Part shown: one piece after another, positions 1 through 53,846 of the stretch
Numbering within the stretch: position 1 is the first letter of the stretch
How the letters are laid out: each line of letters starts with the position of its first letter
Position numbers and translations under genes: made by a program
Notes under the pieces: model-generated
The model's database searches: none
What the model was told of the DNA's origin: nothing
What the model saw: the letters and a program-made list of their open reading frames with translations, nothing else
Sequence record: PP180005
Origin: Escherichia phage mEp554
Direction: 5' to 3' (one strand)
DNA: 53,846 nt

Positions 1-13
1 AGACAGTAACGAT

Positions 14-141
14 TAGTGGTGTTCAATCCCGTTCAGACTCGTTCACGGCTGATAAAAAATATCATTTAAATTCACTAGGTTACATCTAAATCATCCTGTA
101 GTGTGTTTAAATCCGTTCAATGGTGTTAATATCCGTTCAGA
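14..141. repeat. Cluster of short direct repeats upstream of int (possible integrase arm-type sites, or flanking host DNA)
   Basis: GTTCA at 21-25, 31-35 and 41-45 (10-bp phasing). CCGTTCA at 29-35, 113-119 and 133-139. About 22-bp imperfect repeat at 16-37 vs 120-141 (GTGGTGTTCAATCCCGTTCAGA / ATGGTGTTAATATCCGTTCAGA). Confidence 0.4.
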
Positions 142-147
142 TAAAAC

Positions 148-169
148 TGTGTACCAAATCGTGACCAAA
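148..169. repeat. Left copy of terminal 22-bp direct repeat TGTGTACCAAATCGTGACCAAA (candidate att core or arm site)
   Basis: 21/22 identical to 53753-53774. Lies 16 nt upstream of the int start codon. Confidence 0.5.
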
Positions 170-185
170 AAAAAGAGGTATCAGA

Positions 186-1400
186 ATGCTGACGGATACG
201 AAATTACGCGCAATAGCAAACAAGCCATATGACGGCCCGAACGAGATAGCAGATCGCGACGGCTTATCTGCCAGGGTAAGCCCGAAAGGAAAAATAACTT
301 TCCAGTTCCGGTACAGGTTCAACGGTAAGCCAGTGAGGATGAAGATCGGCGATTACGGCAGTATGACATTGAAAGATGCACGCTACGCAGTGGCAGAATA
401 CAAAGAGCTATTAGCGAAGGGGAAGAACCCAACTGTTTCAGTAAAACAAGCGCTAAATATTGAGCGTGGCAAATTAACAATAAGCGCCATTGTGAATGAC
501 TATTTATCCCTGCCGAACGTTATTAAGCTGGTTGCATATAATGACGTCAGGAGCGCGCTTAAGCGCCATGTTGTCGATAAATTCGGTAATTATATTGCCG
601 ATGATGTCAGCACGAAGCAATGGATGGACATATTCGGCGAGATCACTGCGGCGGGACACGCTGTTACGGCTGGCCTGATACTTAAGCGAATGAAGATTGT
701 TGTGAACAGCGCTATCCGGCGCGGGCTAATGACCAGTACAGCGATAAACAATATCAGGGTTATTGATGTAGGCGAAAATTATGCGGTTGGCGAGCGTTAT
801 TTATCATGCGATGAAATAGGTCATTTCTGGCGAACGGTGGATGATTCACAGATCTACCGTCAGAACAAGATAGCATTAAAGCTATTATTGCTCACCGGGT
901 GCAGGGTGGGAGAATTGCAGAAAATGCGGAGGGAACACCTCGACCTGGATAACGGTGTGTGGACCGTTCCGGCAGCGGTGGCAAAAACAAGGAGCGAAAT
1001 CAGGCGGGGATTGTCTGATCTGTCAATAGAAATGCTCAGGGAGGTATTAACCTCCCATGAGTATGATTATGTGTTCCCGCCAGTGATTAACGGCGGCAAC
1101 AGGCCAGTAAACGCATCAGTGATAAAAGTGGCTGCAATCTTCGTGCGTAAAAGGATGGGAGGTAAATCATGGTCCTGTCACGACCTCCGAAGGACGTGCC
1201 GGACGCACCTTTCTGCTATAGGTGTTCCGGTACATATCGCGGAAAAGGTATTAGGCCATTCACTCAGGGGAATACTGGCAGTGTATGACAAATATGATTA
1301 TATTGATGAACAAAAGGAGGCGTTAAATAAATTTGCTGATTACGTCTTATCCCTGGCTGGCGTTAATCCGATCTTATCAAAGAACCGCATCACATCTTGA
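186..1400 (+). CDS. int: Tyrosine integrase, P4-like family
   Basis: 404 aa. N-terminus is typical of P4-type integrases (LTDTKLRA...GLSARVSPKGKITFQFRYRF). C-terminal catalytic signature HDLRRT...LGH...Y. SD AAGAGG upstream. Confidence 0.9.
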   Translation: MLTDTKLRAIANKPYDGPNEIADRDGLSARVSPKGKITFQFRYRFNGKPVRMKIGDYGSMTLKDARYAVAEYKELLAKGKNPTVSVKQALNIERGKLTISAIVNDYLSLPNVIKLVAYNDVRSALKRHVVDKFGNYIADDVSTKQWMDIFGEITAAGHAVTAGLILKRMKIVVNSAIRRGLMTSTAINNIRVIDVGENYAVGERYLSCDEIGHFWRTVDDSQIYRQNKIALKLLLLTGCRVGELQKMRREHLDLDNGVWTVPAAVAKTRSEIRRGLSDLSIEMLREVLTSHEYDYVFPPVINGGNRPVNASVIKVAAIFVRKRMGGKSWSCHDLRRTCRTHLSAIGVPVHIAEKVLGHSLRGILAVYDKYDYIDEQKEALNKFADYVLSLAGVNPILSKNRITS

Positions 1401-1570
1401 TAGCGGTACATGACGCCCCTCCCGGTCCCCAACACATCAACCGGGTCCGGGAATGGAGTTCCGTTTTCCTCCCACTTTTTACGCCATGAATAGAACGTTC
1501 CCCTGCTAATCCCACCAAGCATACGGCAGATGGCAGGGCGACTAAGAAGAATTGTTGCCGTTTTATCCAT
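1340..1570 (-). CDS. AlpA/excisionase-like HTH protein
   Basis: 76 aa. HTH segment ICRMLGGISRGTFYSW resembles the AlpA/Xis (MerR-like) family. Start is coupled to the upstream stop (TAATG). The 3-prime end overlaps the int 3-prime end convergently. Confidence 0.65.
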   Translation of the reverse strand: MDKTATILLSRPAICRMLGGISRGTFYSWRKKWEENGTPFPDPVDVLGTGRGVMYRYQDVMRFFDKIGLTPARDKT

Positions 1571-2232
1571 TATCTTTTCCCCGTGTATTCAACGTGTCCG
1601 ATACATCCATCAATAATAGCTTGCGCCATATTGCGATAATCACGCGTAAATTCACTGTCACGGCTAAAGTCGATCTCGCTTGCCGCGTCATTACCCATAA
1701 CCTTAGTGGCAAGTGCGAACGCTATTCCAGCGAGCGCCTTTTCTTTAGGATCTACATACAGCCTGAAAAAGTATGATGCAAATGATAATGGCTTCTCTTC
1801 GCAATCATCTTCCTTGCTTTCACATATACCCCATTTGTCACCAACATATTTAAATTTAACGACATCGAGAACCCTTCCGCTCGTAAGACCTACACAATCA
1901 AGCCACACACCAACCGGAGGTTTTTCGCCTGCCAACCATTCAGTTTTTTCTTGTTGAGCATCACAATCATGTCGCTCATCTTCGATTAATTCATCAATGA
2001 TTTCACTTTCTTTATTCATACCGTCATCATCCTTATTCGATAAATTAGCGTATTCATCAAATTTCCAGCTTGCAGCCATAACCGAATAAGTGCCGCCAGT
2101 GTCAGCGCGAACACCTAATAAATAGTATGATCCAAAATTATATTCTGTGCGGCATGTTGTTACCTCAAACGATGGGTAACACTCAGGGTTAGTTCGATGG
2201 CTAATCACGCCAATTGCTTTGAGTTTATTCAT
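1570..2232 (-). CDS. Hypothetical protein, acidic central region (220 aa)
   Basis: ORF track. SD GAGGA upstream (rc of tcctc at 2240-2244). No family recognised. Confidence 0.6.
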   Translation of the reverse strand: MNKLKAIGVISHRTNPECYPSFEVTTCRTEYNFGSYYLLGVRADTGGTYSVMAASWKFDEYANLSNKDDDGMNKESEIIDELIEDERHDCDAQQEKTEWLAGEKPPVGVWLDCVGLTSGRVLDVVKFKYVGDKWGICESKEDDCEEKPLSFASYFFRLYVDPKEKALAGIAFALATKVMGNDAASEIDFSRDSEFTRDYRNMAQAIIDGCIGHVEYTGKR

Positions 2233-2246
2233 TTGCTTATCCTCAA

Positions 2247-2423
2247 TTACGCCACAGTTACATTGTCAACTTTGATAAAATATTCAGGGTGGTTTTCTAT
2301 TTCGTGCTTAAAGTGCGCATGACACAATCGCCAATCACGCGCCTGATTGTGAAAATAGTAAACGTATTCGCCATCAATCTTGTATAAAATGCCCGTAGGT
2401 TTAGCCATGTAGTAACGAACCAT
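2247..2423 (-). CDS. Hypothetical small protein (58 aa from the coupled start; ORF extends to 2477)
   Basis: ATG at 2423 overlaps the NinB stop (TAATG) and is preceded by GGGG. Confidence 0.5.
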   Translation of the reverse strand: MVRYYMAKPTGILYKIDGEYVYYFHNQARDWRLCHAHFKHEIENHPEYFIKVDNVTVA

Positions 2424-2854
2424 TATTGCCCCCAGCGTTTTATAAATTCCTCGTTTAACTTCGTATCGCCAGACCACTGAACACCGTGTTCAGCGCCGAA
2501 CGAGTAGATCAGTTCGATTAATTCGCTAAATTCTGCTTTACTCATCCGGCTGGTTGACGTACCAAGCACAACAAAACCTGATTTATCAAGGTTAGGGACA
2601 ACGCCATATTTCTTAAGCCCGGCAGTAAATACCGCTTTCCAGTCTTCAGGGGACAGCTTTTTGCCGTACCAATTAACCTGATCGCTAACGTCTGTCAGCA
2701 GCGCCCAAAGCAACGCGTTTTGACTCAGCGACCGGGTTTTCTCCTGGATGGTAATTACCAGCGGGCTTTTGCTATCTGGCTGGATCTCTCTTATCTGCCT
2801 GACAGCATTTTCTTTCACGGCGTCGTTTACTATCTCAAATCTAATTTGCCTCAT
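2423..2854 (-). CDS. ninB: NinB/Orf-family recombination mediator
   Basis: 143 aa. Collinear with my recollection of lambda NinB (VITIQEKTRSLSQNALLWALLTDVS...VVPNL...GFVVLGTSTSRM...F..L.ELI..FG...GV.WS). Confidence 0.85.
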   Translation of the reverse strand: MRQIRFEIVNDAVKENAVRQIREIQPDSKSPLVITIQEKTRSLSQNALLWALLTDVSDQVNWYGKKLSPEDWKAVFTAGLKKYGVVPNLDKSGFVVLGTSTSRMSKAEFSELIELIYSFGAEHGVQWSGDTKLNEEFIKRWGQ

Positions 2855-3048
2855 GATACACCGTTACTATTTTTCCACTGCGCCCGCGCATACATGATCG
2901 CCCGCAAAGAAATTAGGCGCGAGCTTGTCATAAAAGCGCTTTTTAAGTACCTCATATCAACAACAACAGGCTTATCAGGATCGTCGCTGCGCATGTATTC
3001 CGCAATCGTGCTCAAGTCTTCAACTGTCAATTCCAATTCCCTGTTCAT
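2851..3048 (-). CDS. Hypothetical protein (65 aa from ATG 3048; ORF open to 3126)
   Basis: SD AAGGTGG 5 nt upstream of ATG 3048. Stop overlaps the ninB start. Confidence 0.5.
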   Translation of the reverse strand: MNRELELTVEDLSTIAEYMRSDDPDKPVVVDMRYLKSAFMTSSRLISLRAIMYARAQWKNSNGVS

Positions 3049-3058
3049 GATCGCCACC

Positions 3059-3265
3059 TTACACAATCCGCATTGTGTTTCGTAATTCACCGCGCAACGC
3101 CTGTAAAGCGTAACGAATCGACACAAAAGCCCGGTTAAATTTTACGTGCCTGTATTTGCGCATTAGTGGCGGCGTATAAACCATCGCGCCGCAAGGATCG
3201 CATGGGAATTTAAAGTGAGATTCGTCAATAAACGTTTCAACTGAATAAAAAATTACCCGTCTCAT
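3059..3265 (-). CDS. Hypothetical protein (68 aa)
   Basis: Start overlaps the upstream stop (ATGA at 3262-3265), suggesting translational coupling. Confidence 0.5.
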   Translation of the reverse strand: MRRVIFYSVETFIDESHFKFPCDPCGAMVYTPPLMRKYRHVKFNRAFVSIRYALQALRGELRNTMRIV

Positions 3266-3819
3266 AATTCCAACCCCGTTTCGCCGTTAAGTTTTTCGAT
3301 CTCAAATATTGGTTTATCCGGTAGCAGGCCGTTATTTTTCCGGTATTCGTTCAGGCGTCTGTCAAAGTCAAAAGCCAAATCATTAGCGTGACCGAAGCGC
3401 CCAGGTTTAAACAATGAGTAAAAATTTACCCCGTGTCGGTTAGGGTCAACGCAAAGCGTTTCATCAATAACCATTAAACGCAGAGTACGAGATAGATAAT
3501 TCCACGGAATACCCGTTTCCGCGCTAATGTCGCGCATACGCTTTTTAACGCTGTAGTCACCAAATAACGCAGCGACGCGCTCGCGACGTTCAGCATATAA
3601 CTGTTTAATACGATAACCAAGCAGTCGGCGGCGGCGTCCAAAACATGTATACACGCGCTCGACGATGCCGTTTTTTATTAAGTGTTTAATTGTCTCAGGC
3701 ATGATTCCATCCTTATCATACCCGACCAATAATCCTGTTTTCTGGCGTAACTGGTGCATTGTTGCGATGCCATCAAGTTCAAGGATATTGATAATTTTTG
3801 TTTCAATTTCAGCGCTCAT
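3262..3819 (-). CDS. Hypothetical protein with probable N-terminal winged-helix (185 aa)
   Basis: ORF track. Lies downstream of the DnaB-like gene in the same operon. No confident family assignment. Confidence 0.6.
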   Translation of the reverse strand: MSAEIETKIINILELDGIATMHQLRQKTGLLVGYDKDGIMPETIKHLIKNGIVERVYTCFGRRRRLLGYRIKQLYAERRERVAALFGDYSVKKRMRDISAETGIPWNYLSRTLRLMVIDETLCVDPNRHGVNFYSLFKPGRFGHANDLAFDFDRRLNEYRKNNGLLPDKPIFEIEKLNGETGLEL

Positions 3820-3895
3820 TTTTAGCCTCGTTTAAAACGCGATAACAGCCACCAGAAAGCGGTAAACTTTCCGGCAAGCTGTTTGCTAATATTGA

Positions 3896-5311
3896 TTAAA
3901 AAGATGCGTTATTCTGATTGTTTCGTTGGTTAAAACGGCTTGTGCGATGATTCATTGACTGAATGCACGCTGCGGCTGCGCGCGCCTGGTCGCATGGCAA
4001 GATATTACCGTTGTCATCAAACCGCTGGTAAACAGTTCCAGACTTACCATGACGGTTTTTTGACACAATAATTTCCATATATTCGCGGGCAACAGACTGT
4101 TCATCGTAATATCCATCTCGGTAAACCATGATTATCCTGTCGGCATCTTGCTCAAGGTTGCCCGAATCACGAAGATCAGAATTGTTAGGTCGCTTGTTCG
4201 GTCGTTCCTCAACACGGCGGGACAATTGCGCCAGCGCCAACACTGGTACACGCAATTCTTTAGCCATCATCTTTAACGACCACGACAATTGCCCTACGGC
4301 GAGATCATGACGTTCGGCCTTAGCCAGCTTCATTAACCCGATATAGTCAATCATTACCATACCCAGGTTCGGGTGATCCTGCTTCATCCGTTCCGTTGTT
4401 GCGCGTATTTCCTCAACCGTTAACTGCGACGCGTCAACGATCCACACATCAAGATTAGCAAGTGCGCTCATACCCTGGCCGACATGCGCCCACCCCTCAT
4501 CATCAAGTTTTACAGGATTGCGCAGGCAGTCGGTTGATAAATTACCAGCGCCCGCGATAGCGCGCTCAGTCATCTGATCGAGTGACATTTCAAGCGTGAA
4601 GAACAAAACGCCAACCCGCTGATCCTTGCTGCCAGGGTAAGGTCGCTCAGCGGCAGCGCGGGCAATTGTCAGCGCCAACGCAGATTTACCAGACCCAGGG
4701 CGTCCGGCGAGAAGTACCAAATCAGTAGCGTTAATGCCGCCCAACATTTCGTCGAGTGGTTCTATACCTGTTTTGATGTTGTCAGAGTTGACACCGCATT
4801 CCATGCGCTTGCTTAAAACGTCAGTATATTCCTGTACCGCATCGCGCAACAGAACAGGAATGATCTTGTCTTTCGTTACCTTTAATTTTGAATACCGGGA
4901 ATCAAAATCTTTCATCGTCTCTTTGACGACCTCAAGCGTCCCAGTCTCCAGTTTGTAGCGCATATCGTCGATTAGTTCCAACATCTGCCGCCGCTGGTGC
5001 TCTTCACGTAGTAACTGTGCGTATCCCTTCAGGTTGGCAGCAGACGGGCACGAACGCGCCGTTTGCATTAGCGGTACGAAATTTTCATTACCAATCTCAT
5101 CACCGACCAGCAACGCATCTATGAGATTTCTGTTTCTGGCTTGTGCCCGGATAACTTCAAACGCACGTTTATAGAGCGGGATCGTGAACACTTCAGGATC
5201 AAGTGTGGCGAGAACATCTTGCGCGTTAGGAGTTAGGCCACCTAACAGCAGCCCGCCGATAACTGACGCCTCACGTTCCTGCCGTAGTGAGTTTATTTGC
5301 TCAGTTACCAT
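3896..5311 (-). CDS. dnaB: Replicative DNA helicase, DnaB family
   Basis: 471 aa. Walker A GRPGSGKSALAL, DnaB-type C-terminal motifs (MIDYIGLM, LAQLSR, RDSG..EQDAD) and an N-terminal DnaB-like domain. Confidence 0.9.
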   Translation of the reverse strand: MVTEQINSLRQEREASVIGGLLLGGLTPNAQDVLATLDPEVFTIPLYKRAFEVIRAQARNRNLIDALLVGDEIGNENFVPLMQTARSCPSAANLKGYAQLLREEHQRRQMLELIDDMRYKLETGTLEVVKETMKDFDSRYSKLKVTKDKIIPVLLRDAVQEYTDVLSKRMECGVNSDNIKTGIEPLDEMLGGINATDLVLLAGRPGSGKSALALTIARAAAERPYPGSKDQRVGVLFFTLEMSLDQMTERAIAGAGNLSTDCLRNPVKLDDEGWAHVGQGMSALANLDVWIVDASQLTVEEIRATTERMKQDHPNLGMVMIDYIGLMKLAKAERHDLAVGQLSWSLKMMAKELRVPVLALAQLSRRVEERPNKRPNNSDLRDSGNLEQDADRIIMVYRDGYYDEQSVAREYMEIIVSKNRHGKSGTVYQRFDDNGNILPCDQARAAAACIQSMNHRTSRFNQRNNQNNASF

Positions 5312-5329
5312 TATGTTATTTCCTCCGGT

Positions 5330-6448
5330 TTACAAAATGGAAAATTCAGGGTAATAAACAAAGCGCCCGATCTCACCATGATCCGGGCTGTAAATTATTA
5401 CCGCCGCCAGGCGACGCGACCGCCAGCCGCCATTAGTTGAATAGGCATCTTTACCAGCTAACGTGCCGTGATACTCAACAACGCCCAACGATGATTCAAT
5501 CATCCGTTGATGATGCCAGTGCCCGCAGTGGGCGTAAACCGCCGCAGACTTGCCGAAATCCTCGCGCCAGTCAGCTACGCAAGCAGCCAATAAGTTTTCC
5601 GGCTTTTTGATAGTGTGCCCGTGGTGGTAAGCAAGGAATGTTTTCCCGTACTGCGTGTGGTGGACGATAGTAGGTGACACATCAACCGTCACGCGCGGTT
5701 CATCTTCGTAAAAAGCCGCCAGCGCCGCACGTAGCCAAATCATACCAGACTGGTCATGATTCCCTGATAACACCTGGATTTCCACATCCTTATGATTTAG
5801 CAACATCTTTCCTACAGCCCGCCGGACAGACCGGATCGCCACATAAACAAGTTTTGCGTAGCGCGAATCGCAATCAAGAACGTGATTGCTTGATGGCGTC
5901 ACTGGTAACAATCCGTCAGTGTGAAGCAGGTCGCCCCCGAGAAGAAGAACCGCTTTTTCACTCATAGGGGCAGCGCCAACTGCGTAGTCAAAGAAGTCAT
6001 TTAACACGCGTTCAGCGATCCCAGTGTCGTAGCTCTCGCCGCATTCAGCTTTATGAGCAAGCGCCCCGATGTGCAGGTCAAACACCGGATAAAGTGCCAG
6101 GCTTTTTTGAAAATCAATTTCAGGCACTGGCACGGCCTCCGCGCGTGGTATTTCTTCCGTGAATGCGTCGCGGGCCGCTTCCATTAACTGTTCCATTTCG
6201 TCGCGGTCACGGGCTGTTTTAATCCAGCGCATGATCACATTGCCATCCTTATCGACTAGCAACGACTCGCCATTAACACCAAAACCAGGAGCGCGGCGCG
6301 TTGATAATAAACCGCGTTTTGCCAGTTTTGCTCCCAGGCGTTCGACATTGCGTTTAGACATGCCGTACTTTTCAGCGATCTGTTTGTACGTTAATCCGTT
6401 GTTATATTCAGCGATCAATTGCTCATCACTGATTTTTCTTTGCGACAT
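5330..6448 (-). CDS. HTH domain fused to a calcineurin-like metallophosphoesterase
   Basis: Start at ATG 6448 (SD GGAGGG). N-terminal HTH (LTYKQIAEKYGMSKRNVERL). Phosphoesterase motifs DLHIG, GGDLLHTDG, SGNHDQ, HHGH, GHWHH. Confidence 0.7.
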   Translation of the reverse strand: MSQRKISDEQLIAEYNNGLTYKQIAEKYGMSKRNVERLGAKLAKRGLLSTRRAPGFGVNGESLLVDKDGNVIMRWIKTARDRDEMEQLMEAARDAFTEEIPRAEAVPVPEIDFQKSLALYPVFDLHIGALAHKAECGESYDTGIAERVLNDFFDYAVGAAPMSEKAVLLLGGDLLHTDGLLPVTPSSNHVLDCDSRYAKLVYVAIRSVRRAVGKMLLNHKDVEIQVLSGNHDQSGMIWLRAALAAFYEDEPRVTVDVSPTIVHHTQYGKTFLAYHHGHTIKKPENLLAACVADWREDFGKSAAVYAHCGHWHHQRMIESSLGVVEYHGTLAGKDAYSTNGGWRSRRLAAVIIYSPDHGEIGRFVYYPEFSIL

Positions 6449-6481
6449 AATGTTAATCCCTCCAGTTAACAAAATGTATAC

Positions 6482-7225
6482 CTATTTGCACGCAAAAAGT
6501 TCAGACACCCAAAGTTGACCCTTAGCAGTAAATAGTGATTGTACATAACCAGCATCCGAACATTTTACCACTCCATAGCCTTTGTCTAAAAACCACTGTT
6601 TGAACATGCGCCCGCCGCGCCTAATTCGCGTATCGTACACGTCAACCTGTTCAAGTTTTTTGTTGAGTTGCGTAGCAGTCATACCCAAAGGCTTGGCAAC
6701 CTGTGTAGCGTTGCGATACTGTTTGTTTCTCACAATCGCATCACAGACAGCCGCTTTTGGCGCTAATTCCTTGTTTTCCAGCTCCAGCCGTTCAGCTTCT
6801 TTCTGTGCTAATAGTTTTTGTTCCACCTCATCAGCCCATGCGCGAGCCGCAGCAACCGGGTCAGTGAAATCCGGCAAAGCTGGTTTAAAACCGTAATGTC
6901 CATTTTCACGCAAAGCAGGGAGAACATCCTCGCACACCCAATCCTGGAAGCGCTCAGCCGATTCTATTTTTGATCGCATCACAAGGCGGTAAACATCTGA
7001 TTCATGGATTAGCGTTACGCCTTGCGGGATTGGAGCGAATCCCAAATGTTCCATTTCAGAACATTTTATTTTTATCAATGACTTACAGTGATCTTTGATA
7101 GCTTTTTGTGGCGTAGCGTAACCAAGCGCCCGCGCCACATCCATTGCAACAAAAGCAGGTTTACCATCATAAATTACAGCAGTGATTTTATTGTCATCAA
7201 AATTAAAGCACATCAACTCAGACAT
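6482..7225 (-). CDS. Antirepressor-like protein, Bro-N plus KilAC-type domains
   Basis: Start at ATG 7225 (SD GGAG). Bro-N signature (FVAMDVARALGY...HCKS...SDVYRLVMRSK...AERFQDWVCEDVLPALRENG). C-terminal half is KilAC-like. Confidence 0.75.
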   Translation of the reverse strand: MSELMCFNFDDNKITAVIYDGKPAFVAMDVARALGYATPQKAIKDHCKSLIKIKCSEMEHLGFAPIPQGVTLIHESDVYRLVMRSKIESAERFQDWVCEDVLPALRENGHYGFKPALPDFTDPVAAARAWADEVEQKLLAQKEAERLELENKELAPKAAVCDAIVRNKQYRNATQVAKPLGMTATQLNKKLEQVDVYDTRIRRGGRMFKQWFLDKGYGVVKCSDAGYVQSLFTAKGQLWVSELFACK

Positions 7226-7357
7226 TGTAATTTCTCCGTAAAACGCGCTACAACGCAAAAATCCCACCGCGTAACCCGATTGCACAGGTTGCAGTGTTTT
7301 ATTGCGTCAGAGGCGCTTTCAGATGGCTAATTTTTGATTTACAGACTGATATGAATG

Positions 7358-7459
7358 TTATGGATTGACTAGAAGGAACAAACCGCCGAACAAAGCGACG
7401 TTAACAGCGATTGCAGCAGCGATGGCAAAAGCCAGGGCGAAAACGTGTTTACCGTCCAT
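7358..7459 (-). CDS. 33-aa hydrophobic single-TM micro-ORF (MDGKHVFALAFAIAAAIAVNVALFGGLFLLVNP)
   Basis: Below the ORF-track cutoff. SD GAGAGGA 8 nt upstream. Same strand as flanking genes. Confidence 0.45.
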   Translation of the reverse strand: MDGKHVFALAFAIAAAIAVNVALFGGLFLLVNP

Positions 7460-7593
7460 TTTCAAAATCCTCTCTAAAACGCTCTATAACGAGCTAAATA
7501 GCTAAAGGTATGCAAGTGTAGCACCAAATGCTTTTTAGCTCGCTGGTGAGCTTGTTTGGTTGGTTATTTTTGATTTTTGCGGATCGTGGTTGG

Positions 7594-8595
7594 TCAAAGA
7601 GCGCCTGCGCGTGTATCACGTAGCGTTTTTGGTTTAAGCAGGAAATCAAGTGTCGCAGTGAAGCCATCGCCGAAGTAAAAATCTGAAGCATTGTTTTTGA
7701 ACGTTTCAAAGTAGGCGACAAAGCCGTTAATGCTTTTGTCTTTCAGGTAGTCAGTGAACGCGTAGATCTTGCGTTCAAGATCCCGATCCAGTTCGGCAGG
7801 TGGCAACAGGCCATCAAACGTGCTGTTAAATGCCTCCACTACGTCTGCAGCGTTTGCAGTGGCTGACAGGTTGCGCCATTTTTCAGCATCAGCCAGATAC
7901 CCATCAAATTTAGTTACCCGGCAAATGTTAATAGGCTTAGGTGTTCCGCCACGACTACGCCATTGCGTTAAAGCCCACTCAATCACTAATGTGATCTCAT
8001 CCTCTGTGTACGCTTTACGTGTTTTTGTTTCTGTCAGTAGTTCTATGAATGGCTTTGCATCACGACATTTGCATCCTGCCTTGTCGTTATAGAAGGCCAG
8101 GCAACGCAATGCCGCTTCGTTTACTCCATCCTGATTGACCTGTTTTTCTTCTGGGGGGATACAAGGGGGTATATCTTTAATGTTCTCTTTACTGGTTATA
8201 TATGACTGATTAGGGTGTCTCTCTGACACTACCCCCGGTGTCACTGTGACACTACCCCGGTGTCTCTCTGACACTACCCCCGGTGTCTCTCTGACACTAC
8301 CCAGCAATGATGGTAGGACTATCACATAGAAGTTACTCGTTTGCTCCTTTCCTCCGATTAAGTATCTTGGTTGTTTAATCAATAGACCTTTCTCACAAAG
8401 GGCGTCGACGGCCCTCATTGCCGTACTCTTACTGATCTCGCATTCCTTTGCTATGTGATGATAAGAAGGGTAACACTCGCCGTTATCATTAGCGTTATCA
8501 GCTAACTTCAACAGCACTAGTTTGTGCATTGGGTTGCCGACCTCAGTATGGAAGACTTCTACCATTAGCCGCATACTCATAAGCATTAACCTCAT
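7594..8595 (-). CDS. Replication initiator (N-terminal wHTH, internal iteron-encoded linker, conserved phage C-terminal domain)
   Basis: 333-aa ORF; exact start uncertain (several ATGs at 8565-8595). wHTH KLVLLKLADNANDNGECYPSYHHIAKECEISKSTAMRAVDALCEKGLL. Four iterons lie inside the gene, as in lambda O. Confidence 0.7.
   Translation of the reverse strand: MRLMLMSMRLMVEVFHTEVGNPMHKLVLLKLADNANDNGECYPSYHHIAKECEISKSTAMRAVDALCEKGLLIKQPRYLIGGKEQTSNFYVIVLPSLLGSVRETPGVVSERHRGSVTVTPGVVSERHPNQSYITSKENIKDIPPCIPPEEKQVNQDGVNEAALRCLAFYNDKAGCKCRDAKPFIELLTETKTRKAYTEDEITLVIEWALTQWRSRGGTPKPINICRVTKFDGYLADAEKWRNLSATANAADVVEAFNSTFDGLLPPAELDRDLERKIYAFTDYLKDKSINGFVAYFETFKNNASDFYFGDGFTATLDFLLKPKTLRDTRAGAL
8214..8302. 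repeat. Four contiguous 22-23-bp iterons (GGTGTCTCTCTGACACTACCCCC): candidate origin of replication
   Basis: Copies at 8214-8236, 8237-8258, 8259-8281 and 8282-8302. Each contains the dyad GTGTC-N5-GACAC. An AT-richer stretch lies adjacent (8174-8213). The repeat encodes the peptide TPGVVSERH. Confidence 0.7.
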
Positions 8596-8601
8596 GACGG
8601 A

Positions 8602-8847
8602 CTAAAACATTAACTGATAAACACAGAAGAAACCTGGCAGCTGGCTGATTAGGCCGCTTCTTTTCAGTTGATGCAGTGCAGAGATAGTATCGCGTAACGA
8701 AATTTCGCACATTTCCGCGATCTCTTCCGGCGTTACTTCGCTTTTGCCGTTGCATCCGGCCTTTGTTGCCAGTGCAATTAAGATGAGTTTTTGCACATGA
8801 TCATTGTTATTCAGGCGAATATCAAAAGCCTTGCGAACGTAATACAT
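8602..8847 (-). CDS. Small wHTH protein in the Cro position (81 aa)
   Basis: Start at ATG 8847 (SD GGAGA). First gene divergent from the CI-like repressor. Sequence parallels the N-terminus of the initiator (VQKLILIALATKAGCNGKSEVTPEEIAEMCEISLRDTISALHQLKRSGLI). Confidence 0.6.
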   Translation of the reverse strand: MYYVRKAFDIRLNNNDHVQKLILIALATKAGCNGKSEVTPEEIAEMCEISLRDTISALHQLKRSGLISQLPGFFCVYQLMF

Positions 8848-8955
8848 GTTTCTTTCTCCTATGGTTAGAGTGAACGCGCTGGCGGGTATCAAATTAGCAT
8901 TAGATAGCAGTGACTGACCGCTGAACAGATCCCGCCGTTGCGTGATATTTGTTTT

Positions 8956-8988
8956 TCGCTTCGCAGCGACACCGGATTTTTAAAGAGC
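8956..8988 (-). promoter_or_regulatory. nut-like site in the leftward leader (boxA-like plus hairpin)
   Basis: Minus-strand GCTCTTTAAAAATCCGGT (8971-8988) matches 16/18 of the rightward nut site. It is followed by hairpin TCGCT-GCGA-AGCGA (8956-8969). Confidence 0.45.
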
Positions 8989-9029
8989 TTTTAAGGTATG
9001 TGCCTTTTGTGCTTTCCCTTATCTTTTTC

Positions 9030-9045
9030 CTTGCATCATTGCAAG
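9030..9045. promoter_or_regulatory. Perfect inverted repeat CTTGCA-TCAT-TGCAAG (candidate operator)
   Basis: Lies in the CI/Cro intergenic region. The half-site CTTGCATCA recurs at 9119-9127. Confidence 0.4.
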
Positions 9046-9061
9046 TTCGGCTTTACCTTGT

Positions 9062-9094
9062 CTGTAAGTTTACAGAATGGCGTTAACAGATCAA
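9062..9094 (-). promoter_or_regulatory. Candidate leftward early promoter (-35 TTGATC 9089-9094, 16-nt spacer, -10 TAAACT 9067-9072) overlapped by palindrome CTGTAAGTTTACAG (9062-9075)
   Basis: Hexamers read directly on the minus strand. The 14-bp perfect palindrome covers the -10, as expected for an operator. Confidence 0.45.
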
Positions 9095-9153
9095 GGATTG
9101 AAAATTACATTTTGTGACTTGCATCAAATTTTTTTAGGTTATAGGGTAGCGAC

Positions 9154-9801
9154 ATGAAAACAAAATGGTATGACTTAGCAAAACAACTCATGCGGGCGCA
9201 GGGTATGAGTCAGGATTCATTGGCAGATCTCATGGGGATCACAAAAGGCGGCTTGTCACACTGGCTTAACGGTCGCCGCGAGCCAAATCTTGAAGACATT
9301 GCGCGGATCATGCGGGCGCTTGGGCGTCGGCAGTTCACTGTCACACATGATGGAATGGTCATTGATGATTCTGTTTCTAACACGTTGCCGGGAGCGCCTC
9401 CTCGTGATTTAGGCAGTTACCCGGTTGTTGACTGGAAGGATGTAGCAAACAATATGGAAGACATAAGCAGATCAACATTGCCACACGTTACGACTAGCGT
9501 TATTTGTTCAGATGATAGTTACTGGCTGGTTGCTAAAGGCGAATCAATGAACGCGCCGCAAGGATTGAGTATACCAGCGGGGACGATGATACTTGTCGAT
9601 CCGCACGCGCCAGCTATTGACGGAAAACTGGTTATAGCCCAACTGGAGGAGGGGCAGATACCGACGTTTAAACAGTTGATTATTGATGGAGGCAGAAAAC
9701 TTTTGCGTTCACTGAATCCGTTGTATCCGCCGATCCCTATGAATCCAGAATCTAAAATCATAGGCGTGGTAGTGGATGCGAAGATCGTAAACCTGCCATA
9801 A
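9154..9801 (+). CDS. cI: CI-like repressor, XRE HTH plus S24 (LexA-like) autopeptidase domain
   Basis: 215 aa. HTH MSQDSLADLMGITKGGLSHWLNGRREP. C-terminal S24 signature (VAKGESM...FKQL). Confidence 0.9.
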   Translation: MKTKWYDLAKQLMRAQGMSQDSLADLMGITKGGLSHWLNGRREPNLEDIARIMRALGRRQFTVTHDGMVIDDSVSNTLPGAPPRDLGSYPVVDWKDVANNMEDISRSTLPHVTTSVICSDDSYWLVAKGESMNAPQGLSIPAGTMILVDPHAPAIDGKLVIAQLEEGQIPTFKQLIIDGGRKLLRSLNPLYPPIPMNPESKIIGVVVDAKIVNLP

Positions 9802-9807
9802 AACATT

Positions 9808-9832
9808 AGCCGCCTGGTGGCGGCTTTTCTTT
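9808..9832 (+). terminator. Rho-independent terminator after the repressor gene
   Basis: AGCCGCC-TGGT-GGCGGCT followed by TTTTCTTT. Confidence 0.8.
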
Positions 9833-9912
9833 GCCATAAAAACACCAAAACGTAAACAGAAAACGTTATTTATTATTTAAATATCAATGACATATAAAAT
9901 ATTTTAAAAAAG

Positions 9913-9954
9913 TATACAAAATGGATTGACTAGGTGTTTTACGGGGCGTATATT
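9913..9954 (+). promoter_or_regulatory. Rightward early promoter (-35 TTGACT 9926-9931, 17 nt, -10 TATATT 9949-9954) abutted by the 12-mer TATACAAAATGG (9913-9924)
   Basis: Near-consensus sigma70 hexamers. AT-rich UP-like region upstream. Confidence 0.7.
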
Positions 9955-9995
9955 GCGAGTCAAAGGAGGAAGCAAGGCAGGGAAAGAAGGTTACT

Positions 9996-10033
9996 TGCTC
10001 TTTAACAATCTGGTCAGCCGCTGGAAGTGCGGC
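9996..10033 (+). promoter_or_regulatory. nut site: boxA TGCTCTTTAACAA (9996-10008) plus boxB-like hairpin GCCGC-TGGAAGT-GCGGC (10017-10033)
   Basis: boxA is identical to the E. coli rrn boxA consensus as I recall it. It lies in the leader between the promoter and the N-like gene. Confidence 0.7.
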
Positions 10034-10088
10034 AATTAACGAAGATGATTTTTATTAAGTATCATCAAGGATATAAGGAGATCAGATC

Positions 10089-10379
10089 ATGACAGTTACA
10101 ATCATGTATGGCAAATGTGATAGCAAAATAAACGCCAGGGAACGCAGAAGAATAAAAAGAGAAAACGAAAGAAAATCATCACCTGCAATTAATAAAACGG
10201 ACAATGTGGATAAAGCCATTCGCTTTGCAAACGATGAAAGATGCAAACCCAATGGCATTAAAGAACGTCGCAAAGGAGCAGTAAAATGGTATACGGAAAA
10301 TGAAAGCGGCAACTACTACCACGCAACGCAACCACGCCAACTAGGGGAGAAACCACTGGATAAAGTCCGTTACCATTAA
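10089..10379 (+). CDS. N-like antitermination protein candidate (arginine-rich motif)
   Basis: 96 aa. SD AAGGAG. Residues 14-29 (INARERRRIKRENERK) resemble lambdoid N ARMs. First gene after the nut site. Confidence 0.55.
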   Translation: MTVTIMYGKCDSKINARERRRIKRENERKSSPAINKTDNVDKAIRFANDERCKPNGIKERRKGAVKWYTENESGNYYHATQPRQLGEKPLDKVRYH

Positions 10380-10409
10380 TACATATCGTAAACAATCGGA
10401 GGTGACGTT

Positions 10410-10532
10410 ATGGTTATTAAGGCGCTTCAATTCAAACTTGCGGTAGCGGAAATGCTTCACGATGCCGAAATGTGGAGCGCCGCAAATAAAGCCTTGTACA
10501 TAGTGTTAACAGCTAAGGAGATCAAAGAGTGA
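10410..10532 (+). CDS. 40-aa micro-ORF (MVIKALQFKLAVAEMLHDAEMWSAANKALYIVLTAKEIKE)
   Basis: SD GGAGGTG. Its stop overlaps the GTG start of erf (GTGA). Confidence 0.5.
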   Translation: MVIKALQFKLAVAEMLHDAEMWSAANKALYIVLTAKEIKE

Positions 10533-11170
10533 AAACAGAATTACACAAAAAGCTGTGGACGATTCAACAAACGCTGAACGCACCGAAAAATCAGCGCAAT
10601 AATTTCGGTGGGTACAATTACAGGTCGGCGGAGGATATTTTGGAGGCGGTTAAGCCACTTCTTCAAAATATAACGCTGACTGTTAGCGATGAAATCGTCC
10701 TGATCGGCAATCGCTATTATGTGAAAGCCACTGCAACACTAAGCGACGGAGAAGATGAAATTGCGGTAACTGCTTACGCCAGGGAAGAAGAAAGCAAGAA
10801 GGGAATGGACGCAAGCCAGTTAACTGGCGCGACATCAAGTTATGCGCGTAAATACGCGTTGAACGGCTTGTTCTGCATTGATGACGCAAAAGATCCTGAT
10901 ACTGATGCTTACGCGAAACAGACAAATCAACAGCCGCGACAGCAGAAAAACACGCCGAAACAACAACCACAGCAGCAGAAAGCGCCGCCAAATCCTGATG
11001 AAGTATTAGCACGTTTCTGTGATGCGGCAGCGAAAGCGCCGGACGCTAACAAGTTGCGCGAGATATTCGGGAAGTGCTGGAAGATACTTCCTAAAGATTC
11101 AGAGCAGCAACAGAAAGCTAAAGACGTTTATGATATTCGCTTAAAAGAGCTTAACGGGGAGATCGGTTAA
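10529..11170 (+). CDS. erf: ERF-family single-strand annealing protein
   Basis: 213 aa, GTG start. ERF signature (FGGYNYRSAEDILEAVKPLL...GATSSYARKYALNGLF). Confidence 0.85.
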   Translation: MKTELHKKLWTIQQTLNAPKNQRNNFGGYNYRSAEDILEAVKPLLQNITLTVSDEIVLIGNRYYVKATATLSDGEDEIAVTAYAREEESKKGMDASQLTGATSSYARKYALNGLFCIDDAKDPDTDAYAKQTNQQPRQQKNTPKQQPQQQKAPPNPDEVLARFCDAAAKAPDANKLREIFGKCWKILPKDSEQQQKAKDVYDIRLKELNGEIG

Positions 11171-11637
11171 TGAGCTTAAATTCAATCACGCTGGGCGGTA
11201 ATATCGGAAATGATATGGAAGTTCGCTACACGCAAAACGGTAAAGCTATTGGTAGCTTTCCGTTAGCTGTAACGAATGGCTACGGTGATAATAAGCGGAC
11301 AATGTGGATCACTTGCCTGGTATTTGGCGAGCGTGCGGAAAAATTAGCTCCACATATTCGTAAGGGTGGAAAAATAGTGGTAAGCGGTCGCCTGGATGTT
11401 CGGCAATATGACCGGAACGACGGCACGAAGGGGACGGCGGTAGAAGTGGCGGTCAATGAATTTGAGTTCATGGCTGTTAACCAGCAAGGCCAACAGCAAG
11501 GCCAGCAGCAGGGCCAGCGCCAGCCGCCGCAACAGAATCAAGGCGGCGGCAATCAACCTCCGATGGATTTTGACGATGATATCCCATTTAGTTGCGTGGG
11601 GTTACAATATGGAAAACATAGAATCTACGCGTTGTAA
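11170..11637 (+). CDS. ssb: Single-stranded DNA-binding protein with a 15-aa extension beyond the canonical DDDIPF tip
   Basis: OB-fold N-terminus, Gln/Gly-rich linker, PPMDFDDDIPF, then SCVGLQYGKHRIYAL before the stop. Confidence 0.85.
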   Translation: MSLNSITLGGNIGNDMEVRYTQNGKAIGSFPLAVTNGYGDNKRTMWITCLVFGERAEKLAPHIRKGGKIVVSGRLDVRQYDRNDGTKGTAVEVAVNEFEFMAVNQQGQQQGQQQGQRQPPQQNQGGGNQPPMDFDDDIPFSCVGLQYGKHRIYAL

Positions 11638-12139
11638 ACGGTGTATAAAATGTGGGGCGTTATTGCCCCTTTCTTCTTTCTATAAACATAAATTAATGGC
11701 TGACGGTCACTCAAATAAATGTAAGGAGTGTACGAAGCAAGATGTAAAAGATAATCGCAAGAAAAATATAGAACGCTACAGGGAATACGACAGAGAGCGC
11801 AACCAATCAGGGGATAGGAAAGCGTTAAGACGTCGTTATCGTCAAAGCGATGAAGGTAAGGAGGCGCATAAAAGGGCTTGCGACAAGTGGGTTAAAAATA
11901 ACGAGAAGAAGCGCCACGCCGAAATAATGGTAGGTAACGCTATCCGCGATGGCAAATTAATTAAACAACCTTGCGAAGTATGCGGCAGAGAGGACCGCGT
12001 ACACGCGCACCATTGCGATTATGATAAGCCGCTCGATGTTATGTGGCTTTGCCCGATATGCCATCGAGCGTGGCACAACGAACACGGTGAAGGAGCTAAT
12101 GCACACGACGAGGTATTAAATGGTGAGCGAATATCTTAA
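11609..12139 (+). CDS. HNH endonuclease-like zinc-finger protein
   Basis: Start at ATG 11609. CxxC pairs and the HNH core (VHAHHCDYDKPLDVMWLCPICHRAWH). Confidence 0.75.
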   Translation: MENIESTRCKRCIKCGALLPLSSFYKHKLMADGHSNKCKECTKQDVKDNRKKNIERYREYDRERNQSGDRKALRRRYRQSDEGKEAHKRACDKWVKNNEKKRHAEIMVGNAIRDGKLIKQPCEVCGREDRVHAHHCDYDKPLDVMWLCPICHRAWHNEHGEGANAHDEVLNGERIS

Positions 12140-12401
12140 AGCACCGCCACCGCCGCGAACAAAAGAGCAAGTTCTAAAAGAAGCCCGTGATCAAATCGAT
12201 CGCGGGCTTTTTTTATGCGGCACGGCGGCGGATCGAATGGCGAAAAGATTTAGTGACCTGTACGCAAAACAAATATGGTTCGACAACTGGCAGGCAAGTT
12301 TTTACCCACTGCAAAGAAAACCGGATATGCATTGGCCTGAATATGTCGATCCACGTATGCGCAAATATCGCGGGCGTATGGGCCAGGTTATTAACGATTA
12401 A
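12120..12401 (+). CDS. Hypothetical protein (93 aa)
   Basis: ORF track. Packed on the same strand. Confidence 0.55.
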   Translation: MVSEYLKAPPPPRTKEQVLKEARDQIDRGLFLCGTAADRMAKRFSDLYAKQIWFDNWQASFYPLQRKPDMHWPEYVDPRMRKYRGRMGQVIND

Positions 12402-12415
12402 TGAGGTATTAAATC

Positions 12416-12640
12416 ATGATCGAAGAAAAAGAAATTGATAAAGAAACGCCTGATGGTCGTGATGAGCTTATTTATTTTGATGGCGGCATGTATGAGATCG
12501 ATACGTCGGCTGGCTGGCATGATAAATGGCCTCTGCCTACTCGCAAGGAATTGAGCGATCGTAAATCATTCGGCGAAGATGCAGAACGCCTTGCTAATAA
12601 CAAGTGGCTTAACAAGTTTATTGCGGAGGGCGACAAATGA
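12416..12640 (+). CDS. Hypothetical protein (74 aa)
   Basis: SD GAGGT upstream. Confidence 0.6.
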   Translation: MIEEKEIDKETPDGRDELIYFDGGMYEIDTSAGWHDKWPLPTRKELSDRKSFGEDAERLANNKWLNKFIAEGDK

Positions 12641-12750
12641 ATTTTGCAAAAATTGCCGCACTGATTGCGGCCCTGTCTATCGCCGTGGTGTATCTGAGCG
12701 TATCTCTTTGTATCACGGTAGCGATCATTAAACTTATTACTAACATGTGA
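12637..12750 (+). CDS. 37-aa single-TM micro-ORF (MNFAKIAALIAALSIAVVYLSVSLCITVAIIKLITNM)
   Basis: ATGA overlap with the upstream stop. Hydrophobic core. Confidence 0.5.
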   Translation: MNFAKIAALIAALSIAVVYLSVSLCITVAIIKLITNM

Positions 12751-12758
12751 GGCCAATC

Positions 12759-12878
12759 ATGAAAGTCGGTAAGGATATTGTGACAGTCGCGTTTTGCATT
12801 ATTTGTTTCCTGTTTGTGGTTGTGTTTTGTGGCGCATTTGCCGCGCTGGTTAGCCTTATTTTCAGGGGATTGTTGTGA
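12759..12878 (+). CDS. 39-aa single-TM micro-ORF (MKVGKDIVTVAFCIICFLFVVVFCGAFAALVSLIFRGLL)
   Basis: Stop overlaps the next start (TGATG). Hydrophobic core. Confidence 0.45.
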   Translation: MKVGKDIVTVAFCIICFLFVVVFCGAFAALVSLIFRGLL

Positions 12879-13150
12879 TGAAAACATGGGATGCAAAGGC
12901 TGGTGATCTTGTCGTATTGCCTGAATATCGTGATGACCCTGGCCTGGTTGTACTGAATAAGATGTGTAACGATCTCGAACGTCCATTACTGGTTAAATAC
13001 CTGGACGGAACAATCATAGAGCCGCGTTTCTTTGATGATATTGAACTGAAGGCCCGCAATGTTCGCGTTAAGCCGTTCCGGGCTTATGTTGAAGACCACT
13101 GGCGGAAATTGTTCGCCGGACTGAATGGGATGTACGGCGTATGGCTATAA
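12878..13150 (+). CDS. Hypothetical protein (90 aa)
   Basis: ORF track (GTG 12875 / ATG 12878). Confidence 0.55.
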   Translation: MKTWDAKAGDLVVLPEYRDDPGLVVLNKMCNDLERPLLVKYLDGTIIEPRFFDDIELKARNVRVKPFRAYVEDHWRKLFAGLNGMYGVWL

Positions 13151-13332
13151 AGGAAGTAAAGGTCAAAGACCTGAAAGGCGGTGAGCGATTAAAGGCGTGG
13201 TGGGGTCGTGAGTTTACAGCCGCTGCCTTCATGATCATGCATGGCGGGGAAGTCGTTATATACGATGAAGACCTGAAGGAAGTAGGCAGATGGCATCTTG
13301 AGCAATATATCGAGGTGTTAGATGAAAATTAA
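13141..13332 (+). CDS. Hypothetical protein (63 aa)
   Basis: ORF track. Overlaps its neighbours by a few codons. Confidence 0.5.
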   Translation: MAIKEVKVKDLKGGERLKAWWGREFTAAAFMIMHGGEVVIYDEDLKEVGRWHLEQYIEVLDEN

Positions 13333-13654
13333 ATTCCATAAAGGTTATGATTCGGTCACTAACAAGTTATCGCTATTTATTGAGTTCGAGCGCCGGATCG
13401 TGGTTGTTCCTTATGCGCGTCGCTTTAATGATGCGGCAGGGCGGCGGCAATTCGCATTAGATATGATGTTGCGTGGCTGCGGCCTTATGCGCCCGCTATC
13501 TGATTTAAACCGGATGATGCCTGGATCGTTCGGTCAGATTGATGAAATTGAAATAAGCCAGGACGAGCTAAAACGGGCGCGTGATTTGTTCCTTTCAAGT
13601 GAAGGGAACCCGTTTAATCCAGAGACTGAAATGAAATGGCATCATCCACTATAA
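13322..13654 (+). CDS. Hypothetical protein (110 aa)
   Basis: SD GAGGTG upstream. Confidence 0.6.
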   Translation: MKIKFHKGYDSVTNKLSLFIEFERRIVVVPYARRFNDAAGRRQFALDMMLRGCGLMRPLSDLNRMMPGSFGQIDEIEISQDELKRARDLFLSSEGNPFNPETEMKWHHPL

Positions 13655-13667
13655 AAGGATAAATATC

Positions 13668-14288
13668 ATGAAAGACATCAAAACGGCTTATTCACTAGGC
13701 AGCGATGGCATGTTAATCACTCGCTACACTGAAGATGCAAGTTTTCATGAAGTGGAAACGAAGGACTATCACGAAGTGCTAAAGGATATGGAAGCTGGAG
13801 CGTATGACGCAGATTTGAACCTGGCGTTACAGGTTGCTGATATTGTGATGGAAGCGTCGATGCGCGACTATGTGTCTTTGGATAATGAAGAAAAAACGGC
13901 TGTAGCTCGTTATGTCTTCTGCCTCACTTTTGTGAAACGCATGGAAGAAGAATATGGTCGCGTGCCAGTGCCGGAAGAGCTTGATCCGCTGGCGTTCGGC
14001 AGTGCTGTTATCTTCCCGTTAGACGAAAACCATATGGGTAGCGCTGCACTGTATTCTGTGCGCGGCGTAATGAAGAAAATATTTGAGGCCAAAGCGCTAC
14101 ATAAGTGCATTGATGAAGGGCACAACGAAGAAGACGTAAGAGCGATCATGCCGCTGTTTTATGGCGAAATGGTTGGTATTAACATGCGTGCAAATGATTT
14201 AGGCGTGCAGGCGGCTATATCTATGCTTAATGAAGCACGAAAAATGTCACAGCCAATGCCTGAACCTGAAAAGCGCGTACTTCATTAA
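13668..14288 (+). CDS. Hypothetical protein (206 aa)
   Basis: SD AAGGA upstream. No family recognised. Confidence 0.6.
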   Translation: MKDIKTAYSLGSDGMLITRYTEDASFHEVETKDYHEVLKDMEAGAYDADLNLALQVADIVMEASMRDYVSLDNEEKTAVARYVFCLTFVKRMEEEYGRVPVPEELDPLAFGSAVIFPLDENHMGSAALYSVRGVMKKIFEAKALHKCIDEGHNEEDVRAIMPLFYGEMVGINMRANDLGVQAAISMLNEARKMSQPMPEPEKRVLH

Positions 14289-14291
14289 TAT

Positions 14292-14352
14292 TGTGATTGC
14301 GATCACATAGCTATACATTTTGTACTGTGATCGCGAATCCGTTTTGTAAACT
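14292..14352 (+). promoter_or_regulatory. Composite regulatory region: CRP-type palindrome TGTGATTGCGATCACA (14292-14307), 12-mer variants (14315-14326, 14339-14350), -10 TAAACT (14347-14352)
   Basis: All 10 core positions of TGTGA-N6-TCACA are present. The palindrome centre lies about 60 bp upstream of the predicted start. Confidence 0.55.
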
Positions 14353-14387
14353 GAAAGCAAAAGGTTTACGGTACGGAGGGAAATAAG

Positions 14388-14606
14388 ATGGCCCGCGAAT
14401 TAATGCTTTATTGTGTTGAGGGTGGAGTAGGTCACGATGCCTACGTCGCTGGGAAAGGCTATCCAGCCGATGAAGTGCTTTCTAATATGCACTTCCGGGA
14501 AAATGAAAGCCGGGTGTCTGTGTGGAAACGGTGCGTTGATGGTATTGAGGTTGTAAGCATCGAACGGTATTTAGGCACGTTTGATTACGGTGTTATTGAG
14601 GCTTAA
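14388..14606 (+). CDS. Hypothetical protein (72 aa)
   Basis: SD GGAGGG upstream. Confidence 0.6.
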   Translation: MARELMLYCVEGGVGHDAYVAGKGYPADEVLSNMHFRENESRVSVWKRCVDGIEVVSIERYLGTFDYGVIEA

Positions 14607-14608
14607 TT

Positions 14609-14701
14609 ATGGACGACACATTGTTTTATATGTGCTGTTGCTGGGGTTTTATTGCCTTATGCCTGTTTATCAGGTGGTTTATTGAATACCATATGAGGTG
14701 A
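14609..14701 (+). CDS. 30-aa Cys-rich hydrophobic micro-ORF (MDDTLFYMCCCWGFIALCLFIRWFIEYHMR)
   Basis: Fills the gap between two ORFs on the same strand. No strong SD. Confidence 0.35.
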   Translation: MDDTLFYMCCCWGFIALCLFIRWFIEYHMR

Positions 14702-14704
14702 TAT

Positions 14705-14899
14705 ATGAAAAAGGTTGGCGGTTATACGTTGCCTGATAACGCTAAATTGGCGGGAATTGGTTTTAGCGGCTGTTATTACTACAACAATGTAGGCGATATT
14801 TATTGCGTGCGTTTTGTCGATGGTGTACAGCATTTTCGCAGACTACCAGACATTGAATTGAGTAAACTTATCCGTGAGGTGTCATTACATGCGGTTTAA
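14705..14899 (+). CDS. Hypothetical protein (64 aa), paralogue-like with the next gene
   Basis: SD GAGGTG. Shares the G.FSG.Y.Y motif with the ORF at 14889-15092. Confidence 0.55.
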   Translation: MKKVGGYTLPDNAKLAGIGFSGCYYYNNVGDIYCVRFVDGVQHFRRLPDIELSKLIREVSLHAV

Positions 14900-15092
14900 A
14901 CATTACAGAGAATGGAAGATTCCAGAATCAGCAACAAAGGCAGCGCCCGGAATATTTTCGGGCGTTTATTTTTATATGGAAGGTAAATGGTATTTCGGCA
15001 GCAGGCCGGATCACTATTATCAAGAAGTATGCAAATCTCACACATGGGACATTAAGGAGCGCGTGCAAGGCGGTGTAATAGACGAGGTTTAA
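14889..15092 (+). CDS. Hypothetical protein (67 aa)
   Basis: ATG 14889 with SD GAGGTG. Confidence 0.55.
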   Translation: MRFKHYREWKIPESATKAAPGIFSGVYFYMEGKWYFGSRPDHYYQEVCKSHTWDIKERVQGGVIDEV

Positions 15093-15093
15093 A

Positions 15094-15330
15094 ATGATTA
15101 ATGGTTTTTTAAGCTGGTTAAGAGTGTGGTTTTTTGCCACGCTTTTCGTTTTTTTGGCGTTCAGCGGTGTCATTGTCATATTTACGCTGGCGATGATGTT
15201 CATTACATGGTCAGTACCTGAATTTAACGACTTTGGAGCTATTATTGCCATCGCCCGCGCTTTATTGGCTGGTAGCGCATTTATTGGTTTTTGCTGGACT
15301 GTAGCGCCTGATTGGGGTGATGAATGGTGA
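15094..15330 (+). CDS. Membrane protein, 2-3 predicted TM segments (78 aa)
   Basis: SD GAGGT. Strongly hydrophobic sequence. Confidence 0.6.
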   Translation: MINGFLSWLRVWFFATLFVFLAFSGVIVIFTLAMMFITWSVPEFNDFGAIIAIARALLAGSAFIGFCWTVAPDWGDEW

Positions 15331-15334
15331 TCCT

Positions 15335-15568
15335 ATGGCTTTGTTCAATATGTCAGAACTGCAATTTAATGCCGTAAAAGCTGCCGCCCGCGCAGCGCTT
15401 TCTGCTTGCAAAGCTGAGGTAGAGAAAAACGGCTACAGCGATAAAGCCACGCGGCTGATATTAGATAAGCATTATCGCAAGGTCGCCCCGCTGATCAGCA
15501 TTGAGCGCTTTGTGTGGTTGGTGGGGTATTTAAACAACCGTTGGGGAACGGAACAGGATTATTTCTAA
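15335..15568 (+). CDS. Hypothetical protein (77 aa; ORF open from 15317)
   Basis: ATG 15335 preceded by GGTGA. Confidence 0.5.
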   Translation: MALFNMSELQFNAVKAAARAALSACKAEVEKNGYSDKATRLILDKHYRKVAPLISIERFVWLVGYLNNRWGTEQDYF

Positions 15569-15581
15569 GGGGGGGGGCGTA

Positions 15582-16121
15582 ATGAAAAATGATTACGGCG
15601 GCAGCCATACGCCGAAAGAAATAAAAGACCTATGGCAAACGCCAAAACCAGTTTTTAGAGGAATGGATCGAGAATTCGAATTCGTCGCTGATGTGGCGGC
15701 AAACAAGGCAAACGCGCTAGTTCCGCGATATATAACCGAAGAAATGGACACGTTGCATTATCCGTGGGGAGCGGTGGCAATGCCTGGTGAATATGTCTGG
15801 ATGAATCCGCCATACTCAAACCCTGGTCCATTCGTTGATAAAGCGGCGCTCGAACATCAACTGAATCACATTGGTTGCGTAATGCTGTTGCCCGCTGACA
15901 TTTCTGTTAGCTGGTTCATGAACGGCGCGGAGACGGCAAACGAATGCAGATTAATAACGCGCGGGCGGCTGGCGTTTATCAATGCTGCGACTGGTAAGCC
16001 AGTGAGCGGAAACAATAAAGGGAGCTTGTTTTTGATCTGGCATCCACGATGCAGACATGAATGTATTTTTACACACATAACACGTAAAGAGCTATACGCA
16101 AGAGGTGCAGATAATGACTAG
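15582..16121 (+). CDS. dam: Phage N6-adenine DNA methyltransferase (Dam-like)
   Basis: 179 aa. WQTP...D.AA...N and catalytic NPPY (WMNPPYSNP). Poly-G SD. Confidence 0.85.
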   Translation: MKNDYGGSHTPKEIKDLWQTPKPVFRGMDREFEFVADVAANKANALVPRYITEEMDTLHYPWGAVAMPGEYVWMNPPYSNPGPFVDKAALEHQLNHIGCVMLLPADISVSWFMNGAETANECRLITRGRLAFINAATGKPVSGNNKGSLFLIWHPRCRHECIFTHITRKELYARGADND

Positions 16122-16611
16122 TGCGGCAGATTTACTACGAATCGCAGCGGAAACAATTGAGCAAAGAGGTAAACAAAACGGATACGACAGAAAAGAGGAA
16201 AAATCGGCGCCAAAAATAGCCACTATATATAACGCTAAGAAGGGCGCAAATTTAACCCCGCTTGATGTATGGGATCTGTTGATTTGTCTCAAGGAGGCGC
16301 GTTTAGAGGCCATTTTGGCTAATGGTAGCGATCCTGCTGACACTTTGGTTGACCTAATCAGCTACAACGCACTAAAAGCTGAGCAAATATTGAATGATCG
16401 GGATGAAGAGTTAAAGAAAAATCAGTTCACTGCCGCCAATATTAGCGATGGAATAATAAAAGATGCAGCAATAACAAGCTGTAAGGGCTTACCCCCTTCA
16501 ATGCTTAATCCTCAATGCGGTTGCATTTCAACTCGGCTTGATTTGAGTTTTGACAGATCTGAAGCTATTCGCGATAAGAGGTATGACCCAAATGAAAAAG
16601 GTGACAATTGA
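16114..16611 (+). CDS. Hypothetical protein; N-terminal region resembles the phage DUF6378-type helical domain
   Basis: Start at ATG 16114 (SD GAGGTG). The pattern IEQRGKQNGYD...IATIYNAKKG.NLTPLDVWDLLICLKEAR is recalled, not searched. Confidence 0.45.
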   Translation: MTSAADLLRIAAETIEQRGKQNGYDRKEEKSAPKIATIYNAKKGANLTPLDVWDLLICLKEARLEAILANGSDPADTLVDLISYNALKAEQILNDRDEELKKNQFTAANISDGIIKDAAITSCKGLPPSMLNPQCGCISTRLDLSFDRSEAIRDKRYDPNEKGDN

Positions 16612-17095
16612 CAGGTTATTGGCCTGCGTTTATGTCGCCGTTTTCGTGATCATCAACCTTATTGTTAACCATTGCGGCCCGTGGGTAATTCCGATCACTA
16701 CGGTAGCCGCTGTGTGTGTCAATATGATGATCCGTGACTTCCTGTTATATGACGGCGGCTTGAAATGGTCGGCTACAACATGCGCCGCCGCTGGCGCAAT
16801 CACGGTGCTAATAAATTACGATGCAGGAATGGTAGCAATAGCGTCATTCGTCGCGGTTGTTTCCGGTGCGCTTATATCTGGCGGTGTTTACCGGGTTTTG
16901 CCTGGTGATTTCGATTCGAAACGCTGGCCTGCAAATATAGCTTCAGCCATCGGGGATGCGTTAATTTTCCCGACGCTATCGTTTATGGCGTTTATGCCGG
17001 AAATATCAGCGATGCAATTCATCTCAAAAATGGCAGCGGTGACGGTGATCACTATCATCATGCGCCGCTATTTCACGTTTGAGGGCAAAAAATGA
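16592..17095 (+). CDS. Polytopic membrane protein, possibly VUT/YhhQ (queuosine-precursor transporter) family
   Basis: 167 aa, 4-5 hydrophobic segments. GDALIFP and the overall pattern are reminiscent of DUF165/YhhQ. Assignment is tentative. Confidence 0.4.
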   Translation: MKKVTIDRLLACVYVAVFVIINLIVNHCGPWVIPITTVAAVCVNMMIRDFLLYDGGLKWSATTCAAAGAITVLINYDAGMVAIASFVAVVSGALISGGVYRVLPGDFDSKRWPANIASAIGDALIFPTLSFMAFMPEISAMQFISKMAAVTVITIIMRRYFTFEGKK

Positions 17096-17874
17096 GCAAG
17101 GCTAAACACTGGTTATATAATTGGCTAAGAAACTGGGTTGTGTGGTCGCTGTACGACGGCAGCGGGTACGCCGTTAAAGACTGGGCGGAAGCGGGATATA
17201 AGTGCTATTGCTTCAACTATGACGGCGCAAATCACGGCGATTATGAAGGCGTTAAAATCATTCATCCGAATATTGAATACGTTAACGTATGGATTGACAG
17301 TCACTTCCTGGTGATGTTCTCGCCTGACTTGTCAGTTTACCCAGAGCCTGACATTATCCTGGGCTTCCCGCCGTGCGACGATCTCGCCGTGTCTGGCGCT
17401 CGCTGGTTCGCTGACAAACGAAAAAAAGATCCTGACTTCCAGGTGAAGGCGGCGAATAGCGCAAAACTGGTAGAAAAACTGGCGGATATGCACAACGTGC
17501 CGTGGATGGTGGAAAATCCGGTGGGGGCACTGTCAACGCTATGGCGTAAACCGGATTTTATCTTCAATCCTTGCGCTTACGGTGGCTACCTGCCGGAAGA
17601 TGACAAACATCCTGCTTTCCCGGATGTTTACCCGGCGCGCGACGCGTATACAAAGAAAACTTGTATTTGGTGCGGTAACGGATTTAAGCAGCCGCTTTTC
17701 AGACCTGTAGATCTTAACTCTGGTGATAACCCGGGGTGGGCGAAAACAGGAGGCAGGACGAAACGAACAAAGATGATCCGCTCACTAACGCCGCGCGGCT
17801 TTGCCCGTGCTGTATTCCTGGCTAACGACCGGGCCATCAATCGTACTACGCTTAACCGTGTTTTGCCGGACTGA
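17092..17874 (+). CDS. Minimal C5-cytosine-methyltransferase-like protein
   Basis: 260 aa. Motif I-like SLYDGSGYA, motif IV-like GFPPCDDLAVSG (PC dipeptide), motif VI-like VENPVG, C-terminal TPRGFARAV. ATGA-coupled to the upstream membrane gene. Confidence 0.55.
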   Translation: MSKAKHWLYNWLRNWVVWSLYDGSGYAVKDWAEAGYKCYCFNYDGANHGDYEGVKIIHPNIEYVNVWIDSHFLVMFSPDLSVYPEPDIILGFPPCDDLAVSGARWFADKRKKDPDFQVKAANSAKLVEKLADMHNVPWMVENPVGALSTLWRKPDFIFNPCAYGGYLPEDDKHPAFPDVYPARDAYTKKTCIWCGNGFKQPLFRPVDLNSGDNPGWAKTGGRTKRTKMIRSLTPRGFARAVFLANDRAINRTTLNRVLPD

Positions 17875-17876
17875 AA

Positions 17877-17957
17877 TTTACAAAATGGCGTCATTGCGTG
17901 ATGCGGATCACATAATGGCGCTTTTTGTCTTGTTTGCATGTATCCATTTTGTATACT
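17877..17957 (+). promoter_or_regulatory. Composite regulatory region: TTTACAAAATGG (17877-17888), CRP-type palindrome CGTGATGCGGATCACA (17897-17912), promoter -35 TTGTTT (17930-17935), 16 nt, -10 TATACT (17952-17957) inside CCATTTTGTATA (17944-17955)
   Basis: Read directly from sequence. The palindrome centre lies about 60 bp upstream of the predicted start. Flanking 8-bp inverted repeat TTGTTTGC / GCAAACAA. Confidence 0.55.
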
Positions 17958-18033
17958 TCAAGCAAACAAAATGCTCTTTAAAAATCCGGCAGCGCTGAAA
18001 TGCGTAGAAATCACCTGAAAAGGAGAGAGCATT

Positions 18034-18210
18034 ATGCCTTTTGATAATTACCAATGGCATGACGACTATGAACGAGAGAGCGTTATGCGTGCAATGTGCA
18101 ATGTATGCAGCACGAAGAGAGGAGGCTGTAACGAGTGCAACGAATGCTTAGAACATTGGCTAAGGGCCGGACACGCCGAAAGGCTGAACGAAACAGAGAA
18201 TCAAAAATAA
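18034..18210 (+). CDS. 58-aa Cys-rich micro-ORF (MPFDNYQWHDDYERESVMRAMCNVCSTKRGGCNECNECLEHWLRAGHAERLNETENQK)
   Basis: Strong SD AAGGAGAG. CxxC-N6-CxxCxxC pattern. Below the ORF-track cutoff. Confidence 0.6.
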   Translation: MPFDNYQWHDDYERESVMRAMCNVCSTKRGGCNECNECLEHWLRAGHAERLNETENQK

Positions 18211-18224
18211 TCGGGGTGGTTTTT

Positions 18225-18830
18225 ATGCAAAACCCTAAAAAACCCATAAGACGCCGTTGCAAATGCTGCGGCGTTTTTTTTGAGCCTAAATACCATAATC
18301 AAACGTGGTGCAGTGATGAGTGTCTGGAAGAGCTGAAATTTGATCAGCTATGCCGCGACCGTGAGAAGGCTATGAAGGCTATGGAGCGGAAGAAACGCCG
18401 TGATAGCCAGCGTGAAGAACGCAACCGGAAGCGTAAACAGTTAAATCCGCGTAGTTATTGGATCAAACAAGTTCAAAATGTATTTAACGCCTATATTCGA
18501 GAACGTGACGCGCGCTTGCCGTGTATATCTTGCGGGACTTACTACGGTGAGCAATGCGGGTGGGATGCAGGCCATTACAGGACGGTAGCCGCCGCCGGAC
18601 ACCTTCGCTTCAACGAGGATAATTGCCATAAGCAATGTAGGCACTGCAACCAGACACTAGACGGCAACATCGGAGGGTATCGCCCGGCACTGATTCGAAA
18701 AATTGGCCTCGCCAGGGTGGTAGCTCTGGAGAACAACAACGAAACTCACAAATGGACGATTGCAGAATGTAAGGAGCTAATAAACATCTATCAGGCTAAA
18801 TTGGACGCCTTAAGGAGAAAGGCAGCATGA
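18225..18830 (+). CDS. ninG: NinG/Rap-family recombination endonuclease
   Basis: Start at ATG 18225. NinG pattern (C.CCG..F.P......WCS..C...; FNAYIRERD...CISCG...AGHYR...RFNE.N.HKQC..CN). Confidence 0.85.
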   Translation: MQNPKKPIRRRCKCCGVFFEPKYHNQTWCSDECLEELKFDQLCRDREKAMKAMERKKRRDSQREERNRKRKQLNPRSYWIKQVQNVFNAYIRERDARLPCISCGTYYGEQCGWDAGHYRTVAAAGHLRFNEDNCHKQCRHCNQTLDGNIGGYRPALIRKIGLARVVALENNNETHKWTIAECKELINIYQAKLDALRRKAA

Positions 18831-19234
18831 ACGAATATACATTTAGCCTACCTTACCCGCCATCGAATAATCGCTATTACCGACATTCGCGCGGTTTTCA
18901 CTATATCAGCAAAGTGGGGAAGGAATACAGGGAACAAGTAAGAGACATCATTGAGCTATTAAATTTAAATATTAACCTGCCTTGCCGACTGGCAATTGCA
19001 ATTTACGCCGCGCCGCCGGATAACCGGATCAGAGATCTGGATAATATCCCTAAATGCCTTTTTGATAGCCTTACTTATGCCGGATTCTGGATGGATGACG
19101 GGCAAATTGACTCAATAAAAATTGTCCGCTGCCGGAAGATAAAAGGCGGACGCTTGTTTATTAAGATCCGCGAACGCGGCGACCTACTACCGGATATTGA
19201 CGAATACGCGACTAATATGTGGGGTGAGCAATGA
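18827..19234 (+). CDS. rusA: RusA-family Holliday junction resolvase
   Basis: 135 aa. LPYPPSNNRYY...RDLDN..K...D.L....W.DD.QI signature. Confidence 0.85.
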   Translation: MNEYTFSLPYPPSNNRYYRHSRGFHYISKVGKEYREQVRDIIELLNLNINLPCRLAIAIYAAPPDNRIRDLDNIPKCLFDSLTYAGFWMDDGQIDSIKIVRCRKIKGGRLFIKIRERGDLLPDIDEYATNMWGEQ

Positions 19235-19413
19235 AAAACGAAATTAAAGATCTGCAAATAGATATTCAGCGCGATGAGCATGATTTAGCTACAGTCCGAC
19301 AAATCCAGGCTTTCCACATGAGAGAACTGCTTGCGCTGAAAGAGCTTGAAAGAAAGTTGGTCCAATCAATATCTGATCGTAAACGTCTGGTTGCTCGTTA
19401 CGGGGGCAAATAA
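19231..19413 (+). CDS. Hypothetical coiled-coil protein (60 aa)
   Basis: ATGA coupling at both ends. Confidence 0.55.
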   Translation: MKNEIKDLQIDIQRDEHDLATVRQIQAFHMRELLALKELERKLVQSISDRKRLVARYGGK

Positions 19414-20135
19414 TGAATCTGGAATCAATTCTTAAATTCCACTTCCCAAAATCACCGCGTTTGTCAGATGAAAGCCGGGGCACGTCCCCGGATGCGCTTA
19501 ATACTACTGATGCACTAACTGCCGCAGGTATGGCGCAATCGCGCGTAGAGCTTGGTTATAGCGCTTTTTTGGGGAAGATGGAACTATCACAAGCCGAAAA
19601 GCATAAGGCCGTAGTTTTGCTTATAGAGCGTTTAAGGGCTATGGCAAAAGACTATGAATACGTTATGGAACTGGACGAGGCCAAACGCAATGATCTCATT
19701 ATTCTTGTTGCCGTTTTCGCATTTCGGGATTATTGCCAGAGTGCCGCGACGGAAAAAACTTGTATGGAGTGCGGCGGATATAAATTTACGTTTGACGAAT
19801 ACGGGGAAAAACACCTTTGTAAAAAATGCAAGGGGCATGGGACAGTTCGCAATCATTGTAAACAATGCAAGGGCCGTGGCGAAGTACCGGATAAAGCAGC
19901 CAGCGAAGCGGCGGAAATGCCAGTGTTCAAAACGTGCCAGCGCTGCGGCGGGCGCGGGTACTCGCGTTTCCCTGTAGATCTTGTCCGGCAGGCGGTTAAT
20001 CAGCTTGTTTTTCCGGTAAGCCGATCAACATGGTGGAAGAAATACCGGGCTTTCTATGAAGACGCCATTGCCGAATTGTTCAAAGAAGAGGCGCGGGCTG
20101 ACAACGAAATTAAACGAGTGACGCGGGGTGAATGA
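19413..20135 (+). CDS. Q-like late antiterminator (zinc-ribbon CxxCxGxG repeats)
   Basis: 240 aa. Position after ninG-rusA. Four CxxCxG(x)G motifs (CMECGGYK, CKKCKGHG, CKQCKGRG, CQRCGGRG). Family recalled as the phage-82-type antiterminator. Confidence 0.6.
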   Translation: MNLESILKFHFPKSPRLSDESRGTSPDALNTTDALTAAGMAQSRVELGYSAFLGKMELSQAEKHKAVVLLIERLRAMAKDYEYVMELDEAKRNDLIILVAVFAFRDYCQSAATEKTCMECGGYKFTFDEYGEKHLCKKCKGHGTVRNHCKQCKGRGEVPDKAASEAAEMPVFKTCQRCGGRGYSRFPVDLVRQAVNQLVFPVSRSTWWKKYRAFYEDAIAELFKEEARADNEIKRVTRGE

Positions 20136-20335
20136 TGGATAAGCTGGAAATAAACGATCAGTTTGCTGTTATCTTATTCGAAGATAAAACAGGCGGCGCA
20201 TGGTGTAAGAAAGTCACTGGTGCGGAAGCGCGTTTGGTTTTGGGTATGGCAAGCGCGTTAAACGAAGGCGAATTACCAGCCATACCTATTAAGCCAGTCA
20301 AAATATACAAACGGGGTGACGATGATGAAGCCTAA
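20132..20335 (+). CDS. Hypothetical protein (67 aa)
   Basis: ATGA-coupled to the Q-like gene. Confidence 0.55.
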   Translation: MMDKLEINDQFAVILFEDKTGGAWCKKVTGAEARLVLGMASALNEGELPAIPIKPVKIYKRGDDDEA

Positions 20336-20594
20336 ATTAAAAGAACATCTATTTGCAAAGCTGGTTAATGACCTGACATTATCCGCGCGGTTGTGCCGTG
20401 ATACACAACAATTGAGGGCGTGGATAGCAAGGGATTTAAGAAAATACATTGAGCCAGGCGGACCAGGCGACAAAATGACTATGGACGAGGCCATCAAGCG
20501 CCGTTCGGCTGATTGGTCAGTTAGTAACACAGGATTAACCGGATACATTGAAGGCTATAACGACTGTTTACAGGATCATAGCAATGAAAAGTAA
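20322..20594 (+). CDS. Hypothetical protein (about 90 aa)
   Basis: ATG 20322/20325 after GGGGTGA. Confidence 0.55.
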   Translation: MMKPKLKEHLFAKLVNDLTLSARLCRDTQQLRAWIARDLRKYIEPGGPGDKMTMDEAIKRRSADWSVSNTGLTGYIEGYNDCLQDHSNEK

Positions 20595-20796
20595 CCGCAA
20601 GCGCCTTGTAAGGGCGTATGACAAAGCATTAAAGGCTTTTGATGATCTGCGACACAACAAACGCCAGCGCCGTAAATGGGCGCGTATGCTTGTAAGGGAA
20701 TGGCATAGCGAGGAATATTTCCTTAATGCCAGGCACATGACTCAGGATGTAGCTGACATGTTAGCTGACGAGAACGTTTATTACATGATGTGGTGA
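20584..20796 (+). CDS. Hypothetical basic protein (70 aa)
   Basis: ATG 20584 overlaps the upstream gene end. The ORF track starts at TTG 20548. Confidence 0.45.
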   Translation: MKSNRKRLVRAYDKALKAFDDLRHNKRQRRKWARMLVREWHSEEYFLNARHMTQDVADMLADENVYYMMW

Positions 20797-20800
20797 TAAT

Positions 20801-21166
20801 ATGCAAATAATCATTGATTATCTTTGCCATGCTGTGAATACGCTTTTTGGTTTTTATCAACAACCATTCCTAAAAGAATGGGATGAAATGCTTAACGACA
20901 TTATTGACAAAGGGTTAATAGTTGAAGTCGGCGAGCTAACGATAAAATTCAATTACGAAGGAAAGGAATATGAAATATGGGTAGGGAATAGATGGTACTC
21001 ATACGGTCATATTTATTCAATTGGCGGTATGTACATTAAACGTAGCCAGGAGTTCAGGCCGCGATTCCGCACAATGCGCCGCCTGCGTGACCTGCATATG
21101 AATATATTTGAAAATCAGGAAGCGTGTGAACTATTCAAGATCTACGGGGATAAATCATGGAATTAA
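20801..21166 (+). CDS. Hypothetical protein (121 aa)
   Basis: SD GGTGA. Confidence 0.6.
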   Translation: MQIIIDYLCHAVNTLFGFYQQPFLKEWDEMLNDIIDKGLIVEVGELTIKFNYEGKEYEIWVGNRWYSYGHIYSIGGMYIKRSQEFRPRFRTMRRLRDLHMNIFENQEACELFKIYGDKSWN

Positions 21167-21387
21167 AAATCTGGCAGGCTATCGACGTAGTTGATAATGA
21201 ATTGTCTATGTTCGCCACTAACGGGAAACGCGTTGTGATCGCTACATGGACACGTAACCATGATGATATTGCTTTTCGTCGCGCTGCGGCGGAATTGCTT
21301 TTCTCTGATGGCGGCTACACGATGAACATCGCACAGCTTGCCAGAATGAAAGATGAAAAGCTGGTGGACAGCTACACAACTGCATAA
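21157..21387 (+). CDS. Hypothetical protein (76 aa)
   Basis: SD GGGGA. Confidence 0.55.
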   Translation: MELKIWQAIDVVDNELSMFATNGKRVVIATWTRNHDDIAFRRAAAELLFSDGGYTMNIAQLARMKDEKLVDSYTTA

Positions 21388-21397
21388 CGGGGTGAAT

Positions 21398-21628
21398 ATG
21401 CGTATCTATGAGCACAAGCGGGATAAAACCCGCTTTTTTGTTCGTGCTGGCGTTGCGTACTGGTATCACGAATGCGGATACATTGAGGCACTTGCTTACG
21501 ATCTGGATTTTGAGCAGGAAAAAGAATGGTTCGATTTTAAAATTTACCGTAAGCGCAAACCAACGCGCGACGAGCGACACGCTATCCGTGACTTTTTAAT
21601 CAGTATTGAGCGCTGGGGGACAGATTAA
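21398..21628 (+). CDS. Hypothetical protein (76 aa)
   Basis: ATG 21398 after GGGGTGA. Confidence 0.55.
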   Translation: MRIYEHKRDKTRFFVRAGVAYWYHECGYIEALAYDLDFEQEKEWFDFKIYRKRKPTRDERHAIRDFLISIERWGTD

Positions 21629-21855
21629 TGAAAGTTAAATTTTTGCACGATCACGGTTATCCGTCATTGAAACAGGTTGTTGGTAAGGTGGTTAACGTCG
21701 TTCATAGCGATAATGTCACTTGCATGATTAACGGTGCTGACCTCATTGCCGCTGGCGCTGATGATCATTACATTAATCCGGCATGGTCGTATACGTTCAG
21801 CCTGAGTGACTTCGTTGGCGATAAGGGGCGCGGGCTGGAAGTAGTCGAGGGTTAA
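21628..21855 (+). CDS. Hypothetical protein (75 aa)
   Basis: TAATG coupling. Confidence 0.55.
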   Translation: MKVKFLHDHGYPSLKQVVGKVVNVVHSDNVTCMINGADLIAAGADDHYINPAWSYTFSLSDFVGDKGRGLEVVEG

Positions 21856-21859
21856 CATC

Positions 21860-22108
21860 ATGGACGTTTACGAAGATCTATACCTTCAGACAAATACCAA
21901 CACTTTTTATTTTCTGAATAACGGCGTCGTGTATCGCAGTGACGACGGGGTGATAATGAAAGAGTGGTTATTTAAGCGTGAAGATCTACTCGACGATCTG
22001 GTTTTTGCCGGGGTATTTCGTAAACGTCCGGCTAACCTGGAAGAAGAAATGTTGATAGAGGTATTTCAAAATGAAAATCAGGGTAAGTTATTTCCGGGCG
22101 AAAGATAA
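21860..22108 (+). CDS. Hypothetical protein (82 aa)
   Basis: SD GAGGG. Confidence 0.55.
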   Translation: MDVYEDLYLQTNTNTFYFLNNGVVYRSDDGVIMKEWLFKREDLLDDLVFAGVFRKRPANLEEEMLIEVFQNENQGKLFPGER

Positions 22109-22322
22109 GGCAACAGGAAGGCAGATGGCGATCCTGGTTAACGAGGCGCGTTACATGTTTGTGCTTCAGCCGTGGTGTGTTGTAGACCTTAACGACAATT
22201 GCCGCCGTCACGCCGCGCGGAGTGCTGTAGGAATGAAAGGATGGCAGCCGCGCGACATGGGAAACTATTGTGACTGGAAATTGGTGGCAAAATATACGGT
22301 TGATTATAAAGGGGTTTTCTAA
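22071..22322 (+). CDS. Hypothetical protein (83 aa)
   Basis: ORF track. Overlaps the upstream gene by 38 nt. Confidence 0.45.
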   Translation: MKIRVSYFRAKDKATGRQMAILVNEARYMFVLQPWCVVDLNDNCRRHAARSAVGMKGWQPRDMGNYCDWKLVAKYTVDYKGVF

Positions 22323-22534
22323 TGCAAGTTAAATGCACATGCTCAAGCAATGACAGCGTCTTCACTATTGGGCGTGCTTATGACGTTCATATCGTTTATG
22401 GCAATGCGGTTAGCGACGCTGGAGTTACGCTTGTATTGATTGACAATCATGATAATGTGTGGGGATTTATGCCAAATTACCGGGGCGGTGAGATAACTGG
22501 TGTTCATTTCTCGGCCAGCTTCGAGCGTTATTAA
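22322..22534 (+). CDS. Hypothetical protein (70 aa)
   Basis: TAATG coupling. Confidence 0.55.
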   Translation: MQVKCTCSSNDSVFTIGRAYDVHIVYGNAVSDAGVTLVLIDNHDNVWGFMPNYRGGEITGVHFSASFERY

Positions 22535-22571
22535 TTGCGTCATAATGTTGATTTTAATGAATAAATAAAAA

Positions 22572-22633
22572 TGTGATCTTTATCACAATGTATACAAAAT
22601 GGCATTGTTTCGGCAGTGCCGTTTTGTTATATA
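22572..22633 (+). promoter_or_regulatory. Composite regulatory region: CRP-type palindrome TGTGATCTTTATCACA (22572-22587), 12-mer TATACAAAATGG (22591-22602), promoter -35 TTGTTT (22605-22610), 17 nt, extended -10 TGtTATATA (22625-22633)
   Basis: Perfect TGTGA-N6-TCACA core. Its centre lies about 60 bp upstream of the predicted start. Confidence 0.6.
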
Positions 22634-22666
22634 TAAGTCACTGAAAGACGAATGGAAGGTAAGAAG

Positions 22667-22792
22667 ATGAACGCTAACGCTAAATATCCGGCATGGGTCT
22701 TTGAACTATACGCCCGCTACTTTGAATTGCTGGCACCAGGTGAAGAAGCATTAAGCATTGACGAATACGCTGAGTGTTTAGGGTTCAAATGA
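22667..22792 (+). CDS. 41-aa micro-ORF (MNANAKYPAWVFELYARYFELLAPGEEALSIDEYAECLGFK)
   Basis: SD GGAAGG. First ORF after the promoter. Confidence 0.5.
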   Translation: MNANAKYPAWVFELYARYFELLAPGEEALSIDEYAECLGFK

Positions 22793-22820
22793 GACAAAGA
22801 AGAATAAAACACGGGGCCGG

Positions 22821-23150
22821 ATGGCCCAATCAAACCAGAAGGTTGCAATCATGAAAAGCGATAAGTTCATAGCGTGCTGTTTTGTTGAAGTGCCTAAAGG
22901 TGATGTTTTCTGCAATTATGAATTTAAAGACAGTTTAGGCCGATCTCATGTTGTTGTTGGTAAGCGGGGCGATTGGTTATATATAACAGACGACGACATG
23001 ATTTTTACCAGAAATCAACTATTTCACATCAACTCATTAAATAATTATGCGCCAGTTGCCGCTATATCCATGATGGATCTTAAATCTAATATGTGGCTTG
23101 AAAAGGACACTGTGCATAAAGCGCGTAGCTTACCTAGTGCGGAGTTTTAA
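22821..23150 (+). CDS. Hypothetical protein (109 aa; alternative start ATG 22851)
   Basis: ORF track. Both candidate starts have purine-rich SDs. Confidence 0.55.
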   Translation: MAQSNQKVAIMKSDKFIACCFVEVPKGDVFCNYEFKDSLGRSHVVVGKRGDWLYITDDDMIFTRNQLFHINSLNNYAPVAAISMMDLKSNMWLEKDTVHKARSLPSAEF

Positions 23151-23152
23151 TT

Positions 23153-23407
23153 ATGGTTGTGATCAGACTATGGCGCGGTAATAGCCGATTTGATGGTAAA
23201 TATATCCGCGTAATTGAAGATGTTAATCGTGGTCGGTTTTATGAATTGGTATACAGCGAAAAAAGGGAGAAAGAATATCTGAACGAATCGATCCCTATGT
23301 GGCGTAAAGTGGCTGGCCTTGCCTTAATTCTGCGCCGCGGGTTTTATACAGATCACAACACACTAACAGATGCGGAACTAGTGACAATTCTTTACAAAGG
23401 AGAATAA
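23153..23407 (+). CDS. Hypothetical protein (84 aa)
   Basis: SD GGAG. Confidence 0.55.
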   Translation: MVVIRLWRGNSRFDGKYIRVIEDVNRGRFYELVYSEKREKEYLNESIPMWRKVAGLALILRRGFYTDHNTLTDAELVTILYKGE

Positions 23408-23410
23408 CAA

Positions 23411-23734
23411 ATGTCTAAATTTATCAGCGTTAATGTTTTCCGTGGCAATTTTCCAGAAGATAAAGAAATTGGACAATTCGCAGGTGAACGTGGCGTATGT
23501 TTCCGTGTAGCTACTGAAGACGATGCGCACGTTAAATGCTTTCACGTATCTGAACCGCCTTTTAATGCAGACCATCTTGAAGACCTGAATAGAATTAAAA
23601 GCCTTATTTTTGCCTATCTGGCGTTCCCTGGCATAGCTGATGCTGATGTGGAATTGGTTGGGGCCGAACTGGTGGCAGAATACAAAATGACTGAAGGCGA
23701 AAACGGAGGGGTGGAAATTGAGCGCATCAAATAA
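23411..23734 (+). CDS. Hypothetical protein (107 aa)
   Basis: SD AGGAGA. Confidence 0.6.
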   Translation: MSKFISVNVFRGNFPEDKEIGQFAGERGVCFRVATEDDAHVKCFHVSEPPFNADHLEDLNRIKSLIFAYLAFPGIADADVELVGAELVAEYKMTEGENGGVEIERIK

Positions 23735-23972
23735 ACCTTACAAAATCCGTTGTAAAGGCGAATATCCTGGTTTTACGATTGGTTGCGAATACATGGGCCA
23801 CATTGGGTACGGCCCTTTCGGTGAATTAGGAATGAATACGCTGGACGACGACGGCGACAGCAGGACGCTTGATCTCGATTCTGATGATTTCGAATACATC
23901 CCGCCAGTGACTTGCCGCGTCGTTGATGAGTTCCTGGCTGAACATGAAGACGATGAGGATGATTATGATTGA
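23718..23972 (+). CDS. Hypothetical acidic protein (84 aa, TTG start)
   Basis: Strong SD GGAGGGGTGG before TTG 23718. Confidence 0.5.
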   Translation: MSASNKPYKIRCKGEYPGFTIGCEYMGHIGYGPFGELGMNTLDDDGDSRTLDLDSDDFEYIPPVTCRVVDEFLAEHEDDEDDYD

Positions 23973-24159
23973 ATGCCTTATTGCTGTGACTGTTTTGCTT
24001 TATATCGCTGGCGCGATCTTGATGTCATGTTTTATTAAGGTTAGTGAGGCTGACCGTTGCGGATTTGAGATCCCTTTTTGGCCTGTATTGGTTTTTCTCG
24101 CTTTCTTTGATGCTACGGTAGTGCAGATCAAACAAGCTATTAAGGAGCGCAAAAAATGA
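23965..24159 (+). CDS. Membrane protein, 2 TM (64 aa)
   Basis: ATG 23965 after GAGGATG. Hydrophobic sequence. Confidence 0.55.
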   Translation: MIECLIAVTVLLYIAGAILMSCFIKVSEADRCGFEIPFWPVLVFLAFFDATVVQIKQAIKERKK

Positions 24160-24338
24160 TTGAAGACGGCATCTATGGTGTAAACCAGATGGAAAACGTT
24201 TTTTACATGGTTGACGGCGATACCGTAACAATCAGCGTAGATGGTGGGGAATACGCAGAGCCATTCTTCAAAACAACAAGGGAAGACATTAAGCGAAGCG
24301 TTGATAAAGGCATACTATTTAAGGTTGGCGAGCTATGA
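24156..24338 (+). CDS. Hypothetical protein (60 aa), tandem paralogue of the next ORF
   Basis: SD AGGAG. IEDGIY...VFYMVDGDTVTI. Confidence 0.55.
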   Translation: MIEDGIYGVNQMENVFYMVDGDTVTISVDGGEYAEPFFKTTREDIKRSVDKGILFKVGEL

Positions 24339-24511
24339 ACGAGATCGAAGACGGCATCTATTTGCACATGTTATTTAACATCGCCTATTTGGTTAAAGGT
24401 GATAAGGTGATGATTCAGAATCCAGAAAGTAAATGCTGGGAATCAAGCATGATGGATCGTTGGCACATGCAAATGCTACTTGATAATAACCTGATATACA
24501 GAAAGCAGTAA
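24335..24511 (+). CDS. Hypothetical protein (58 aa), tandem paralogue of the previous ORF
   Basis: ATGA coupling. IEDGIY...IAYLVKGDKVMI. 15-nt identity gaagacggcatctat with the upstream copy. Confidence 0.5.
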   Translation: MNEIEDGIYLHMLFNIAYLVKGDKVMIQNPESKCWESSMMDRWHMQMLLDNNLIYRKQ

Positions 24512-24519
24512 AGCCGTAT

Positions 24520-24561
24520 TTGTGGCTCGAAAACAAACGGATTAAAATATTACCTAACAAT
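24520..24561 (+). promoter_or_regulatory. Candidate late promoter (pR-prime-like): -35 TTGTGG (24520-24525), 17 nt, -10 TAAAAT (24543-24548), -10-like AACAAT at about +1 to +6 (24556-24561)
   Basis: Hexamers read directly. The downstream -10-like element resembles the sigma-dependent pause element of lambdoid late promoters (recalled). Confidence 0.5.
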
Positions 24562-24575
24562 GCGAAACTGTAACT

Positions 24576-24598
24576 ACCCGGCCCCGTGCCGGGTTTTT
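24576..24598 (+). terminator. Rho-independent terminator immediately upstream of the holin (tR-prime-like)
   Basis: ACCCGGC-CCCGT-GCCGGGT followed by TTTT. Confidence 0.75.
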
Positions 24599-24618
24599 GC
24601 TTTGTTGGAGGTAAATCT

Positions 24619-24819
24619 ATGTTCGACAGAATACGGGAGGCGTGTGCGTATGTGACTGGTGCAGTAACCGCTTTTTTCGGTGCTATAACCATCAATGACG
24701 TCGCTGTTTTCGTTGGTATCTTATCAACCATAGGCACATTTGCCGTTAACTATTACTTTAAATCACAGGAGAACAAGCGAGCGCAAGAGGAACACGACGC
24801 GCGAATGGGGAATAAGTAA
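24619..24819 (+). CDS. Holin (class II / pinholin-like, 2 TM)
   Basis: 66 aa from ATG 24619 (SD GGAGG). Two TM segments and a charged C-terminus. Directly precedes a SAR endolysin. Confidence 0.75.
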   Translation: MFDRIREACAYVTGAVTAFFGAITINDVAVFVGILSTIGTFAVNYYFKSQENKRAQEEHDARMGNK

Positions 24820-25311
24820 ATGATTAGCCAATCGCTGAAAAACAAGATTGTTGCTGCGGCGGCTGGTGGTGCAATCGCTATTGCGGCGGTGATGATTAAG
24901 CCATTAGAGGGCGTGGAATACGATCCATATCGTGATGTTGTTGGCGTATGGACTGTTTGCTACGGTAACACCGGAAAAGACATCATGCTTGGGAAGACTT
25001 ACACGCAATCAGAATGCGATGCTTTGCTGAACAAAGATCTACACAAAACCGCAAAAGCGATTGACCCATATATCAAAGTCGAAATATCAGATTTTACCCG
25101 CGCTGCACTTTATTCCTTCGCCTATAACGTAGGCGCAACCAACTTCAAAACATCAACCTTATTAAAGCTACTCAATGACGGCAAGAAATCGGAAGCGTGC
25201 GCACAGCTTAAACGCTGGGTATACGCTGGCGGTAGGAAGTGGCAAGGCCTGGTAAACCGCCGCGATGTTGAATATGCCGTTTGCGAATGGGGGGAAACGT
25301 GGACAAGGTGA
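24820..25311 (+). CDS. SAR endolysin, GH24 lysozyme family
   Basis: 163 aa. N-terminal weakly hydrophobic SAR ([17 protein letters not shown]). Catalytic E-X8-D-X5-T ([16 protein letters not shown]). Confidence 0.9.
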
Positions 25312-25769
25312 AGGCGTTAATTATCGCCGCTGTTGTTTGCATTATTGCCAGCCTTACCGCCGTAACGTGCCATTACCAGAGTGAGGCGACAAGGTTACAG
25401 GAAGAGTTAACGACCACGCAAGGCGCACTGAAAACAGCAAGTAACACTATTCAGCAGATGAAGGAGCGAAACGCCGAACTGTCAAAACTTGATAAGAGGT
25501 ATCACGATGAGATTAAAGCTATCAGATCTGACATTGCCGATCTGCGCACTGGTATTGATAACGGCACTATCAGGCTGCGCGTCAACGCAATACCCGTGCG
25601 AGTGTCCGACCCCGCAGGAACCGCCAGCGCCATTAATGGAGCCTCCTGTAGACTCACTCCCGACGCTGAATCGGCTTATCTATCCCTCAGAGAACAACTA
25701 AAAGAGAAAGACGCGAAGATAACCGCGCTTCAGGGATACATCAAAACGCAGTGCTTACGCAAAGAATAA
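25308..25769 (+). CDS. i-spanin (Rz-like)
   Basis: GTG 25308 overlaps the endolysin stop (the ORF is open from 25281, so the start is uncertain). N-terminal TM then coiled coil. Confidence 0.75.
25507..25701 (+). CDS. o-spanin (Rz1-like lipoprotein) embedded in the +1 frame of Rz
   Basis: ATG 25507 (SD GAGGT). Lipobox LSGC. Pro-rich mature part. Confidence 0.75.
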   Translation: MRLKLSDLTLPICALVLITALSGCASTQYPCECPTPQEPPAPLMEPPVDSLPTLNRLIYPSENN

Positions 25770-26048
25770 CAGTGCGTTGACGTGTCGCCGTTTCTGCCAG
25801 CCAGCCATAACCGGGCCAATCCTTCCCGCGAGCGACGGCAGAATAGTCAAAAACACGTAATGCCGGATCAACAGTCCCATTAACAGGTCAGGCGCTACCT
25901 GGGTAGAAGAAAGCGCCATCCACCAATTTTATAAAATTCTGTAAACGGTACTCACACAGCGCCGTTTTCAGTGTTTTATAGCTGTTTTCACTCCCTGCGG
26001 TGTCCAGTTTTGCGGGGGTTATATTTTTCAGGATAGAGGAATATTCTG

Positions 26049-26606
26049 ATGGCTAAGGCTAAAGGCATTAAGTTGCCTCAATTCAAAGTCCCGCTCTTTG
26101 AGCATACAACTGTTTTCTTTTGCCCGACCCGCGAGATGTTCTATGAGTTTTGCGAAAAGGCAGGGATCCCAATCGAACCTGATTTCGAACTGGCAGGAGG
26201 ATTAACGCTTACTTGCACTGGTGAGAAAGGCGGTAACTTCTACGTGATCGCAGTATTCGACAATGAGTTAGGAACGCTGGTACATGAAGCGGCCCATACT
26301 ACATTTCACGTTTTAAGTGATGTAGGCGTCGTGGCGACCACTGATCCCAGCCATCCGGCAAACGAGACTTATGCTTACATGGTAGGCCGTATCTTTGATG
26401 CTTTCTTCCCCATCCTGGCAGAATCAAATGAAGCACAGGTGGCAGCAATGCAGGCAGAAGAAATAACCGAACGTCTTAGCGCACAAGAGGCAAGGGATAT
26501 TGCTAATGAGGCAAAAGACAAGCAAAAGCCAGCTAAGAAAGGCAAACGTAAGCCTAAAGCAAAAGAGGCGCTTGTGCCGCGTGTTATGAGCTTTAAACGG
26601 GGGTGA
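26049..26606 (+). CDS. HExxH-motif protein (putative small zinc metallopeptidase) with a Lys-rich tail
   Basis: 185 aa. SD GAGGA. LVHEAAHTTFH, then ETYAY 25 residues later. C-terminal KDKQKPAKKGKRKPKAK. Confidence 0.6.
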   Translation: MAKAKGIKLPQFKVPLFEHTTVFFCPTREMFYEFCEKAGIPIEPDFELAGGLTLTCTGEKGGNFYVIAVFDNELGTLVHEAAHTTFHVLSDVGVVATTDPSHPANETYAYMVGRIFDAFFPILAESNEAQVAAMQAEEITERLSAQEARDIANEAKDKQKPAKKGKRKPKAKEALVPRVMSFKRG

Positions 26607-26608
26607 TT

Positions 26609-26704
26609 ATGGGTATCCTTCTGGTATGTGTATTTATTGCTTTAGTTGCGATGGAGGTATTGCTCCCCATTTGGGCGGCGACCTGGATGATGCAAGATGA
26701 TTGA
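26609..26704 (+). CDS. Micro-ORF 1 of 10: MGILLVCVFIALVAMEVLLPIWAATWMMQDD (31 aa, TM)
   Basis: SD GGGGGTGA. Starts 2 nt after the HExxH gene stop. Confidence 0.55.
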   Translation: MGILLVCVFIALVAMEVLLPIWAATWMMQDD

Positions 26705-26771
26705 CCCGCTCATTATCCTTTCTGCCTGCGTCGCTGTATGGCTGGCGATCATGATATTCATTGAAAGCTAA
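26697..26771 (+). CDS. Micro-ORF 2: MIDPLIILSACVAVWLAIMIFIES (24 aa, TM)
   Basis: 8-nt overlap with micro-ORF 1. Weak SD. Confidence 0.45.
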   Translation: MIDPLIILSACVAVWLAIMIFIES

Positions 26772-26781
26772 AGGCGTTCAC

Positions 26782-26856
26782 ATGAATATTTACGATCTAA
26801 TCTGGTGGTTGTTGGTCGCCGTCATTATCTATTTCTGGTGGAAGAATGTTGTATAG
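26782..26856 (+). CDS. Micro-ORF 3: MNIYDLIWWLLVAVIIYFWWKNVV (24 aa, TM)
   Basis: SD AAAGG 7 nt upstream. Confidence 0.5.
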   Translation: MNIYDLIWWLLVAVIIYFWWKNVV

Positions 26857-26864
26857 GTGACGGC

Positions 26865-26963
26865 ATGGATATATTCGAATTACTGGCGATTATGTTCGGA
26901 ATGATGTTAAGCATTGTCGCCATAATTATCATCATCGGCCTTGTTATGGGTAGCATCAAATGA
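26865..26963 (+). CDS. Micro-ORF 4: MDIFELLAIMFGMMLSIVAIIIIIGLVMGSIK (32 aa, TM)
   Basis: SD GGTGA 4 nt upstream. Confidence 0.55.
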   Translation: MDIFELLAIMFGMMLSIVAIIIIIGLVMGSIK

Positions 26964-27040
26964 ACGCATACGAAATGCTATTGCTGGTGGCTGTTATTAC
27001 AGTTATCGCCGTAGATTTTTATCGAGGGTTGAAAAGATGA
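26960..27040 (+). CDS. Micro-ORF 5: MNAYEMLLLVAVITVIAVDFYRGLKR (26 aa, TM)
   Basis: ATGA overlap with micro-ORF 4. Confidence 0.5.
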   Translation: MNAYEMLLLVAVITVIAVDFYRGLKR

Positions 27041-27108
27041 GAGAAGCAGACTTCTTTTGCATGATTATAGTGATCGTCATCGTTGCCGTGCTTTTAAGCG
27101 TTAACTGA
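27037..27108 (+). CDS. Micro-ORF 6: MREADFFCMIIVIVIVAVLLSVN (23 aa, TM)
   Basis: ATGA overlap with micro-ORF 5. GAGGG 8 nt upstream. Confidence 0.5.
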   Translation: MREADFFCMIIVIVIVAVLLSVN

Positions 27109-27125
27109 ATCGCAGGAGGTTAAAA

Positions 27126-27194
27126 ATGAAATTGCTTGATTTCTTTTTCCTGATTGTTGCGATTGTTCTTACCATGACCGCGCTGACTCAATAG
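27126..27194 (+). CDS. Micro-ORF 7: MKLLDFFFLIVAIVLTMTALTQ (22 aa, TM)
   Basis: Consensus SD AGGAGG 6 nt upstream. Confidence 0.6.
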   Translation: MKLLDFFFLIVAIVLTMTALTQ

Positions 27195-27202
27195 GTGAAT
27201 AT

Positions 27203-27277
27203 ATGGAAACTATCGAAGCAGTATTATTCGTGTTCATCGCTGCGGTTGTTATTGTTGGGTTTATTATCAATGTCTGA
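27203..27277 (+). CDS. Micro-ORF 8: METIEAVLFVFIAAVVIVGFIINV (24 aa, TM)
   Basis: SD GGTGA 4 nt upstream. Confidence 0.55.
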   Translation: METIEAVLFVFIAAVVIVGFIINV

Positions 27278-27338
27278 CGTCGATTTCTTAATCATAGCTA
27301 TAAGTTCGCTGTTAGTCGTTATCGTTTTCTTCGCATAA
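27270..27338 (+). CDS. Micro-ORF 9: MSDVDFLIIAISSLLVVIVFFA (22 aa, TM)
   Basis: 8-nt overlap with micro-ORF 8. Confidence 0.45.
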   Translation: MSDVDFLIIAISSLLVVIVFFA

Positions 27339-27348
27339 AGGGTAAGCA

Positions 27349-27432
27349 ATGAAAGAGCTATTCGACTGGTTGGAAGTATTAACATACTGCGCAAGTTTTG
27401 TGGCTTGCGTATATATCATCAACAAATATTAA
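27349..27432 (+). CDS. Micro-ORF 10: MKELFDWLEVLTYCASFVACVYIINKY (27 aa, TM)
   Basis: SD AAGGGTAAG. Ends 10 nt before terS. Confidence 0.5.
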   Translation: MKELFDWLEVLTYCASFVACVYIINKY

Positions 27433-27442
27433 GAGGTGAAAT

Positions 27443-27928
27443 ATGGCCCGCACGAAAAAGGCAAAGGCTGAAGACAAAAAGCCAGCAGCCAAAAAGACGG
27501 GCCGTCCACATGGCTATTCAGAAGAAAAGGCATTGGAGATCTGCGAGCTTGTGTCGGACGGCGAAAGTATTAACAAGATTTCGAAGATGCCTGGTATGCC
27601 TGCACGTTCAACAATCCTCAAGTGGTTCAGAGATGTGCCGGAGTTTTCGGACATGTATATGCGCGCGAAGGAGATCGGATTCGAGGTGTTAGCTGATGAG
27701 ATCATCGACCTTGCTGACGCGCCAGAGAACATCAAAAAGGAAGAACTGAACAGACACCATTTGATGATTGAAACTCGTAAATGGCTATTAGCAAAACTGC
27801 AACCGCGTAAGTATGGCGAGCGCGTCACACAGGAGATCGTCGGCAACAAGGAAGAGGCGCCCGTCCAGGTGGAAGTCACGAAAGAAGAGATCGCCCGCAT
27901 CGTCCAGGAAGTAGAAGACGAGGTGTGA
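27443..27928 (+). CDS. terS: Terminase small subunit
   Basis: 161 aa. SD GAGGTG. HTH region and the RKWLLAKLQPRKYGER motif typical of this small-terminase family. Precedes the large subunit. Confidence 0.8.
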   Translation: MARTKKAKAEDKKPAAKKTGRPHGYSEEKALEICELVSDGESINKISKMPGMPARSTILKWFRDVPEFSDMYMRAKEIGFEVLADEIIDLADAPENIKKEELNRHHLMIETRKWLLAKLQPRKYGERVTQEIVGNKEEAPVQVEVTKEEIARIVQEVEDEV

Positions 27929-27930
27929 TT

Positions 27931-29409
27931 ATGCTGACAATCAGAGAACGAGTCATTCAGTCCAAATGTGAAAACGATGGCCTGTTTTTCAATCGCTACT
28001 TCTATAAGCAAGCGAACGGAACGAAGATGTTAATCTCAGGCCATCATTTAGCCATCCGTGATGCACTGCAACGCGTTGTCAATGGTGAGATAACCCGACT
28101 CATCATCAACATTCCCCCAGGGTACGGTAAGACAATGATCGCTACCATCAATATGATGGCACGGTCCCTCGCAATAAATCCCCGCACAAGATTCCTTCAC
28201 GTTTCCTATTCCAATAACCTTGCGTTACTCAATTCATCGACTGTAAGAAACATGATCTGCACGCCTGAATATCAGGCAATGTGGCCCATGAAGATCCGCA
28301 ATGATGCCAACAGTAAATCTATGTGGTGGACAGAATACGGTGGCGGCGTGTACGCGACCTCATCGCTGGGCCAGGTAACTGGGTTCCGTGCCGGGTATAT
28401 GGAACCAGGATTTAACGGCGCGTTAATCATCGACGACCCATTGAAACCTGCTGACGCTTATTCTGACGTGGTGAGAAAGCAGGTAAACACCAACTATAAC
28501 GACACGCTTGCGTCACGTCTGGCAGTGCAAACGACGCCTGTTATCGTCATTATGCAGCGCATCCACTACGATGATTTGTCCGGCTACCTGTTACGCGGTG
28601 GGAGTGGGGAAAAGTGGTATCACCTGAACCTGCCAGTGAAGATTGACAACAGCGTTGACTATTGGGATTTGTACCCTGAAAACGAGTTCGCCATCCCTAT
28701 TGCTCACAACCTGCCTGATGGCTGGCTGTGGCCCAGGAAGCACAATGACGAACATGAAGCAGGACTGAAAGCACACAGGCGGTCATTTGAGGCCCAGTAC
28801 ATGCAGCGCCCGCGTAAATTCGACGAAGAGGGTGCATTGTGGACTGAAGCCATGATAACCGCAGCGCACCGGATGCAGATAACGCAGGACAAGATTCGCA
28901 CAGTGGTAGCCATCGACCCGGCGACAACATCATCGGAAGAATCGGACGAAACGGGGATCGTTGCATGTTCCGCTTACGGTGGCGGCAAGAATGCTCAGTA
29001 TTCTGTTGATGGTGACTACTCAGGACGCATGTCCCCTAATGCCTGGGCGCAAGCAGCAATGAGCGCATACGACATTCATGAGGCTGACGCGATGGTTATC
29101 GAAACCAACCAGGGCGGTGAAATGGCAGAGGCCACGCTACGCAATGCAGGATTCAAAGGCCGCATTGTTAAGGTACACGCAAGCAAGGGTAAATTCGCCC
29201 GCGCCGAACCAATATCTGCACTGTATGCACAAGGAAGGGTGGCCCACACTGGTGAACTGTACACGCTGGAAAATCAAATGATGGAATACGTGCCAGCTAC
29301 CGCCAAAAAATCCCCTGACCGTATGGACGCAATGGTATGGGGCATTACCGAACTGAGCCAGCCACAGGCGATGGGCCTCATGTTACCGAAGCGCCTGCGC
29401 GGATTTTAA
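27931..29409 (+). CDS. terL: Terminase large subunit
   Basis: ATG 27931 (SD GAGGTG; the ORF track starts at GTG 27925). Walker A-like PPGYGKT, Walker B-like LIIDDP, C-terminal nuclease region. Confidence 0.85.
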   Translation: MLTIRERVIQSKCENDGLFFNRYFYKQANGTKMLISGHHLAIRDALQRVVNGEITRLIINIPPGYGKTMIATINMMARSLAINPRTRFLHVSYSNNLALLNSSTVRNMICTPEYQAMWPMKIRNDANSKSMWWTEYGGGVYATSSLGQVTGFRAGYMEPGFNGALIIDDPLKPADAYSDVVRKQVNTNYNDTLASRLAVQTTPVIVIMQRIHYDDLSGYLLRGGSGEKWYHLNLPVKIDNSVDYWDLYPENEFAIPIAHNLPDGWLWPRKHNDEHEAGLKAHRRSFEAQYMQRPRKFDEEGALWTEAMITAAHRMQITQDKIRTVVAIDPATTSSEESDETGIVACSAYGGGKNAQYSVDGDYSGRMSPNAWAQAAMSAYDIHEADAMVIETNQGGEMAEATLRNAGFKGRIVKVHASKGKFARAEPISALYAQGRVAHTGELYTLENQMMEYVPATAKKSPDRMDAMVWGITELSQPQAMGLMLPKRLRGF

Positions 29410-29487
29410 AATCTGCCTCACAACTACCCACAAGTTTTTCTATTTTTCGCGTAGCAACGCGTAAACATGTATTCAGGAGTAAACATT

Positions 29488-30858
29488 ATGCCATCCAATT
29501 TAGAATTGGCGGTTAATGCTGCCTTGTCTCAACGCCAGGCGGCCTACGCCCGCTATGCCGCAGCACACCCATTCACTATGGGTATAGATGCCAAACGGGA
29601 TGCAGCGTGGAGTGAATACGGATTCAAAGAAGAAATAACCTATGACGATCTATACAAGCTGTATCGTCGCGGTGGTATCGCTCATGGTGCTGTAGAGAAG
29701 ATTGTTACTACTTGCTGGCGCACTATGCCAACGATGATCGAGGGAACCGAAGACGAGAAAGCCGAAAAGGAAACACCCTGGGAAAGAGAAATCAAGAAAC
29801 AATTCGACAACAGATTTTGGCGCACCATTGCCGAATGTGACCGCCGCCGCCTCATCGGTCGTTATGCTGGCCTGTTGATTCATGTCAGAGATAACCAGCC
29901 GTGGGATAAGCCAGTAACAAAAGGCGTAGGCATTGCCAAATTTACCCCGGTATGGGCTGGTGCTCTGACGCCGAAGGACTTCGAAGAAAACCCGGACAAT
30001 GAAAACTATGGCCTGCCGACGTGGTGGGAGTACAAGGAACGCATTAACAGTAAGACCATAGCAAGAAGGATCCACCCTGACCGCATATTCATCTTCGGTG
30101 ACTATTCTGATGATGCAATAGCCTTCCTTGAGCCGTCATATAACGCCTTTGTCTCGCTTGAGAAGGTGGAAGGGGGTAGCGGTGAATCATTCCTGAAAAA
30201 CGCTGCCCGCCAGTTAGCTATCTCGTTCGACAAGGATATTGACTTCCGGTCACTGGCAGCCACATACGGATGCGACGTCACAGAGCTTCGAGAAAAATTC
30301 AACGAGGCAGCGGATGAAATGAATAAGGGTAACGACGTGATGATGGCATTACAAGGGGCCACAGTTAGCCCGCTGGTGACTGCCGTATCTGACCCGTCAG
30401 CAACCTATGATGTCAACCTGCAAACCGCCGCCGCTGGTATTGATATTCCGACTCGCATCCTGGTTGGGAACCAGCAAGGCGAACGCGCATCAACCGAAGA
30501 TCTCCGCTACTTCAACAGCCGCTGTATGACTCGCAGGGAGGAAATCGGCGGTGAACTTGAGGAACTATTCCGCAAGATGGCAGATCTTCGCCTTATCAGC
30601 ATACCAGTTGACGTATCAGTTATATGGGACGACCTGAACGCCATGACTAAAGCCGAACTACTGGAAGCGGCATACAAAATGGCGCAAATCAATCAGGCTT
30701 GTTTGGCTACTGGTGAAGAAATATTTAGCGGTGACGAGATTCGCGAGGCTGCCGGATACGATGGCCCCGCTAGTGTAGTAGAAACGGAAGAGGGTGACGA
30801 TGATGAAGGTGAAGAAGATAATCAGGCGAATACCTCCAGCCGCGATAATGCCATCTAA
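29488..30858 (+). CDS. Portal protein
   Basis: ATG 29488 (SD AGGAG). About 456 aa with an acidic C-terminus, immediately after terL. Confidence 0.8.
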   Translation: MPSNLELAVNAALSQRQAAYARYAAAHPFTMGIDAKRDAAWSEYGFKEEITYDDLYKLYRRGGIAHGAVEKIVTTCWRTMPTMIEGTEDEKAEKETPWEREIKKQFDNRFWRTIAECDRRRLIGRYAGLLIHVRDNQPWDKPVTKGVGIAKFTPVWAGALTPKDFEENPDNENYGLPTWWEYKERINSKTIARRIHPDRIFIFGDYSDDAIAFLEPSYNAFVSLEKVEGGSGESFLKNAARQLAISFDKDIDFRSLAATYGCDVTELREKFNEAADEMNKGNDVMMALQGATVSPLVTAVSDPSATYDVNLQTAAAGIDIPTRILVGNQQGERASTEDLRYFNSRCMTRREEIGGELEELFRKMADLRLISIPVDVSVIWDDLNAMTKAELLEAAYKMAQINQACLATGEEIFSGDEIREAAGYDGPASVVETEEGDDDEGEEDNQANTSSRDNAI

Positions 30859-31744
30859 CACCGAAGACCCGACCATGACAGGTAAGTTACGGTCGGGAGC
30901 TATCAAGCGTTTTAAAGCCTGCCTGAAGAAAGTTGCGGATCCGTATATTGCCATACTGGACCGTATGCAATATAGCCTTGCTGTTAATAAGAAATACACT
31001 TTTCAGATCTACATCGACGAATTACATGATTTGCTGGAAGACGCCAGCGACATGATTGATGAAATATTCGAGTTAACAGACCCGGAGAACTTCTGGTTCT
31101 GGCAGGAATACGTAAAGGTGGCATATCAGCGCGGCACTTCACAGGAATATGCCAACCTCGCTAACCAGTCGGTCACATATTCCAGGGCTTACCCTGAAGT
31201 GTCGGCGGTATTAACCAGTCAGACCTATCGCACGCGCCTTGCCCTGGTCCGTACCCGTGTATTTGAAGAGATGCGCGGGCTTACCGCACAGATCAAGAAG
31301 GATATGGCCCGCCGATTAACCGAAGGCATGGCCCGTGGCTTAAACCCACTCGAAATAGCGCGCACATTGCAGCAGGAAACGCAATTGCCGCTATACAGGT
31401 GCAAACGTATTGCCCGTACTGAAATATGCACAGCGTTGCGCACAGCGCGTATGGATGAGGCAGAGGCCGCATCTGATGAGCTTAACTTGCGCACTATGCA
31501 AATGCATATTTCGGCATTGTCACCGACTACCAGGCTATCACACGCACAGCGACACGGGAAAACATACACCATAGAAGAGCAGCGCGAATGGTGGAGCAGA
31601 TCACCTAATTCAATTAACTGCAAATGTAGCACAATTACCGTGCTGGTGGATGAATCTGGTAACATATTAAACAAAAGAATCCTTGAGCGAGCGCAAGAGA
31701 ATTACAAAGTTGCGCACGCTAAATATGGCGAAGATTGGGAGTAA
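30800..31744 (+). CDS. Head morphogenesis protein (SPP1 gp7 / Mu F-like)
   Basis: Position after the portal. Start uncertain (ATG 30800/30803/30848). Confidence 0.6.
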   Translation: MMKVKKIIRRIPPAAIMPSNTEDPTMTGKLRSGAIKRFKACLKKVADPYIAILDRMQYSLAVNKKYTFQIYIDELHDLLEDASDMIDEIFELTDPENFWFWQEYVKVAYQRGTSQEYANLANQSVTYSRAYPEVSAVLTSQTYRTRLALVRTRVFEEMRGLTAQIKKDMARRLTEGMARGLNPLEIARTLQQETQLPLYRCKRIARTEICTALRTARMDEAEAASDELNLRTMQMHISALSPTTRLSHAQRHGKTYTIEEQREWWSRSPNSINCKCSTITVLVDESGNILNKRILERAQENYKVAHAKYGEDWE

Positions 31745-31749
31745 AAACC

Positions 31750-33018
31750 GTGAATAAAGAACTGATTCAGGTTAATACCAAATTAACCGCTAATACCATC
31801 CGCCGGGAAACATATAACGGGCGCGAACACATTGTTGTCCCGTCGTATACGTTGCCCTTCAATATCGTTATGAATCGTGAATATTACCCGGAAGCTGAAA
31901 TCATTGCTAATTATCAATCTCTGGAAGGTACGCTCGCACCGCTGGGCCATCCTACGGTTAACGGTGAATTCGTTTCCGCATTTAGCCCGGAAGGTCTGAA
32001 TATTGGCTTTTGTGGAGCATGGAACAGAAATGTTGAATTACGCGGCAATCGTGTTTATGTGGAAAAATGGGTGGATGTTGAAACCGCCAGCCATTCAGAA
32101 CAGGGCCGCGAATTATTAAGCCGACTTGAAGCACTGGAAAAAGGCGAAAGCAAAGATCCGATCTGGTCATCTGTTGCCGTATATCGTCAGCGTATGCCAG
32201 CTACTGAAGAGATGAAAGCGCAGGGCGCTGACAGCGTTGTCAAAATCATGTCAATTGACCATGACGCCATCTTACTGCATGAACCGCCAGCCGCATCGCC
32301 AGAACAGGGCGTTGGCCTGATGGTTAACACTGACCAGGCGAAGCCGTTAATGGCGGTGGCAATGAAAGAAAACAGCTATCGCACGCTTGAAAGACAATTG
32401 GAAGAAGCGGCGCGTAAACTGTTCCCCGATGCAGATTATGTCTATGTCGTGGACTTCACTGATAAAGAAGTGACGATTGCTACTAATGCCGAAAGTGCTC
32501 AAGTTTGCACGTATGAAAAACAGGCTGATAAAATAATTCTCAATAATGGCGAGCTTGCAACCAATGAGGAAAGTAAATCCTGGTTCGCTCAGTTCGCTGA
32601 ACACCTATCCAATCTTTTCTCACTAAGTGAAAAAATTAAGGCCAATAAATCGGAGGACGATCCCATGCCTTTGACCAAAGAAGAACGCGCCGAACTGGTG
32701 AAAGAAATTAACGAAAGCATCACCGCAAATATGGCTAATGCAATCGCTGAAGCGCTTAAACCAGTACAGGCAAGCGTTGAAGAATTACAGACCAATCAGA
32801 AAGCGATTAAAGAAGAGATCGCAGCAAACGCAAATAAAGAAGTAGCAGAAAAACGCGCCGCAGTAGCAAAAGTGCACGGCGAAATTGTTGCTAACGCATT
32901 AAACGGTGAGGCGTTAGAAGCAATGTTTAAATCCCTGGGCAAAGCCGCGCCGATGGCAACCAACGCAGCAAGCGAAGGTAAAAAAGGCGAAGTTCCAGAC
33001 TTTAACACTTATTTCTAA
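31750..33018 (+). CDS. Scaffold / prohead-core protein (possibly DUF2213-type protease-scaffold)
   Basis: GTG 31750 (SD GGAG). N-terminal globular region with GTLAPLGHP. C-terminal long Ala/Glu/Lys helical region. Confidence 0.55.
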   Translation: MNKELIQVNTKLTANTIRRETYNGREHIVVPSYTLPFNIVMNREYYPEAEIIANYQSLEGTLAPLGHPTVNGEFVSAFSPEGLNIGFCGAWNRNVELRGNRVYVEKWVDVETASHSEQGRELLSRLEALEKGESKDPIWSSVAVYRQRMPATEEMKAQGADSVVKIMSIDHDAILLHEPPAASPEQGVGLMVNTDQAKPLMAVAMKENSYRTLERQLEEAARKLFPDADYVYVVDFTDKEVTIATNAESAQVCTYEKQADKIILNNGELATNEESKSWFAQFAEHLSNLFSLSEKIKANKSEDDPMPLTKEERAELVKEINESITANMANAIAEALKPVQASVEELQTNQKAIKEEIAANANKEVAEKRAAVAKVHGEIVANALNGEALEAMFKSLGKAAPMATNAASEGKKGEVPDFNTYF

Positions 33019-33034
33019 TTAAAAGGGGATCACA

Positions 33035-33406
33035 ATGTTTCGTTTTCGTCGTGTAAATATTGATGGTAAATCCATCACTGAAACCCGCCTCGCTGGTGCT
33101 GAATTAAAACCTGGTGAACTGGTTAAACTGGAAGGCGGTAAATTTGTTAAAGCGACCACAGCAGAAGGCCGCTTGTATATCGTTAACCCTGCTTTCCATG
33201 AAGGCAAAACCATCGCCGATGCCATCGCAACGAATGAAACCGTTGTTGCTGACTACTTTGAAACAGGCCGCGAATTCGCAATGCGTGTTGCACTTGGCAC
33301 TTACACCAAAGATCAGGCCATCCAGGTAAACGAAGTTACTGTCGCGTACTGCCAGGAAGACGTGAAACTGGAAGCTGAAGACTTCATCCGCGTTCGCGTA
33401 GCTTAA
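33035..33406 (+). CDS. Head-associated protein (decoration-like, by position)
   Basis: 123 aa. SD GGGGA. Lies between the scaffold and major capsid genes. Confidence 0.45.
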   Translation: MFRFRRVNIDGKSITETRLAGAELKPGELVKLEGGKFVKATTAEGRLYIVNPAFHEGKTIADAIATNETVVADYFETGREFAMRVALGTYTKDQAIQVNEVTVAYCQEDVKLEAEDFIRVRVA

Positions 33407-33423
33407 TTTAAAAGGGGAAAAAC

Positions 33424-34476
33424 ATGTACTTTACTAAAGAAAACCTCGCTACCAACGCCCGTATGCAGGGCCATTGGAACGAACTGTGGGCGCAACGTAA
33501 TATCTTCAACGCTCAACATGACGCCATGATTGCTGCAAATAAGGCAAACATGACCGCTGAAATGTTGGCCTGCAACGCTGTTGGTGGCTTCGCTCAAGAG
33601 TTCTGGAAAGAAATTGATAACCAGATCATCGAACTGAACACCGAGGAAATCGGTATCGAAATCGTCAACGACCTGATGGGTGTGCAAACCGTACTGCCTA
33701 TCGGTAAAACGCTGAAAATGTACAGCGTATCCGGTGACATCAACGATGAGGTCGTAATGTCTATGGATGGCCAGGCACCGCACGGCTTTGATCACACCGA
33801 ATACGGCAGCGATGGCGACCCGATCCCGATGTTCACCGCTGGCTACGGTGTCAACTGGCGTTTAGCTCATGGCTTAAACACTGTAGGTATTGACCTAGCC
33901 CTGGACAGCCAGCGCCTGAAACTGAAAAAATTCAACAAACGCCGCGTTAAATTCTACCTTGAAGGTAACGAAAACATCGTTGTTGATGGTCATAAAGCTA
34001 TGGGTATTAAAAAACACAAAAACACCCAGCAACTGACTCTGACCGCTGACCTGACAACTGCAAAATTTGACGCACTGATCGACTTCTTCACCATTGGTGA
34101 ATTTGGTGTTCTGGCCCGCAATAACTTCGTTGCTAAATATGATGTGATGTGGGTATCACCTGAAATCATGGCTAACCTGGCCCGCCCGCACATCGTTAAC
34201 GGTGCTGTCGTTGGCAGTGTACTTAATACGGTTATGCCGTTCGCCCCTGTTGGTGAAATCCGTCAGACCTTTGCACTGAAAGGCAACGAAATCATTGCTT
34301 ATCAGCGCCGCCGTGATGTCATCACCCCGCTGATCGGTATGACTACTGGCGTAGTGCCTGTTCCGCGCACCATGCCTACCGATAACTACAATTTCAAAAT
34401 CATGTCTGCCGAAGGTTTACAAATCACCTGCGACATGCTGGGGCGTTCCGGTGTCGTTTACGGTAAAAAATCTTAA
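33424..34476 (+). CDS. Major capsid protein
   Basis: 350 aa. SD GGGGA. Position in the head module, followed by a strong terminator. Confidence 0.75.
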   Translation: MYFTKENLATNARMQGHWNELWAQRNIFNAQHDAMIAANKANMTAEMLACNAVGGFAQEFWKEIDNQIIELNTEEIGIEIVNDLMGVQTVLPIGKTLKMYSVSGDINDEVVMSMDGQAPHGFDHTEYGSDGDPIPMFTAGYGVNWRLAHGLNTVGIDLALDSQRLKLKKFNKRRVKFYLEGNENIVVDGHKAMGIKKHKNTQQLTLTADLTTAKFDALIDFFTIGEFGVLARNNFVAKYDVMWVSPEIMANLARPHIVNGAVVGSVLNTVMPFAPVGEIRQTFALKGNEIIAYQRRRDVITPLIGMTTGVVPVPRTMPTDNYNFKIMSAEGLQITCDMLGRSGVVYGKKS

Positions 34477-34495
34477 TTATAACGTTTCCTGTAAC

Positions 34496-34524
34496 TCCCC
34501 GGCATCACGCCGGGGATTTTTTTT
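34496..34524 (+). terminator. Rho-independent terminator after the major capsid gene
   Basis: TCCCCGGC-ATCAC-GCCGGGGA followed by T8. Confidence 0.85.
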
Positions 34525-34542
34525 GTATGTGGAGAAAACAAA

Positions 34543-34929
34543 ATGGTCACTACAGAACAGGCGCGGGAATATCTTGAAAGCCAGGGTATTGACCTGCCAG
34601 ACGTTATCTTATCTTTGCTGGTGGAGCAGGCAAACAGCGTTAACGAATGCCTTGATGCCAACTATCCGGCCTCCACTGCAACATTGATTCAACTTTACCT
34701 GATTGGCCTGTTAGGACTCACCCAGGCTAATAAATACGTTTCCTCGCATACTGGTACGAACGGCGCAAGCCAGTCATATCGCTATGTTGATTTTAATAAA
34801 AAATGGAAGGCGGCCTATTCGTTGCTTTATTCCCTGGACAAACATCACTGTACAGCAGAACTAATTCCACCAGATCCAGAAAACACAGCACACGCCGGGT
34901 TATGGATAGGTAAAAGCGGGAGGATGTAA
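34543..34929 (+). CDS. Head-tail connector protein candidate (128 aa)
   Basis: SD GGAGA. Position in the module. Confidence 0.5.
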   Translation: MVTTEQAREYLESQGIDLPDVILSLLVEQANSVNECLDANYPASTATLIQLYLIGLLGLTQANKYVSSHTGTNGASQSYRYVDFNKKWKAAYSLLYSLDKHHCTAELIPPDPENTAHAGLWIGKSGRM

Positions 34930-34931
34930 CA

Positions 34932-35117
34932 ATGTGGAATGACCTGACATTACCGGATCCGTTATTACCGAAACTGTTTACCCGTGTATGGGTGAAAACA
35001 GACACAGGGCGACAGGTGGCGGCCTACCTCAATGACGCTGGCGAATGGGTAATTCTCTGCCCGCGCGTGGCGAAAACCCATCCGAAAATTGTTAAATGGA
35101 GTTACGGCTATGAGTAA
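34932..35117 (+). CDS. Hypothetical protein (61 aa)
   Basis: SD GGGAGGA. Confidence 0.55.
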   Translation: MWNDLTLPDPLLPKLFTRVWVKTDTGRQVAAYLNDAGEWVILCPRVAKTHPKIVKWSYGYE

Positions 35118-35478
35118 GATTGCCAGATTCAGCTACAAGGCGTTAGCCACCATTTACCCCGTAACGCGTGACGACTGGACAAACTCCGACGTATACGGTA
35201 CGCCATACCTGGTAGATTGTGCATGGGAGCGTACTGACGGAACCGCAACAGACGCAAACGGGAATGAGGTTAGCAACACGATAACCGTATATACCGAACT
35301 GCTTTACAAGATGCAGCCAGTACAGCGCCCGGAAAAAGGATGGATGATTGCTACTGGCGACACCACTGCTATTGCTGACCCGCTGGCGGCTGGGGCCAAT
35401 TTTATAACCGGGATCGTTGAATGGGACATGAGTATGTTTAACGACACGCCGGATTATAAGATCGTCACAGGAGGTTAA
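35110..35478 (+). CDS. Head-tail adaptor candidate (122 aa)
   Basis: ATG 35110 (SD GGAG). Position in the module. Confidence 0.5.
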   Translation: MSKIARFSYKALATIYPVTRDDWTNSDVYGTPYLVDCAWERTDGTATDANGNEVSNTITVYTELLYKMQPVQRPEKGWMIATGDTTAIADPLAAGANFITGIVEWDMSMFNDTPDYKIVTGG

Positions 35479-35480
35479 TT

Positions 35481-35954
35481 ATGCCACTGAAAGGCGTCAG
35501 ACGCGTCCGTATGAAAATGACGGAAGAAATCAGGAATATAGCAGACAAAAAGACTTATGAAGTGCTGTGGATTGTTGGAAACGTTGCGTCCGGCCTTGCA
35601 TCTGGAATGACGCCAGTTGATACGGGTTTTTTGATTAACAGCATGTACCAGACTGTCGAGAAAAACGGCAACGGCCTTTGCCTAAGGGTTGGATATACCG
35701 CCCGCTATGCTGAATGGGTGCATGACATGCCTGGGACATTAATGGGGCAGCCTCGCGAGCATTTTGGTAAAACCAACAACCTTTCTGATTTCGGCCCGAA
35801 ACAGGTAGTTGAGTTCGGCGGAGGTACTGGGAAAGGTTATTACTGGGATCCTAACGCTGAACCGGAATTTTTGCGCAAGGCGTTCGAGGAACCAGACAAT
35901 TTCAATGAAATCTGGAACACGATAAAACTTGGGTACTGGACGAAACAATCATGA
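35481..35954 (+). CDS. HK97 gp10-like head-tail joining protein
   Basis: 157 aa. SD AGGAGG. Pattern TPVDTGFLINS...YA.WVH recalled for the gp10 family. Confidence 0.55.
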   Translation: MPLKGVRRVRMKMTEEIRNIADKKTYEVLWIVGNVASGLASGMTPVDTGFLINSMYQTVEKNGNGLCLRVGYTARYAEWVHDMPGTLMGQPREHFGKTNNLSDFGPKQVVEFGGGTGKGYYWDPNAEPEFLRKAFEEPDNFNEIWNTIKLGYWTKQS

Positions 35955-36337
35955 AACGCAGCGAAGTATATGACGAAATAAGGGATTGGATTAAGTCCCA
36001 CGGGTACGACGAAGGTTATATTTTGCAGGCCCGTTTCTGGAATGAGCGATCCAATTCTAATAAAGACAGATACATTGTCGTACAGCAAAACGGCGGCGCG
36101 GCGGGAGAAGAGGCAATAACCCGCGACTATTTCCGCATCCTGGTAATTTCAGCGCGTAATGACGCAAATATTAGTGAAGTGGAAGACCTCGCCGATGCAA
36201 TACGGCAAAGTATGATAACCGAATATAAAACTGATAAAATTACACACATGAAGCCAATTGGCGCTATTCCTGCAATGCAGACGAGAGAAGGGCGCTTTAT
36301 TTTCACCGTAGCTTTCCAAACCATCATATCTAGATAA
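35951..36337 (+). CDS. Tail completion / terminator-like protein (128 aa)
   Basis: ATGA coupling. Position before the tail tube gene. Confidence 0.5.
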   Translation: MKRSEVYDEIRDWIKSHGYDEGYILQARFWNERSNSNKDRYIVVQQNGGAAGEEAITRDYFRILVISARNDANISEVEDLADAIRQSMITEYKTDKITHMKPIGAIPAMQTREGRFIFTVAFQTIISR

Positions 36338-36350
36338 GAGGTAACTAAAC

Positions 36351-36827
36351 ATGTCTCAGACTTGTGAAAAAGGTTCGTTCTTAGGCCGTGACGTTGCCGT
36401 ATTTTACGCTATCGCCTGCCCTAATGCGAAACCTAATGATGAAGCCTATAAAGCGTTAGGCATGATGCGTGGCAAATCTCTTTCCGTAGAATGGGAAACC
36501 GCAGACGCCACCGCTGATAAATCAGCAGACTACACCAAAGAATCATTGGTGACTTACAAATCTGTTGCATTCTCCGGCGACGGCGTATCCCGCACCGAAG
36601 AGATCCACAACCAGAAAGCACTTAAACGCCACGTTATTAACCCTGGCGAAACAACTGGTGCGCAGCCTTACGTTTGGTTGAAACTCGTTTCCCCGCTTGA
36701 TGTAACAGAGGGTCCGTTCCTTTGCACTTCCTTTAAGGAAGAAGATCCGCACGACGATGTGTCCACCTGGTCAATTGAGTGCGAAAGCGCTGGCAAGGTC
36801 ACAGTAGGTGACGTTCCGTCATTGTAA
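36351..36827 (+). CDS. Major tail tube protein
   Basis: 158 aa. SD GAGGT. Position, followed by a terminator. Confidence 0.65.
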   Translation: MSQTCEKGSFLGRDVAVFYAIACPNAKPNDEAYKALGMMRGKSLSVEWETADATADKSADYTKESLVTYKSVAFSGDGVSRTEEIHNQKALKRHVINPGETTGAQPYVWLKLVSPLDVTEGPFLCTSFKEEDPHDDVSTWSIECESAGKVTVGDVPSL

Positions 36828-36844
36828 CAGTAAATATTGACATC

Positions 36845-36869
36845 GGGGCCGCTTGGCCCCTTTATTTTT
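36845..36869 (+). terminator. Rho-independent terminator after the tail tube gene
   Basis: GGGGCC-GCTT-GGCCCC followed by TTTATTTTT. Confidence 0.8.
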
Positions 36870-36881
36870 AAGGTGACAACT

Positions 36882-37562
36882 ATGATTCACGTTCGAACAG
36901 GACAGTTTGCGGTTGTGGTTGATGGCAGACGTTACGAATTTAATCCCTGCTTTGCTGCAATGGCTAAGATCGGCAGTGACAGGGAACTGGTCGAATATTT
37001 CGCAACGGTTCACGGCGGCAGATACCCACGACGTTTGCCAATGGATACAGACCTCCGCAATCGCATTCTGGCGCGTTGTTATGGTGGACTGGTGCAAACG
37101 TCCATCCACATATTGAAATGTTGCTCAGAATGCGAAATAGGCCAGTTATTGGGCGAATGTAGCTTTACTCCTTCGGGTAAGTTGAGACTGAAACCTGGAT
37201 TGATGCCCACCAGCGACGTTATCACACTTGCGCAGCACTGCATGTTTCACGGTTTAATTGGTGACGGTCCAGAAGAAGACACGGGCGAAAACCAGGATGG
37301 CGAGTACAAGCCCACATTCGACATCCTTGAGTATGTTTATTCTGCCGTTGCTCACCTGGGATTGTCTGAGTCTGAAGCGTGGGGCATGACAATGACCGGA
37401 TACAGGGCCGCAGTACGCGCTAAAACGCCGCCAGACGAAAGAAACGAGAAACGTAAGCCAAACGTTCAGATAAATAAACGTGATTATGATGAGCAAATGG
37501 AGGCCGCTAAGAGGGTGCTGGAATTGATGAAAAAACGCGAGCAAGAAAAAGCCCGGAATTAA
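36882..37562 (+). CDS. Tail assembly chaperone (single 226-aa ORF; no separate G/GT pair seen)
   Basis: ATG 36882 (SD GGTGA). Lies between the tube and tape measure genes. SESEAWGMTMTGYRA motif is typical of tail assembly chaperones (recalled). Confidence 0.55.
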   Translation: MIHVRTGQFAVVVDGRRYEFNPCFAAMAKIGSDRELVEYFATVHGGRYPRRLPMDTDLRNRILARCYGGLVQTSIHILKCCSECEIGQLLGECSFTPSGKLRLKPGLMPTSDVITLAQHCMFHGLIGDGPEEDTGENQDGEYKPTFDILEYVYSAVAHLGLSESEAWGMTMTGYRAAVRAKTPPDERNEKRKPNVQINKRDYDEQMEAAKRVLELMKKREQEKARN

Positions 37563-37568
37563 CCGGGC
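37551..37568. terminator. Bidirectional hairpin terminator
   Basis: GCCCGG-AATTAA-CCGGGC with T-rich runs on both sides. Separates convergent genes. Confidence 0.65.
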
Positions 37569-37576
37569 CTTTATCT

Positions 37577-37891
37577 TTACTTGTATGCTGCGAATCGGCA
37601 TCTTGCTTCATCCAGGTCATGAACATCGTACACGTTATCGTAAATGTAAGTTGCTACCTGTGCTTTCTGTACGTCAGTTGCGTTCGGGAACTCCATGCTT
37701 ACGAAAGTCACTGCATCAACGTAGTGTTTGAACATCTTTTTGTTAACGCACAGTGCGTAAATCAATACGGCAGGCCAGCAAATCAGCGCGCCAAAGAATG
37801 CCATGAGCATATTCAGATGTTTTTTCTGAGCTACAACCATAGTTGCGACGAATCCGATGAAGCAAATTACCAGTTCCATGATGCACCCCAT
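37577..37891 (-). CDS. Moron membrane protein, 2 TM plus soluble C-terminal domain (100-104 aa)
   Basis: ORF track. Alternative start ATG 37879 (SD GGGGTG). Confidence 0.6.
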   Translation of the reverse strand: MGCIMELVICFIGFVATMVVAQKKHLNMLMAFFGALICWPAVLIYALCVNKKMFKHYVDAVTFVSMEFPNATDVQKAQVATYIYDNVYDVHDLDEARCRFAAYK

Positions 37892-37998
37892 TAATTACGT
37901 TTATCTTCGGTTGTCATTGCCAGCACTAGCACAGCCATCACATTAAATGCTAACCATGCTGTAATATATACATCTATAACCGTTTTGATTGTGTCCAT
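37891..37998 (-). CDS. 35-aa TM micro-ORF (MDTIKTVIDVYITAWLAFNVMAVLVLAMTTEDKRN)
   Basis: TAATG coupling to the downstream gene. Confidence 0.45.
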   Translation of the reverse strand: MDTIKTVIDVYITAWLAFNVMAVLVLAMTTEDKRN

Positions 37999-38011
37999 TT
38001 ACCCGCCACGC

Positions 38012-38098
38012 TTATTTCTTGTTTTTAAGTGCTTTCAACATTTTTTCGATGAAATCGGCATAACGCTCATGCTCGTTTGGTCGGTAGTAGTTTTTCAT
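38012..38098 (-). CDS. 28-aa micro-ORF (MKNYYRPNEHERYADFIEKMLKALKNKK)
   Basis: SD GAGGA 6 nt upstream. Confidence 0.4.
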   Translation of the reverse strand: MKNYYRPNEHERYADFIEKMLKALKNKK

Positions 38099-38176
38099 TT
38101 TCTTATCCTCTTTTGCTTCCTCCGGTTAATCCGGCCTTCTAAATCCCTTTACTCTATCCCTTTCCTTTAGCCTCTT

Positions 38177-38236
38177 TATACAAAATGTATTCGTTGAAGT
38201 GAAGCCATTTTGTATAAAATAGAGATCAGGATCACA
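38177..38236. promoter_or_regulatory. Divergent regulatory region: inverted pair TATACAAAATGT (38177-38188) / CCATTTTGTATA (38205-38216), -10-like TATAAA (38213-38218), degenerate palindrome AGAGATCAGGATCACA (38221-38236)
   Basis: Read directly. Lies between the minus-strand moron cassette and the tape measure gene. Confidence 0.5.
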
Positions 38237-38255
38237 CTTTTTACGAGGTTAAATC

Positions 38256-40604
38256 ATGGCTACCAGTTTAGGTACAATTTATTACGAAGTTGATGCAAAA
38301 ACTGGTCAACTTCTAGTCGCTCAGAGACAGGCGGACCAGGCTTTTGACAGTATCGAGCGTGGCGCAAAACGCGCTGACCGCCAGGTGAACACGCTTAAGA
38401 CTTCAATCAAAGCACTATCCAGGGTCATTCATCTGTTACTTGCTGCGGAGGCTGTGCGCCAGTTTATTGACATGGCGGAGCAAGCAAAAATGCTTCGCGT
38501 AAAAATCAAATTGCTTACAGGTGAAGCGGAGGCAACGGAACGCGTTTTCAACAGACTGAAAGAAATATCAAAAGAAACAGGGCAAAGCCTCAAGGATACT
38601 GGCGACCTGTGGCAAGGGCTTGCTATATCGCTAAAAAACACATCCGCTACTGAAGGCCAGGTCCTCAACCTGGTTAGCACGCTGCAAAAACTCGGCAACC
38701 TGGGCGGCGTGTCTGCGGAACAACTATCAAACTCCATGCGCCAGTTCCGCCAGGCTATTGATGCTGGCGTGTTGCAGGCTGAAGAATTTAACTCAATCCG
38801 TGACAACACCCCAACAATCATACAGGAAATGGCACGCCAAATGGGGTTGTCTATGGGGCAGTTCCGCGCTGAAATGCTGGACGGCAAGATCACGGCTGAA
38901 AGGATGCTCAACGCGATCCAGGCCGCCACGCAGGAAACGAACGAGAAGTTCGCACAGTTGCCGCGCACATCCGGCATGGCCTTCAACGAGCTTAAAGTTG
39001 AGGTTATGGGACTTGTCGAACAGCTAGACGATCTTTTCGGCATATCAGATGGCGTTGTGTCGGCAATAGACTTAATCACTGGTGGCGTTGAGGGATTAGG
39101 TAAAGGCGCAAAATTCGCCGCAACATGTTTCAATACACTAAAAACGGCTGGCAGCGAATTTATCGACATGTTTGATGATGTTGCTGTTAAGGCTGGCGAG
39201 GTGGCGGAAGAGATTATCAGGATGGTAACGCCAATCAAGGCGCTAATGGATGGCTACAAATGGATGAAGGAAATCATTGACAAGCGCAAGGAAGAGCTAA
39301 ATAGCAACAACGAGAAGAAATTTGGCCCTACAGTTGGTAAGGTCATGACGTTTGCAAACGACATTAAAAACGCAACTGCCGCCTATGATGAGTTCATGGA
39401 GAAACAGGGTGAGGCTGACGATGGTAAGATCACGGGATTCGATCAGCCAGTTGGTAAACCGAAAAAAGGTAAAAAGGGCAAAAAAGACAAGAAATCTGAA
39501 GCTGATCGGCTTGGTGATGAAGGTATAAAAGTCTCTGACCAGTACAACAAAGACGCCGCCGCTATGCGTAAAGCACTGGAGAACGGCAAGGCCATTGACG
39601 CCGCATTTGCCCAGGGAAAAATAACCCTCCTTGAGTACAAGGCCGCGCAGAAAGGTATAGGCAAGGAACTGAAGGACGAATTGGCGCAAATCCCTGTTGA
39701 TGAGCTACGCGACAAATGGGACCACATAGTTAGCCCAATGGACCAGCTTAAGGGCGAAATTGACCCAATCAAACAGGCGCAAAATGAATGGGCCGTAAGA
39801 AAGCAAATGCTATTGGACCTGGGCGCTACAGAGGCGCAACAGAGACAGGCGCAATTGGAATACGAACAACAGATCCGGGATCTGAAGTGGGAGCAATGGC
39901 AGGCGCAAAGCGAAACAAACGGACTGATCGGCGCTTGCGTCAGCGGCCTGAAAGGTGGCATGGGCAATGCCCTTACAGGACTGTTAAACGGTACTCAATC
40001 ATTAAGCGAGGTTTTTGCCAACCTGGGAAGTAGCATACTTAACACCGTTGGCAACAAACTATCAGAAATTGCCGCTAACTGGATAGCAGATCAGTTAATG
40101 ATGGAAACACAAAGCAAGGCCACGCAAGCAAGTACCACGGCAGGCGCGGTAGCGGCACAAGGCCAGATTGCAGCGGCGGCGGCCCCGGCAGCGGCGGCTA
40201 CGGCTGCGTCAACTGGTGGTAGCTGGGCGGCGGCTGGTGCTGCGGCGCTTTCTGCGATCATGTCGCTGGCAACGTCAATCTTTGGTGGCGGGCGTTATAA
40301 TGGTGGTTCTGTTAATGGTGGTAGCCTGTATCGAGTAGGGGAACACGGAATACCTGAGCTATTCCAGACGAGCAACGGGCGTCAGTATATGATTCCTGGC
40401 GAAAATGGTAGGGTAATTCCTGGCCGCGATCTCTTCAATGGTGGCGGCATCAATATGCCTGTGCAAATCACAGTTCAGACCACAAACGGATTTAGCGACG
40501 AAGATAGCCGCAGACTTGAGCAGACGATGGAGCGCGTAGCAATGAAAATGATGGCAAGGGAATCGCAACGACCGGGAGGAATGTTGCAACCGCGCCGCAA
40601 ATAA
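38256..40604 (+). CDS. Tail tape measure protein
   Basis: 782 aa, helical and Ala-rich with a Gly/Ala-rich hydrophobic segment near the C-terminus. Position in the tail module. Confidence 0.85.
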   Translation: MATSLGTIYYEVDAKTGQLLVAQRQADQAFDSIERGAKRADRQVNTLKTSIKALSRVIHLLLAAEAVRQFIDMAEQAKMLRVKIKLLTGEAEATERVFNRLKEISKETGQSLKDTGDLWQGLAISLKNTSATEGQVLNLVSTLQKLGNLGGVSAEQLSNSMRQFRQAIDAGVLQAEEFNSIRDNTPTIIQEMARQMGLSMGQFRAEMLDGKITAERMLNAIQAATQETNEKFAQLPRTSGMAFNELKVEVMGLVEQLDDLFGISDGVVSAIDLITGGVEGLGKGAKFAATCFNTLKTAGSEFIDMFDDVAVKAGEVAEEIIRMVTPIKALMDGYKWMKEIIDKRKEELNSNNEKKFGPTVGKVMTFANDIKNATAAYDEFMEKQGEADDGKITGFDQPVGKPKKGKKGKKDKKSEADRLGDEGIKVSDQYNKDAAAMRKALENGKAIDAAFAQGKITLLEYKAAQKGIGKELKDELAQIPVDELRDKWDHIVSPMDQLKGEIDPIKQAQNEWAVRKQMLLDLGATEAQQRQAQLEYEQQIRDLKWEQWQAQSETNGLIGACVSGLKGGMGNALTGLLNGTQSLSEVFANLGSSILNTVGNKLSEIAANWIADQLMMETQSKATQASTTAGAVAAQGQIAAAAAPAAAATAASTGGSWAAAGAAALSAIMSLATSIFGGGRYNGGSVNGGSLYRVGEHGIPELFQTSNGRQYMIPGENGRVIPGRDLFNGGGINMPVQITVQTTNGFSDEDSRRLEQTMERVAMKMMARESQRPGGMLQPRRK

Positions 40605-40608
40605 ACAA

Positions 40609-40638
40609 AACCCCGGTACAATGCCGGGGTTATCTTTT
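40609..40638. terminator. Bidirectional rho-independent terminator
   Basis: AACCCCGG-TACAATG-CCGGGGTT with T-rich flanks on both strands. Confidence 0.8.
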
Positions 40639-40813
40639 AGTTATTCTCAAATCTTGTATATCCTCTCTCAATTTTCCCTCCGTGTACACTTCTGGCAAAT
40701 ACCGCGTCAGTATACCTGAAAAATGGACATGTATATGTATCCCCTTTGCTATCCATATATTTTAGCACCCATGCCATACGTTTTACATTGCTTTTATTTG
40801 CCGGGTTTTTCAT
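40637..40813 (-). CDS. 58-aa micro-ORF (MKNPANKSNVKRMAWVLKYMDSKGDTYTCPFFRYTDAVFARSVHGGKIERGYTRFENN)
   Basis: Consensus SD GGAGG. Last gene of the moron operon. Confidence 0.55.
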   Translation of the reverse strand: MKNPANKSNVKRMAWVLKYMDSKGDTYTCPFFRYTDAVFARSVHGGKIERGYTRFENN

Positions 40814-40831
40814 TTTATTTTCCTCCGCAAA

Positions 40832-40924
40832 TCACAACCTGCCGTTTCTTGCTATGTAGCTGCGAGCAAACATCACCTGCCAGATGTTCCAGATCTCCCG
40901 CCACGTAAATTCATCATCTTCCAT
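40832..40924 (-). CDS. 30-aa micro-ORF (MEDDEFTWREIWNIWQVMFARSYIARNGRL)
   Basis: Overlaps the upstream ORF end by 11 nt. Weak evidence. Confidence 0.3.
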   Translation of the reverse strand: MEDDEFTWREIWNIWQVMFARSYIARNGRL

Positions 40925-41063
40925 ATCTCACACCATCGCGCTTGTATGGTTCGCCATCAGCAAACGGGATTAACTCATCGTTTGCCACCATTCGATTGAA
41001 CCAGTCTTTCAGAGCAACCAGGGAGAACCGGATCCCGTAACTGTGCAATTCGCGCCACCTCAT
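40914..41063 (-). CDS. 49-aa micro-ORF (MRWRELHSYGIRFSLVALKDWFNRMVANDELIPFADGEPYKRDGVRYGR)
   Basis: ATGA overlap with the stop of the 84-aa gene. Confidence 0.45.
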   Translation of the reverse strand: MRWRELHSYGIRFSLVALKDWFNRMVANDELIPFADGEPYKRDGVRYGR

Positions 41064-41314
41064 TTATGTGCCCCTTTCACTCCACAATGTCGGTTGTATT
41101 CAAGGTGGTCAATAATTAGCCAAACCTTCAAATCTTCACTGAACAGCCGCCAATCAGGGTTTATGTCCATCTTGTAACCGTAACCATCGCGTAACTTTTT
41201 GGGGTAAACCTCTTTTTTAAGAAAAGCATCAAGTAATTGTTTTCCTTTCTTGATGATCCGTTCTTGGGCGTTTTTCTGTGCTTTCAGGTTTTTGCCAATC
41301 ATTACCAATTTCAT
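41060..41314 (-). CDS. 84-aa protein, possibly a RelE/YoeB-superfamily toxin fold
   Basis: ORF track. Loose resemblance to YoeB/RelE (RIIKKGKQLLDAFLKK ... WRLFSEDLKVWLIIDHLEYNRH). Not verified. Confidence 0.6.
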   Translation of the reverse strand: MKLVMIGKNLKAQKNAQERIIKKGKQLLDAFLKKEVYPKKLRDGYGYKMDINPDWRLFSEDLKVWLIIDHLEYNRHCGVKGAHK

Positions 41315-41334
41315 AACTCACCCCACGCAATCAA

Positions 41335-41490
41335 TCAGTTGACCACTTTCAGGAAGAAATCACGGTATTCATCTTCTTTTGCATTCATCATGAATTGACC
41401 GTATTTGAACGCATCATCAAAACCCTTCACAATCGCAACTTCCACCTGTTCGAATGCTTTGTTTAGCATTACCACTACATAGCGTTCCAT
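41335..41490 (-). CDS. 51-aa protein (MERYVVVMLNKAFEQVEVAIVKGFDDAFKYGQFMMNAKEDEYRDFFLKVVN), first gene of the moron operon
   Basis: ATG 41490 with SD AAGGGGG. The ORF-track version (to 41661) lacks an SD. Confidence 0.5.
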   Translation of the reverse strand: MERYVVVMLNKAFEQVEVAIVKGFDDAFKYGQFMMNAKEDEYRDFFLKVVN

Positions 41491-41561
41491 ATTGGCCCCC
41501 TTTGTTGGTACTGCTTTCTCTTCTTGCTTTCTGTATACATCTTGTTGCGTCCTGTGTGAAG

Positions 41562-41584
41562 CCATTTCGTAAACTGGGTATAAT
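41562..41584 (+). promoter_or_regulatory. Candidate promoter for the distal tail genes: 12-mer variant CCATTTCGTAAA (41562-41573) with -10 options TAAACT (41570-41575) or TATAAT (41579-41584)
   Basis: Read directly. GTGAAGCCATTT is shared with the tape-measure upstream region. Confidence 0.45.
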
Positions 41585-41659
41585 TCTTGTGACGAAGTTC
41601 TCATTTTTCGCGTAGAAGCGCGTAAAGATGTATGCAATATGTAACTTATAGGGGGAATC

Positions 41660-42013
41660 ATGCCGGAAGTTTTCAGATGGACGCCGCAAAGAAGCTACAG
41701 CGTGACCAGGGAACCAAATGTGTCGGTCGTTAAACTTGGTGATGGTTATGAACAGCGCCAGGCGAAAGGGATTAACACGTTGCTTGATAGCTACACCCTG
41801 GTTTTTAAAGGCAGTAGCGCAGGATGCGGTGATAGTGGGAACGTGGCGATCCAGGCAGAAGCATTCTTGAGGGCGCGCGGCGCTGTCGAGGCTTTTTACT
41901 GGTCGCCGTCTATGGATGGTGTGCAAAGGCTTTTTGTTTGCCGTAGCTGGAGTATGACAAAGGACGGGCCTGTATACACGCTAAACGCAACATTTGAGCA
42001 AGTTGTTGGCTAG
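41660..42013 (+). CDS. Minor tail protein M (lambda gpM-like)
   Basis: 117 aa. FRW.P......P.V..V.LGDGY.QR ... ends FEQVV, as I recall for lambda M. Confidence 0.8.
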   Translation: MPEVFRWTPQRSYSVTREPNVSVVKLGDGYEQRQAKGINTLLDSYTLVFKGSSAGCGDSGNVAIQAEAFLRARGAVEAFYWSPSMDGVQRLFVCRSWSMTKDGPVYTLNATFEQVVG

Positions 42014-42024
42014 TGGGGGTTAAT

Positions 42025-42210
42025 ATGTACGGGACTTGTGTAGTTGACAAAACTGACGCATTTACATTATTTGACGACTATGAGATCAACGACCTTACTG
42101 TAAAGGCTGACAATGGCGATACATGGTATCTTCATGATGTTGGTGACGGGTATGTGGGATGCAGATCCAGGGAAGGCAAGGAGGTTTTATTTTTGGTTGA
42201 TGGCGTGTAA
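42025..42210 (+). CDS. Hypothetical protein (61 aa)
   Basis: ATG 42025 after GGGGG. Confidence 0.5.
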   Translation: MYGTCVVDKTDAFTLFDDYEINDLTVKADNGDTWYLHDVGDGYVGCRSREGKEVLFLVDGV

Positions 42211-42214
42211 TAAC

Positions 42215-42240
42215 AACCCCGCTTCGTGCGGGGTTTTCTT
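42215..42240 (+). terminator. Rho-independent terminator (one of two near-identical copies)
   Basis: AACCCCGC-TTCGT-GCGGGGTT followed by TTCTT. Near-duplicate at 50718-50745. Confidence 0.8.
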
Positions 42241-42241
42241 G

Positions 42242-42379
42242 TTAGTAGTGAATATACAGCAAACTCATTGGGTGAGCGTGCGCCATATTATTGGCTATCG
42301 CCGCCCAGTCCCAATCTGCAGCATGAGCGCCAAATACTATCAGTCCCATTATTATTAGCGCCAAAACTTCTATTTTCAT
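42242..42379 (-). CDS. 45-aa secreted micro-protein (signal peptide MKIEVLALIIMGLIVFGAHA, then ADWDWAAIANNMAHAHPMSLLYIHY)
   Basis: SD GGTGA. AxA cleavage motif. Confidence 0.5.
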   Translation of the reverse strand: MKIEVLALIIMGLIVFGAHAADWDWAAIANNMAHAHPMSLLYIHY

Positions 42380-42389
42380 AATCTGTCAC

Positions 42390-42638
42390 CTATAAGTTAT
42401 CACGCAGATAATTAACGCCCTTATCAGTGACGAATGAATGATTAACCTGGTTTTCATCCGTCATAATGATGAATAACTTTTCTTGTAGGTACTTAGCTTT
42501 CGGGTACAACGTTAAACAAACCTGATACAAAATCCCGCGCTCAATCAGCAAATCAATAAATTCGTGTTCATGATAACCGATGATGCGGGCGGCCTGTTTC
42601 AACGTGTACACATAATCACCGTGATTGCGCCGCCCCAT
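42390..42638 (-). CDS. 82-aa KilAC-like DNA-binding domain protein
   Basis: ORF track. YTLKQAARIIG...F..LL.ERGILY...P...Y...LF...T.KG..YL pattern recalled for KilAC. Confidence 0.5.
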   Translation of the reverse strand: MGRRNHGDYVYTLKQAARIIGYHEHEFIDLLIERGILYQVCLTLYPKAKYLQEKLFIIMTDENQVNHSFVTDKGVNYLRDNL

Positions 42639-42647
42639 GCTGCCGCC

Positions 42648-42998
42648 TTATTTATCGAATGCGCTCAGGTTATCGATGCAGAAGTCTTTCGCAGCTTTTT
42701 CGTATTCGCGTTTTGCTTGCGGATTGTCTGCCGGGAAACCTTTTGCGTGTATTTCACCAGGGCAAGCCTGATCCATAGAATCTGCAAAGTTAACATTGGC
42801 GTTGAAGTTAATATCTTTCGGGTTCATCTCTTCCACCTTATCCGGCACTTGTACAGGAATAACATAATAATCACGAGCATTAGACCAACAGCGGAGCAAT
42901 TCGCAACCTTCATTGCGCGCTGATTCGAATGTGTCAAATAGTCCCATGCTTTCCCATTCACATTTATCAGTCCACACGTCTAATCTGTATTTTTTCAT
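42648..42998 (-). CDS. Hypothetical moron protein (116 aa)
   Basis: ORF track. Confidence 0.55.
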   Translation of the reverse strand: MKKYRLDVWTDKCEWESMGLFDTFESARNEGCELLRCWSNARDYYVIPVQVPDKVEEMNPKDINFNANVNFADSMDQACPGEIHAKGFPADNPQAKREYEKAAKDFCIDNLSAFDK

Positions 42999-43170
42999 TT
43001 TTTGCTACAACCTCCCATTTGACAGGTTCGATCCTGTACCCCAAAACGCGTTCGTCTTCAGCGAGTAAGAGCGCGTCGGTAAGTGCCTCGCCTTCATCTT
43101 TATACAGGGCCACAGTCATTTTCCTGCCATCCGCAAGGAACACCGTCAACCTCCACACCTTATCATCCAT
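42967..43170 (-). CDS. Hypothetical moron protein (67 aa from ATG 43170)
   Basis: SD GGAGGTG 5 nt upstream of ATG 43170. The ORF track extends to 43245. Confidence 0.5.
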   Translation of the reverse strand: MDDKVWRLTVFLADGRKMTVALYKDEGEALTDALLLAEDERVLGYRIEPVKWEVVAKNEKIQIRRVD

Positions 43171-43184
43171 TTCACACCTCCGCG

Positions 43185-43286
43185 CCATTTTGTTAATCAT
43201 GCTTCCTTTTGAGTACAATATACATACTGTAAAAAACGCGATCAACCGTTTTGGTATGATTTAGCGTGATGGCGATCACAAAATGA
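43185..43286. promoter_or_regulatory. Divergent regulatory region: CCATTTTGTTAA (43185-43196); minus-strand promoter (-10 TATATT 43217-43222, -35 TTGATC 43240-43245); CRP-type palindrome CGTGATGGCGATCACA (43265-43280) merging into ATCACAAAATGA
   Basis: Near-consensus hexamers with a 17-nt spacer on the minus strand. The palindrome centre lies about 61-62 bp upstream of that promoter's predicted start. Confidence 0.55.
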
Positions 43287-43298
43287 CAAGGTGATAAA

Positions 43299-44003
43299 AT
43301 GCGCAACATACCTACAGAGATGATTATTGATTCCGTCGATGCCGGAGTCGGCGCTGTAATTGACTTGTTTGAATTAGACCTCACGCCCCTGGGTGGCGAG
43401 GTTATCCGCTTCCATTCCGGCGCTAATGGCTATTACGGCCCGGTTATCTGGAAGGGCTTGGCTTACAACAGCTACCCGATCGAGGCTACTGGCTTCGAAA
43501 TGAAAAACGAAGGTGTTTACTCACGCCCACAAATGGTAGTGGCAAACATTGGCGGCCTAATCACTGGGATGAATAACGATTTTAACGACCTGCGAGGAAT
43601 GAAGGTTACGCGCCGCCAGGTGGAAGTAAAATACCTGGACGCCGTCAACTTCCCCAATGGCAACCCGGATGCAGATCCATCTATTGAGGCTGTATCTTTT
43701 TACGTCGTTGAGGCGATGAGCGAAGAAACAGCCGACCAGGTGCAATATGAACTGTCAACGCCAATTGACGCTGACAAGGCGGTTATTCCAGGGCGCACAA
43801 TCCTCGCTGACGTTTGCCAATGGCAATACCGTGGCGACGGTTGCGGATACAGTGGCGGCCCTGTAGCTACTGAAAAAGACGAATCGACCAGCGATCCTAA
43901 GCTGGATAAGTGCAGCCACCGCCTGAGCGGTTGCCGTTTGCGTTTTCCGCGCCCGAACCCGTTACCAATTTCATGTTTCCCTGGATCAAGCAAGGTCGGT
44001 TAA
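43299..44003 (+). CDS. Minor tail protein L (lambda gpL-like)
   Basis: 234 aa. Collinear with my recollection of lambda L (RF....N......W.G..Y...PI...GFE...G...RP.....N ... C.W.YRGD.CGYSG ... DKCS..LSGC..RF). Confidence 0.85.
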   Translation: MRNIPTEMIIDSVDAGVGAVIDLFELDLTPLGGEVIRFHSGANGYYGPVIWKGLAYNSYPIEATGFEMKNEGVYSRPQMVVANIGGLITGMNNDFNDLRGMKVTRRQVEVKYLDAVNFPNGNPDADPSIEAVSFYVVEAMSEETADQVQYELSTPIDADKAVIPGRTILADVCQWQYRGDGCGYSGGPVATEKDESTSDPKLDKCSHRLSGCRLRFPRPNPLPISCFPGSSKVG

Positions 44004-44005
44004 TT

Positions 44006-44737
44006 ATGGCACTTGAAGATAAAATGATTCGCTATGCGGCAGCCCACCAGGAAGAGGAAGTGTGCGGGCTGGTGATAGATAACGATTATTTTTACCCGTG
44101 CGCTAACGTGTCTGAAACGCCTCACAACAGCTTTAAAATCTCGCCTGACGATTATATCAAAGCTGACGAATTAGGCGTTATAACCGCCGTTTTTCACTCC
44201 CATACTGACAATTCGTTGATATTGTCAGCGCTGGATCGACAACAGCAGGTTATTTCCGGCATGCCGTGGTATTTGTGTTCCGGCGGCAGGGTAAGAAAAT
44301 TCCGCCCGGTGGCGCACCTGTTAGGACGTAAATTTGAACACGGGAAAGCAGATTGTTACTCGCTTTTCCGTGACGCATATCATCTTTGCGGCGTGGATCT
44401 GCCGGACTTTGAGCGCCACGATGGGTGGTGGCTGCGTGGGGAAAACCTGTACATAAAGAACCTGCCATTGCACGGGTTTTTCATGGTTGACGCTCAAAGC
44501 ATTCAGCCCGGTGATGTGATTATCCGTCAGCCATTTAAAGGCGCTGACCCATGCCACGCGATGATTTACCTGGGCGATAACACTGTTTTGCATCATGACA
44601 ATGCCGGACTGTTAAGCCGCCGCGAGCAAATGCGGCCCGCGTATGTTCGACAGACCAATTCAATATGGAGATCTGACAAATGCTCAAATTTAGATTTACG
44701 GGCAATCTTCGAAGATATTACGGCAAGGTGTGTTTGA
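44006..44737 (+). CDS. Tail assembly protein K (MPN/JAMM plus NlpC/P60 domains)
   Basis: ATG 44006. EVCG...FHSHT (JAMM-like), then GKADCYSL...H (NlpC/P60-like). Confidence 0.8.
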   Translation: MALEDKMIRYAAAHQEEEVCGLVIDNDYFYPCANVSETPHNSFKISPDDYIKADELGVITAVFHSHTDNSLILSALDRQQQVISGMPWYLCSGGRVRKFRPVAHLLGRKFEHGKADCYSLFRDAYHLCGVDLPDFERHDGWWLRGENLYIKNLPLHGFFMVDAQSIQPGDVIIRQPFKGADPCHAMIYLGDNTVLHHDNAGLLSRREQMRPAYVRQTNSIWRSDKCSNLDLRAIFEDITARCV

Positions 44738-45210
44738 ACGTTGATACACCAGCCCAGGGACTTGGCTTGCTGGTTGCGCAGAATCATGAGTTCAAAAAGG
44801 CGTTTTTAAGCACCCCGTTGCGTTTACGAATTGCCGGGAAAGATTATGACGAAAAGACCGCGCCCGCAGCGGTTAATAGTAAATATCCAGATGGTACTAC
44901 CGTCATTGTTGCGCCAGTGGTGGAAGGTGGTATTGCAGGGATTGGCGTTGTAGGCTGGATTTTGATCGGTGTTTCGGTTGTTAGCGTTGCGTTCTCGATC
45001 TTCATGTCTCGCAATATGAAGATAAAAACATCAGCAGAAAGCGCACAAGATAACACCATATCTAACAACACATACACCAGCGTTGAAAACAAGGTTGGCC
45101 AGGGTAGACCAGTGCCGATCCTGTTGGGTGAAATGAAAATAGGTTCAAACGTCGGATCGTTAGGCATAGACACAAGTAACAACAAAGACGCCTTAGACGT
45201 TGTAAGTTAA
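44680..45210 (+). CDS. Tail assembly protein I (lambda gpI-like)
   Basis: 176 aa. SD GGAGA. Internal hydrophobic segment. Position between K and J. Confidence 0.7.
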   Translation: MLKFRFTGNLRRYYGKVCLNVDTPAQGLGLLVAQNHEFKKAFLSTPLRLRIAGKDYDEKTAPAAVNSKYPDGTTVIVAPVVEGGIAGIGVVGWILIGVSVVSVAFSIFMSRNMKIKTSAESAQDNTISNNTYTSVENKVGQGRPVPILLGEMKIGSNVGSLGIDTSNNKDALDVVS

Positions 45211-45224
45211 CAGGAGAAAAGGCC

Positions 45225-48200
45225 ATGAGTAGCGGCGGCGGCAAAGCCAAAACACCAACATTATTAAACGATAACCTGTATCATAAACAGTTTTATCGTG
45301 TTTTAGACATTCTCAGCGAGGGGCCGATATACGGACCTGTAAACCAGAAAGCGCCATTAAACAGCGTAATGCTTAATGACACGCCTATCACTGACGCCAA
45401 CGGTAATACATCAGTCCCCGGCGTTAGCGTGGCGTGGCGCAATGGTACTGCTGACCAGTCACCAATCAACGGCTTCAACGCCATTGAATCAACCGTTATT
45501 GTCAACGCAAAAGTAACTCACGATACGCCAATAATCAGGACCGTTTCAGATCCAAACGTTAACCGCGTAAGGCTGAATCTTGGCGTTGATTCTCTGGTTC
45601 AGTCAGATGATAAGGGCAATCAATACAATACATCAGTTACGTTGATGGTTGACGTTAAGCCTTCATCTTCAACAACGTGGTCACTGGTTAAGGATATTCA
45701 CATTGGCCCGGGTAAGCAAAGCGGCGAGTACCTCGAAGCGCACATCATCAAAGCACCGGATGAAAAACCGTTTGACATTCGCGTTCGTCGCGTAACGCCG
45801 GACAGCACTGGCGATCTACTTCACAATGATACCAGGTGGAGCAGTTACAGCGAGATAATCGACGATAATTTGTCTTATCCTCATACCGCTGTAGCAGGCG
45901 CGGTAATTGACCACGATCAGTATACTGACACGCCGACACGTACTTATCACATGCGCGGCCTTATTGTTGACGTGCCTGATAACTACGACCCGGAAACGCG
46001 CACGTACTCAGGTTTATGGCTTGGTGGCTTTAAAAAGGCGTACACCAACAACCCTGCGTGGCTTTTCCGGTATCTGGTTAAAAATGAACGCTTCGGGCTT
46101 GCCCGCCACGCTGGTTACATCGACGTTGATGACGGCGCACTGTATACGCTTTCTCAATACTGCGACCAGTTGGTAAACGACGGTTACGGCGGCCTTGAAC
46201 CACGCATGACGCTTAACGCTTACATCACGGAGCAAATGAGCGCCCGCGACTTGCTGGATAACATTGCAGGCATGTTCCGTGGTATCGCATTATGGGACGG
46301 GCAGCGCCTTACGGTGATGATTGATGCACCGCAGGATCCAATTGCCACCATCACAAATGCAAACGTTGTTGATGGTGCGTTTACTCGTTCAAGTATCGCC
46401 CGCGCAGAATCTTACAACGCCGTGATTGTGTCATGGACTGACCCGGAAAACGGTTGGGAACAATCAAAAGAATACGTGGCAGATGATGAACTGATCGCCC
46501 GCGATGGTTACAACGAAACCACGTTGGAGGCTTTCGGTTGCACGTCACGCGGGCAGGCGTACCGCGCTGGCAAATGGCTGATAGAAACAGCAAAACGCGA
46601 ACCCTCAAAATTCACGTTTAAAATGGCCCGTGACGCAATTCACTTCACACCAGGGGATATTATCGAGATACTCGACAATAACCGCGCAGGCGCTCGTTTA
46701 GGCGGTCGCATAGTGGCGAATAATGGGAAAGTTATAACTGTAGACAAAGTTGATTCTGACCTGGTGGCGGCTGGTGACACTATCAGCTTACTGGACAGCG
46801 ACGGCAAGTTTAAAAAACATCAGATCACTGGGGTTAACGGAAACAATATTACCCTTGCGTCAGCGCCCGCATGGATTCGTAACGGAACCGTGTTTGCTGT
46901 ATCGACTGAATCTGCAAAACCCGTTCTGTGTCGAATTACCAGCGTAGCGGAAACCGAAAACAACAGCGTGTACACCATCGAGGCTGCACAGCACGATCCG
47001 CATAAACAGGCTGTAGTTGATGAAGGCGCAATCTTCGAGGTAAACAACGACACGCTTAATCACTTCCGCGTGCCGAACATTGAAAATCTGAAGGTGTTAA
47101 ACGTTGGTTCTGAGACAGTACAATGCCGCGCAACATGGGAAACACAGACGACAACGCATCGCCTGACCTTTGAAATACGCGTATATAACACCGAAGGCCG
47201 CATTGTGGCAACTTATGAAACCACGAATTACCGCTATGATTTTTATGGCCTCGACGCTGGCAGCTACACTATTGGTATTCGCGGGCGTAATGACACTGGC
47301 ATGAAGGGTGCGGAAAGTATTGTGGACCTGGTTATTGGTGCGCCAGCGGCCCCGATTGGAGTCAATTGGGTTCCTGGTGTCTTCCAGGCAACGGTATATC
47401 CGATCAGCAAAACAACCCTGACCACTGACACGGCATATGATTTCTACTACTCAGGTGAAAATCAGATCACTGACCCGTCAAAAGTAACCACGCTGGCACA
47501 GTTTACCGGGCGCGGCTACCAATGGACTTTTGGAGGCATGAACACGGGACACACCTATTACGTTTATGTGCGCACGCGTAATGCCTTTGGTGTGTCAGAC
47601 TTCGTTGAGGTATCAGGTAAACCAACTGAAAACTTCGATGAAATCAGCGACTACGTGATGAAGGATGTCATGGAGTCAGAACAGTTCAAAGATATGATTG
47701 GCGACATTAAAGATCTTGGCGACCGCGCTGATCTTATCGAAAGCGCTACAAATGACCTGAAAAACGCTACTGACAACCTCAAAACTGCAACTGATAACCT
47801 GACAAACATCACTGACGATTTGAGGGTTGAAACTGACAACCTGACAAACATCACTGACGAATTGAGGACTGATACGGACGGCCTAATCACAGAAACAGGG
47901 GCCATAAAAGCTGACACAGACACACTGAAAAAAGAAACGGAAGATCTCTATAAAAAGGTTGAGGAAAACGCCGACGATATTGGACAGCATGAGGCAAGAA
48001 TAGATTCTCTTGAGGTATCTAGCGAAAAAGTTGGCAGTGAACTGGCGCAAGCAAAAGCAAGCCTGCAAAACGCGTCATTGGCGCTTATCAACAACTCCCT
48101 TGCTCAGACCAACACGCGGGTTACTCTCACTGCACAGTACAAGAAAGGCAGGACAGAGACGAAGGCTGAAATTGACCGCATCGACAACGTTATTGCTGAA

Positions 48201-50711
48201 GAGAAAAAGGCTACAGCGGAATCACTGGAAACCATCACAGCAGAAATGAACACGATGGATTCTAATCTTAAGGGTCAGATCTCCAACGTGGAACGCGCAG
48301 TGGCTGACGAATCAAGCGCCCGCGCTGAAGCAATCAACGGCGTTAACGCATCAATAAGCAATCTCGACAAGAAAACCGACGCCAGCGTCAATAGACTTGA
48401 TCAGGCCATCGCAGACGAAACGAACGCCCGCACACAGGCAGTCAGTGACGTTAACGCGAGTGTCTCATCGCTAGACAAGAAAACTGACGCCAGCGTGAAA
48501 CGCCTGGATCAAGCAATAGCAGACGAAACCAGCGCAAGAACTGAAGCCATCAGCGGTGTGAATGCGTCAATTTCCACGCTTGATAGCAAGGTAACAAGCA
48601 ATGTAACGCGCATAGATAAATCTATCGCCGACGAAACGAAGGCCCGCACTGACGCAATCAGCGGGGTCAAAGCAAGTATTGACACACTTGAAGGTAACAC
48701 CAATTCAGAAGTTAAACGCCTTGATCAGTCGATTGCCGACGAGGCCAGCGCCCGCGCCCAGGCTGTGAGCGATGTTAAAGCATCAATAAGCAACCTTGAA
48801 AGCAAAACTGACGCCAGCGTTTCACGTCTCGACAAGGCAATTGCAGACGAAACACAGGCAAGAAGCGCTGCAATAACAGATGTTAAGGCTGATTTGACAA
48901 CGCTTGAAAACAGCACAAACGCCAGCGTTAAACGTTTGGATCAGGCTATTGCAGACGAATCAAGCGCCCGCGCTGAAGCAATCTCAGGCATTAACGCGGA
49001 GATCGGCAGCATTGAAAATAGCGTTGACAAAAACAGCGATGATATAAATCAGACAAAAGCAAGCCTGCAAAACGCATCTATTGCTCTGATTAACAACTCA
49101 ATCGCTCAAACCAACACGCGTGTTACGCTTACGGCCCAATACAAGAAAGGACGCAAAGAAACCAACGCGCAAATTGACCGTATTGACAATGTTATCGCAG
49201 AAGAGAAAAAGGCTACAGCCGAATCAATTGGCGTGGTAAAAGCATCGATCACGGATCTTGATAAGAAAACCGATGCCAGCGTTTCGCGTCTCGATAAAGC
49301 AATTGCAGACGAAACCAACGCACGCAGCCAGGCGGTGAGCGACGTTAACGCAAGCATTTCAGCGCTCGACAAGAAAACCGATGCCAGCGTTAAGCGTCTG
49401 GATCAAGCTATTGCAAATGAAACCAGCGCACGCAGCGAGGCAATCAGCGGCGTGAATGCAAGCATTAACACCCTTGAAAGCAACACCGAATCCGAAGTTA
49501 GCAGACTGGACCAGGCAATTGCTGACGAGGCCAGCGCCAGAGCGCAAGCCATCAGTGGTGTGAATGCGTCAATTTCAACCCTTGATGGCAAGGTTACAAG
49601 CAACGTGACCCGCATCGACAAAGCCATTGCAGACGAAACGAAGGCACGCACAGACGCAATCAGTAGCCTCAATTCATCGCTTACCAGTACGATTAACTCG
49701 AAGGTGTCTGAGGTATCAACGGCGCTTTCTACACATGAAGCATCAAGCGCGGAAAAATTCGGCCAGATCTCAGCGTCTTTCGAATCTGTAAACTCAAGTA
49801 TTACAGAATGGTCGCAGGCTATGGCAACGGCTGACGAGGCATTGTCAACCAAAATTGATCAGTTAACAGTAACCGTTAACGGTAACAAAACGGCGATCGA
49901 GACGACATCGAACGCGCTAACCGATTTCAAGGGTAACGTTGATGCGTCGTATTCCATCAAGCTGGCAACCGATAACAACGGCATGAAGTACGCTACAGGT
50001 ATGTCGCTTGGCCTGACTGGTAACGGTACAAACTTTCAATCGCAGTGTATTTTCCTTGTTGACCGCTTCGTGTTAATGACAGCAGCAAACGGCACATATA
50101 CAACGCCTTTCTATATGTCTAATGGTGCAATGTATGTGAAAGAAGCGTTTATTAAAAACGCATCAATAGGAGAAGCCAAAATTGCAAACGCTGCAATCAC
50201 ATCAGCCAAAATCGCACAGCAAATACAGTCAACAGAATTTGTTAAAAACTCAAAAGGCTGGATGATTAACAAAGATGGGTGGGCTGAGTTCAATAGCGTT
50301 ACGGTGAGGGGTACTGTGTATGCTACGGACGGTAAGTTCGCCGGTTCACTTGAGGCGAAAACCTTTATCGGTGATGTTGCAAATATGTATACAGGAGGTG
50401 ACGTTAGCAGGTTAAATGATGGCGTACTGGAAAAAACAATTACATACAACGATACATCTAACGCAGCGTACAGACGACACATCTGCGTTATGGCAAACGT
50501 TAAAGGTTTTGGTGGCTGTACAATAACTATCGGAAGTTCAGAAAAATCCCTTTCTATGAGTGGAGACGAACGCCTTGTCATGCATTCAGCGGCAATAACT
50601 ACCAGTGGCGTTACAGTTAAAATTAAGGTATCCGCTCAAAATGGTAGGGGTGCATATATAAATTCGCCGACCGTCATTGTGTCGCGCGGTTCTGGTTCAT
50701 TCTCAGGATAA
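45225..50711 (+). CDS. Central tail fiber / host specificity protein J with a greatly expanded coiled-coil repeat region
   Basis: 1828 aa. The N-terminal about 800 aa are collinear with lambda J up to the FN3 domain. The C-terminal part (MKYATGMSLGL...FLVDRFVL) is also J-like. About 770 aa of repeats lie between. Confidence 0.85.
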   Translation: MSSGGGKAKTPTLLNDNLYHKQFYRVLDILSEGPIYGPVNQKAPLNSVMLNDTPITDANGNTSVPGVSVAWRNGTADQSPINGFNAIESTVIVNAKVTHDTPIIRTVSDPNVNRVRLNLGVDSLVQSDDKGNQYNTSVTLMVDVKPSSSTTWSLVKDIHIGPGKQSGEYLEAHIIKAPDEKPFDIRVRRVTPDSTGDLLHNDTRWSSYSEIIDDNLSYPHTAVAGAVIDHDQYTDTPTRTYHMRGLIVDVPDNYDPETRTYSGLWLGGFKKAYTNNPAWLFRYLVKNERFGLARHAGYIDVDDGALYTLSQYCDQLVNDGYGGLEPRMTLNAYITEQMSARDLLDNIAGMFRGIALWDGQRLTVMIDAPQDPIATITNANVVDGAFTRSSIARAESYNAVIVSWTDPENGWEQSKEYVADDELIARDGYNETTLEAFGCTSRGQAYRAGKWLIETAKREPSKFTFKMARDAIHFTPGDIIEILDNNRAGARLGGRIVANNGKVITVDKVDSDLVAAGDTISLLDSDGKFKKHQITGVNGNNITLASAPAWIRNGTVFAVSTESAKPVLCRITSVAETENNSVYTIEAAQHDPHKQAVVDEGAIFEVNNDTLNHFRVPNIENLKVLNVGSETVQCRATWETQTTTHRLTFEIRVYNTEGRIVATYETTNYRYDFYGLDAGSYTIGIRGRNDTGMKGAESIVDLVIGAPAAPIGVNWVPGVFQATVYPISKTTLTTDTAYDFYYSGENQITDPSKVTTLAQFTGRGYQWTFGGMNTGHTYYVYVRTRNAFGVSDFVEVSGKPTENFDEISDYVMKDVMESEQFKDMIGDIKDLGDRADLIESATNDLKNATDNLKTATDNLTNITDDLRVETDNLTNITDELRTDTDGLITETGAIKADTDTLKKETEDLYKKVEENADDIGQHEARIDSLEVSSEKVGSELAQAKASLQNASLALINNSLAQTNTRVTLTAQYKKGRTETKAEIDRIDNVIAEEKKATAESLETITAEMNTMDSNLKGQISNVERAVADESSARAEAINGVNASISNLDKKTDASVNRLDQAIADETNARTQAVSDVNASVSSLDKKTDASVKRLDQAIADETSARTEAISGVNASISTLDSKVTSNVTRIDKSIADETKARTDAISGVKASIDTLEGNTNSEVKRLDQSIADEASARAQAVSDVKASISNLESKTDASVSRLDKAIADETQARSAAITDVKADLTTLENSTNASVKRLDQAIADESSARAEAISGINAEIGSIENSVDKNSDDINQTKASLQNASIALINNSIAQTNTRVTLTAQYKKGRKETNAQIDRIDNVIAEEKKATAESIGVVKASITDLDKKTDASVSRLDKAIADETNARSQAVSDVNASISALDKKTDASVKRLDQAIANETSARSEAISGVNASINTLESNTESEVSRLDQAIADEASARAQAISGVNASISTLDGKVTSNVTRIDKAIADETKARTDAISSLNSSLTSTINSKVSEVSTALSTHEASSAEKFGQISASFESVNSSITEWSQAMATADEALSTKIDQLTVTVNGNKTAIETTSNALTDFKGNVDASYSIKLATDNNGMKYATGMSLGLTGNGTNFQSQCIFLVDRFVLMTAANGTYTTPFYMSNGAMYVKEAFIKNASIGEAKIANAAITSAKIAQQIQSTEFVKNSKGWMINKDGWAEFNSVTVRGTVYATDGKFAGSLEAKTFIGDVANMYTGGDVSRLNDGVLEKTITYNDTSNAAYRRHICVMANVKGFGGCTITIGSSEKSLSMSGDERLVMHSAAITTSGVTVKIKVSAQNGRGAYINSPTVIVSRGSGSFSG
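48288..49712 (+). repeat. Eleven copies of a 108-bp (36-aa) tandem repeat in two blocks (48288-49034; 49227-49712) within a roughly 1-kb segmental duplication
   Basis: Unit V.RLDQAIADE..AR..A.S.VNASIS.LD.KTDAS. A duplicated 174-bp segment at 48054-48227 and 49056-49229 (KASLQNAS.ALINNS.AQTNTRVTLTAQYKKGR...). Confidence 0.85.
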
Positions 50712-50717
50712 AAAAAC

Positions 50718-50745
50718 AACCCCGCTTCGCGCGGGGTTTTCTTTT
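50718..50745 (+). terminator. Rho-independent terminator after J (near-duplicate of 42215-42240)
   Basis: AACCCCGC-TTCGC-GCGGGGTT followed by TTCTTTT. Confidence 0.8.
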
Positions 50746-50992
50746 AGTAGTTGGCTACACAGTTCGACGGGCTACCGATGCGGCGCATATTGTGATCGAG
50801 TTCATGACACCATTGCCCAGTATACGGCAGTTTTTCAGTGTCATAGACAAGATGACCACTACCATCATAAACAATATCATGTGGAATTACTCCGCTATTT
50901 GGCAGGTTGTGCAATGCGGCCTCTTTGTCAACAGCACAGCCAGTAAGAGCAACAGCCGCAGCGAACAAAACCACTTTGAACACGTTTTTCAT
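50744..50992 (-). CDS. Moron lipoprotein (82 aa); superinfection-exclusion (Cor/Llp-like) role suggested only by position
   Basis: Signal peptide with lipobox LTGC. Lies between J and the tail fiber gene on the opposite strand. Confidence 0.7.
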   Translation of the reverse strand: MKNVFKVVLFAAAVALTGCAVDKEAALHNLPNSGVIPHDIVYDGSGHLVYDTEKLPYTGQWCHELDHNMRRIGSPSNCVANY

Positions 50993-51087
50993 TTTTGAAT
51001 CCTCATTCTTGTTGGTTCATCCGGTTTATCCGGTGGCTTAAATATCCGACAAAACCACATTTCGTATATTGATATAAATCAACAAAT

Positions 51088-51136
51088 ACATTTTGTGTAA
51101 GCAGAAAATGCAACAAAGATCACAAAATGGTAGAAT
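51088..51136 (+). promoter_or_regulatory. Tail-fiber promoter region: inverted pair ACATTTTGTGTA (51088-51099) / ATCACAAAATGG (51119-51130) with extended -10 TGgTAGAAT (51128-51136)
   Basis: Read directly, 34 nt upstream of the tail fiber start. Confidence 0.5.
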
Positions 51137-51169
51137 TATTCCGTTAATTAACATAATGGAGTCATTGCA

Positions 51170-53695
51170 ATGATTTATACGACTGGAACAATTGCCATCA
51201 ACGGCAATACTGTTACAGGCACGGGAACAAACTTTTCCGCGCCGCTTTCTCTCATTCGTGTAGGTTGCACGCTCATTGCCATCGGCAACCAGGTGCAGAT
51301 CTTTACAGTTACAGAAATTAAAAACGGTACTGAACTGTCAGTAACGCCAGCGGCTAACCCTGCGATCCCTGCCGGAACAAAATTTAGTATTCTGCTATCT
51401 GACTCGATCTCAGTTGATGGGCTTGCTCAGGATGTAGCCGAAACTCTGCGTTACTACCAGGGCAAGGAAACAGAGATTGCAACAGCCGTTGAATGGTGGA
51501 ACGAGTTCGGCGGTGATGGTCAGATGGAACAACTTCTTGCCGACATTCGCGCAGAAACAGCGCAATCAACCGCCAATGCTCAAAAAACAGAATCAGACAA
51601 AAACGCGGCAGCAGCATCAAAAACGGCAGCAGCAAACTCAGCCACAGCAGCAAAAGCGTCACAGGATGCAGCAAAAGCCAGCGAAACGTCAGCAAGCAAC
51701 AGCAAAACGGCGGCGGCTACCAGCGAAACCAATGCGGCAAAATCAGCAGCCGATGCGCTTAACTATCGCAACCAGGCGCAGGGCATTGTGGGGACTGATA
51801 TAGGTTTGGGTGCAAATCGCCGCGACTGGCCTGACTGTAACGATCCGACAGGATATATAGGTTTTTGCCGTGCCGAAGCGTCAACAGCAAAAAACTTTCC
51901 GTCGATTGCATCAGGAGAGCTTTACCTTGTTGGTTGGTTGGCGCGCGGTGACGGTGCAACTATTAACGGCTGTTTCGTTGGTACTGTTACCCGTTCACTG
52001 TATACCTACAGCTATAACAACGCAGACAAATCAGTTGCGTGGACGCGTCACGCAAGAAAAGACGAAGTAGATCGCTTTTCTCAAATAGGTAGCGACCAGA
52101 CCCGTATTTACGCTGGCAACGGTAAAACATATTTAGAAATTGGCAACGATCGTGCATGGGGTGTTTATAATGGCGAGACTGGTCAATGGAAACCGTTAGA
52201 TCTTGCGCAAGGCGGTACATCTGGACGTAATTCAGGACAGGCGCGTACAAACCTTGAGGTTATGCACGAGAAAAAATCAGCTCTCAATTCCACTAATATT
52301 AATACGCTCACTGGTGAGTATTCTGGTTTTTATTACCAGGCATCAAATGTAGGCGCTACGGCAGAGTTAGGTTATCCAGTAGCAGGCGCGGGAGCATTAC
52401 TTGTTATAAAAAACGGCGCAAATAGTGCATCAGGATGTACGCAGCTCTATTTCCCTTACAATGCTGTAAATGGCGCATTTTATATGCGCCAATATATCCT
52501 TCAATCTTCCTCTGCTGGCTGGGAGTGGACTTCATGGAAAAAATTTCAGTCACTTGATTTTGCTGATAGCCCACAATTTGCCAATCTCAATCTTGTAATT
52601 TCTTCGGATAATGAAACCACTAACGGAGGTATACTGCAAAGCATACTCAACGGTACAACAGGAGCGCAAAGAGCCAGAACGCGCATTTACACCGAGTTTA
52701 GGGGTGATGGTAAGGCGTGGGCAACAACTCATCTACAGAGTGGCAGCAGTAATAAATATGCAGGATTGAGCGAAGACGGAGATTTTGCTTTAAGTACAGG
52801 TGATTTTGTCGCCAGAAGTGCACGATTATCATCAAACGTAAGCAATCCATTAACTTTGACGAGCGCACACCCAACAATTAAATTTGATGAGACTGACAGA
52901 CCTGAAGGGTCGCCGGACTACGCTTTTATCTGTGATGGTGGGAACTGGCGTATTGAAAGAGATCATTGGGATACATCAAAAGCCAAAGATTGCATCTCAT
53001 ATAGTTACAGCACACAAGAAATCAAAGTACCAAATCTGTCGACTCAAAATATTGCCATTCATGGAGGCAAAAGTTCCGGCGCTGGTACACTCCGGATTGA
53101 AAGTCAAAAAAGTTCAGACGAAGGGATGTATATTCGGGCATGGGGTAACGGTACGGATCGCTTGTCTGTTCTGGAGGTATCACTAGACTCAGGATTCCTA
53201 TTCTATGCCCAAAAAGTCGCTGACGGAAGCAAGGTACTAAGGGTTAACGGTTCAGTAACATGCACAACAGTTAACCAGACTTCAGATCGCGACCTAAAAG
53301 ACAACATTCAGGTTATAGGTGACGCTACTGAAGCAATCCGTAAAATGAACGGGTACACTTATACCCTTAAGGAAAACGGCCTGCCTTACGCTGGCGTTAT
53401 CGCTCAGGAGGTCATGGAGGCGCTGCCGGAAGCTGTTGGATCGTTCACCCATTACGGTGAAGAATTGCAGGGACCGACCGTTGACGGACGCGAGCTACGC
53501 GAAGAAACGCGTTATCTCAATGTTGACTACGCCGCAGTGACTGGTTTACTTGTCCAGGTGGCACGCGAAACAGATAACCGCGTAACCGAACTGGAAGAGG
53601 AAAACGCCATCCTACGCGCTAACATTGCTGAAATGGATGAGCGTATCGCAAAACTTGAAGCGCTTGTCAGTAAGTTGACAGAAGGCGAAAAATAA
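51170..53695 (+). CDS. Tail fiber with a C-terminal intramolecular chaperone (peptidase S74) domain
   Basis: 841 aa. Ala/Ser/Thr-rich coiled N-terminal shaft. C-terminal SDRDLKDNI...GYTYTLKENG...AGVIAQEV signature from nt 53282. Confidence 0.8.
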   Translation: MIYTTGTIAINGNTVTGTGTNFSAPLSLIRVGCTLIAIGNQVQIFTVTEIKNGTELSVTPAANPAIPAGTKFSILLSDSISVDGLAQDVAETLRYYQGKETEIATAVEWWNEFGGDGQMEQLLADIRAETAQSTANAQKTESDKNAAAASKTAAANSATAAKASQDAAKASETSASNSKTAAATSETNAAKSAADALNYRNQAQGIVGTDIGLGANRRDWPDCNDPTGYIGFCRAEASTAKNFPSIASGELYLVGWLARGDGATINGCFVGTVTRSLYTYSYNNADKSVAWTRHARKDEVDRFSQIGSDQTRIYAGNGKTYLEIGNDRAWGVYNGETGQWKPLDLAQGGTSGRNSGQARTNLEVMHEKKSALNSTNINTLTGEYSGFYYQASNVGATAELGYPVAGAGALLVIKNGANSASGCTQLYFPYNAVNGAFYMRQYILQSSSAGWEWTSWKKFQSLDFADSPQFANLNLVISSDNETTNGGILQSILNGTTGAQRARTRIYTEFRGDGKAWATTHLQSGSSNKYAGLSEDGDFALSTGDFVARSARLSSNVSNPLTLTSAHPTIKFDETDRPEGSPDYAFICDGGNWRIERDHWDTSKAKDCISYSYSTQEIKVPNLSTQNIAIHGGKSSGAGTLRIESQKSSDEGMYIRAWGNGTDRLSVLEVSLDSGFLFYAQKVADGSKVLRVNGSVTCTTVNQTSDRDLKDNIQVIGDATEAIRKMNGYTYTLKENGLPYAGVIAQEVMEALPEAVGSFTHYGEELQGPTVDGRELREETRYLNVDYAAVTGLLVQVARETDNRVTELEEENAILRANIAEMDERIAKLEALVSKLTEGEK

Positions 53696-53724
53696 GAGGT
53701 GATGTGCGAAGAACATCGCCGCGC

Positions 53725-53752
53725 GAAACGAGGCTAACGCCTCGTTTCTTTT
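53725..53752 (+). terminator. Rho-independent terminator after the tail fiber gene
   Basis: GAAACGAGG-CTAACG-CCTCGTTTC followed by TTTTT. Confidence 0.8.
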
Positions 53753-53774
53753 TGTGTACCAAATAGTGACCAAA
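53753..53774. repeat. Right copy of terminal 22-bp direct repeat TGTGTACCAAATAGTGACCAAA
   Basis: 21/22 identical to 148-169. Confidence 0.5.
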
Positions 53775-53846
53775 TATCCAAAACCAAAAACAAAAGCGCT
53801 GTAACATACTGTTTTATAAATGATTACTAACAGCGCTAACCATTCC

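Follow-up and report, generated by a model that had tools for sequence, protein, structure and literature searches.

Between the gene for an HExxH protein and the small terminase subunit gene (terS), Escherichia phage mEp554 (record PP180005; the window analyzed here is this entire stretch of 53,846 nt) carries an array of ten back-to-back ATG micro-ORFs of 22-32 aa each (positions 26609-27432, + strand), which comparison with related loci shows to be a clade-specific accessory set of real protein-coding micro-genes. Judging from the predicted products, the best overall explanation is that the array encodes microproteins that are produced late, reside in the inner membrane and act through contacts between helices, a reading to which we assign a probability of roughly 0.55. 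The peptides would be made late, alongside the packaging genes, and would insert into the inner membrane in an N-out/C-in orientation, probably assisted by YidC and the pmf, by analogy with the Pf3 coat protein. Once inserted, they would act via transmembrane helix-helix contacts with specific partners.

The initial annotation of this DNA had proposed the ten ORFs, and their coordinates, + strand location, ATG starts and peptides all match the sequence. Its statement that no ORF of at least 60 aa lies inside 26607-27404 also holds, the longest ones being 55-56 aa with TTG starts; the region is the longest stretch of the 53.8 kb genome without an ORF of at least 75 aa. As described there, the array starts 2 nt past the HExxH stop (26606) and ends 10 nt before the terS ATG (27443), and four junctions overlap, by 8 nt at ORF1/2 and ORF8/9 and as ATGA at ORF4/5 and ORF5/6. 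The quoted SD strings are all found in the array, and seven of the ten peptides bear D or E at position 5. Overall, the micro-genes are packed with gaps of 2-17 nt or with 4- or 8-nt overlaps.

The array lies just 5' of terS, where some phages have cos or pac-associated sites, as would fit a DNA or RNA element (a packaging site or a structured RNA) or junk with chance ORFs rather than genes. The comparative evidence, however, refutes that reading already. On the + strand, 92% of the gap is spanned by ten hydrophobic ATG-ORFs of 20 aa or more, as opposed to none on the - strand, and 2,000 dinucleotide-preserving shuffles fell far short of this pattern (mean 0.65 such ORFs, maximum 3). Codon-position periodicity is clear, with a T content of 0.22, 0.59 and 0.28 at positions 1, 2 and 3, respectively, and mean hydropathy is 0.8-2.3 in frame compared to values between about -1.5 and +1.1 when the plus strand is read in the other frames. 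The hydrophobicity is thus frame-specific and not a by-product of T-richness, a concern raised in the initial annotation. Since the GC3 of the array (0.52) resembles that of the flanking genes (0.46-0.60), its low GC content merely reflects the bias of hydrophobic codons towards T at position 2.

Across 53 related loci, the called frame shows the lowest pN/pS in 14/14 families (0.09-0.69 compared to 0.51-2.83 in the other two frames), and variable sites are distributed 127/81/214 over codon positions 1/2/3, a frame-specific purifying selection that speaks against a non-coding element. Among 457 cassette copies identified by DNA similarity, 442 retain an intact, canonical-length ORF and nine are intact variants, while the six disrupted copies trace to three independent events; frames broken over a conserved nucleotide sequence, which would have pointed to an RNA or DNA element, are therefore not what the relatives present (451/457 intact, with coding-like substitutions). 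Moreover, no Rfam matches, inverted repeats or tandem repeats were found in searches of the array, and a fixed cis-site would not permit the whole-cassette indels that these loci tolerate. By their substitution patterns, the ten micro-ORFs are genes under protein-level selection and not chance ORFs. The notion of translationally coupled single-TM micro-genes in late-gene orientation is supported by frame conservation, coding-like substitutions and frame-specific hydrophobicity alike.

The first cassette, A3 (26609..26704, +; 31 aa, MGILLVCVFIALVAMEVLLPIWAATWMMQDD), is a divergent allele of the first-slot family (A1, MFTFLL), and its SD (GGGGGTGA) sits within the final codons of the HExxH gene. 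Labeled a hypothetical protein in GenBank, A3 is the least-sampled cassette (2 loci); the single site at which mEp010 differs from it is silent in the A3 frame but changes the amino acid in the overlapping one. Cassette C (26697..26771, +; 24 aa, MIDPLIILSACVAVWLAIMIFIES) overlaps A3 by 8 nt and occurs in 49/53 loci (pN/pS 0.29; 50/50 DNA-level copies intact), with P4, C11, W15 and E23 conserved. It is followed by cassette D (26782..26856, +; 24 aa, MNIYDLIWWLLVAVIIYFWWKNVV), present in 35/53 loci with a pN/pS of 0.52 and 42/44 copies intact, the two broken ones being due to one frameshift and one start-codon loss. Cassette E (26865..26963, +; 32 aa, MDIFELLAIMFGMMLSIVAIIIIIGLVMGSIK; SD TAGGTGA), annotated in mEp554 as a hypothetical protein, is found in 23/53 loci (pN/pS 0.12). 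The stop-SD-ATG junction on its 5' side is shared with cassette I and constitutes the only DNA repeat in the array.

ATGA overlaps link E to cassette F (26960..27040, +; 26 aa, MNAYEMLLLVAVITVIAVDFYRGLKR; 50/53 loci, pN/pS 0.24, 51/51 copies intact) and F to cassette G (27037..27108, +; 23 aa, MREADFFCMIIVIVIVAVLLSVN), which is present in 18/53 loci, likewise has a pN/pS of 0.24 and is paralogous to H and K (z 6-10). Cassette H (27126..27194, +; 22 aa, MKLLDFFFLIVAIVLTMTALTQ; SD AGGAGG) occurs in 49/53 loci with a pN/pS of 0.13 and all 49/49 copies intact. Cassette I (27203..27277, +; 24 aa, METIEAVLFVFIAAVVIVGFIINV; SD TAGGTGA) was found in 37/53 loci (pN/pS 0.33), with an SD of at least 5 nt in 100% of its copies, and overlaps by 8 nt with cassette J (27270..27338, +; 22 aa, MSDVDFLIIAISSLLVVIVFFA; 33/53 loci, pN/pS 0.29), the start codon of which is lost (ACG) in four loci. 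J is found only where I is present (Fisher p = 3e-10, 53 loci). Cassette M (27349..27432, +; 27 aa, MKELFDWLEVLTYCASFVACVYIINKY) is invariably the last one, with the terS SD following its stop; it is present in 53/53 loci, all 52/52 DNA-level copies are intact and its pN/pS of 0.09 is the lowest of all.

Of 436 cassette starts, 80% are preceded by an SD of 4 nt or longer, compared to 24% of 858 other ATGs, and inter-cassette spacing peaks at -4, -8, +8 and +11. The array is co-oriented with the HExxH gene, terS and TerL, and consensus scans, which are weak evidence in this respect, revealed no promoter or terminator inside it above shuffle expectation. As the genes are coupled within the late transcription unit and lack a promoter and terminator of their own, expression in the prophage state is not expected. 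From the sequence, we infer translation, membrane insertion and late timing of the peptides.

The same tight packing, with ORFs coupled up to 10 nt before terS, could also arise if continuous translation of the spacer itself were selected, counteracting Rho-dependent polarity or mRNA decay and setting terS translation by coupling, with the peptides as by-products and possibly young de novo genes. The array region is C-poor, and T-rich sequence, which is reported to give TM-like peptides readily (PMC7005711), would be a ready source of such products. We nevertheless consider this explanation improbable. It would leave the amino acids unconstrained, yet pN/pS values are low and, within families, particular residues (P, W, C, G, E) do not vary. 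A charge asymmetry is consistent across 141 peptides (see below), the sister phage L122 simply dispenses with the spacer, and arrays ranging from 318 to 1154 nt would couple very differently.

Each peptide contains one putative membrane-spanning helix with an uncharged core of a median of 18 residues, an N-tail of 3-9 residues that is acidic or neutral but never basic, and a C-tail of 0-11 residues. Among 141 unique peptides, 116 N-tails are negative and 25 neutral, with no positive ones, while 70 C-tails are positive, 52 neutral and 19 negative. This asymmetry indicates a predicted single-pass N-out/C-in insertion. The maximum 15-residue hydropathy is 2.2-3.6, and the cores are uniformly apolar, not amphipathic. 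Conservation falls on the TM core and on the acidic N-tail; no GG-type site is present, and the net charge is negative or neutral. The related arrays contain about 15 sequence families of cassettes, but similarity reaches significance only within two subgroups: one formed by G, H and K (z 6-10), the other linking F to D, E and L (z about 4.3-4.6). The suggestion that the ORFs form a paralogous family is thus borne out statistically for these two subgroups but not for all ten ORFs as one family.

Because specific residues and GxxxG-type motifs are conserved, the peptides would be expected to have specific partners rather than to constitute a bulk hydrophobic load. Under the latter explanation, redundant, toxin-like peptides would depolarize or permeabilize the membrane by their summed dose, with no specific partner. 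Their size and hydrophobicity resemble those of Ibs, Ldr, TisB and ShoB-class toxins, copy number ranges from 3 to 13, and the lysis system of the phage is depolarization-triggered. However, pure dose would not keep the separate conservation, fixed length and fixed order of the families, the cores are not amphipathic as noted above, and the peptides lack NCBIfam matches to toxin families, with antisense or antitoxin signals in the array not above chance; we regard a bulk effect as at least as improbable as selection for spacer translation. Type I toxins (Ibs/Sib, Ldr/Rdl, Hok/Sok, TisB) are 18-50-residue hydrophobic inner-membrane peptides with several paralogues per genome, and the array peptides share with them the predicted character of small hydrophobic inner-membrane peptides. 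The toxins have their own promoter, an antisense RNA antitoxin and dispersed copies, whereas the array is one co-directional coupled chain. A type I toxin-antitoxin assignment was rejected, given no promoter, antisense or Rfam sRNA signal in the array and no NCBIfam toxin match.

Tandem short ORFs also look like precursor arrays, and the initial annotation had considered peptide precursors processed by the adjacent HExxH protein, i.e. a secreted or modified bacteriocin or RiPP-like set matured by a metalloprotease. This scenario is disfavored and in our view very improbable. The HExxH family directly adjoins terS in the array-less phages L122-L125, so that its partner would be the packaging module and not the peptides; the latter are uncharged, net acidic or neutral TM segments devoid of a leader/core organization, a conserved cleavage site or Cys/Ser/Thr-rich cores, and the neighborhood contains no modification, transporter or export genes. 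PSM-alpha 1-4 of S. aureus and AurA-D of aureocin A70 are encoded by about four back-to-back, leaderless 20-31-codon genes with their own RBS, but are amphipathic, cationic or secreted and come from Gram-positive bacteria, in contrast to up to 13 apolar TM peptides with acidic N-tails in a coliphage. A bacteriocin/RiPP array was rejected, as leader-core architecture, cleavage site, cationic amphipathic character and dedicated maturation genes are all missing.

The 53 related loci contain 3-13 cassettes each in one fixed order, forming about 38 architectures, a number that is approximate because some automatic labels are doubtful (e.g. 20-aa "MDAYLF" ORFs labeled A1). Comparison of these loci shows that the array evolves by whole-cassette loss and exchange via recombination at similar RBS-ATG-N-terminus junctions, with the order kept. 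Cassette indels run from ATG to ATG, only 43% of the locus pairs with terS at least 99% identical have the same array, and one locus (L042) contains a natural 60-aa two-TM fusion of cassettes. A terS-anchored scan with one genome per species recovered no relative beyond phage collections, and peptide-anchored scans of IMG/VR retrieved the same phage group plus one further contig (L098); remote homologous arrays were found in neither type of scan.

Such hypervariable cassette presence and turnover that is fast relative to the flanks would fit conflict genes, the products of which block entry of incoming DNA (superinfection exclusion) or neutralize late-firing membrane abortive-infection effectors or sensors. 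Likewise, the module is limited to one clade and missing in the sister phage, and its slot is an insertion hot-spot, occupied additionally by an HNH gene in mEp013 and by an acidic small ORF in L053 and L026. Small inner-membrane exclusion proteins are well known, including T4 Imm, P22 SieA and HK97 gp15. On the other hand, the genes are coupled in the late transcription unit with no independent promoter or terminator, selection on them is purifying, not diversifying, and PHROGs and NCBIfam searches gave no homology to known exclusion or anti-defense proteins. A role in conflict is a possible but, on balance, unlikely account. Morons are transcription units with a promoter and terminator of their own, often of deviant composition. 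Like morons and exclusion proteins, the array is accessory, variably present and located at the lysis-packaging junction, with predicted inner-membrane products; it differs in showing no promoter or terminator above chance and a GC3 as in the flanks, and its products are several-fold smaller.

Upstream of the array, the lysis cassette encodes a class II holin (24619-24819, +; PF16080), a SAR endolysin (24820-25311, +; lysozyme PF00959) and Rz (25281-25769, +; PF03245) with embedded Rz1 (about 25489-25701; PF06085). The endolysin matches phage 21 lysozyme (3HDE) and RrrD (E about 1e-63) in an alignment that takes in its N-terminal SAR segment. Holin and SAR endolysin both work through small, dynamic TM helices. 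The array peptides themselves were rejected as holins or pinholins, being 22-32 aa, as opposed to the 60-145 aa of holins with at least one TMD and a charged cytoplasmic C-terminal domain, and without PHROGs or NCBIfam matches, with the PF16080 holin already present. A terminator-like hairpin with a U-rich tail (25930..25980, +; fold z = -3.1), at a position where annotations of relatives likewise place a terminator, lies between the lysis cassette and the gene of the 185-aa HExxH protein (26049..26606, +; gp49 of mEp021), which has invariant H79-E80-x-x-H83 and N105-E106-T-Y motifs and a disordered, K-rich tail. On the other side, the array is flanked by Sf6-type terS (27443..27928, +; PF20901, E = 3e-36) and TerL. 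Because the hairpin and the HExxH gene intervene, the array lies outside the lysis cassette; strictly, it is the head of the packaging operon.

In sister phage L122, which lacks the array, the HExxH stop is 3 nt from terS, and holin, SAR endolysin, HExxH protein and terS are present as orthologues with identities of 49%, 67%, 54% and 59%, respectively. As L122 keeps orthologous flanks and lysis genes, the array is a clade-specific accessory, and as the same lysis system operates there, the array should be dispensable for lysis. In L121, a contig encoding a distant HExxH-family member, a 726-nt uncalled gap contains no TM micro-ORFs.

SAR-endolysin lysis systems are triggered by depolarization. 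Within the preferred reading of late, helix-contacting microproteins, we tentatively favor as target the phage's own depolarization-gated lysis clock, i.e. the class II (pinholin-like) holin and the SAR endolysin, slightly over exclusion or anti-defense, which is almost as likely. Cassette content might then represent a quickly evolvable knob on lysis timing. A precedent is the Mu releasin gp25 (DUF2730), a late N-out/C-in single-pass protein with few periplasmic residues that modulates endolysin release; its gene lies within five genes 3' of the SAR endolysin gene, and the 99-aa protein has a 73-aa anionic cytoplasmic domain (PMC9239132). The array genes likewise lie downstream of a SAR endolysin gene, and the charge asymmetry of their products would fit an N-out/C-in single-pass topology, but the releasin is the product of a single gene with a sizeable domain, whereas the 22-32-aa peptides have no soluble domain. 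PHROGs and NCBIfam gave no match of the peptides to the releasin family (PF10805). With C-tails of 0-11 residues compared to about 70 aa, they lack the cytoplasmic domain of the releasin, which speaks against the lysis clock as the target. So do the sister phage that lyses with the same system without an array, the separation from the lysis cassette, the many distinct and separately conserved families, which fit several partners better than one dosage knob, and the hypervariable gene content, which is commoner among conflict genes.

Contacts of the envisaged type are known from the KdpF, AcrZ, MgtS, CydX/CydH and PmrR class, proteins of 20-50 residues with one TM helix that bind a larger membrane protein by helix contacts. 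The array peptides resemble this class in size, in having one TM helix and very short tails, and in being often missed by annotation; as products of less than 50 aa with a single TM helix and under purifying selection, they fit in these respects among the small regulatory membrane proteins, which form a functional class and not a family of homologues. NCBIfam revealed no sequence similarity to the KdpF/AcrZ/MgtS class, and the latter are single host genes beside or regulating a known partner, in contrast to 3-13 chained phage genes with cassette turnover. The 37-residue LysM, a single-gene lysis (Sgl) protein, is reported to wedge between helices of host MurJ (PMC12506998). Like the array peptides, it is a phage peptide barely longer than one TM helix; the array peptides are shorter still and multiple and have an acidic N-terminus. 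In the tiny ssRNA and ssDNA phages that carry them, Sgl proteins are encoded by the only lysis gene, whereas mEp554 possesses a complete complement of holin, endolysin and spanins.

More speculatively, the array might be a new type of module in which single-helix microproteins form a recombining library, each of them wedging into a different membrane protein; we rate this version as doubtful, somewhat below a role in conflict. Its targets could be the phage's own pinholin and SAR endolysin, host transport or defense proteins, or the entry machinery of a rival phage, and shuffling at start-codon junctions would re-assort the repertoire fast, as a membrane-level counterpart of variable anti-defense islands. 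As a corollary, the cassettes would stem from the T-rich HExxH-terS spacer, both de novo and by duplication. If a de novo origin were true, the birth of microprotein genes could be followed here as a dated, tractable example in a coliphage that is in culture.

Searches of PHROGs and NCBIfam with all ten peptides gave nothing significant (best PHROGs E-value 0.1); Pfam searches covered the flanking proteins only. Eight of the ten peptides do not occur among the about 15 billion predicted proteins of one collection, and in GenBank records of array phages only some micro-ORFs are called, or they are merged into wrong longer frames. Genes of 22-32 codons fall under the length cut-offs of standard gene callers, so that annotation has almost wholly missed the array. 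The array is not described in the mEpimmI paper, an Enterobacteriaceae microproteome preprint or the Mu releasin paper. In line with the initial annotation, which recognized no described phage module of this kind, our literature and database searches found none, although most subscription journals lay outside the search and this absence is not proof.

Ten selected micro-genes, and up to 13 in relatives, amount to about 10% more genes for a phage group that PMC11893012 reports as a frequent one in human-gut E. coli. As the array illustrates, families of microproteins can grow, shrink and even become fused through recombination at start-codon junctions; it also provides a search pattern for other phage genomes, namely at least three coupled ORFs of at most 35 codons encoding TM helices. 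The array phages are grown in culture on E. coli K-12, and the size of the array varies naturally among them, with five cassettes in mEp021, ten in mEp554 and 12 in MagusPhagus.

Between the HExxH gene (26049-26606) and terS, the small terminase subunit gene (27443-27928), all ten plus-strand ATG ORFs read by the initial annotation were found, spanning 26609-27432 (+), and each of the Shine-Dalgarno (SD) strings quoted for them was located in the sequence. The compact layout it described was also seen: four junctions overlap (two by 8 nt, two as ATGA), gaps of 2 nt and 10 nt separate the array from the upstream HExxH gene and from terS, respectively, and ORFs of at least 60 aa are absent across 26607-27404. 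The array region is the longest stretch of the mEp554 genome without an ORF of at least 75 aa. Gene order runs, as proposed, class II holin, lysozyme, Rz/Rz1, 185-aa HExxH protein, array, Sf6-type terS and TerL, the large terminase subunit. The nearest other record is mEp010 (94.6% identity), and two micro-ORF products match GenBank proteins of mEp554 and mEp010 exactly. Elsewhere in the window, lone intergenic 33-aa hydrophobic ATG ORFs lie at 7358-7459 (-), with a 4-nt SD, and at 38069-38170 (+), without an SD.

The ten-ORF pattern exceeds chance and composition. Hydrophobic ATG-ORFs number ten on the plus strand, covering 92% of the stretch between the HExxH gene and terS, and zero on the minus strand, while dinucleotide-preserving shuffles (n = 2,000) yielded on average 0.65 such ORFs and at most three. 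High hydropathy is confined to the called frame, and T reaches 0.59 at codon position 2, compared with 0.22 and 0.28 at the others, both of which speak against T-richness as the sole source of hydrophobicity. GC3 is 0.52 in the array, on a par with neighbouring genes (0.46-0.60), and the array's low overall GC (0.40) stems from a GC2 of 0.25, which speaks against both foreign AT-rich DNA and simple T-richness.

We then compared 53 loci anchored on terS (the window, six GenBank phages and 46 IMG/VR contigs); the region is also present in 35 complete E. coli genomes. In all 53, the HExxH gene is followed by a gap of 318-1154 nt and then terS, and in all 53 the gap is occupied by plus-strand micro-ORFs, 3-13 per locus, belonging to about 15 sequence families (lettered A to M) of nearly constant length (22, 23, 24, 26, 27, 31 or 32 aa). 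The called frame has the lowest pN/pS of the three in 14 of 14 families: 13 families lie at 0.09-0.52 and the fourteenth, with three sequences only, at 0.69, while other frames range from 0.51 to 2.83. Variable sites at codon positions 1, 2 and 3 number 127, 81 and 214. Cassette copies were also sought by DNA similarity, which sidesteps ascertainment by ORF calling. Among 457 copies, 442 are intact ORFs of canonical length, eight are intact longer variants, one has a GTG start and six are disrupted, by one frameshift and five start-codon losses representing three independent events. These sole disrupted copies are J, whose start changed from ATG to ACG in four related loci (L022, L024, L026 and L034), and D, with ATG changed to ATA in L010 and a 1-nt frameshift in L041; decay is rare. 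Broken frames in relatives despite conserved DNA had been named as grounds for doubting the genes; the opposite was found, and Rfam families, inverted repeats and tandem repeats were not detected in the array region. A non-coding element is a less likely explanation. Of 436 starts, 80% have an SD of 4 nt or longer ahead of them, compared with 24% for the 858 remaining ATGs in these gaps, and inter-ORF spacing peaks at -4, -8, +8 and +11 nt. At the level of sequence, the comparison demonstrates that the micro-ORFs are coding, under purifying selection and equipped with coupled translation signals; that this chaining constitutes a translation relay is less likely.

The 141 unique peptides share an uncharged core with a median of 18 residues. 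None of the N-tails is positive (116 are negative, 25 neutral), and the C-tails comprise 70 positive, 52 neutral and 19 negative ones, an asymmetry that, by the positive-inside rule, predicts a single-pass, N-out/C-in topology. The Pf3 coat protein inserts with help from YidC and the pmf, and the predicted insertion of the array peptides resembles it. No N-tail is present in the first-slot families A1-A3, whose C-terminal ends are acidic and which may therefore be inverted in the membrane. A transmembrane (TM)-helix design with consistent charge asymmetry is evident in these peptides. Residues invariant within families (P4, C11, W15 and E23 in C; G7 and G11 in A1; G8 and G11 in B) argue for specific packing rather than generic greasiness; bulk toxin load is a less likely role. 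The proposal of a single paralogous family stands in part: G, H and K are related (z 6-10), as is F with each of D, E and L (z ~4.3-4.6), and similarity across all families is not significant. Selection, intact frames and TM design support the proposal that these are real, membrane-directed genes.

Comparison of the loci demonstrates that the array evolves by cassette turnover. Across loci the cassettes run from A to M in one collinear, alphabetical order without exception, and the set present varies, giving about 38 architectures among the 53 loci; M occurs in 53/53, F, C and H each in 49-50/53, and I and J, sharing an 8-nt overlap, travel as a pair, with J never seen without I. Identical arrays were found in just 43% of locus pairs whose terS 5' ends are at least 99% identical. 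When the window was aligned with mEp021, MagusPhagus and a minimal three-cassette array, indels spanned start codon to start codon, which points to recombination between similar stop-SD-ATG-acidic-N-terminus junctions; one stop-SD-ATG junction repeat is detectable within the window itself. At one locus (L042, 3230-3412), B and C are fused in frame into a 60-aa ORF with two TM/hydrophobic segments, which suggests one way in which multi-pass membrane proteins might arise from microproteins. The array slot is an insertion hot-spot; in mEp013 (L004, 2070-2555) the gene for a 161-aa HNH endonuclease stands ahead of the first cassette and overlaps the end of the HExxH gene, which is shortened there. 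In some relatives, terS is separated from the last cassette region by an inserted ORF whose product is acidic and looks soluble and helical (54 aa at 3826-3990 in contig L053; inside a 94-aa ORF, 3706-3990, in L026), with the pattern ...NEELKIADEI.KALD.AENN.TIYLSE.EVEKMM.EFKL.F..D.

The N-terminal domain of the HExxH protein defines a family of ~120-aa proteins (145 representative clusters) matching no Pfam family, one relative being labelled 'PolyVal metallopeptidase'. Members include those at 26049-26606 in the window, at 4001-4522 in the array-less sister phage L122 (54% identical) and at 4001-4387 in L125. L122 has orthologues of the holin (49% identity), SAR endolysin (67%), terS (59%), TerL and portal; its terS begins 3 nt after the HExxH stop, and no TM micro-ORFs were found near either gene. 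Another, more divergent member is found two genes ahead of a small-subunit gene of the Terminase_2 type, and family members sit directly or closely upstream of two types of small terminase gene, Sf6-type and Terminase_2. The family is therefore associated with packaging genes rather than with the peptides, and may represent a packaging-associated minimal zincin. Processing of the peptides by the adjacent HExxH protein, as suggested initially, is accordingly unlikely, and RiPP precursors are among the less likely readings. Peptide-anchored scans found the array nowhere outside the mEpimmI clade, and a terS scan of one genome per species found no relative; the array is accessory, an insertion or expansion specific to that clade.

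Promoters and terminators above chance were not found inside the array. Downstream of Rz/Rz1 and ahead of the HExxH gene is a hairpin (25930-25980; fold z = -3.1) that resembles a terminator, has a U-rich tail and is annotated as a terminator in relatives; the HExxH gene, array and terminase therefore need read-through, antitermination or an unrecognised promoter. The peptides would be made late, co-expressed with packaging genes, would insert into the inner membrane and would act via helix-helix contacts. Among candidate targets, we give a slight preference to the lysis clock of the phage itself. The endolysin of the lysis region (24619-25311), named 'lysozyme R' in GenBank, is of the phage 21/RrrD SAR type, aligning with 3HDE and RrrD through the Ala/Gly-rich N-terminal SAR segment (E ~1e-63), and the holin is a 66-aa class II protein (PF16080); together they look like a pinholin/SAR-endolysin pair. 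Both membrane depolarisation and the way small TM helices behave gate the release of SAR endolysins. Mu releasin offers a precedent: it is made late, spans the membrane once, N-out/C-in, and controls a SAR endolysin (PMC9239132). Against a lysis-clock target, array-less L122 has the same lysis genes, the array stands at the head of the packaging operon, and there are many distinct conserved families. Its hypervariable content, typical of conflict genes, also counts against this target and favours an exclusion or anti-defence role, which is nearly as probable.

Consistent with the initial annotation, which recognised no described module, profile libraries (PHROGs, NCBIfam) matched none of the peptides, eight of the ten are missing from ~15 billion predicted proteins, the paper describing mEpimmI phages does not mention the array, and no description was found in other searchable literature. 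The peptides can be classed with small microproteins that cross the membrane once and with accessory membrane proteins of phages, and there is a modest but real chance that the array represents a new module type. Novelty lies in the architecture: as many as 13 distinct, separately conserved, translationally chained genes of 22-32 codons, re-assorted as cassettes. The system is tractable, growing in E. coli K-12 culture and offering natural variants with 5 (mEp021), 10 (mEp554) and 12 (MagusPhagus) cassettes. In relatives' GenBank records, only some cassettes are called, as 'hypothetical protein', or cassettes are fused into wrong, longer non-ATG frames, and the mEp021 record leaves the gap wholly unannotated. 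In mEp010 (L001), PHANOTATE-based models at 2262-2465, 2443-2610 and 2697-2840 join adjacent cassettes as longer non-ATG ORFs that run over cassette boundaries in the wrong frame; the mEp010_80 model, for instance, combines D, out of frame, with E.

Follow-up and report, generated by a model that had tools for sequence, protein, structure and literature searches.

The five-gene cassette that lies antisense to the tail operon in an mEpimmI-type coliphage, with the tape-measure gene on one side and the gpM-like minor tail gene on the other, carries as its second gene g84, whose 84-aa product belongs, by family and by predicted fold, to PF24732, a mainly phage-borne branch of the RelE/ParE toxin fold. 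The small gene upstream of it, g51, had been placed in the antitoxin position by a previous sequence-only reading of this DNA, and the cassette taken for a possible toxin-antitoxin or abortive-infection module that would serve as lysogenic-conversion cargo. Comparison with related genomes argues that g51 and g84 are probably not a classic toxin-antitoxin pair.

The window, by which we mean the whole stretch of DNA analysed here (53.8 kb; 53,846 nt), is the complete genome of an mEp021-type (mEpimmI) coliphage. Over its full length it is related to the Mexican E. coli phages mEp010, mEp044, mEp013, mEp515 and mEp021, with which the cassette region shares 89-93% DNA identity. The mEpimmI group consists of Nus-dependent temperate siphophages (PMC11893012); the cassette, its promoters and any operators are not discussed in the paper on the group (PMC11893012). 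Over its whole length the window gave no match to Rfam and no tRNA. The cassette and the genes on either side of it are arranged as follows.

38256-40604, plus strand: tape-measure gene, left flank of the cassette.
40637-40813, minus strand: g58, 58 aa, basic, the last gene of the cassette.
40832-40924, minus strand: g30, a micro-protein of 30 aa, with an 11-nt overlap with g49.
40914-41063, minus strand: g49, 49 aa, variable cargo, its start overlapping the g84 stop (ATGA).
41060-41314, minus strand: g84, 84 aa, basic (pI 9.8), RelE/ParE-superfamily fold (predicted), Pfam PF24732.
41335-41490, minus strand: g51, 51 aa, acidic (pI 4.85), phrog_29810, function unknown.
41660-42013, plus strand: gpM-like minor tail gene, right flank of the cassette.

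The minus-strand frames of 51, 84, 49, 30 and 58 aa proposed in the sequence-only reading were all recovered, and so were the two couplings it had described: the plus-strand tcat at 41060-41063 reads on the coding strand as the ATGA that joins the g84 stop to the g49 start, and g49 and g30 share 11 nt (40914-40924). The remaining intergenic gaps are 20 nt between g51 and g84 and 18 nt between g30 and g58. In the annotated frames, pN/pS was 0.09 for g51, 0.13 for g84, 0.13 for g49, 0.12 for g30 and 0.18 for g58 (up to 24 distinct homologous sequences, only 3 for g49), and the same comparison in the two other frames gave values of 0.8-2.6 (1.5-1.8 for g30). These substitution patterns show all five to be genuine genes, under purifying selection in their own frame only. 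Shine-Dalgarno sequences were read from the DNA for each of them: AAAGGGGG for g51, GGGGTGAG for g84, AAAGGGG for g49, GGTGTGAG for g30 and GGAGG for g58. The start of g51 is an internal ATG of a 108-aa ORF, with its Shine-Dalgarno 5 nt upstream, and because this element supports that start we favour the 51-aa form of the protein. Note that gene callers often extend g51 to 67-69 aa or more (up to 89 aa in mEp010); the reading frame, followed upstream of g51 in the window (41335-41661, minus strand), shows no start codon at the matching position.

Judging from the DNA, the stretch from the tape-measure gene to gpM most likely houses an antisense transcription unit that is complete in itself. 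Three elements bear on its transcription.

40609-40631, both strands: two-way intrinsic terminator, a GC-rich hairpin with T-runs on both strands.
41532-41560, minus strand: candidate sigma-70 promoter, with the -35 element TTCACA at 41560-41555, a 17-nt spacer, TG at 41539-41538 and the -10 element TATACA at 41537-41532.
41561-41659, both strands: putative divergent control region of the cassette and gpM, strongly conserved.

The terminator lies 5 nt beyond the stop codon of the tape-measure gene and likewise beyond that of g58, and terminators are annotated at the equivalent place in mEp010 and mEp021. A bidirectional terminator had previously been placed at 40609-40638, and it is present, with the hairpin itself mapped here to 40609-40631; a terminator scan found no further terminator inside the cassette. 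The other boundary, a divergent promoter region at 41491-41659, fared less evenly. A consensus promoter scan of this interval reported no promoter, being silent on the candidate because its -10 element lacks the final T. Conserved promoter-like elements are present: when 25 distinct intergenic sequences were aligned, mean pairwise identity was 0.97 for TTCACA and 0.94 for TG plus TATACA, and 0.69 for the variable 17-nt spacer between them. Since the hexamers are nearly invariant while the spacer varies, a sigma-70 promoter reading into g51 and driving the cassette is plausible on the strength of this conservation, with a predicted transcription start near 41525. The rest of the interval, 41561-41659, has a mean pairwise identity of 0.90, above that of the synonymous sites of the flanking genes (pS 0.43-0.61), and contains on the plus strand a TATAAT that never varies (41579-41584), whose -35 element is poor, and a 10-bp-phased direct repeat, CGCGTA, at 41609-14 and 41619-24. 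This region may be an activator-dependent promoter that restarts transcription of the tail genes beyond the antisense cassette.

The phage group was sampled through gpM, not through g84, and this yielded 31 mEpimmI-type contigs. g84 was present in 31/31 and g51 in 29/31, and the commonest architecture was g51 and g84 alone, with 685 nt between the tape-measure gene and gpM. Neither gene was present at 49 more distant lambdoid gpM loci, where the end of the tape-measure gene, if matched, lay 3-15 nt or about 170-500 nt from gpM. The cassette is indeed, as had been proposed, an insertion relative to other lambdoid tails, but g84 is a core gene of its phage group and not optional cargo. Downstream of g84 the content varies (g49-g30-g58, g30-g58, g58 alone, or other genes): g49 is confined to the window, mEp515 and three viral contigs, g30 is kept in 19/27 related loci and g58 in 16/27, mEp515 carries an HNH endonuclease gene between g84 and g49 (L002, 1932-2438), and mEp021 has a zinc-ribbon gene in the downstream cargo position. 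The g84 allele beside the HNH gene of mEp515 is only 62% identical to that of the window. Because g51 and g84 are fixed while the genes downstream vary, we see here a core of two genes with a hotspot for small cargo genes behind it, and g49, g30 and g58 are most likely exchangeable small cargo genes. Among 5,426 complete E. coli genomes, 31-34 contained the module, always on the chromosome.

As with the lambdoid morons (bor and lom of lambda), the cassette interrupts a run of conserved late genes and brings a terminator and a promoter-like site of its own; it is missing from closely related tail modules, and the genes at its downstream end are phage-specific. Unlike them, it is antisense to the late operon, and its first two genes are core genes of the group and not optional ones. 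A second antisense cassette of small genes was observed within the tail cluster, on the minus strand at 42242-43245, between gpM plus a 65-aa ORF and gpL (43299-44003). Its four ORFs encode a 45-aa peptide with a hydrophobic N-terminus and proteins of 82, 116 and 77-92 aa, the 82-aa protein being labelled in RefSeq, in related prophages, as a KilAC-domain antirepressor.

We then come to g84 itself. The protein matches Pfam PF24732 ("ParE-like toxin domain") over residues 19-75 with E=7.7e-12 (45.5 bits, cut-off 24.4), and all its full-length homologues carry a precomputed PF24732 domain. This family assignment is already known, being present in Pfam and in RefSeq, where the protein is labelled "ParE family toxin-like protein"; it also corresponds to phrog_1525, of unknown function, and a full-text literature search retrieved no paper citing the accession PF24732. 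Searches of the PDB with the single sequence and with a profile returned chance matches only, so that at the sequence level no solved toxin was found. At the superfamily level, the loose resemblance to YoeB and RelE remarked on in the sequence-only reading is real. AlphaFold, given an alignment that included homologues down to 23% identity, produced a confident model (pLDDT 88.3, pTM 0.76) with the compact alpha/beta fold of the RelE/ParE superfamily (a sheet, an N-terminal helix and a C-terminal helix), and the top Foldseek match to this model was YoeB (probability 0.96). An earlier model, built on a shallow alignment of close relatives, had a pLDDT of 56 and was discarded. The predicted order of elements is beta-beta-alpha-beta-beta-beta-alpha, with an N-terminal beta-hairpin and one helix, versus the two helices of canonical RelE. 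The best structural matches were the ribosome-dependent mRNA endonucleases YafQ, YoeB, RelE and HigB, and in a viral structure library the model matched PF24732 proteins of jumbo phages with TM values of 0.72-0.86.

Across 16 family members from very different phages, with identity to g84 down to 23%, no variation is seen at K40, L41, R56 and H70 and almost none at N74. H70 comes directly after the last strand, which we take to be the same place as that of H87 in YafQ and H83 in YoeB, and the invariant histidine would presumably occupy the position of the catalytic histidine of both enzymes. When the family profile was compared with YoeB and YafQ by hhalign (E values of 0.068 and 0.21, the YafQ and YoeB sequences having been verified against the PDB), the weak YoeB alignment (E=0.068) paired R56 with YoeB R65 and the helix RIIKKGKQLL with RIVKKINELI, and the YafQ alignment paired DINPDWRLF with HVEPDWILIY; since these alignments are short or weak, they are leads and not tests. 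The catalytic residues of YoeB are E46 and H83 (PMC2807027), the latter being the residue with which H70, conserved after the last strand, is to be compared. It is plausible, from this pattern of conservation, that K40, R56 and H70, with Y73 and N74, form a candidate active site of the mRNase type. In size and charge g84 also resembles YafQ, YoeB, RelE and HigB, being small, basic and within the class of about 85-95 aa; it differs from them in its lack of a sequence-level match to the solved toxins and in its N-terminal hairpin and single helix, in the absence from the cassette of a DinJ, YefM, RelB or HigA-type antitoxin, and in a family distribution that is mainly phage-borne and extends to strictly lytic phages.

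The family name raises the possibility that g84 is a ParE-type poison, which would inhibit DNA gyrase and so block DNA replication of the host or of a competitor. Both the Pfam name, ParE_like, and the RefSeq label speak for it. A toxin of the same superfamily, ParE2 of the PaaR2-PaaA2-ParE2 system of an E. coli O157:H7 prophage, is among the structural matches (5cw7, 5czf). Against a gyrase poison, the mRNases outranked every ParE in both structure searches; the family keeps an invariant lysine, arginine and histidine, the arginine being the one that aligns, weakly, with YoeB R65; and the HHpred result recorded for the homologue in Klebsiella phage Muenster, annotated as a "putative YafQ-like ribonuclease toxin" (97.7% to 4MMG_B), points to YafQ. 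Unlike the O157:H7 system, the cassette has no regulator gene. We consider a gyrase poison very improbable. The same Pfam name, together with an N-terminus unlike that of canonical RelE, does count against reading g84 as an mRNase.

Members of PF24732 are found far from the mEpimmI group. They occur in lytic jumbo phages of ~350 kb, within long arrays of small genes; the copy of phage Muenster lies in the terminal repeat; one member is directly upstream of a T7-type RNA polymerase gene, another is near a gene like T7 gp0.4, and yet another is carried by the lytic phage Sortsne. Scans of the neighbours of these distant homologues found no antitoxin family and no gene related to g51. The unrelated phage contig L039, composed of small genes that share one strand, has homologues of g30 (55%), g58 (51%) and g84 (51%) at 175-261, 384-512 and 2838-3104, in an order different from that of the window and with no g51, suggesting a pool of small genes that is shared between phages. 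The closest functional analogy for the members in jumbo phages and beside T7-like early genes is RegB of T4, a phage endoribonuclease with a RelE/YoeB-like fold and no known antitoxin, which T4 uses early in infection to inactivate mRNAs (PMC3014915).

Is g51, then, the antitoxin of g84? In a classic type II toxin-antitoxin or abortive-infection module, a labile g51 would bind and neutralise g84; g84 would be freed, and the cell arrested, once the prophage is lost or another phage attacks. Several features have the look of such a module: the RelE/ParE fold of g84, a small acidic gene that ends 20 nt before a basic one begins, both on one strand, not separated by a terminator and apparently in one operon, and the presence of the pair in 29/31 genomes, where it is often the whole cassette. 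Truncated or frameshifted copies of g84 exist in some prophages and contigs (P0034-P0037, P0099, P0102), and at the sole locus of this kind that was checked for g51, in E. coli Ecol_244 (L043, 1759-1923), g84 is disrupted and g51 intact, which is the safe direction of decay for a toxin and its antitoxin. Retention of g51 under strong purifying selection directly upstream of g84 would be what is expected of a neutralising partner, and this counts against the reading that we favour below.

The loss of g51 speaks the other way. In two genomes, the viral contig L016 and L024, g51 has been precisely deleted with g84 left intact. L024 does not differ from the prophage that E. coli UMNK88, a cultured strain, carries and that L037 also represents. 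The deletion joins the similar first codons of the two genes, ATGAAAC... in g51 and ATGAAA(T/C)TGGT... in g84 (L016 2440-2515; L024, L037), and g84 therefore stands directly behind the ribosome-binding site of g51; the promoter elements are kept in both genomes. The two g84 genes differ at 10 nt, 8 of the differences being synonymous and 2 non-synonymous, and all the invariant residues are kept; g84 is still under purifying selection. No other copy of g51 was detectable at the DNA level in the UMNK88 genome. Judged by these genomes, g51 is dispensable for survival of the lysogen, which argues that g51 and g84 do not form a classic module of the addiction type, in which the antitoxin is not to be lost while the toxin is intact.

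The nature of g51 and its pairing with g84 point in the same direction. Neither an antitoxin family, nor a DNA-binding domain, nor any other family of Pfam, NCBIfam or PADLOC matched the protein, and a profile search of the PDB gave chance matches only; NCBIfam and PADLOC scans of all five cassette proteins likewise found nothing, with the limit for the defence models of PADLOC set as high as E=1. With the same limit, a search of 50,697 phage records found g51 in only 6 phages, all mEpimmI, and the distant homologues of g84 have no g51-like partner. Very different g84 alleles, with 58%, 82% and 88% identity to the window protein, occur beside one and the same g51 allele. The identities of g51 and g84 are correlated (Spearman 0.66) no more strongly than those of g51 and gpM (0.65), and therefore reflect linkage only. 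Conservation is higher in g51 than in g84, the opposite of what is usual for an antitoxin and its toxin. A small acidic partner that lacks a DNA-binding domain and is encoded in a prophage would, we assume, resemble PaaA2 of the O157:H7 system, but g51 shows no similarity to PaaA2 or ParD and is dispensable, and g84 scores lower against ParE than against the mRNases. Taken with its clean loss beside an intact g84, these observations do not bear out the small upstream gene as an antitoxin, and we regard a classic toxin-antitoxin or abortive-infection module as unlikely.

The reading that we favour, tentatively and a little short of even confidence, is that g84 is a RelE-type effector which the phage itself deploys on mRNA or translation, with g51 as a non-essential modulator and g49, g30 and g58 as unrelated cargo. 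The sigma-70-type promoter at 41560-41532 would fire leftwards, producing a transcript of its own, antisense to the late operon and independent of it, which would cross g51, g84, g49, g30 and g58 and end at the two-way terminator (40631-40609). The g84 protein would bind the translating ribosome or its mRNA and then cut the mRNA, its putative RNase activity depending on the invariant K40, R56 and H70, with Y73 and N74, as active site. The phage would use g84 to reshape translation of the host or of a competitor, presumably early in infection and possibly from the prophage, and g51, a small acidic protein specific to the lineage, may temper it. If g84 were an active mRNase expressed from the prophage, its tolerance by UMNK88 would need low expression, narrow specificity or repression.

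That tolerance without g51 in a lysogen would also fit a protein that has the RelE fold and no catalysis, with g84 acting as a decoy or regulator by binding to some factor of the host, which could be the ribosome, an antitoxin, a protease or a defence protein, and with the other cassette genes as unrelated accessories. The variant N-terminal topology of g84 is in line with this, as is its standing as a core gene of the phage group, which fits a role in the life cycle over a poison; and in another phage the homologues of g30 and g58 accompany one of g84 in another order, as expected of a shared pool and not of one machine. The invariance of K40, R56 and H70 across very divergent members, however, resembles an active site more than a binding surface, and we hold a non-catalytic binder to be quite unlikely. 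Extending the favoured effector reading to the whole family, PF24732 would comprise mainly phage-borne effectors of RelE fold that act on mRNA or translation and need no antitoxin, analogues of RegB deployed by T7-like phages, 350-kb jumbo phages, Sortsne-like siphophages and mEpimmI phages; g84 would then be the member that became core in the antisense tail-operon cassette of a temperate lineage, with g51 as a newly recruited, non-essential modulator. As a statement about the family this is doubtful.

As they stand, these results give an ordinary family assignment, anticipated by the databases, and an instructive negative on the toxin-antitoxin reading. They also document three conserved micro-proteins, 30-58 aa long, which are overlooked by most gene callers, and they advise caution in annotation, a toxin-like fold with a small upstream ORF being insufficient for calling a toxin-antitoxin system. 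If it is true that g84 is an active nuclease used without a cognate antitoxin, the precedent of RegB would extend to a widespread, uncharacterised family, and a "toxin" fold would serve as a tool of the phage, beyond the addiction and defence modules of bacteria.

Follow-up and report, generated by a model that had tools for sequence, protein, structure and literature searches.

Gene J of Escherichia phage mEp554 encodes a central tail fibre protein in which 745 residues, none of them assigned to a Pfam domain in a Pfam search, lie between Ig_J_second (aa 709-811) and Phage_Tail_Tip. The gap between Pfam domains is 26 aa in lambda. This raises the question of how J acquired so long a segment and what it forms. 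We addressed it in the window, by which we mean the whole 53,846-nt stretch of mEp554 DNA (record PP180005), following a sequence-only reading that had described a roughly tenfold expansion of a J coiled-coil segment by nested tandem repeats. The expanded segment is present with small coordinate shifts (Table 1), and tenfold was the right order of magnitude: the shaft is about 14 times the length of the lambda AHS (~53 aa).

Gene J and the repeat anatomy of its shaft

By sequence, mEp554 J is a lambda-type tip attachment protein, or central tail fibre. It is identical to WWQ70720.1 (exact protein look-up), is assigned to phrog_31, 'central tail fiber J' (PHROG), and contains the Pfam domains FNIII-A_GpJ, Phage-tail_3, Ig_J, Ig_J_second and Phage_Tail_Tip; the hub domains FNIII-A_GpJ and Phage-tail_3 and the two Ig/FN3 domains that follow are matched with E-values of 6e-36 to 2e-16. 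Residues 1-851 align to lambda gpJ (8iyk) with an E-value of 1.6e-181 (phmmer). In Foldseek the beta-prism matches the lambda central tail fibre best (8xcj and 8xck), and we consider this domain the counterpart of the lambda central straight fibre. PF28217 and PF27241 occur as precomputed Pfam annotations on J homologs.

The C-terminal receptor-binding domain (RBD) is a predicted beta domain (AF2, pLDDT about 90) without a match to Ig_GpJ_C in the Pfam search. C-terminal clustering together with published receptor data shows that its type is common to the LamB-dependent phages mEp044, mEp010 and mEp013; mEp554 itself requires LamB, and J has been detected in mEp021 virions by mass spectrometry (PMC11893012). 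The neighbourhood has the lambda-type gene order tape measure, M, L, K, I, J. J lies after the L, K and I homologues, and upstream of it are matches to TMP_3, Phage_min_tail, Phage_tail_L and NlpC/P60+JAB (Pfam), the I homologue being annotated in relatives. A side-fibre gene is located downstream (51170-53695), and mEp044 and mEp010 have annotated terminators at the position of the mEp554 post-J hairpin.

Table 1. Features of gene J and its shaft in the window (nt, nucleotide positions; aa, residues of J).
Feature	Position (nt)	Strand	Residues	Remarks
Gene J, central tail fibre / tip attachment protein	45225..50711	+	1828 aa	Single ORF
Hub domains and two Ig/FN3 domains, lambda-like	45225..47657	+	aa 1-811	Pfam
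Expanded alpha-helical shaft	47658..49892	+	aa 812-1556 (745 aa)	Equivalent of lambda AHS
Heptad run	47751..47960	+	~aa 843-912	~Ten TDNLxxx heptads; 21/42-bp DNA repeats
First predicted helix break	47970..48041	+	aa 916-939	AF2 non-helical, low pLDDT
Head segment A	48051..48254	+	aa 943-1010	Anchor copy 1 (48052-48224) and degenerate unit
Block A, seven 108-nt / 36-aa units	48255..49010	+	aa 1011-1262	First unit degenerate
Inter-block linker	49011..49052	+		Holds second predicted helix break, aa 1260-1270 (AF2)
Head segment B	49053..49256	+	aa 1277-1344	Anchor copy 2 (49054-49226) and degenerate unit
Block B, four 36-aa units	49257..49688	+	aa 1345-1488	TRF/repeat search, HMM, AF2
Conserved pre-prism stretch	49689..49892	+	aa 1489-1556
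Phage_Tail_Tip beta-prism	49893..50336	+	aa 1557-1704	Pfam PF09327, E 2.5e-35
C-terminal receptor-binding domain (RBD)	50337..50708	+	aa 1705-1828	AF2, C-terminal clustering
Bidirectional terminator-like hairpin	50718..50738	.		Directly past J stop codon

The shaft contains repeats of two kinds. TRF reports a period of 42 at 47755-47858 (2.5 copies, 77% matches) as well as a period of 21 (5 copies), so the 42-bp repeat noticed earlier is recovered, and at the protein level it corresponds to the heptad run. The other kind is the 36-residue unit. Eleven 108-bp units in two blocks had been proposed, and the tally by unit HMM is consistent with them: 10 strong, 1 moderate and 2 weak matches, 13 altogether, with E-values down to 1e-20 to 1e-25. 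When the units within the head segments are included, the HMM places eight in block A (aa 977-1262), of which the first two are degenerate, and five in block B (aa 1310-1488), of which the first is; the degenerate head units span aa 977-1010, a weak match, and aa 1310-1344. The register first given to the units was off by 33 nt, a choice that is arbitrary because the array is tandem.

A duplicated head segment of roughly 58-68 aa stands ahead of each array. The anchors within them are 173 nt long, 82% identical and spaced 1002 nt apart, which bears out the suspected segmental duplication of about 1 kb. Self-identity of the tract is 0.55 at an offset of 1002 nt, above 0.50 at 894 and above 0.40 at 1110. 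The units find their closest counterparts both 894 nt and 1002 nt away; this rules out a plain in-register 1002-nt duplication and indicates that gain or loss of units followed the duplication.

Compared with mEp044, dN/dS is 0.073 for the shaft and 0.053 for the hub; judged from these ratios, the shaft is real coding sequence under purifying selection. Minus-strand ORFs at 47651-47923, 49106-49372, 49403-49852 and 50111-50581 were considered as antisense genes and rejected, as they have no PHROG hits, their boundaries move between relatives and the sense-frame dN/dS is 0.07. The repeats had been thought to generate such spurious ORFs. The ORFs do exist and look spurious, but they are not specifically made by the repeats, since similar stop-free stretches lie outside them. 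Rfam has no family at gathering score in the whole window. Minus-strand 'terminators' within the repeats were also rejected: they are only weak consensus matches, which recur because the sequence itself repeats.

Length variation among J relatives

Tract length varies by unequal recombination between paralogous units, in whole-unit steps and with constant flanks. J ranges from 1393 to 1828 aa with 5-13 units in seven phages, the comparison among relatives that the sequence-only reading had suggested. Quantisation was measured on 124 alignable J relatives. Among these the heptad run is 31, 38, 45, 52, 66 or 80 aa long, in steps of 7, and the array spans 211-545 aa, in steps of 36; three flanking segments, including the first-break flank and the pre-prism stretch, have a constant length in all 124 proteins.

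A single event is preserved in the J genes of mEp021 and mEp515, to which this comparison is confined. The mEp515 gene equals that of mEp021 minus exactly 1002 nt (334 aa), with zero other differences, and the crossover falls within a 5-nt window (nt 3391-3395) inside the units at aa 1119 and aa 1453. Each of the two phages is viable and depends on OmpA (PMC11893012). Together with the quantised lengths, this deletion confirms the prediction of a recombination-prone tract that differs between isolates.

Block sizes vary independently among homologs ([7,5], [4,5], [7,3], [9,2] and [10]). One entire block is absent from mEp515, and forms with a single head segment include mEp515 and MagusPhagus. 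Shaft length is independent of the type of receptor domain, spanning 405-788 aa within each RBD cluster.

Structure of the shaft and competing explanations

The 745-residue shaft contains no Pro or Cys and only 21 Gly. Its hydrophobic periodicity is 3.53 in the heptads, 3.60 in the 36-residue blocks and 3.59 overall; the hub and Tail_Tip control regions show no such peak at 3.5-3.6. AF2 predicts helices at J aa 819-915, 940-1259 and 1271-1543 (97, 320 and 273 residues). These runs were of monomers, and the 1023-aa run, with a pTM of 0.26, was used for secondary structure only; in the shorter, 484-aa run the 36-residue units are helical with a pLDDT of 85-96. Confidence is low over the heads and breaks and drops in the pre-prism stretch. 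The shaft as a coiled coil, already part of the sequence-only reading, is supported by these properties, and by analogy with trimeric lambda J and the F2-pyocin AHS it is probably parallel and three-stranded. With a periodicity of 3.60 each unit makes ten helical turns, implying a nearly unsupercoiled bundle. A PDB search with the shaft alone returned weak matches only, to T1 gp33, F2 pyocin, tektin and coronavirus spike coiled coils. None of these matches provides a resolved 36-residue unit structure, residues 821-1172 of T1 gp33 being unmodelled there.

As an explanation for the whole, we consider it likely that the shaft is a long helical rod, running in a single pass, that grew by in-frame tandem repeats. 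It would connect the tail-tip cone (hub and FN3 domains) with the distal beta-prism and RBD. In mEp554 it would have grown to its present length via about ten heptads of classical 3.5 periodicity and two 36-residue arrays, and unequal homologous recombination would add or remove units, or the whole 1002-nt block, leaving the flanks untouched. Three helices in series probably form a parallel trimer. The shaft may measure about 100 nm in mEp554; the corresponding figures would be about 8 nm for lambda and, for the shortest relatives, about 50-60 nm. A longer fibre, with about 100 nm of predicted helix, is reasonable to expect. At about 0.15 nm per residue, a single-pass coiled coil would give roughly 110 nm for the 745-aa shaft of mEp554 and mEp044, 90 nm for that of mEp010 (about 624 aa) and 60 nm for that of mEp515 (411 aa). 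The single-pass topology is suggested by the independently varying blocks and by mEp515, which has lost a whole block.

Shaft length would set the reach of the RBD ahead of the tail tip, and one purpose could plausibly be to bring the RBD through O-antigen or capsule to LamB or OmpA. Next to the prism, the shaft is probably involved in a rearrangement of the kind that receptor binding triggers in lambda and F-type pyocins. Tails are about 130 nm in the 2025 mEpimmI paper, which makes no mention of a long tip fibre (PMC11893012). The six phages were all assayed on K-12, which has no O-antigen, and short and long J forms both plate. One feature is left over: in a helical wheel of the unit (3.6 residues per turn; 352 distinct units), conserved small residues lie on the predicted exposed face, for which a simple spacer rod does not account.

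A different possibility, which we regard as unlikely, is that the units are metamorphic modules that, once the receptor is bound, change from a trimeric coiled coil into a beta-prism. The associated proposal that this switch shortens the fibre, draws the tail tip to the membrane and supplies energy, with unit number as the measure of stroke and energy, is similarly doubtful. The precedent is the F7 pyocin, in which a 163-residue coiled coil turns into a beta-prism via the motif SxSxxMxxLxS, and a coil/prism switch has been predicted in 21 of 24 siphophage central fibre proteins (PMC12874032). The mEp554 shaft contains 45 matches to this motif, compared with 10.4 +/- 3.0 in shuffles. Its motif density per 100 aa is 6.0, that of the F2-pyocin switch segment 3.6, and that of the controls overall 0-0.5 (lambda AHS, 0; mEp554 tape measure protein, 0.3; Lpp, 0, from an approximate sequence that is illustrative only).

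The placement of the motif within the unit also resembles that precedent. The motif is matched in reverse at positions 7-17 of each unit and in the forward sense at positions 22-32, giving an alternating orientation. On the 3.6-residue wheel, the L/M positions 9, 12, 27 and 30 fall in the core, and five of the six S positions (7, 17, 22, 24 and 32), together with Ser28, fall on the exposed face; these positions are at least 97% Ala/Ser/Thr in the 352 distinct units. The sixth S position, Ala15, is on the flank. Burial would thus be largely as described for the pyocin switch. Furthermore, J ~aa 1403-1572, comprising the last two units and the pre-prism stretch, aligns to the pyocin switch region (25vf_A residues 916-1082; phmmer, E 6e-5, score 25.9, with high compositional bias), and a seed beta-prism, Phage_Tail_Tip, begins directly C-terminal of the shaft at aa 1557.

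However, the 45 matches are copies of one ancestral unit and so amount to about 2-3 independent observations, and the pyocin region is matched only weakly and with compositional bias. Both AF2 monomer runs give helix only, the units with high confidence. Natural alleles span 4-12 detected units, and mEp021 is infectious as is mEp515, so stroke or energy cannot be tightly tuned. In addition, lambda and T5 have no switch of such extent (PMC12874032). In its fullest form this explanation makes the units tandem-multiplied switch modules of the F7-pyocin type: triggered by LamB, a prism would climb the ~100-nm coil from the Phage_Tail_Tip seed, reeling in the tip across O-antigen or capsule and providing energy for envelope penetration. 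We judge this full scheme rather unlikely. If it were true, evolution could adjust stroke and energy through the number of units, and the natural pair mEp021/mEp515 would make the switch directly testable.

The shaft, chiefly its duplicated heads, might instead be a docking scaffold for side tail fibres, with the duplication doubling the number of sites. The F2-pyocin AHS bears three side-fibre trimers at a Gly-induced kink (PMC13455828), mEp554 has its side-fibre gene downstream of J, and the heads are conserved, invariant in length and of low helical confidence in AF2. But Ur-lambda side fibres join gpV/gpM via collar domains, off the shaft (PMC12617516), and the single-head forms such as mEp515 and MagusPhagus do without the duplication; we consider docking improbable.

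We consider it very improbable that the three long helices fold back at the two breaks into an antiparallel bundle, leaving a fibre of about one third the length. The non-helical breaks predicted by AF2 would permit such folding, and three passes would leave the RBD distal. Nevertheless, the three helices are of unequal length, and among homologs each block changes in size without the other, some forms having a single block only. Moreover, mEp515 has lost one break together with a whole block, yet infects via an unchanged receptor; with the two passes then remaining, its RBD would face back to the tail.

Two further possibilities, a repeat count produced by faulty assembly and a tract that is a decaying non-functional insertion, are effectively excluded. 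Tandem repeats are notorious for misassembly, and the mEp554 genome was put together with SPAdes from short reads (PMC11893012), but the longest exact repeat in the tract is 30 nt and unit DNA identity only 45-80%, the 2301-nt tract is gapless against both mEp044 and the separately sequenced mEp021, a 12-unit version of J occurs in the closed UMNK88 chromosome, and the frame is intact with a shaft dN/dS on par with that of the hub.

Significance and comparison with known systems

Drift in the length of a modular coiled-coil shaft through gain and loss of repeats is a known phenomenon, and the size differences and repeats of mEpimmI J proteins are already on record. One sentence of the published description reports J size differences and 'repeats of different length (positions 950-1,475)' (PMC11893012). 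That paper does not give the unit length, periodicity, heptads, 1002-nt duplication, quantised polymorphism or mEp021/mEp515 deletion, and its supplement holds nothing more about the repeats. What is added here is the precise anatomy, namely heptads plus 36-residue units of 3.6 periodicity in two blocks derived from a 1002-nt duplication, and a shaft length that is quantised, under purifying selection and uncoupled from receptor specificity. A further addition is a natural allelic series that includes two viable phages whose J proteins differ by one 334-residue block. This series should be useful for asking how a receptor signal passes along a long fibre in non-contractile tails, and whether the coil-to-prism switch of F-type pyocins operates in phages. 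The shaft tolerates big in-frame length changes, a point of practical use in engineering J-based host-range swaps.

The closest relatives are the mEpimmI J proteins (mEp044, mEp021, mEp010, mEp013 and mEp515; PMC11893012), which represent the same gene in the same context. The J genes of mEp554 and mEp044 are 90% identical in DNA over their whole length and 94% in protein, with equal length and the same 13-unit layout, and mEp554 itself is a member of the mEpimmI group. In lambda gpJ, the AHS (residues 809-861) is a three-helix bundle that rearranges upon LamB binding (PMC11101478). It occupies the same place, between FNIII-2 and the beta-prism of the central straight fibre, and its flanks are homologous to those in mEp554, but it contains neither repeats nor SxSxxMxxLxS. 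The two proteins also differ at the C-terminus, as Ig_GpJ_C is unmatched in the mEp554 RBD although LamB is used by both phages.

The J-like hub protein of the F2 pyocin has an 'exceptionally long' three-stranded coiled-coil AHS before its beta-prism (PMC13455828). The F-type pyocin central fibre (PyoF10; 25vf/25vj) shares with mEp554 J the order of hub, long AHS and beta-prism as well as the switch motif. The pyocin coil, however, comprises about 163 residues and is non-tandem, whereas in mEp554 about 690 residues predicted to be helical are arranged in repeats.

Related units, with the motif AIA-[DT]-ET-x-AR, are found at the same position in T1 gp33 and other J-like proteins of Drexlerviridae, and T1 gp33 880-1021 aligns to the shaft with an E-value of 4e-6 (phmmer). 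In T1 gp33 the last 350 residues could not be resolved owing to their flexibility; AF3 gives them about 37 nm (PMC11945409). The Drexlerviridae units are more divergent, at 33-44 aa, than the regular 36-mers of the mEp phages, and hub identity is below 30%. In Klebsiella phage K62PH164C2, J is 2229 aa long, contains about 25 divergent units and lacks Pro between aa 802 and 2134. Among J-like proteins from metagenomes, P0121 (1922 aa), P0131 (2921 aa) and P0144 have Pro-free spans of 832-1179 aa with a periodicity of 3.60, and P0123 has one of 495 aa; Phage_Tail_Tip was found in P0121, P0144 and P0123, and P0131, a putative J-like protein, has no J-type Pfam match at E <= 1e-4. Since other J-like proteins have longer Pro-free shafts, mEp554 is not the extreme case.

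Gene J and its genomic setting

The whole repeat feature lies within gene J, a single ORF whose product is identical, by exact-sequence comparison, to WWQ70720.1, "host specificity protein J [Escherichia phage mEp554]", and is assigned by PHROGs to "central tail fiber J". Its N-terminal 850 residues match lambda gpJ (E 1.6e-181), its C-terminal part resembles the lambda central fiber in Foldseek (8xcj, 8xck), and homologs of the tape measure protein, M, L, K, and I lie upstream. mEp554 is one of six "mEpimmI" coliphages and is reported to require LamB (PMC11893012). Over its last ~350 nt, the receptor-binding end, J is 93–94% identical to genes annotated "tail fiber protein" in Cronobacter phage CSP1 and Escherichia phage CSP1C. 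At the same stringency the rest of J shares no sequence with these phages, which suggests that the receptor-binding module has been horizontally exchanged. Precomputed Pfam annotations of the J homologs (P0001-P0120) include PF28217 and PF27241, which may be newer families that span some portion of J, perhaps its shaft.

I ends at 45210, and mEp554, mEp044, mEp010, and mEp013 lack a 188-aa ORF that lies between I and J in mEp021 and mEp515 (2942-3508 of loci L002 and L004, respectively), overlaps the J start, and is annotated in mEp021 as a putative HNH endonuclease. A small-ORF cluster, kept in relatives, breaks the tail operon between the M-like and L genes and looks like a moron island. Just downstream of J lies an oppositely oriented lipoprotein gene that probably encodes the type-C Lpp of the mEpimmI phages, a superinfection-exclusion protein reported to act against LamB-dependent phages including lambda (PMC11893012). 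The integrase at the left end is consistent with a complete temperate phage genome; a scan of the window for tRNA and Rfam families returned none at gathering thresholds.

Features of the mEp554 genome and gene J (nucleotides of the window unless marked J aa)
Feature	Position	Strand	Annotation
Tyrosine integrase	186-1400		Arm-DNA-bind_3 + Phage_integrase
Small-ORF cluster	41060-42998	-	
M-like gene	41660-42013		Phage_min_tail
ORF inside small-ORF cluster	42390-42638	-	KilAC/ANT antirepressor domain
L gene	43299-44003		
Gene J	45225-50711	+	1828 aa
FNIII-A_GpJ	J aa 88-214		Pfam
Phage-tail_3	J aa 335-492		Pfam
Ig_J	J aa 609-707		Pfam
Ig_J_second	J aa 709-811		Pfam
Heptad tract	47755-47858		21/42-bp periodicity (TRF)
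173-nt pair	48052-48224; 49054-49226		82% identical
First unit block	J aa 977-1262		Eight units, first two degenerate
Second unit block	J aa 1310-1488		Five units, first degenerate
Phage_Tail_Tip	J aa 1557-1704		Pfam
J receptor-binding end	50364-50711		
Lipoprotein gene	50744-50992	-	82 aa, phrog_12984
Side tail fiber	51170-53695		841 aa, C-terminal Peptidase_S74 intramolecular chaperone domain

Repeat anatomy and length variation

Between Ig_J_second and Phage_Tail_Tip, 745 residues (the shaft) are unassigned. The corresponding alpha-helical shaft (AHS) of lambda gpJ comprises residues 809-861 (PMC11101478), and 26 aa separate the two Pfam domains in lambda J, so the "roughly tenfold" expansion proposed in the sequence-only reading is fair and slightly conservative. 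All the repeats listed there are present: the 42-bp repeat corresponds to a tract of about ten TDNLxxx heptads, a repeat search of the DNA recovered the 108-nt family, and the ~1-kb duplication appears as the 173-nt pair, spaced by 1002 nt. The unit blocks were delimited with an HMM trained on ten units. Although the 1002-nt duplication is genuine, it does not represent a straightforward in-register copy: the best-matching unit pairs are offset by 894 nt (aa 1047/1345 and 1083/1381, 76–78% identical) or by 1002 nt (aa 1119/1453, 75%).

Misassembly, which would make the repeat count an artefact, and a decaying insertion are both set aside, given that the units share only 45–80% DNA identity, exact direct repeats in 47640-49940 reach at most 30 nt, this 2301-nt tract aligns without gaps over its full length to mEp044 and the independently sequenced mEp021, a 12-unit version is present in the closed E. 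coli UMNK88 chromosome, dN/dS against mEp044 is low (shaft 0.073, N-terminal hub 0.053), and J was found by mass spectrometry in mEp021 virions (PMC11893012).

The expectation that J would vary in length between isolates holds. J proteins of seven phages measure 1828, 1828, 1727, 1707, 1504, 1478, and 1393 aa, with 13, 13, 13, 10, 5, 5, and 5 units, respectively. Among 124 alignable proteins only two tracts vary, and lengths are quantised: the heptad run (31, 38, 45, 52, 66, or 80 aa) and the array span (211–545 aa in 36-aa steps, largest in mEp554). The flanks are invariant, with 37 aa from the FN3 end to the heptads, 41 aa from the heptads to the first duplicated head segment, and 85 aa from the array end to Tail_Tip. 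The two blocks vary independently in size (e.g., 7 and 5, 4 and 5, 7 and 3, 9 and 2, or a single block of 10). Most tellingly, the mEp515 J is that of mEp021 minus exactly 1002 nt. In the 5' register the sequences agree up to and including nt 3395, and in the 3' register they agree from nt 3391 on, placing the crossover within 5 nt, inside the paralogous units at aa 1119 and aa 1453. Together with the quantised lengths and constant flanks, this crossover supports unequal homologous recombination as the probable mechanism of change. Both phages form plaques and use OmpA (PMC11893012). Within each C-terminal receptor-domain cluster, shaft length ranges over ~405–788 aa, so length is uncoupled from receptor specificity. 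These length changes also argue for helices lying in series, since folding back into a bundle would require segments of matched length, and such a bundle could not survive losing one pass.

A predicted helical shaft and a candidate fold-switch motif

The best-supported model of the shaft is a single-pass, parallel, trimeric helical rod. The 745 residues include no Pro, no Cys, and just seven aromatics, and the strongest hydrophobic period is 3.53 residues across the heptad run and 3.60 across both 36-aa blocks; a peak of this kind is absent from the hub and the Tail_Tip domain. At 3.6 residues per turn, 36 residues make exactly ten turns, and an 18/5 periodicity implies a nearly unsupercoiled bundle. 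AF2 of J aa 806-1828 predicts helices at aa 819-915, 940-1259, and 1271-1543, with two short breaks, each immediately upstream of a head segment; in aa 1345-1828 the units are helical (pLDDT 85–96) and confidence drops only over the final ~50 residues preceding the prism. The AHS of the F2-pyocin J homolog has been solved as a three-stranded coiled coil (PMC13455828), and aligns weakly with J aa 1403-1572. Among 352 distinct units, Arg11, Asp13, Asp18, Glu19, and Arg23 are 97–100% invariant (e.g., J aa 1093-1105). The predicted core stripe includes Arg23 and is flanked by Glu19, a placement suggesting that the core is not purely hydrophobic and contains salt bridges, buried or between helices, such as an i/i+4 Glu19-Arg23 pair.

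At ~0.15 nm each, ~690 helical residues would give a shaft of ~100 nm, as against ~8 nm for the lambda AHS; the mEpimmI tail measures ~130 nm (PMC11893012). Such a shaft would hold the receptor-binding domain well in front of the tail tip. An O-antigen layer ~20–30 nm thick shields outer-membrane proteins against phages (PMC10743462), making reach across surface glycans a plausible selective factor. In Ur-lambda the side fibers are longer than the central fiber (PMC12617516); if the J shaft is ~100 nm, the opposite may be true of mEp554.

The central fiber of F7-pyocin converts a 163-residue coiled coil to a beta-prism upon target binding, and a switch motif, SxSxxMxxLxS, was defined, with the switch predicted in 21 of 24 siphophage central fibers (2026 preprint, PMC12874032). 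The mEp554 shaft contains 45 matches, compared with 10.4 +/- 3.0 in shuffles, or 6.0 per 100 aa (F2-pyocin segment, 3.6; lambda AHS, 0; mEp554 tape measure protein, 0.3; other structural proteins in the window, 0.5). Every unit is matched twice, in reverse over positions 7-17 and in the forward direction over 22-32. When the unit is drawn on a 3.6-residue wheel, its L and M residues map to the core. Of the six S positions, five (7, 17, 22, 24, 32), with Ser28, occupy the exposed face and are nonetheless at least 97% Ala/Ser/Thr in the 352 units, which a plain spacer does not explain; the sixth, Ala15, is on the flank. Although these observations favor a similar switch in much of the unit array, the matches all descend from a single ancestral unit, AF2 returns only helix, and infection evidently tolerates changes in unit number, so we consider it unlikely. 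A lambda-like rearrangement confined to the prism-proximal part of the rod would be more likely.

Comparison with other J-like proteins

The observation of an expanded J is confirmed and its interpretation supported. Its main value is a clean natural allelic series and a candidate fold-switch signature; otherwise it is modest. The supplement of PMC11893012 contains no further detail on the J repeats. Outside the group, the nearest J is that of SPN3UB (~58% identity), with a Pfam gap or shaft of 81 aa; the figure for HK97 is ~200 aa. The expansion is not very unusual: searched against 1.84 billion representative proteins, a three-unit profile matched at least 150 clusters, and matched J-like proteins of 1922–2411 aa have 3.60-periodic Pro-free spans of up to 1056 aa. 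The Klebsiella Drexlerviridae phage K62PH164C2 encodes a 2229-aa J (L010 420-7109) with ~25 related units and no Pro in aa 802-2134, and the metagenomic protein P0131 (2921 aa) has a 1179-aa span of this kind and no J-type Pfam hits. In these two and the metagenomic P0121 and P0144 (1922–2921 aa, J-like or related), 3.60-periodic Pro-free spans of 832–1333 aa are composed of divergent AIA-x-ET-x-AR units of 33–44 aa. The mEp554 feature is a property already recorded for the mEpimmI group and of a known structural kind.
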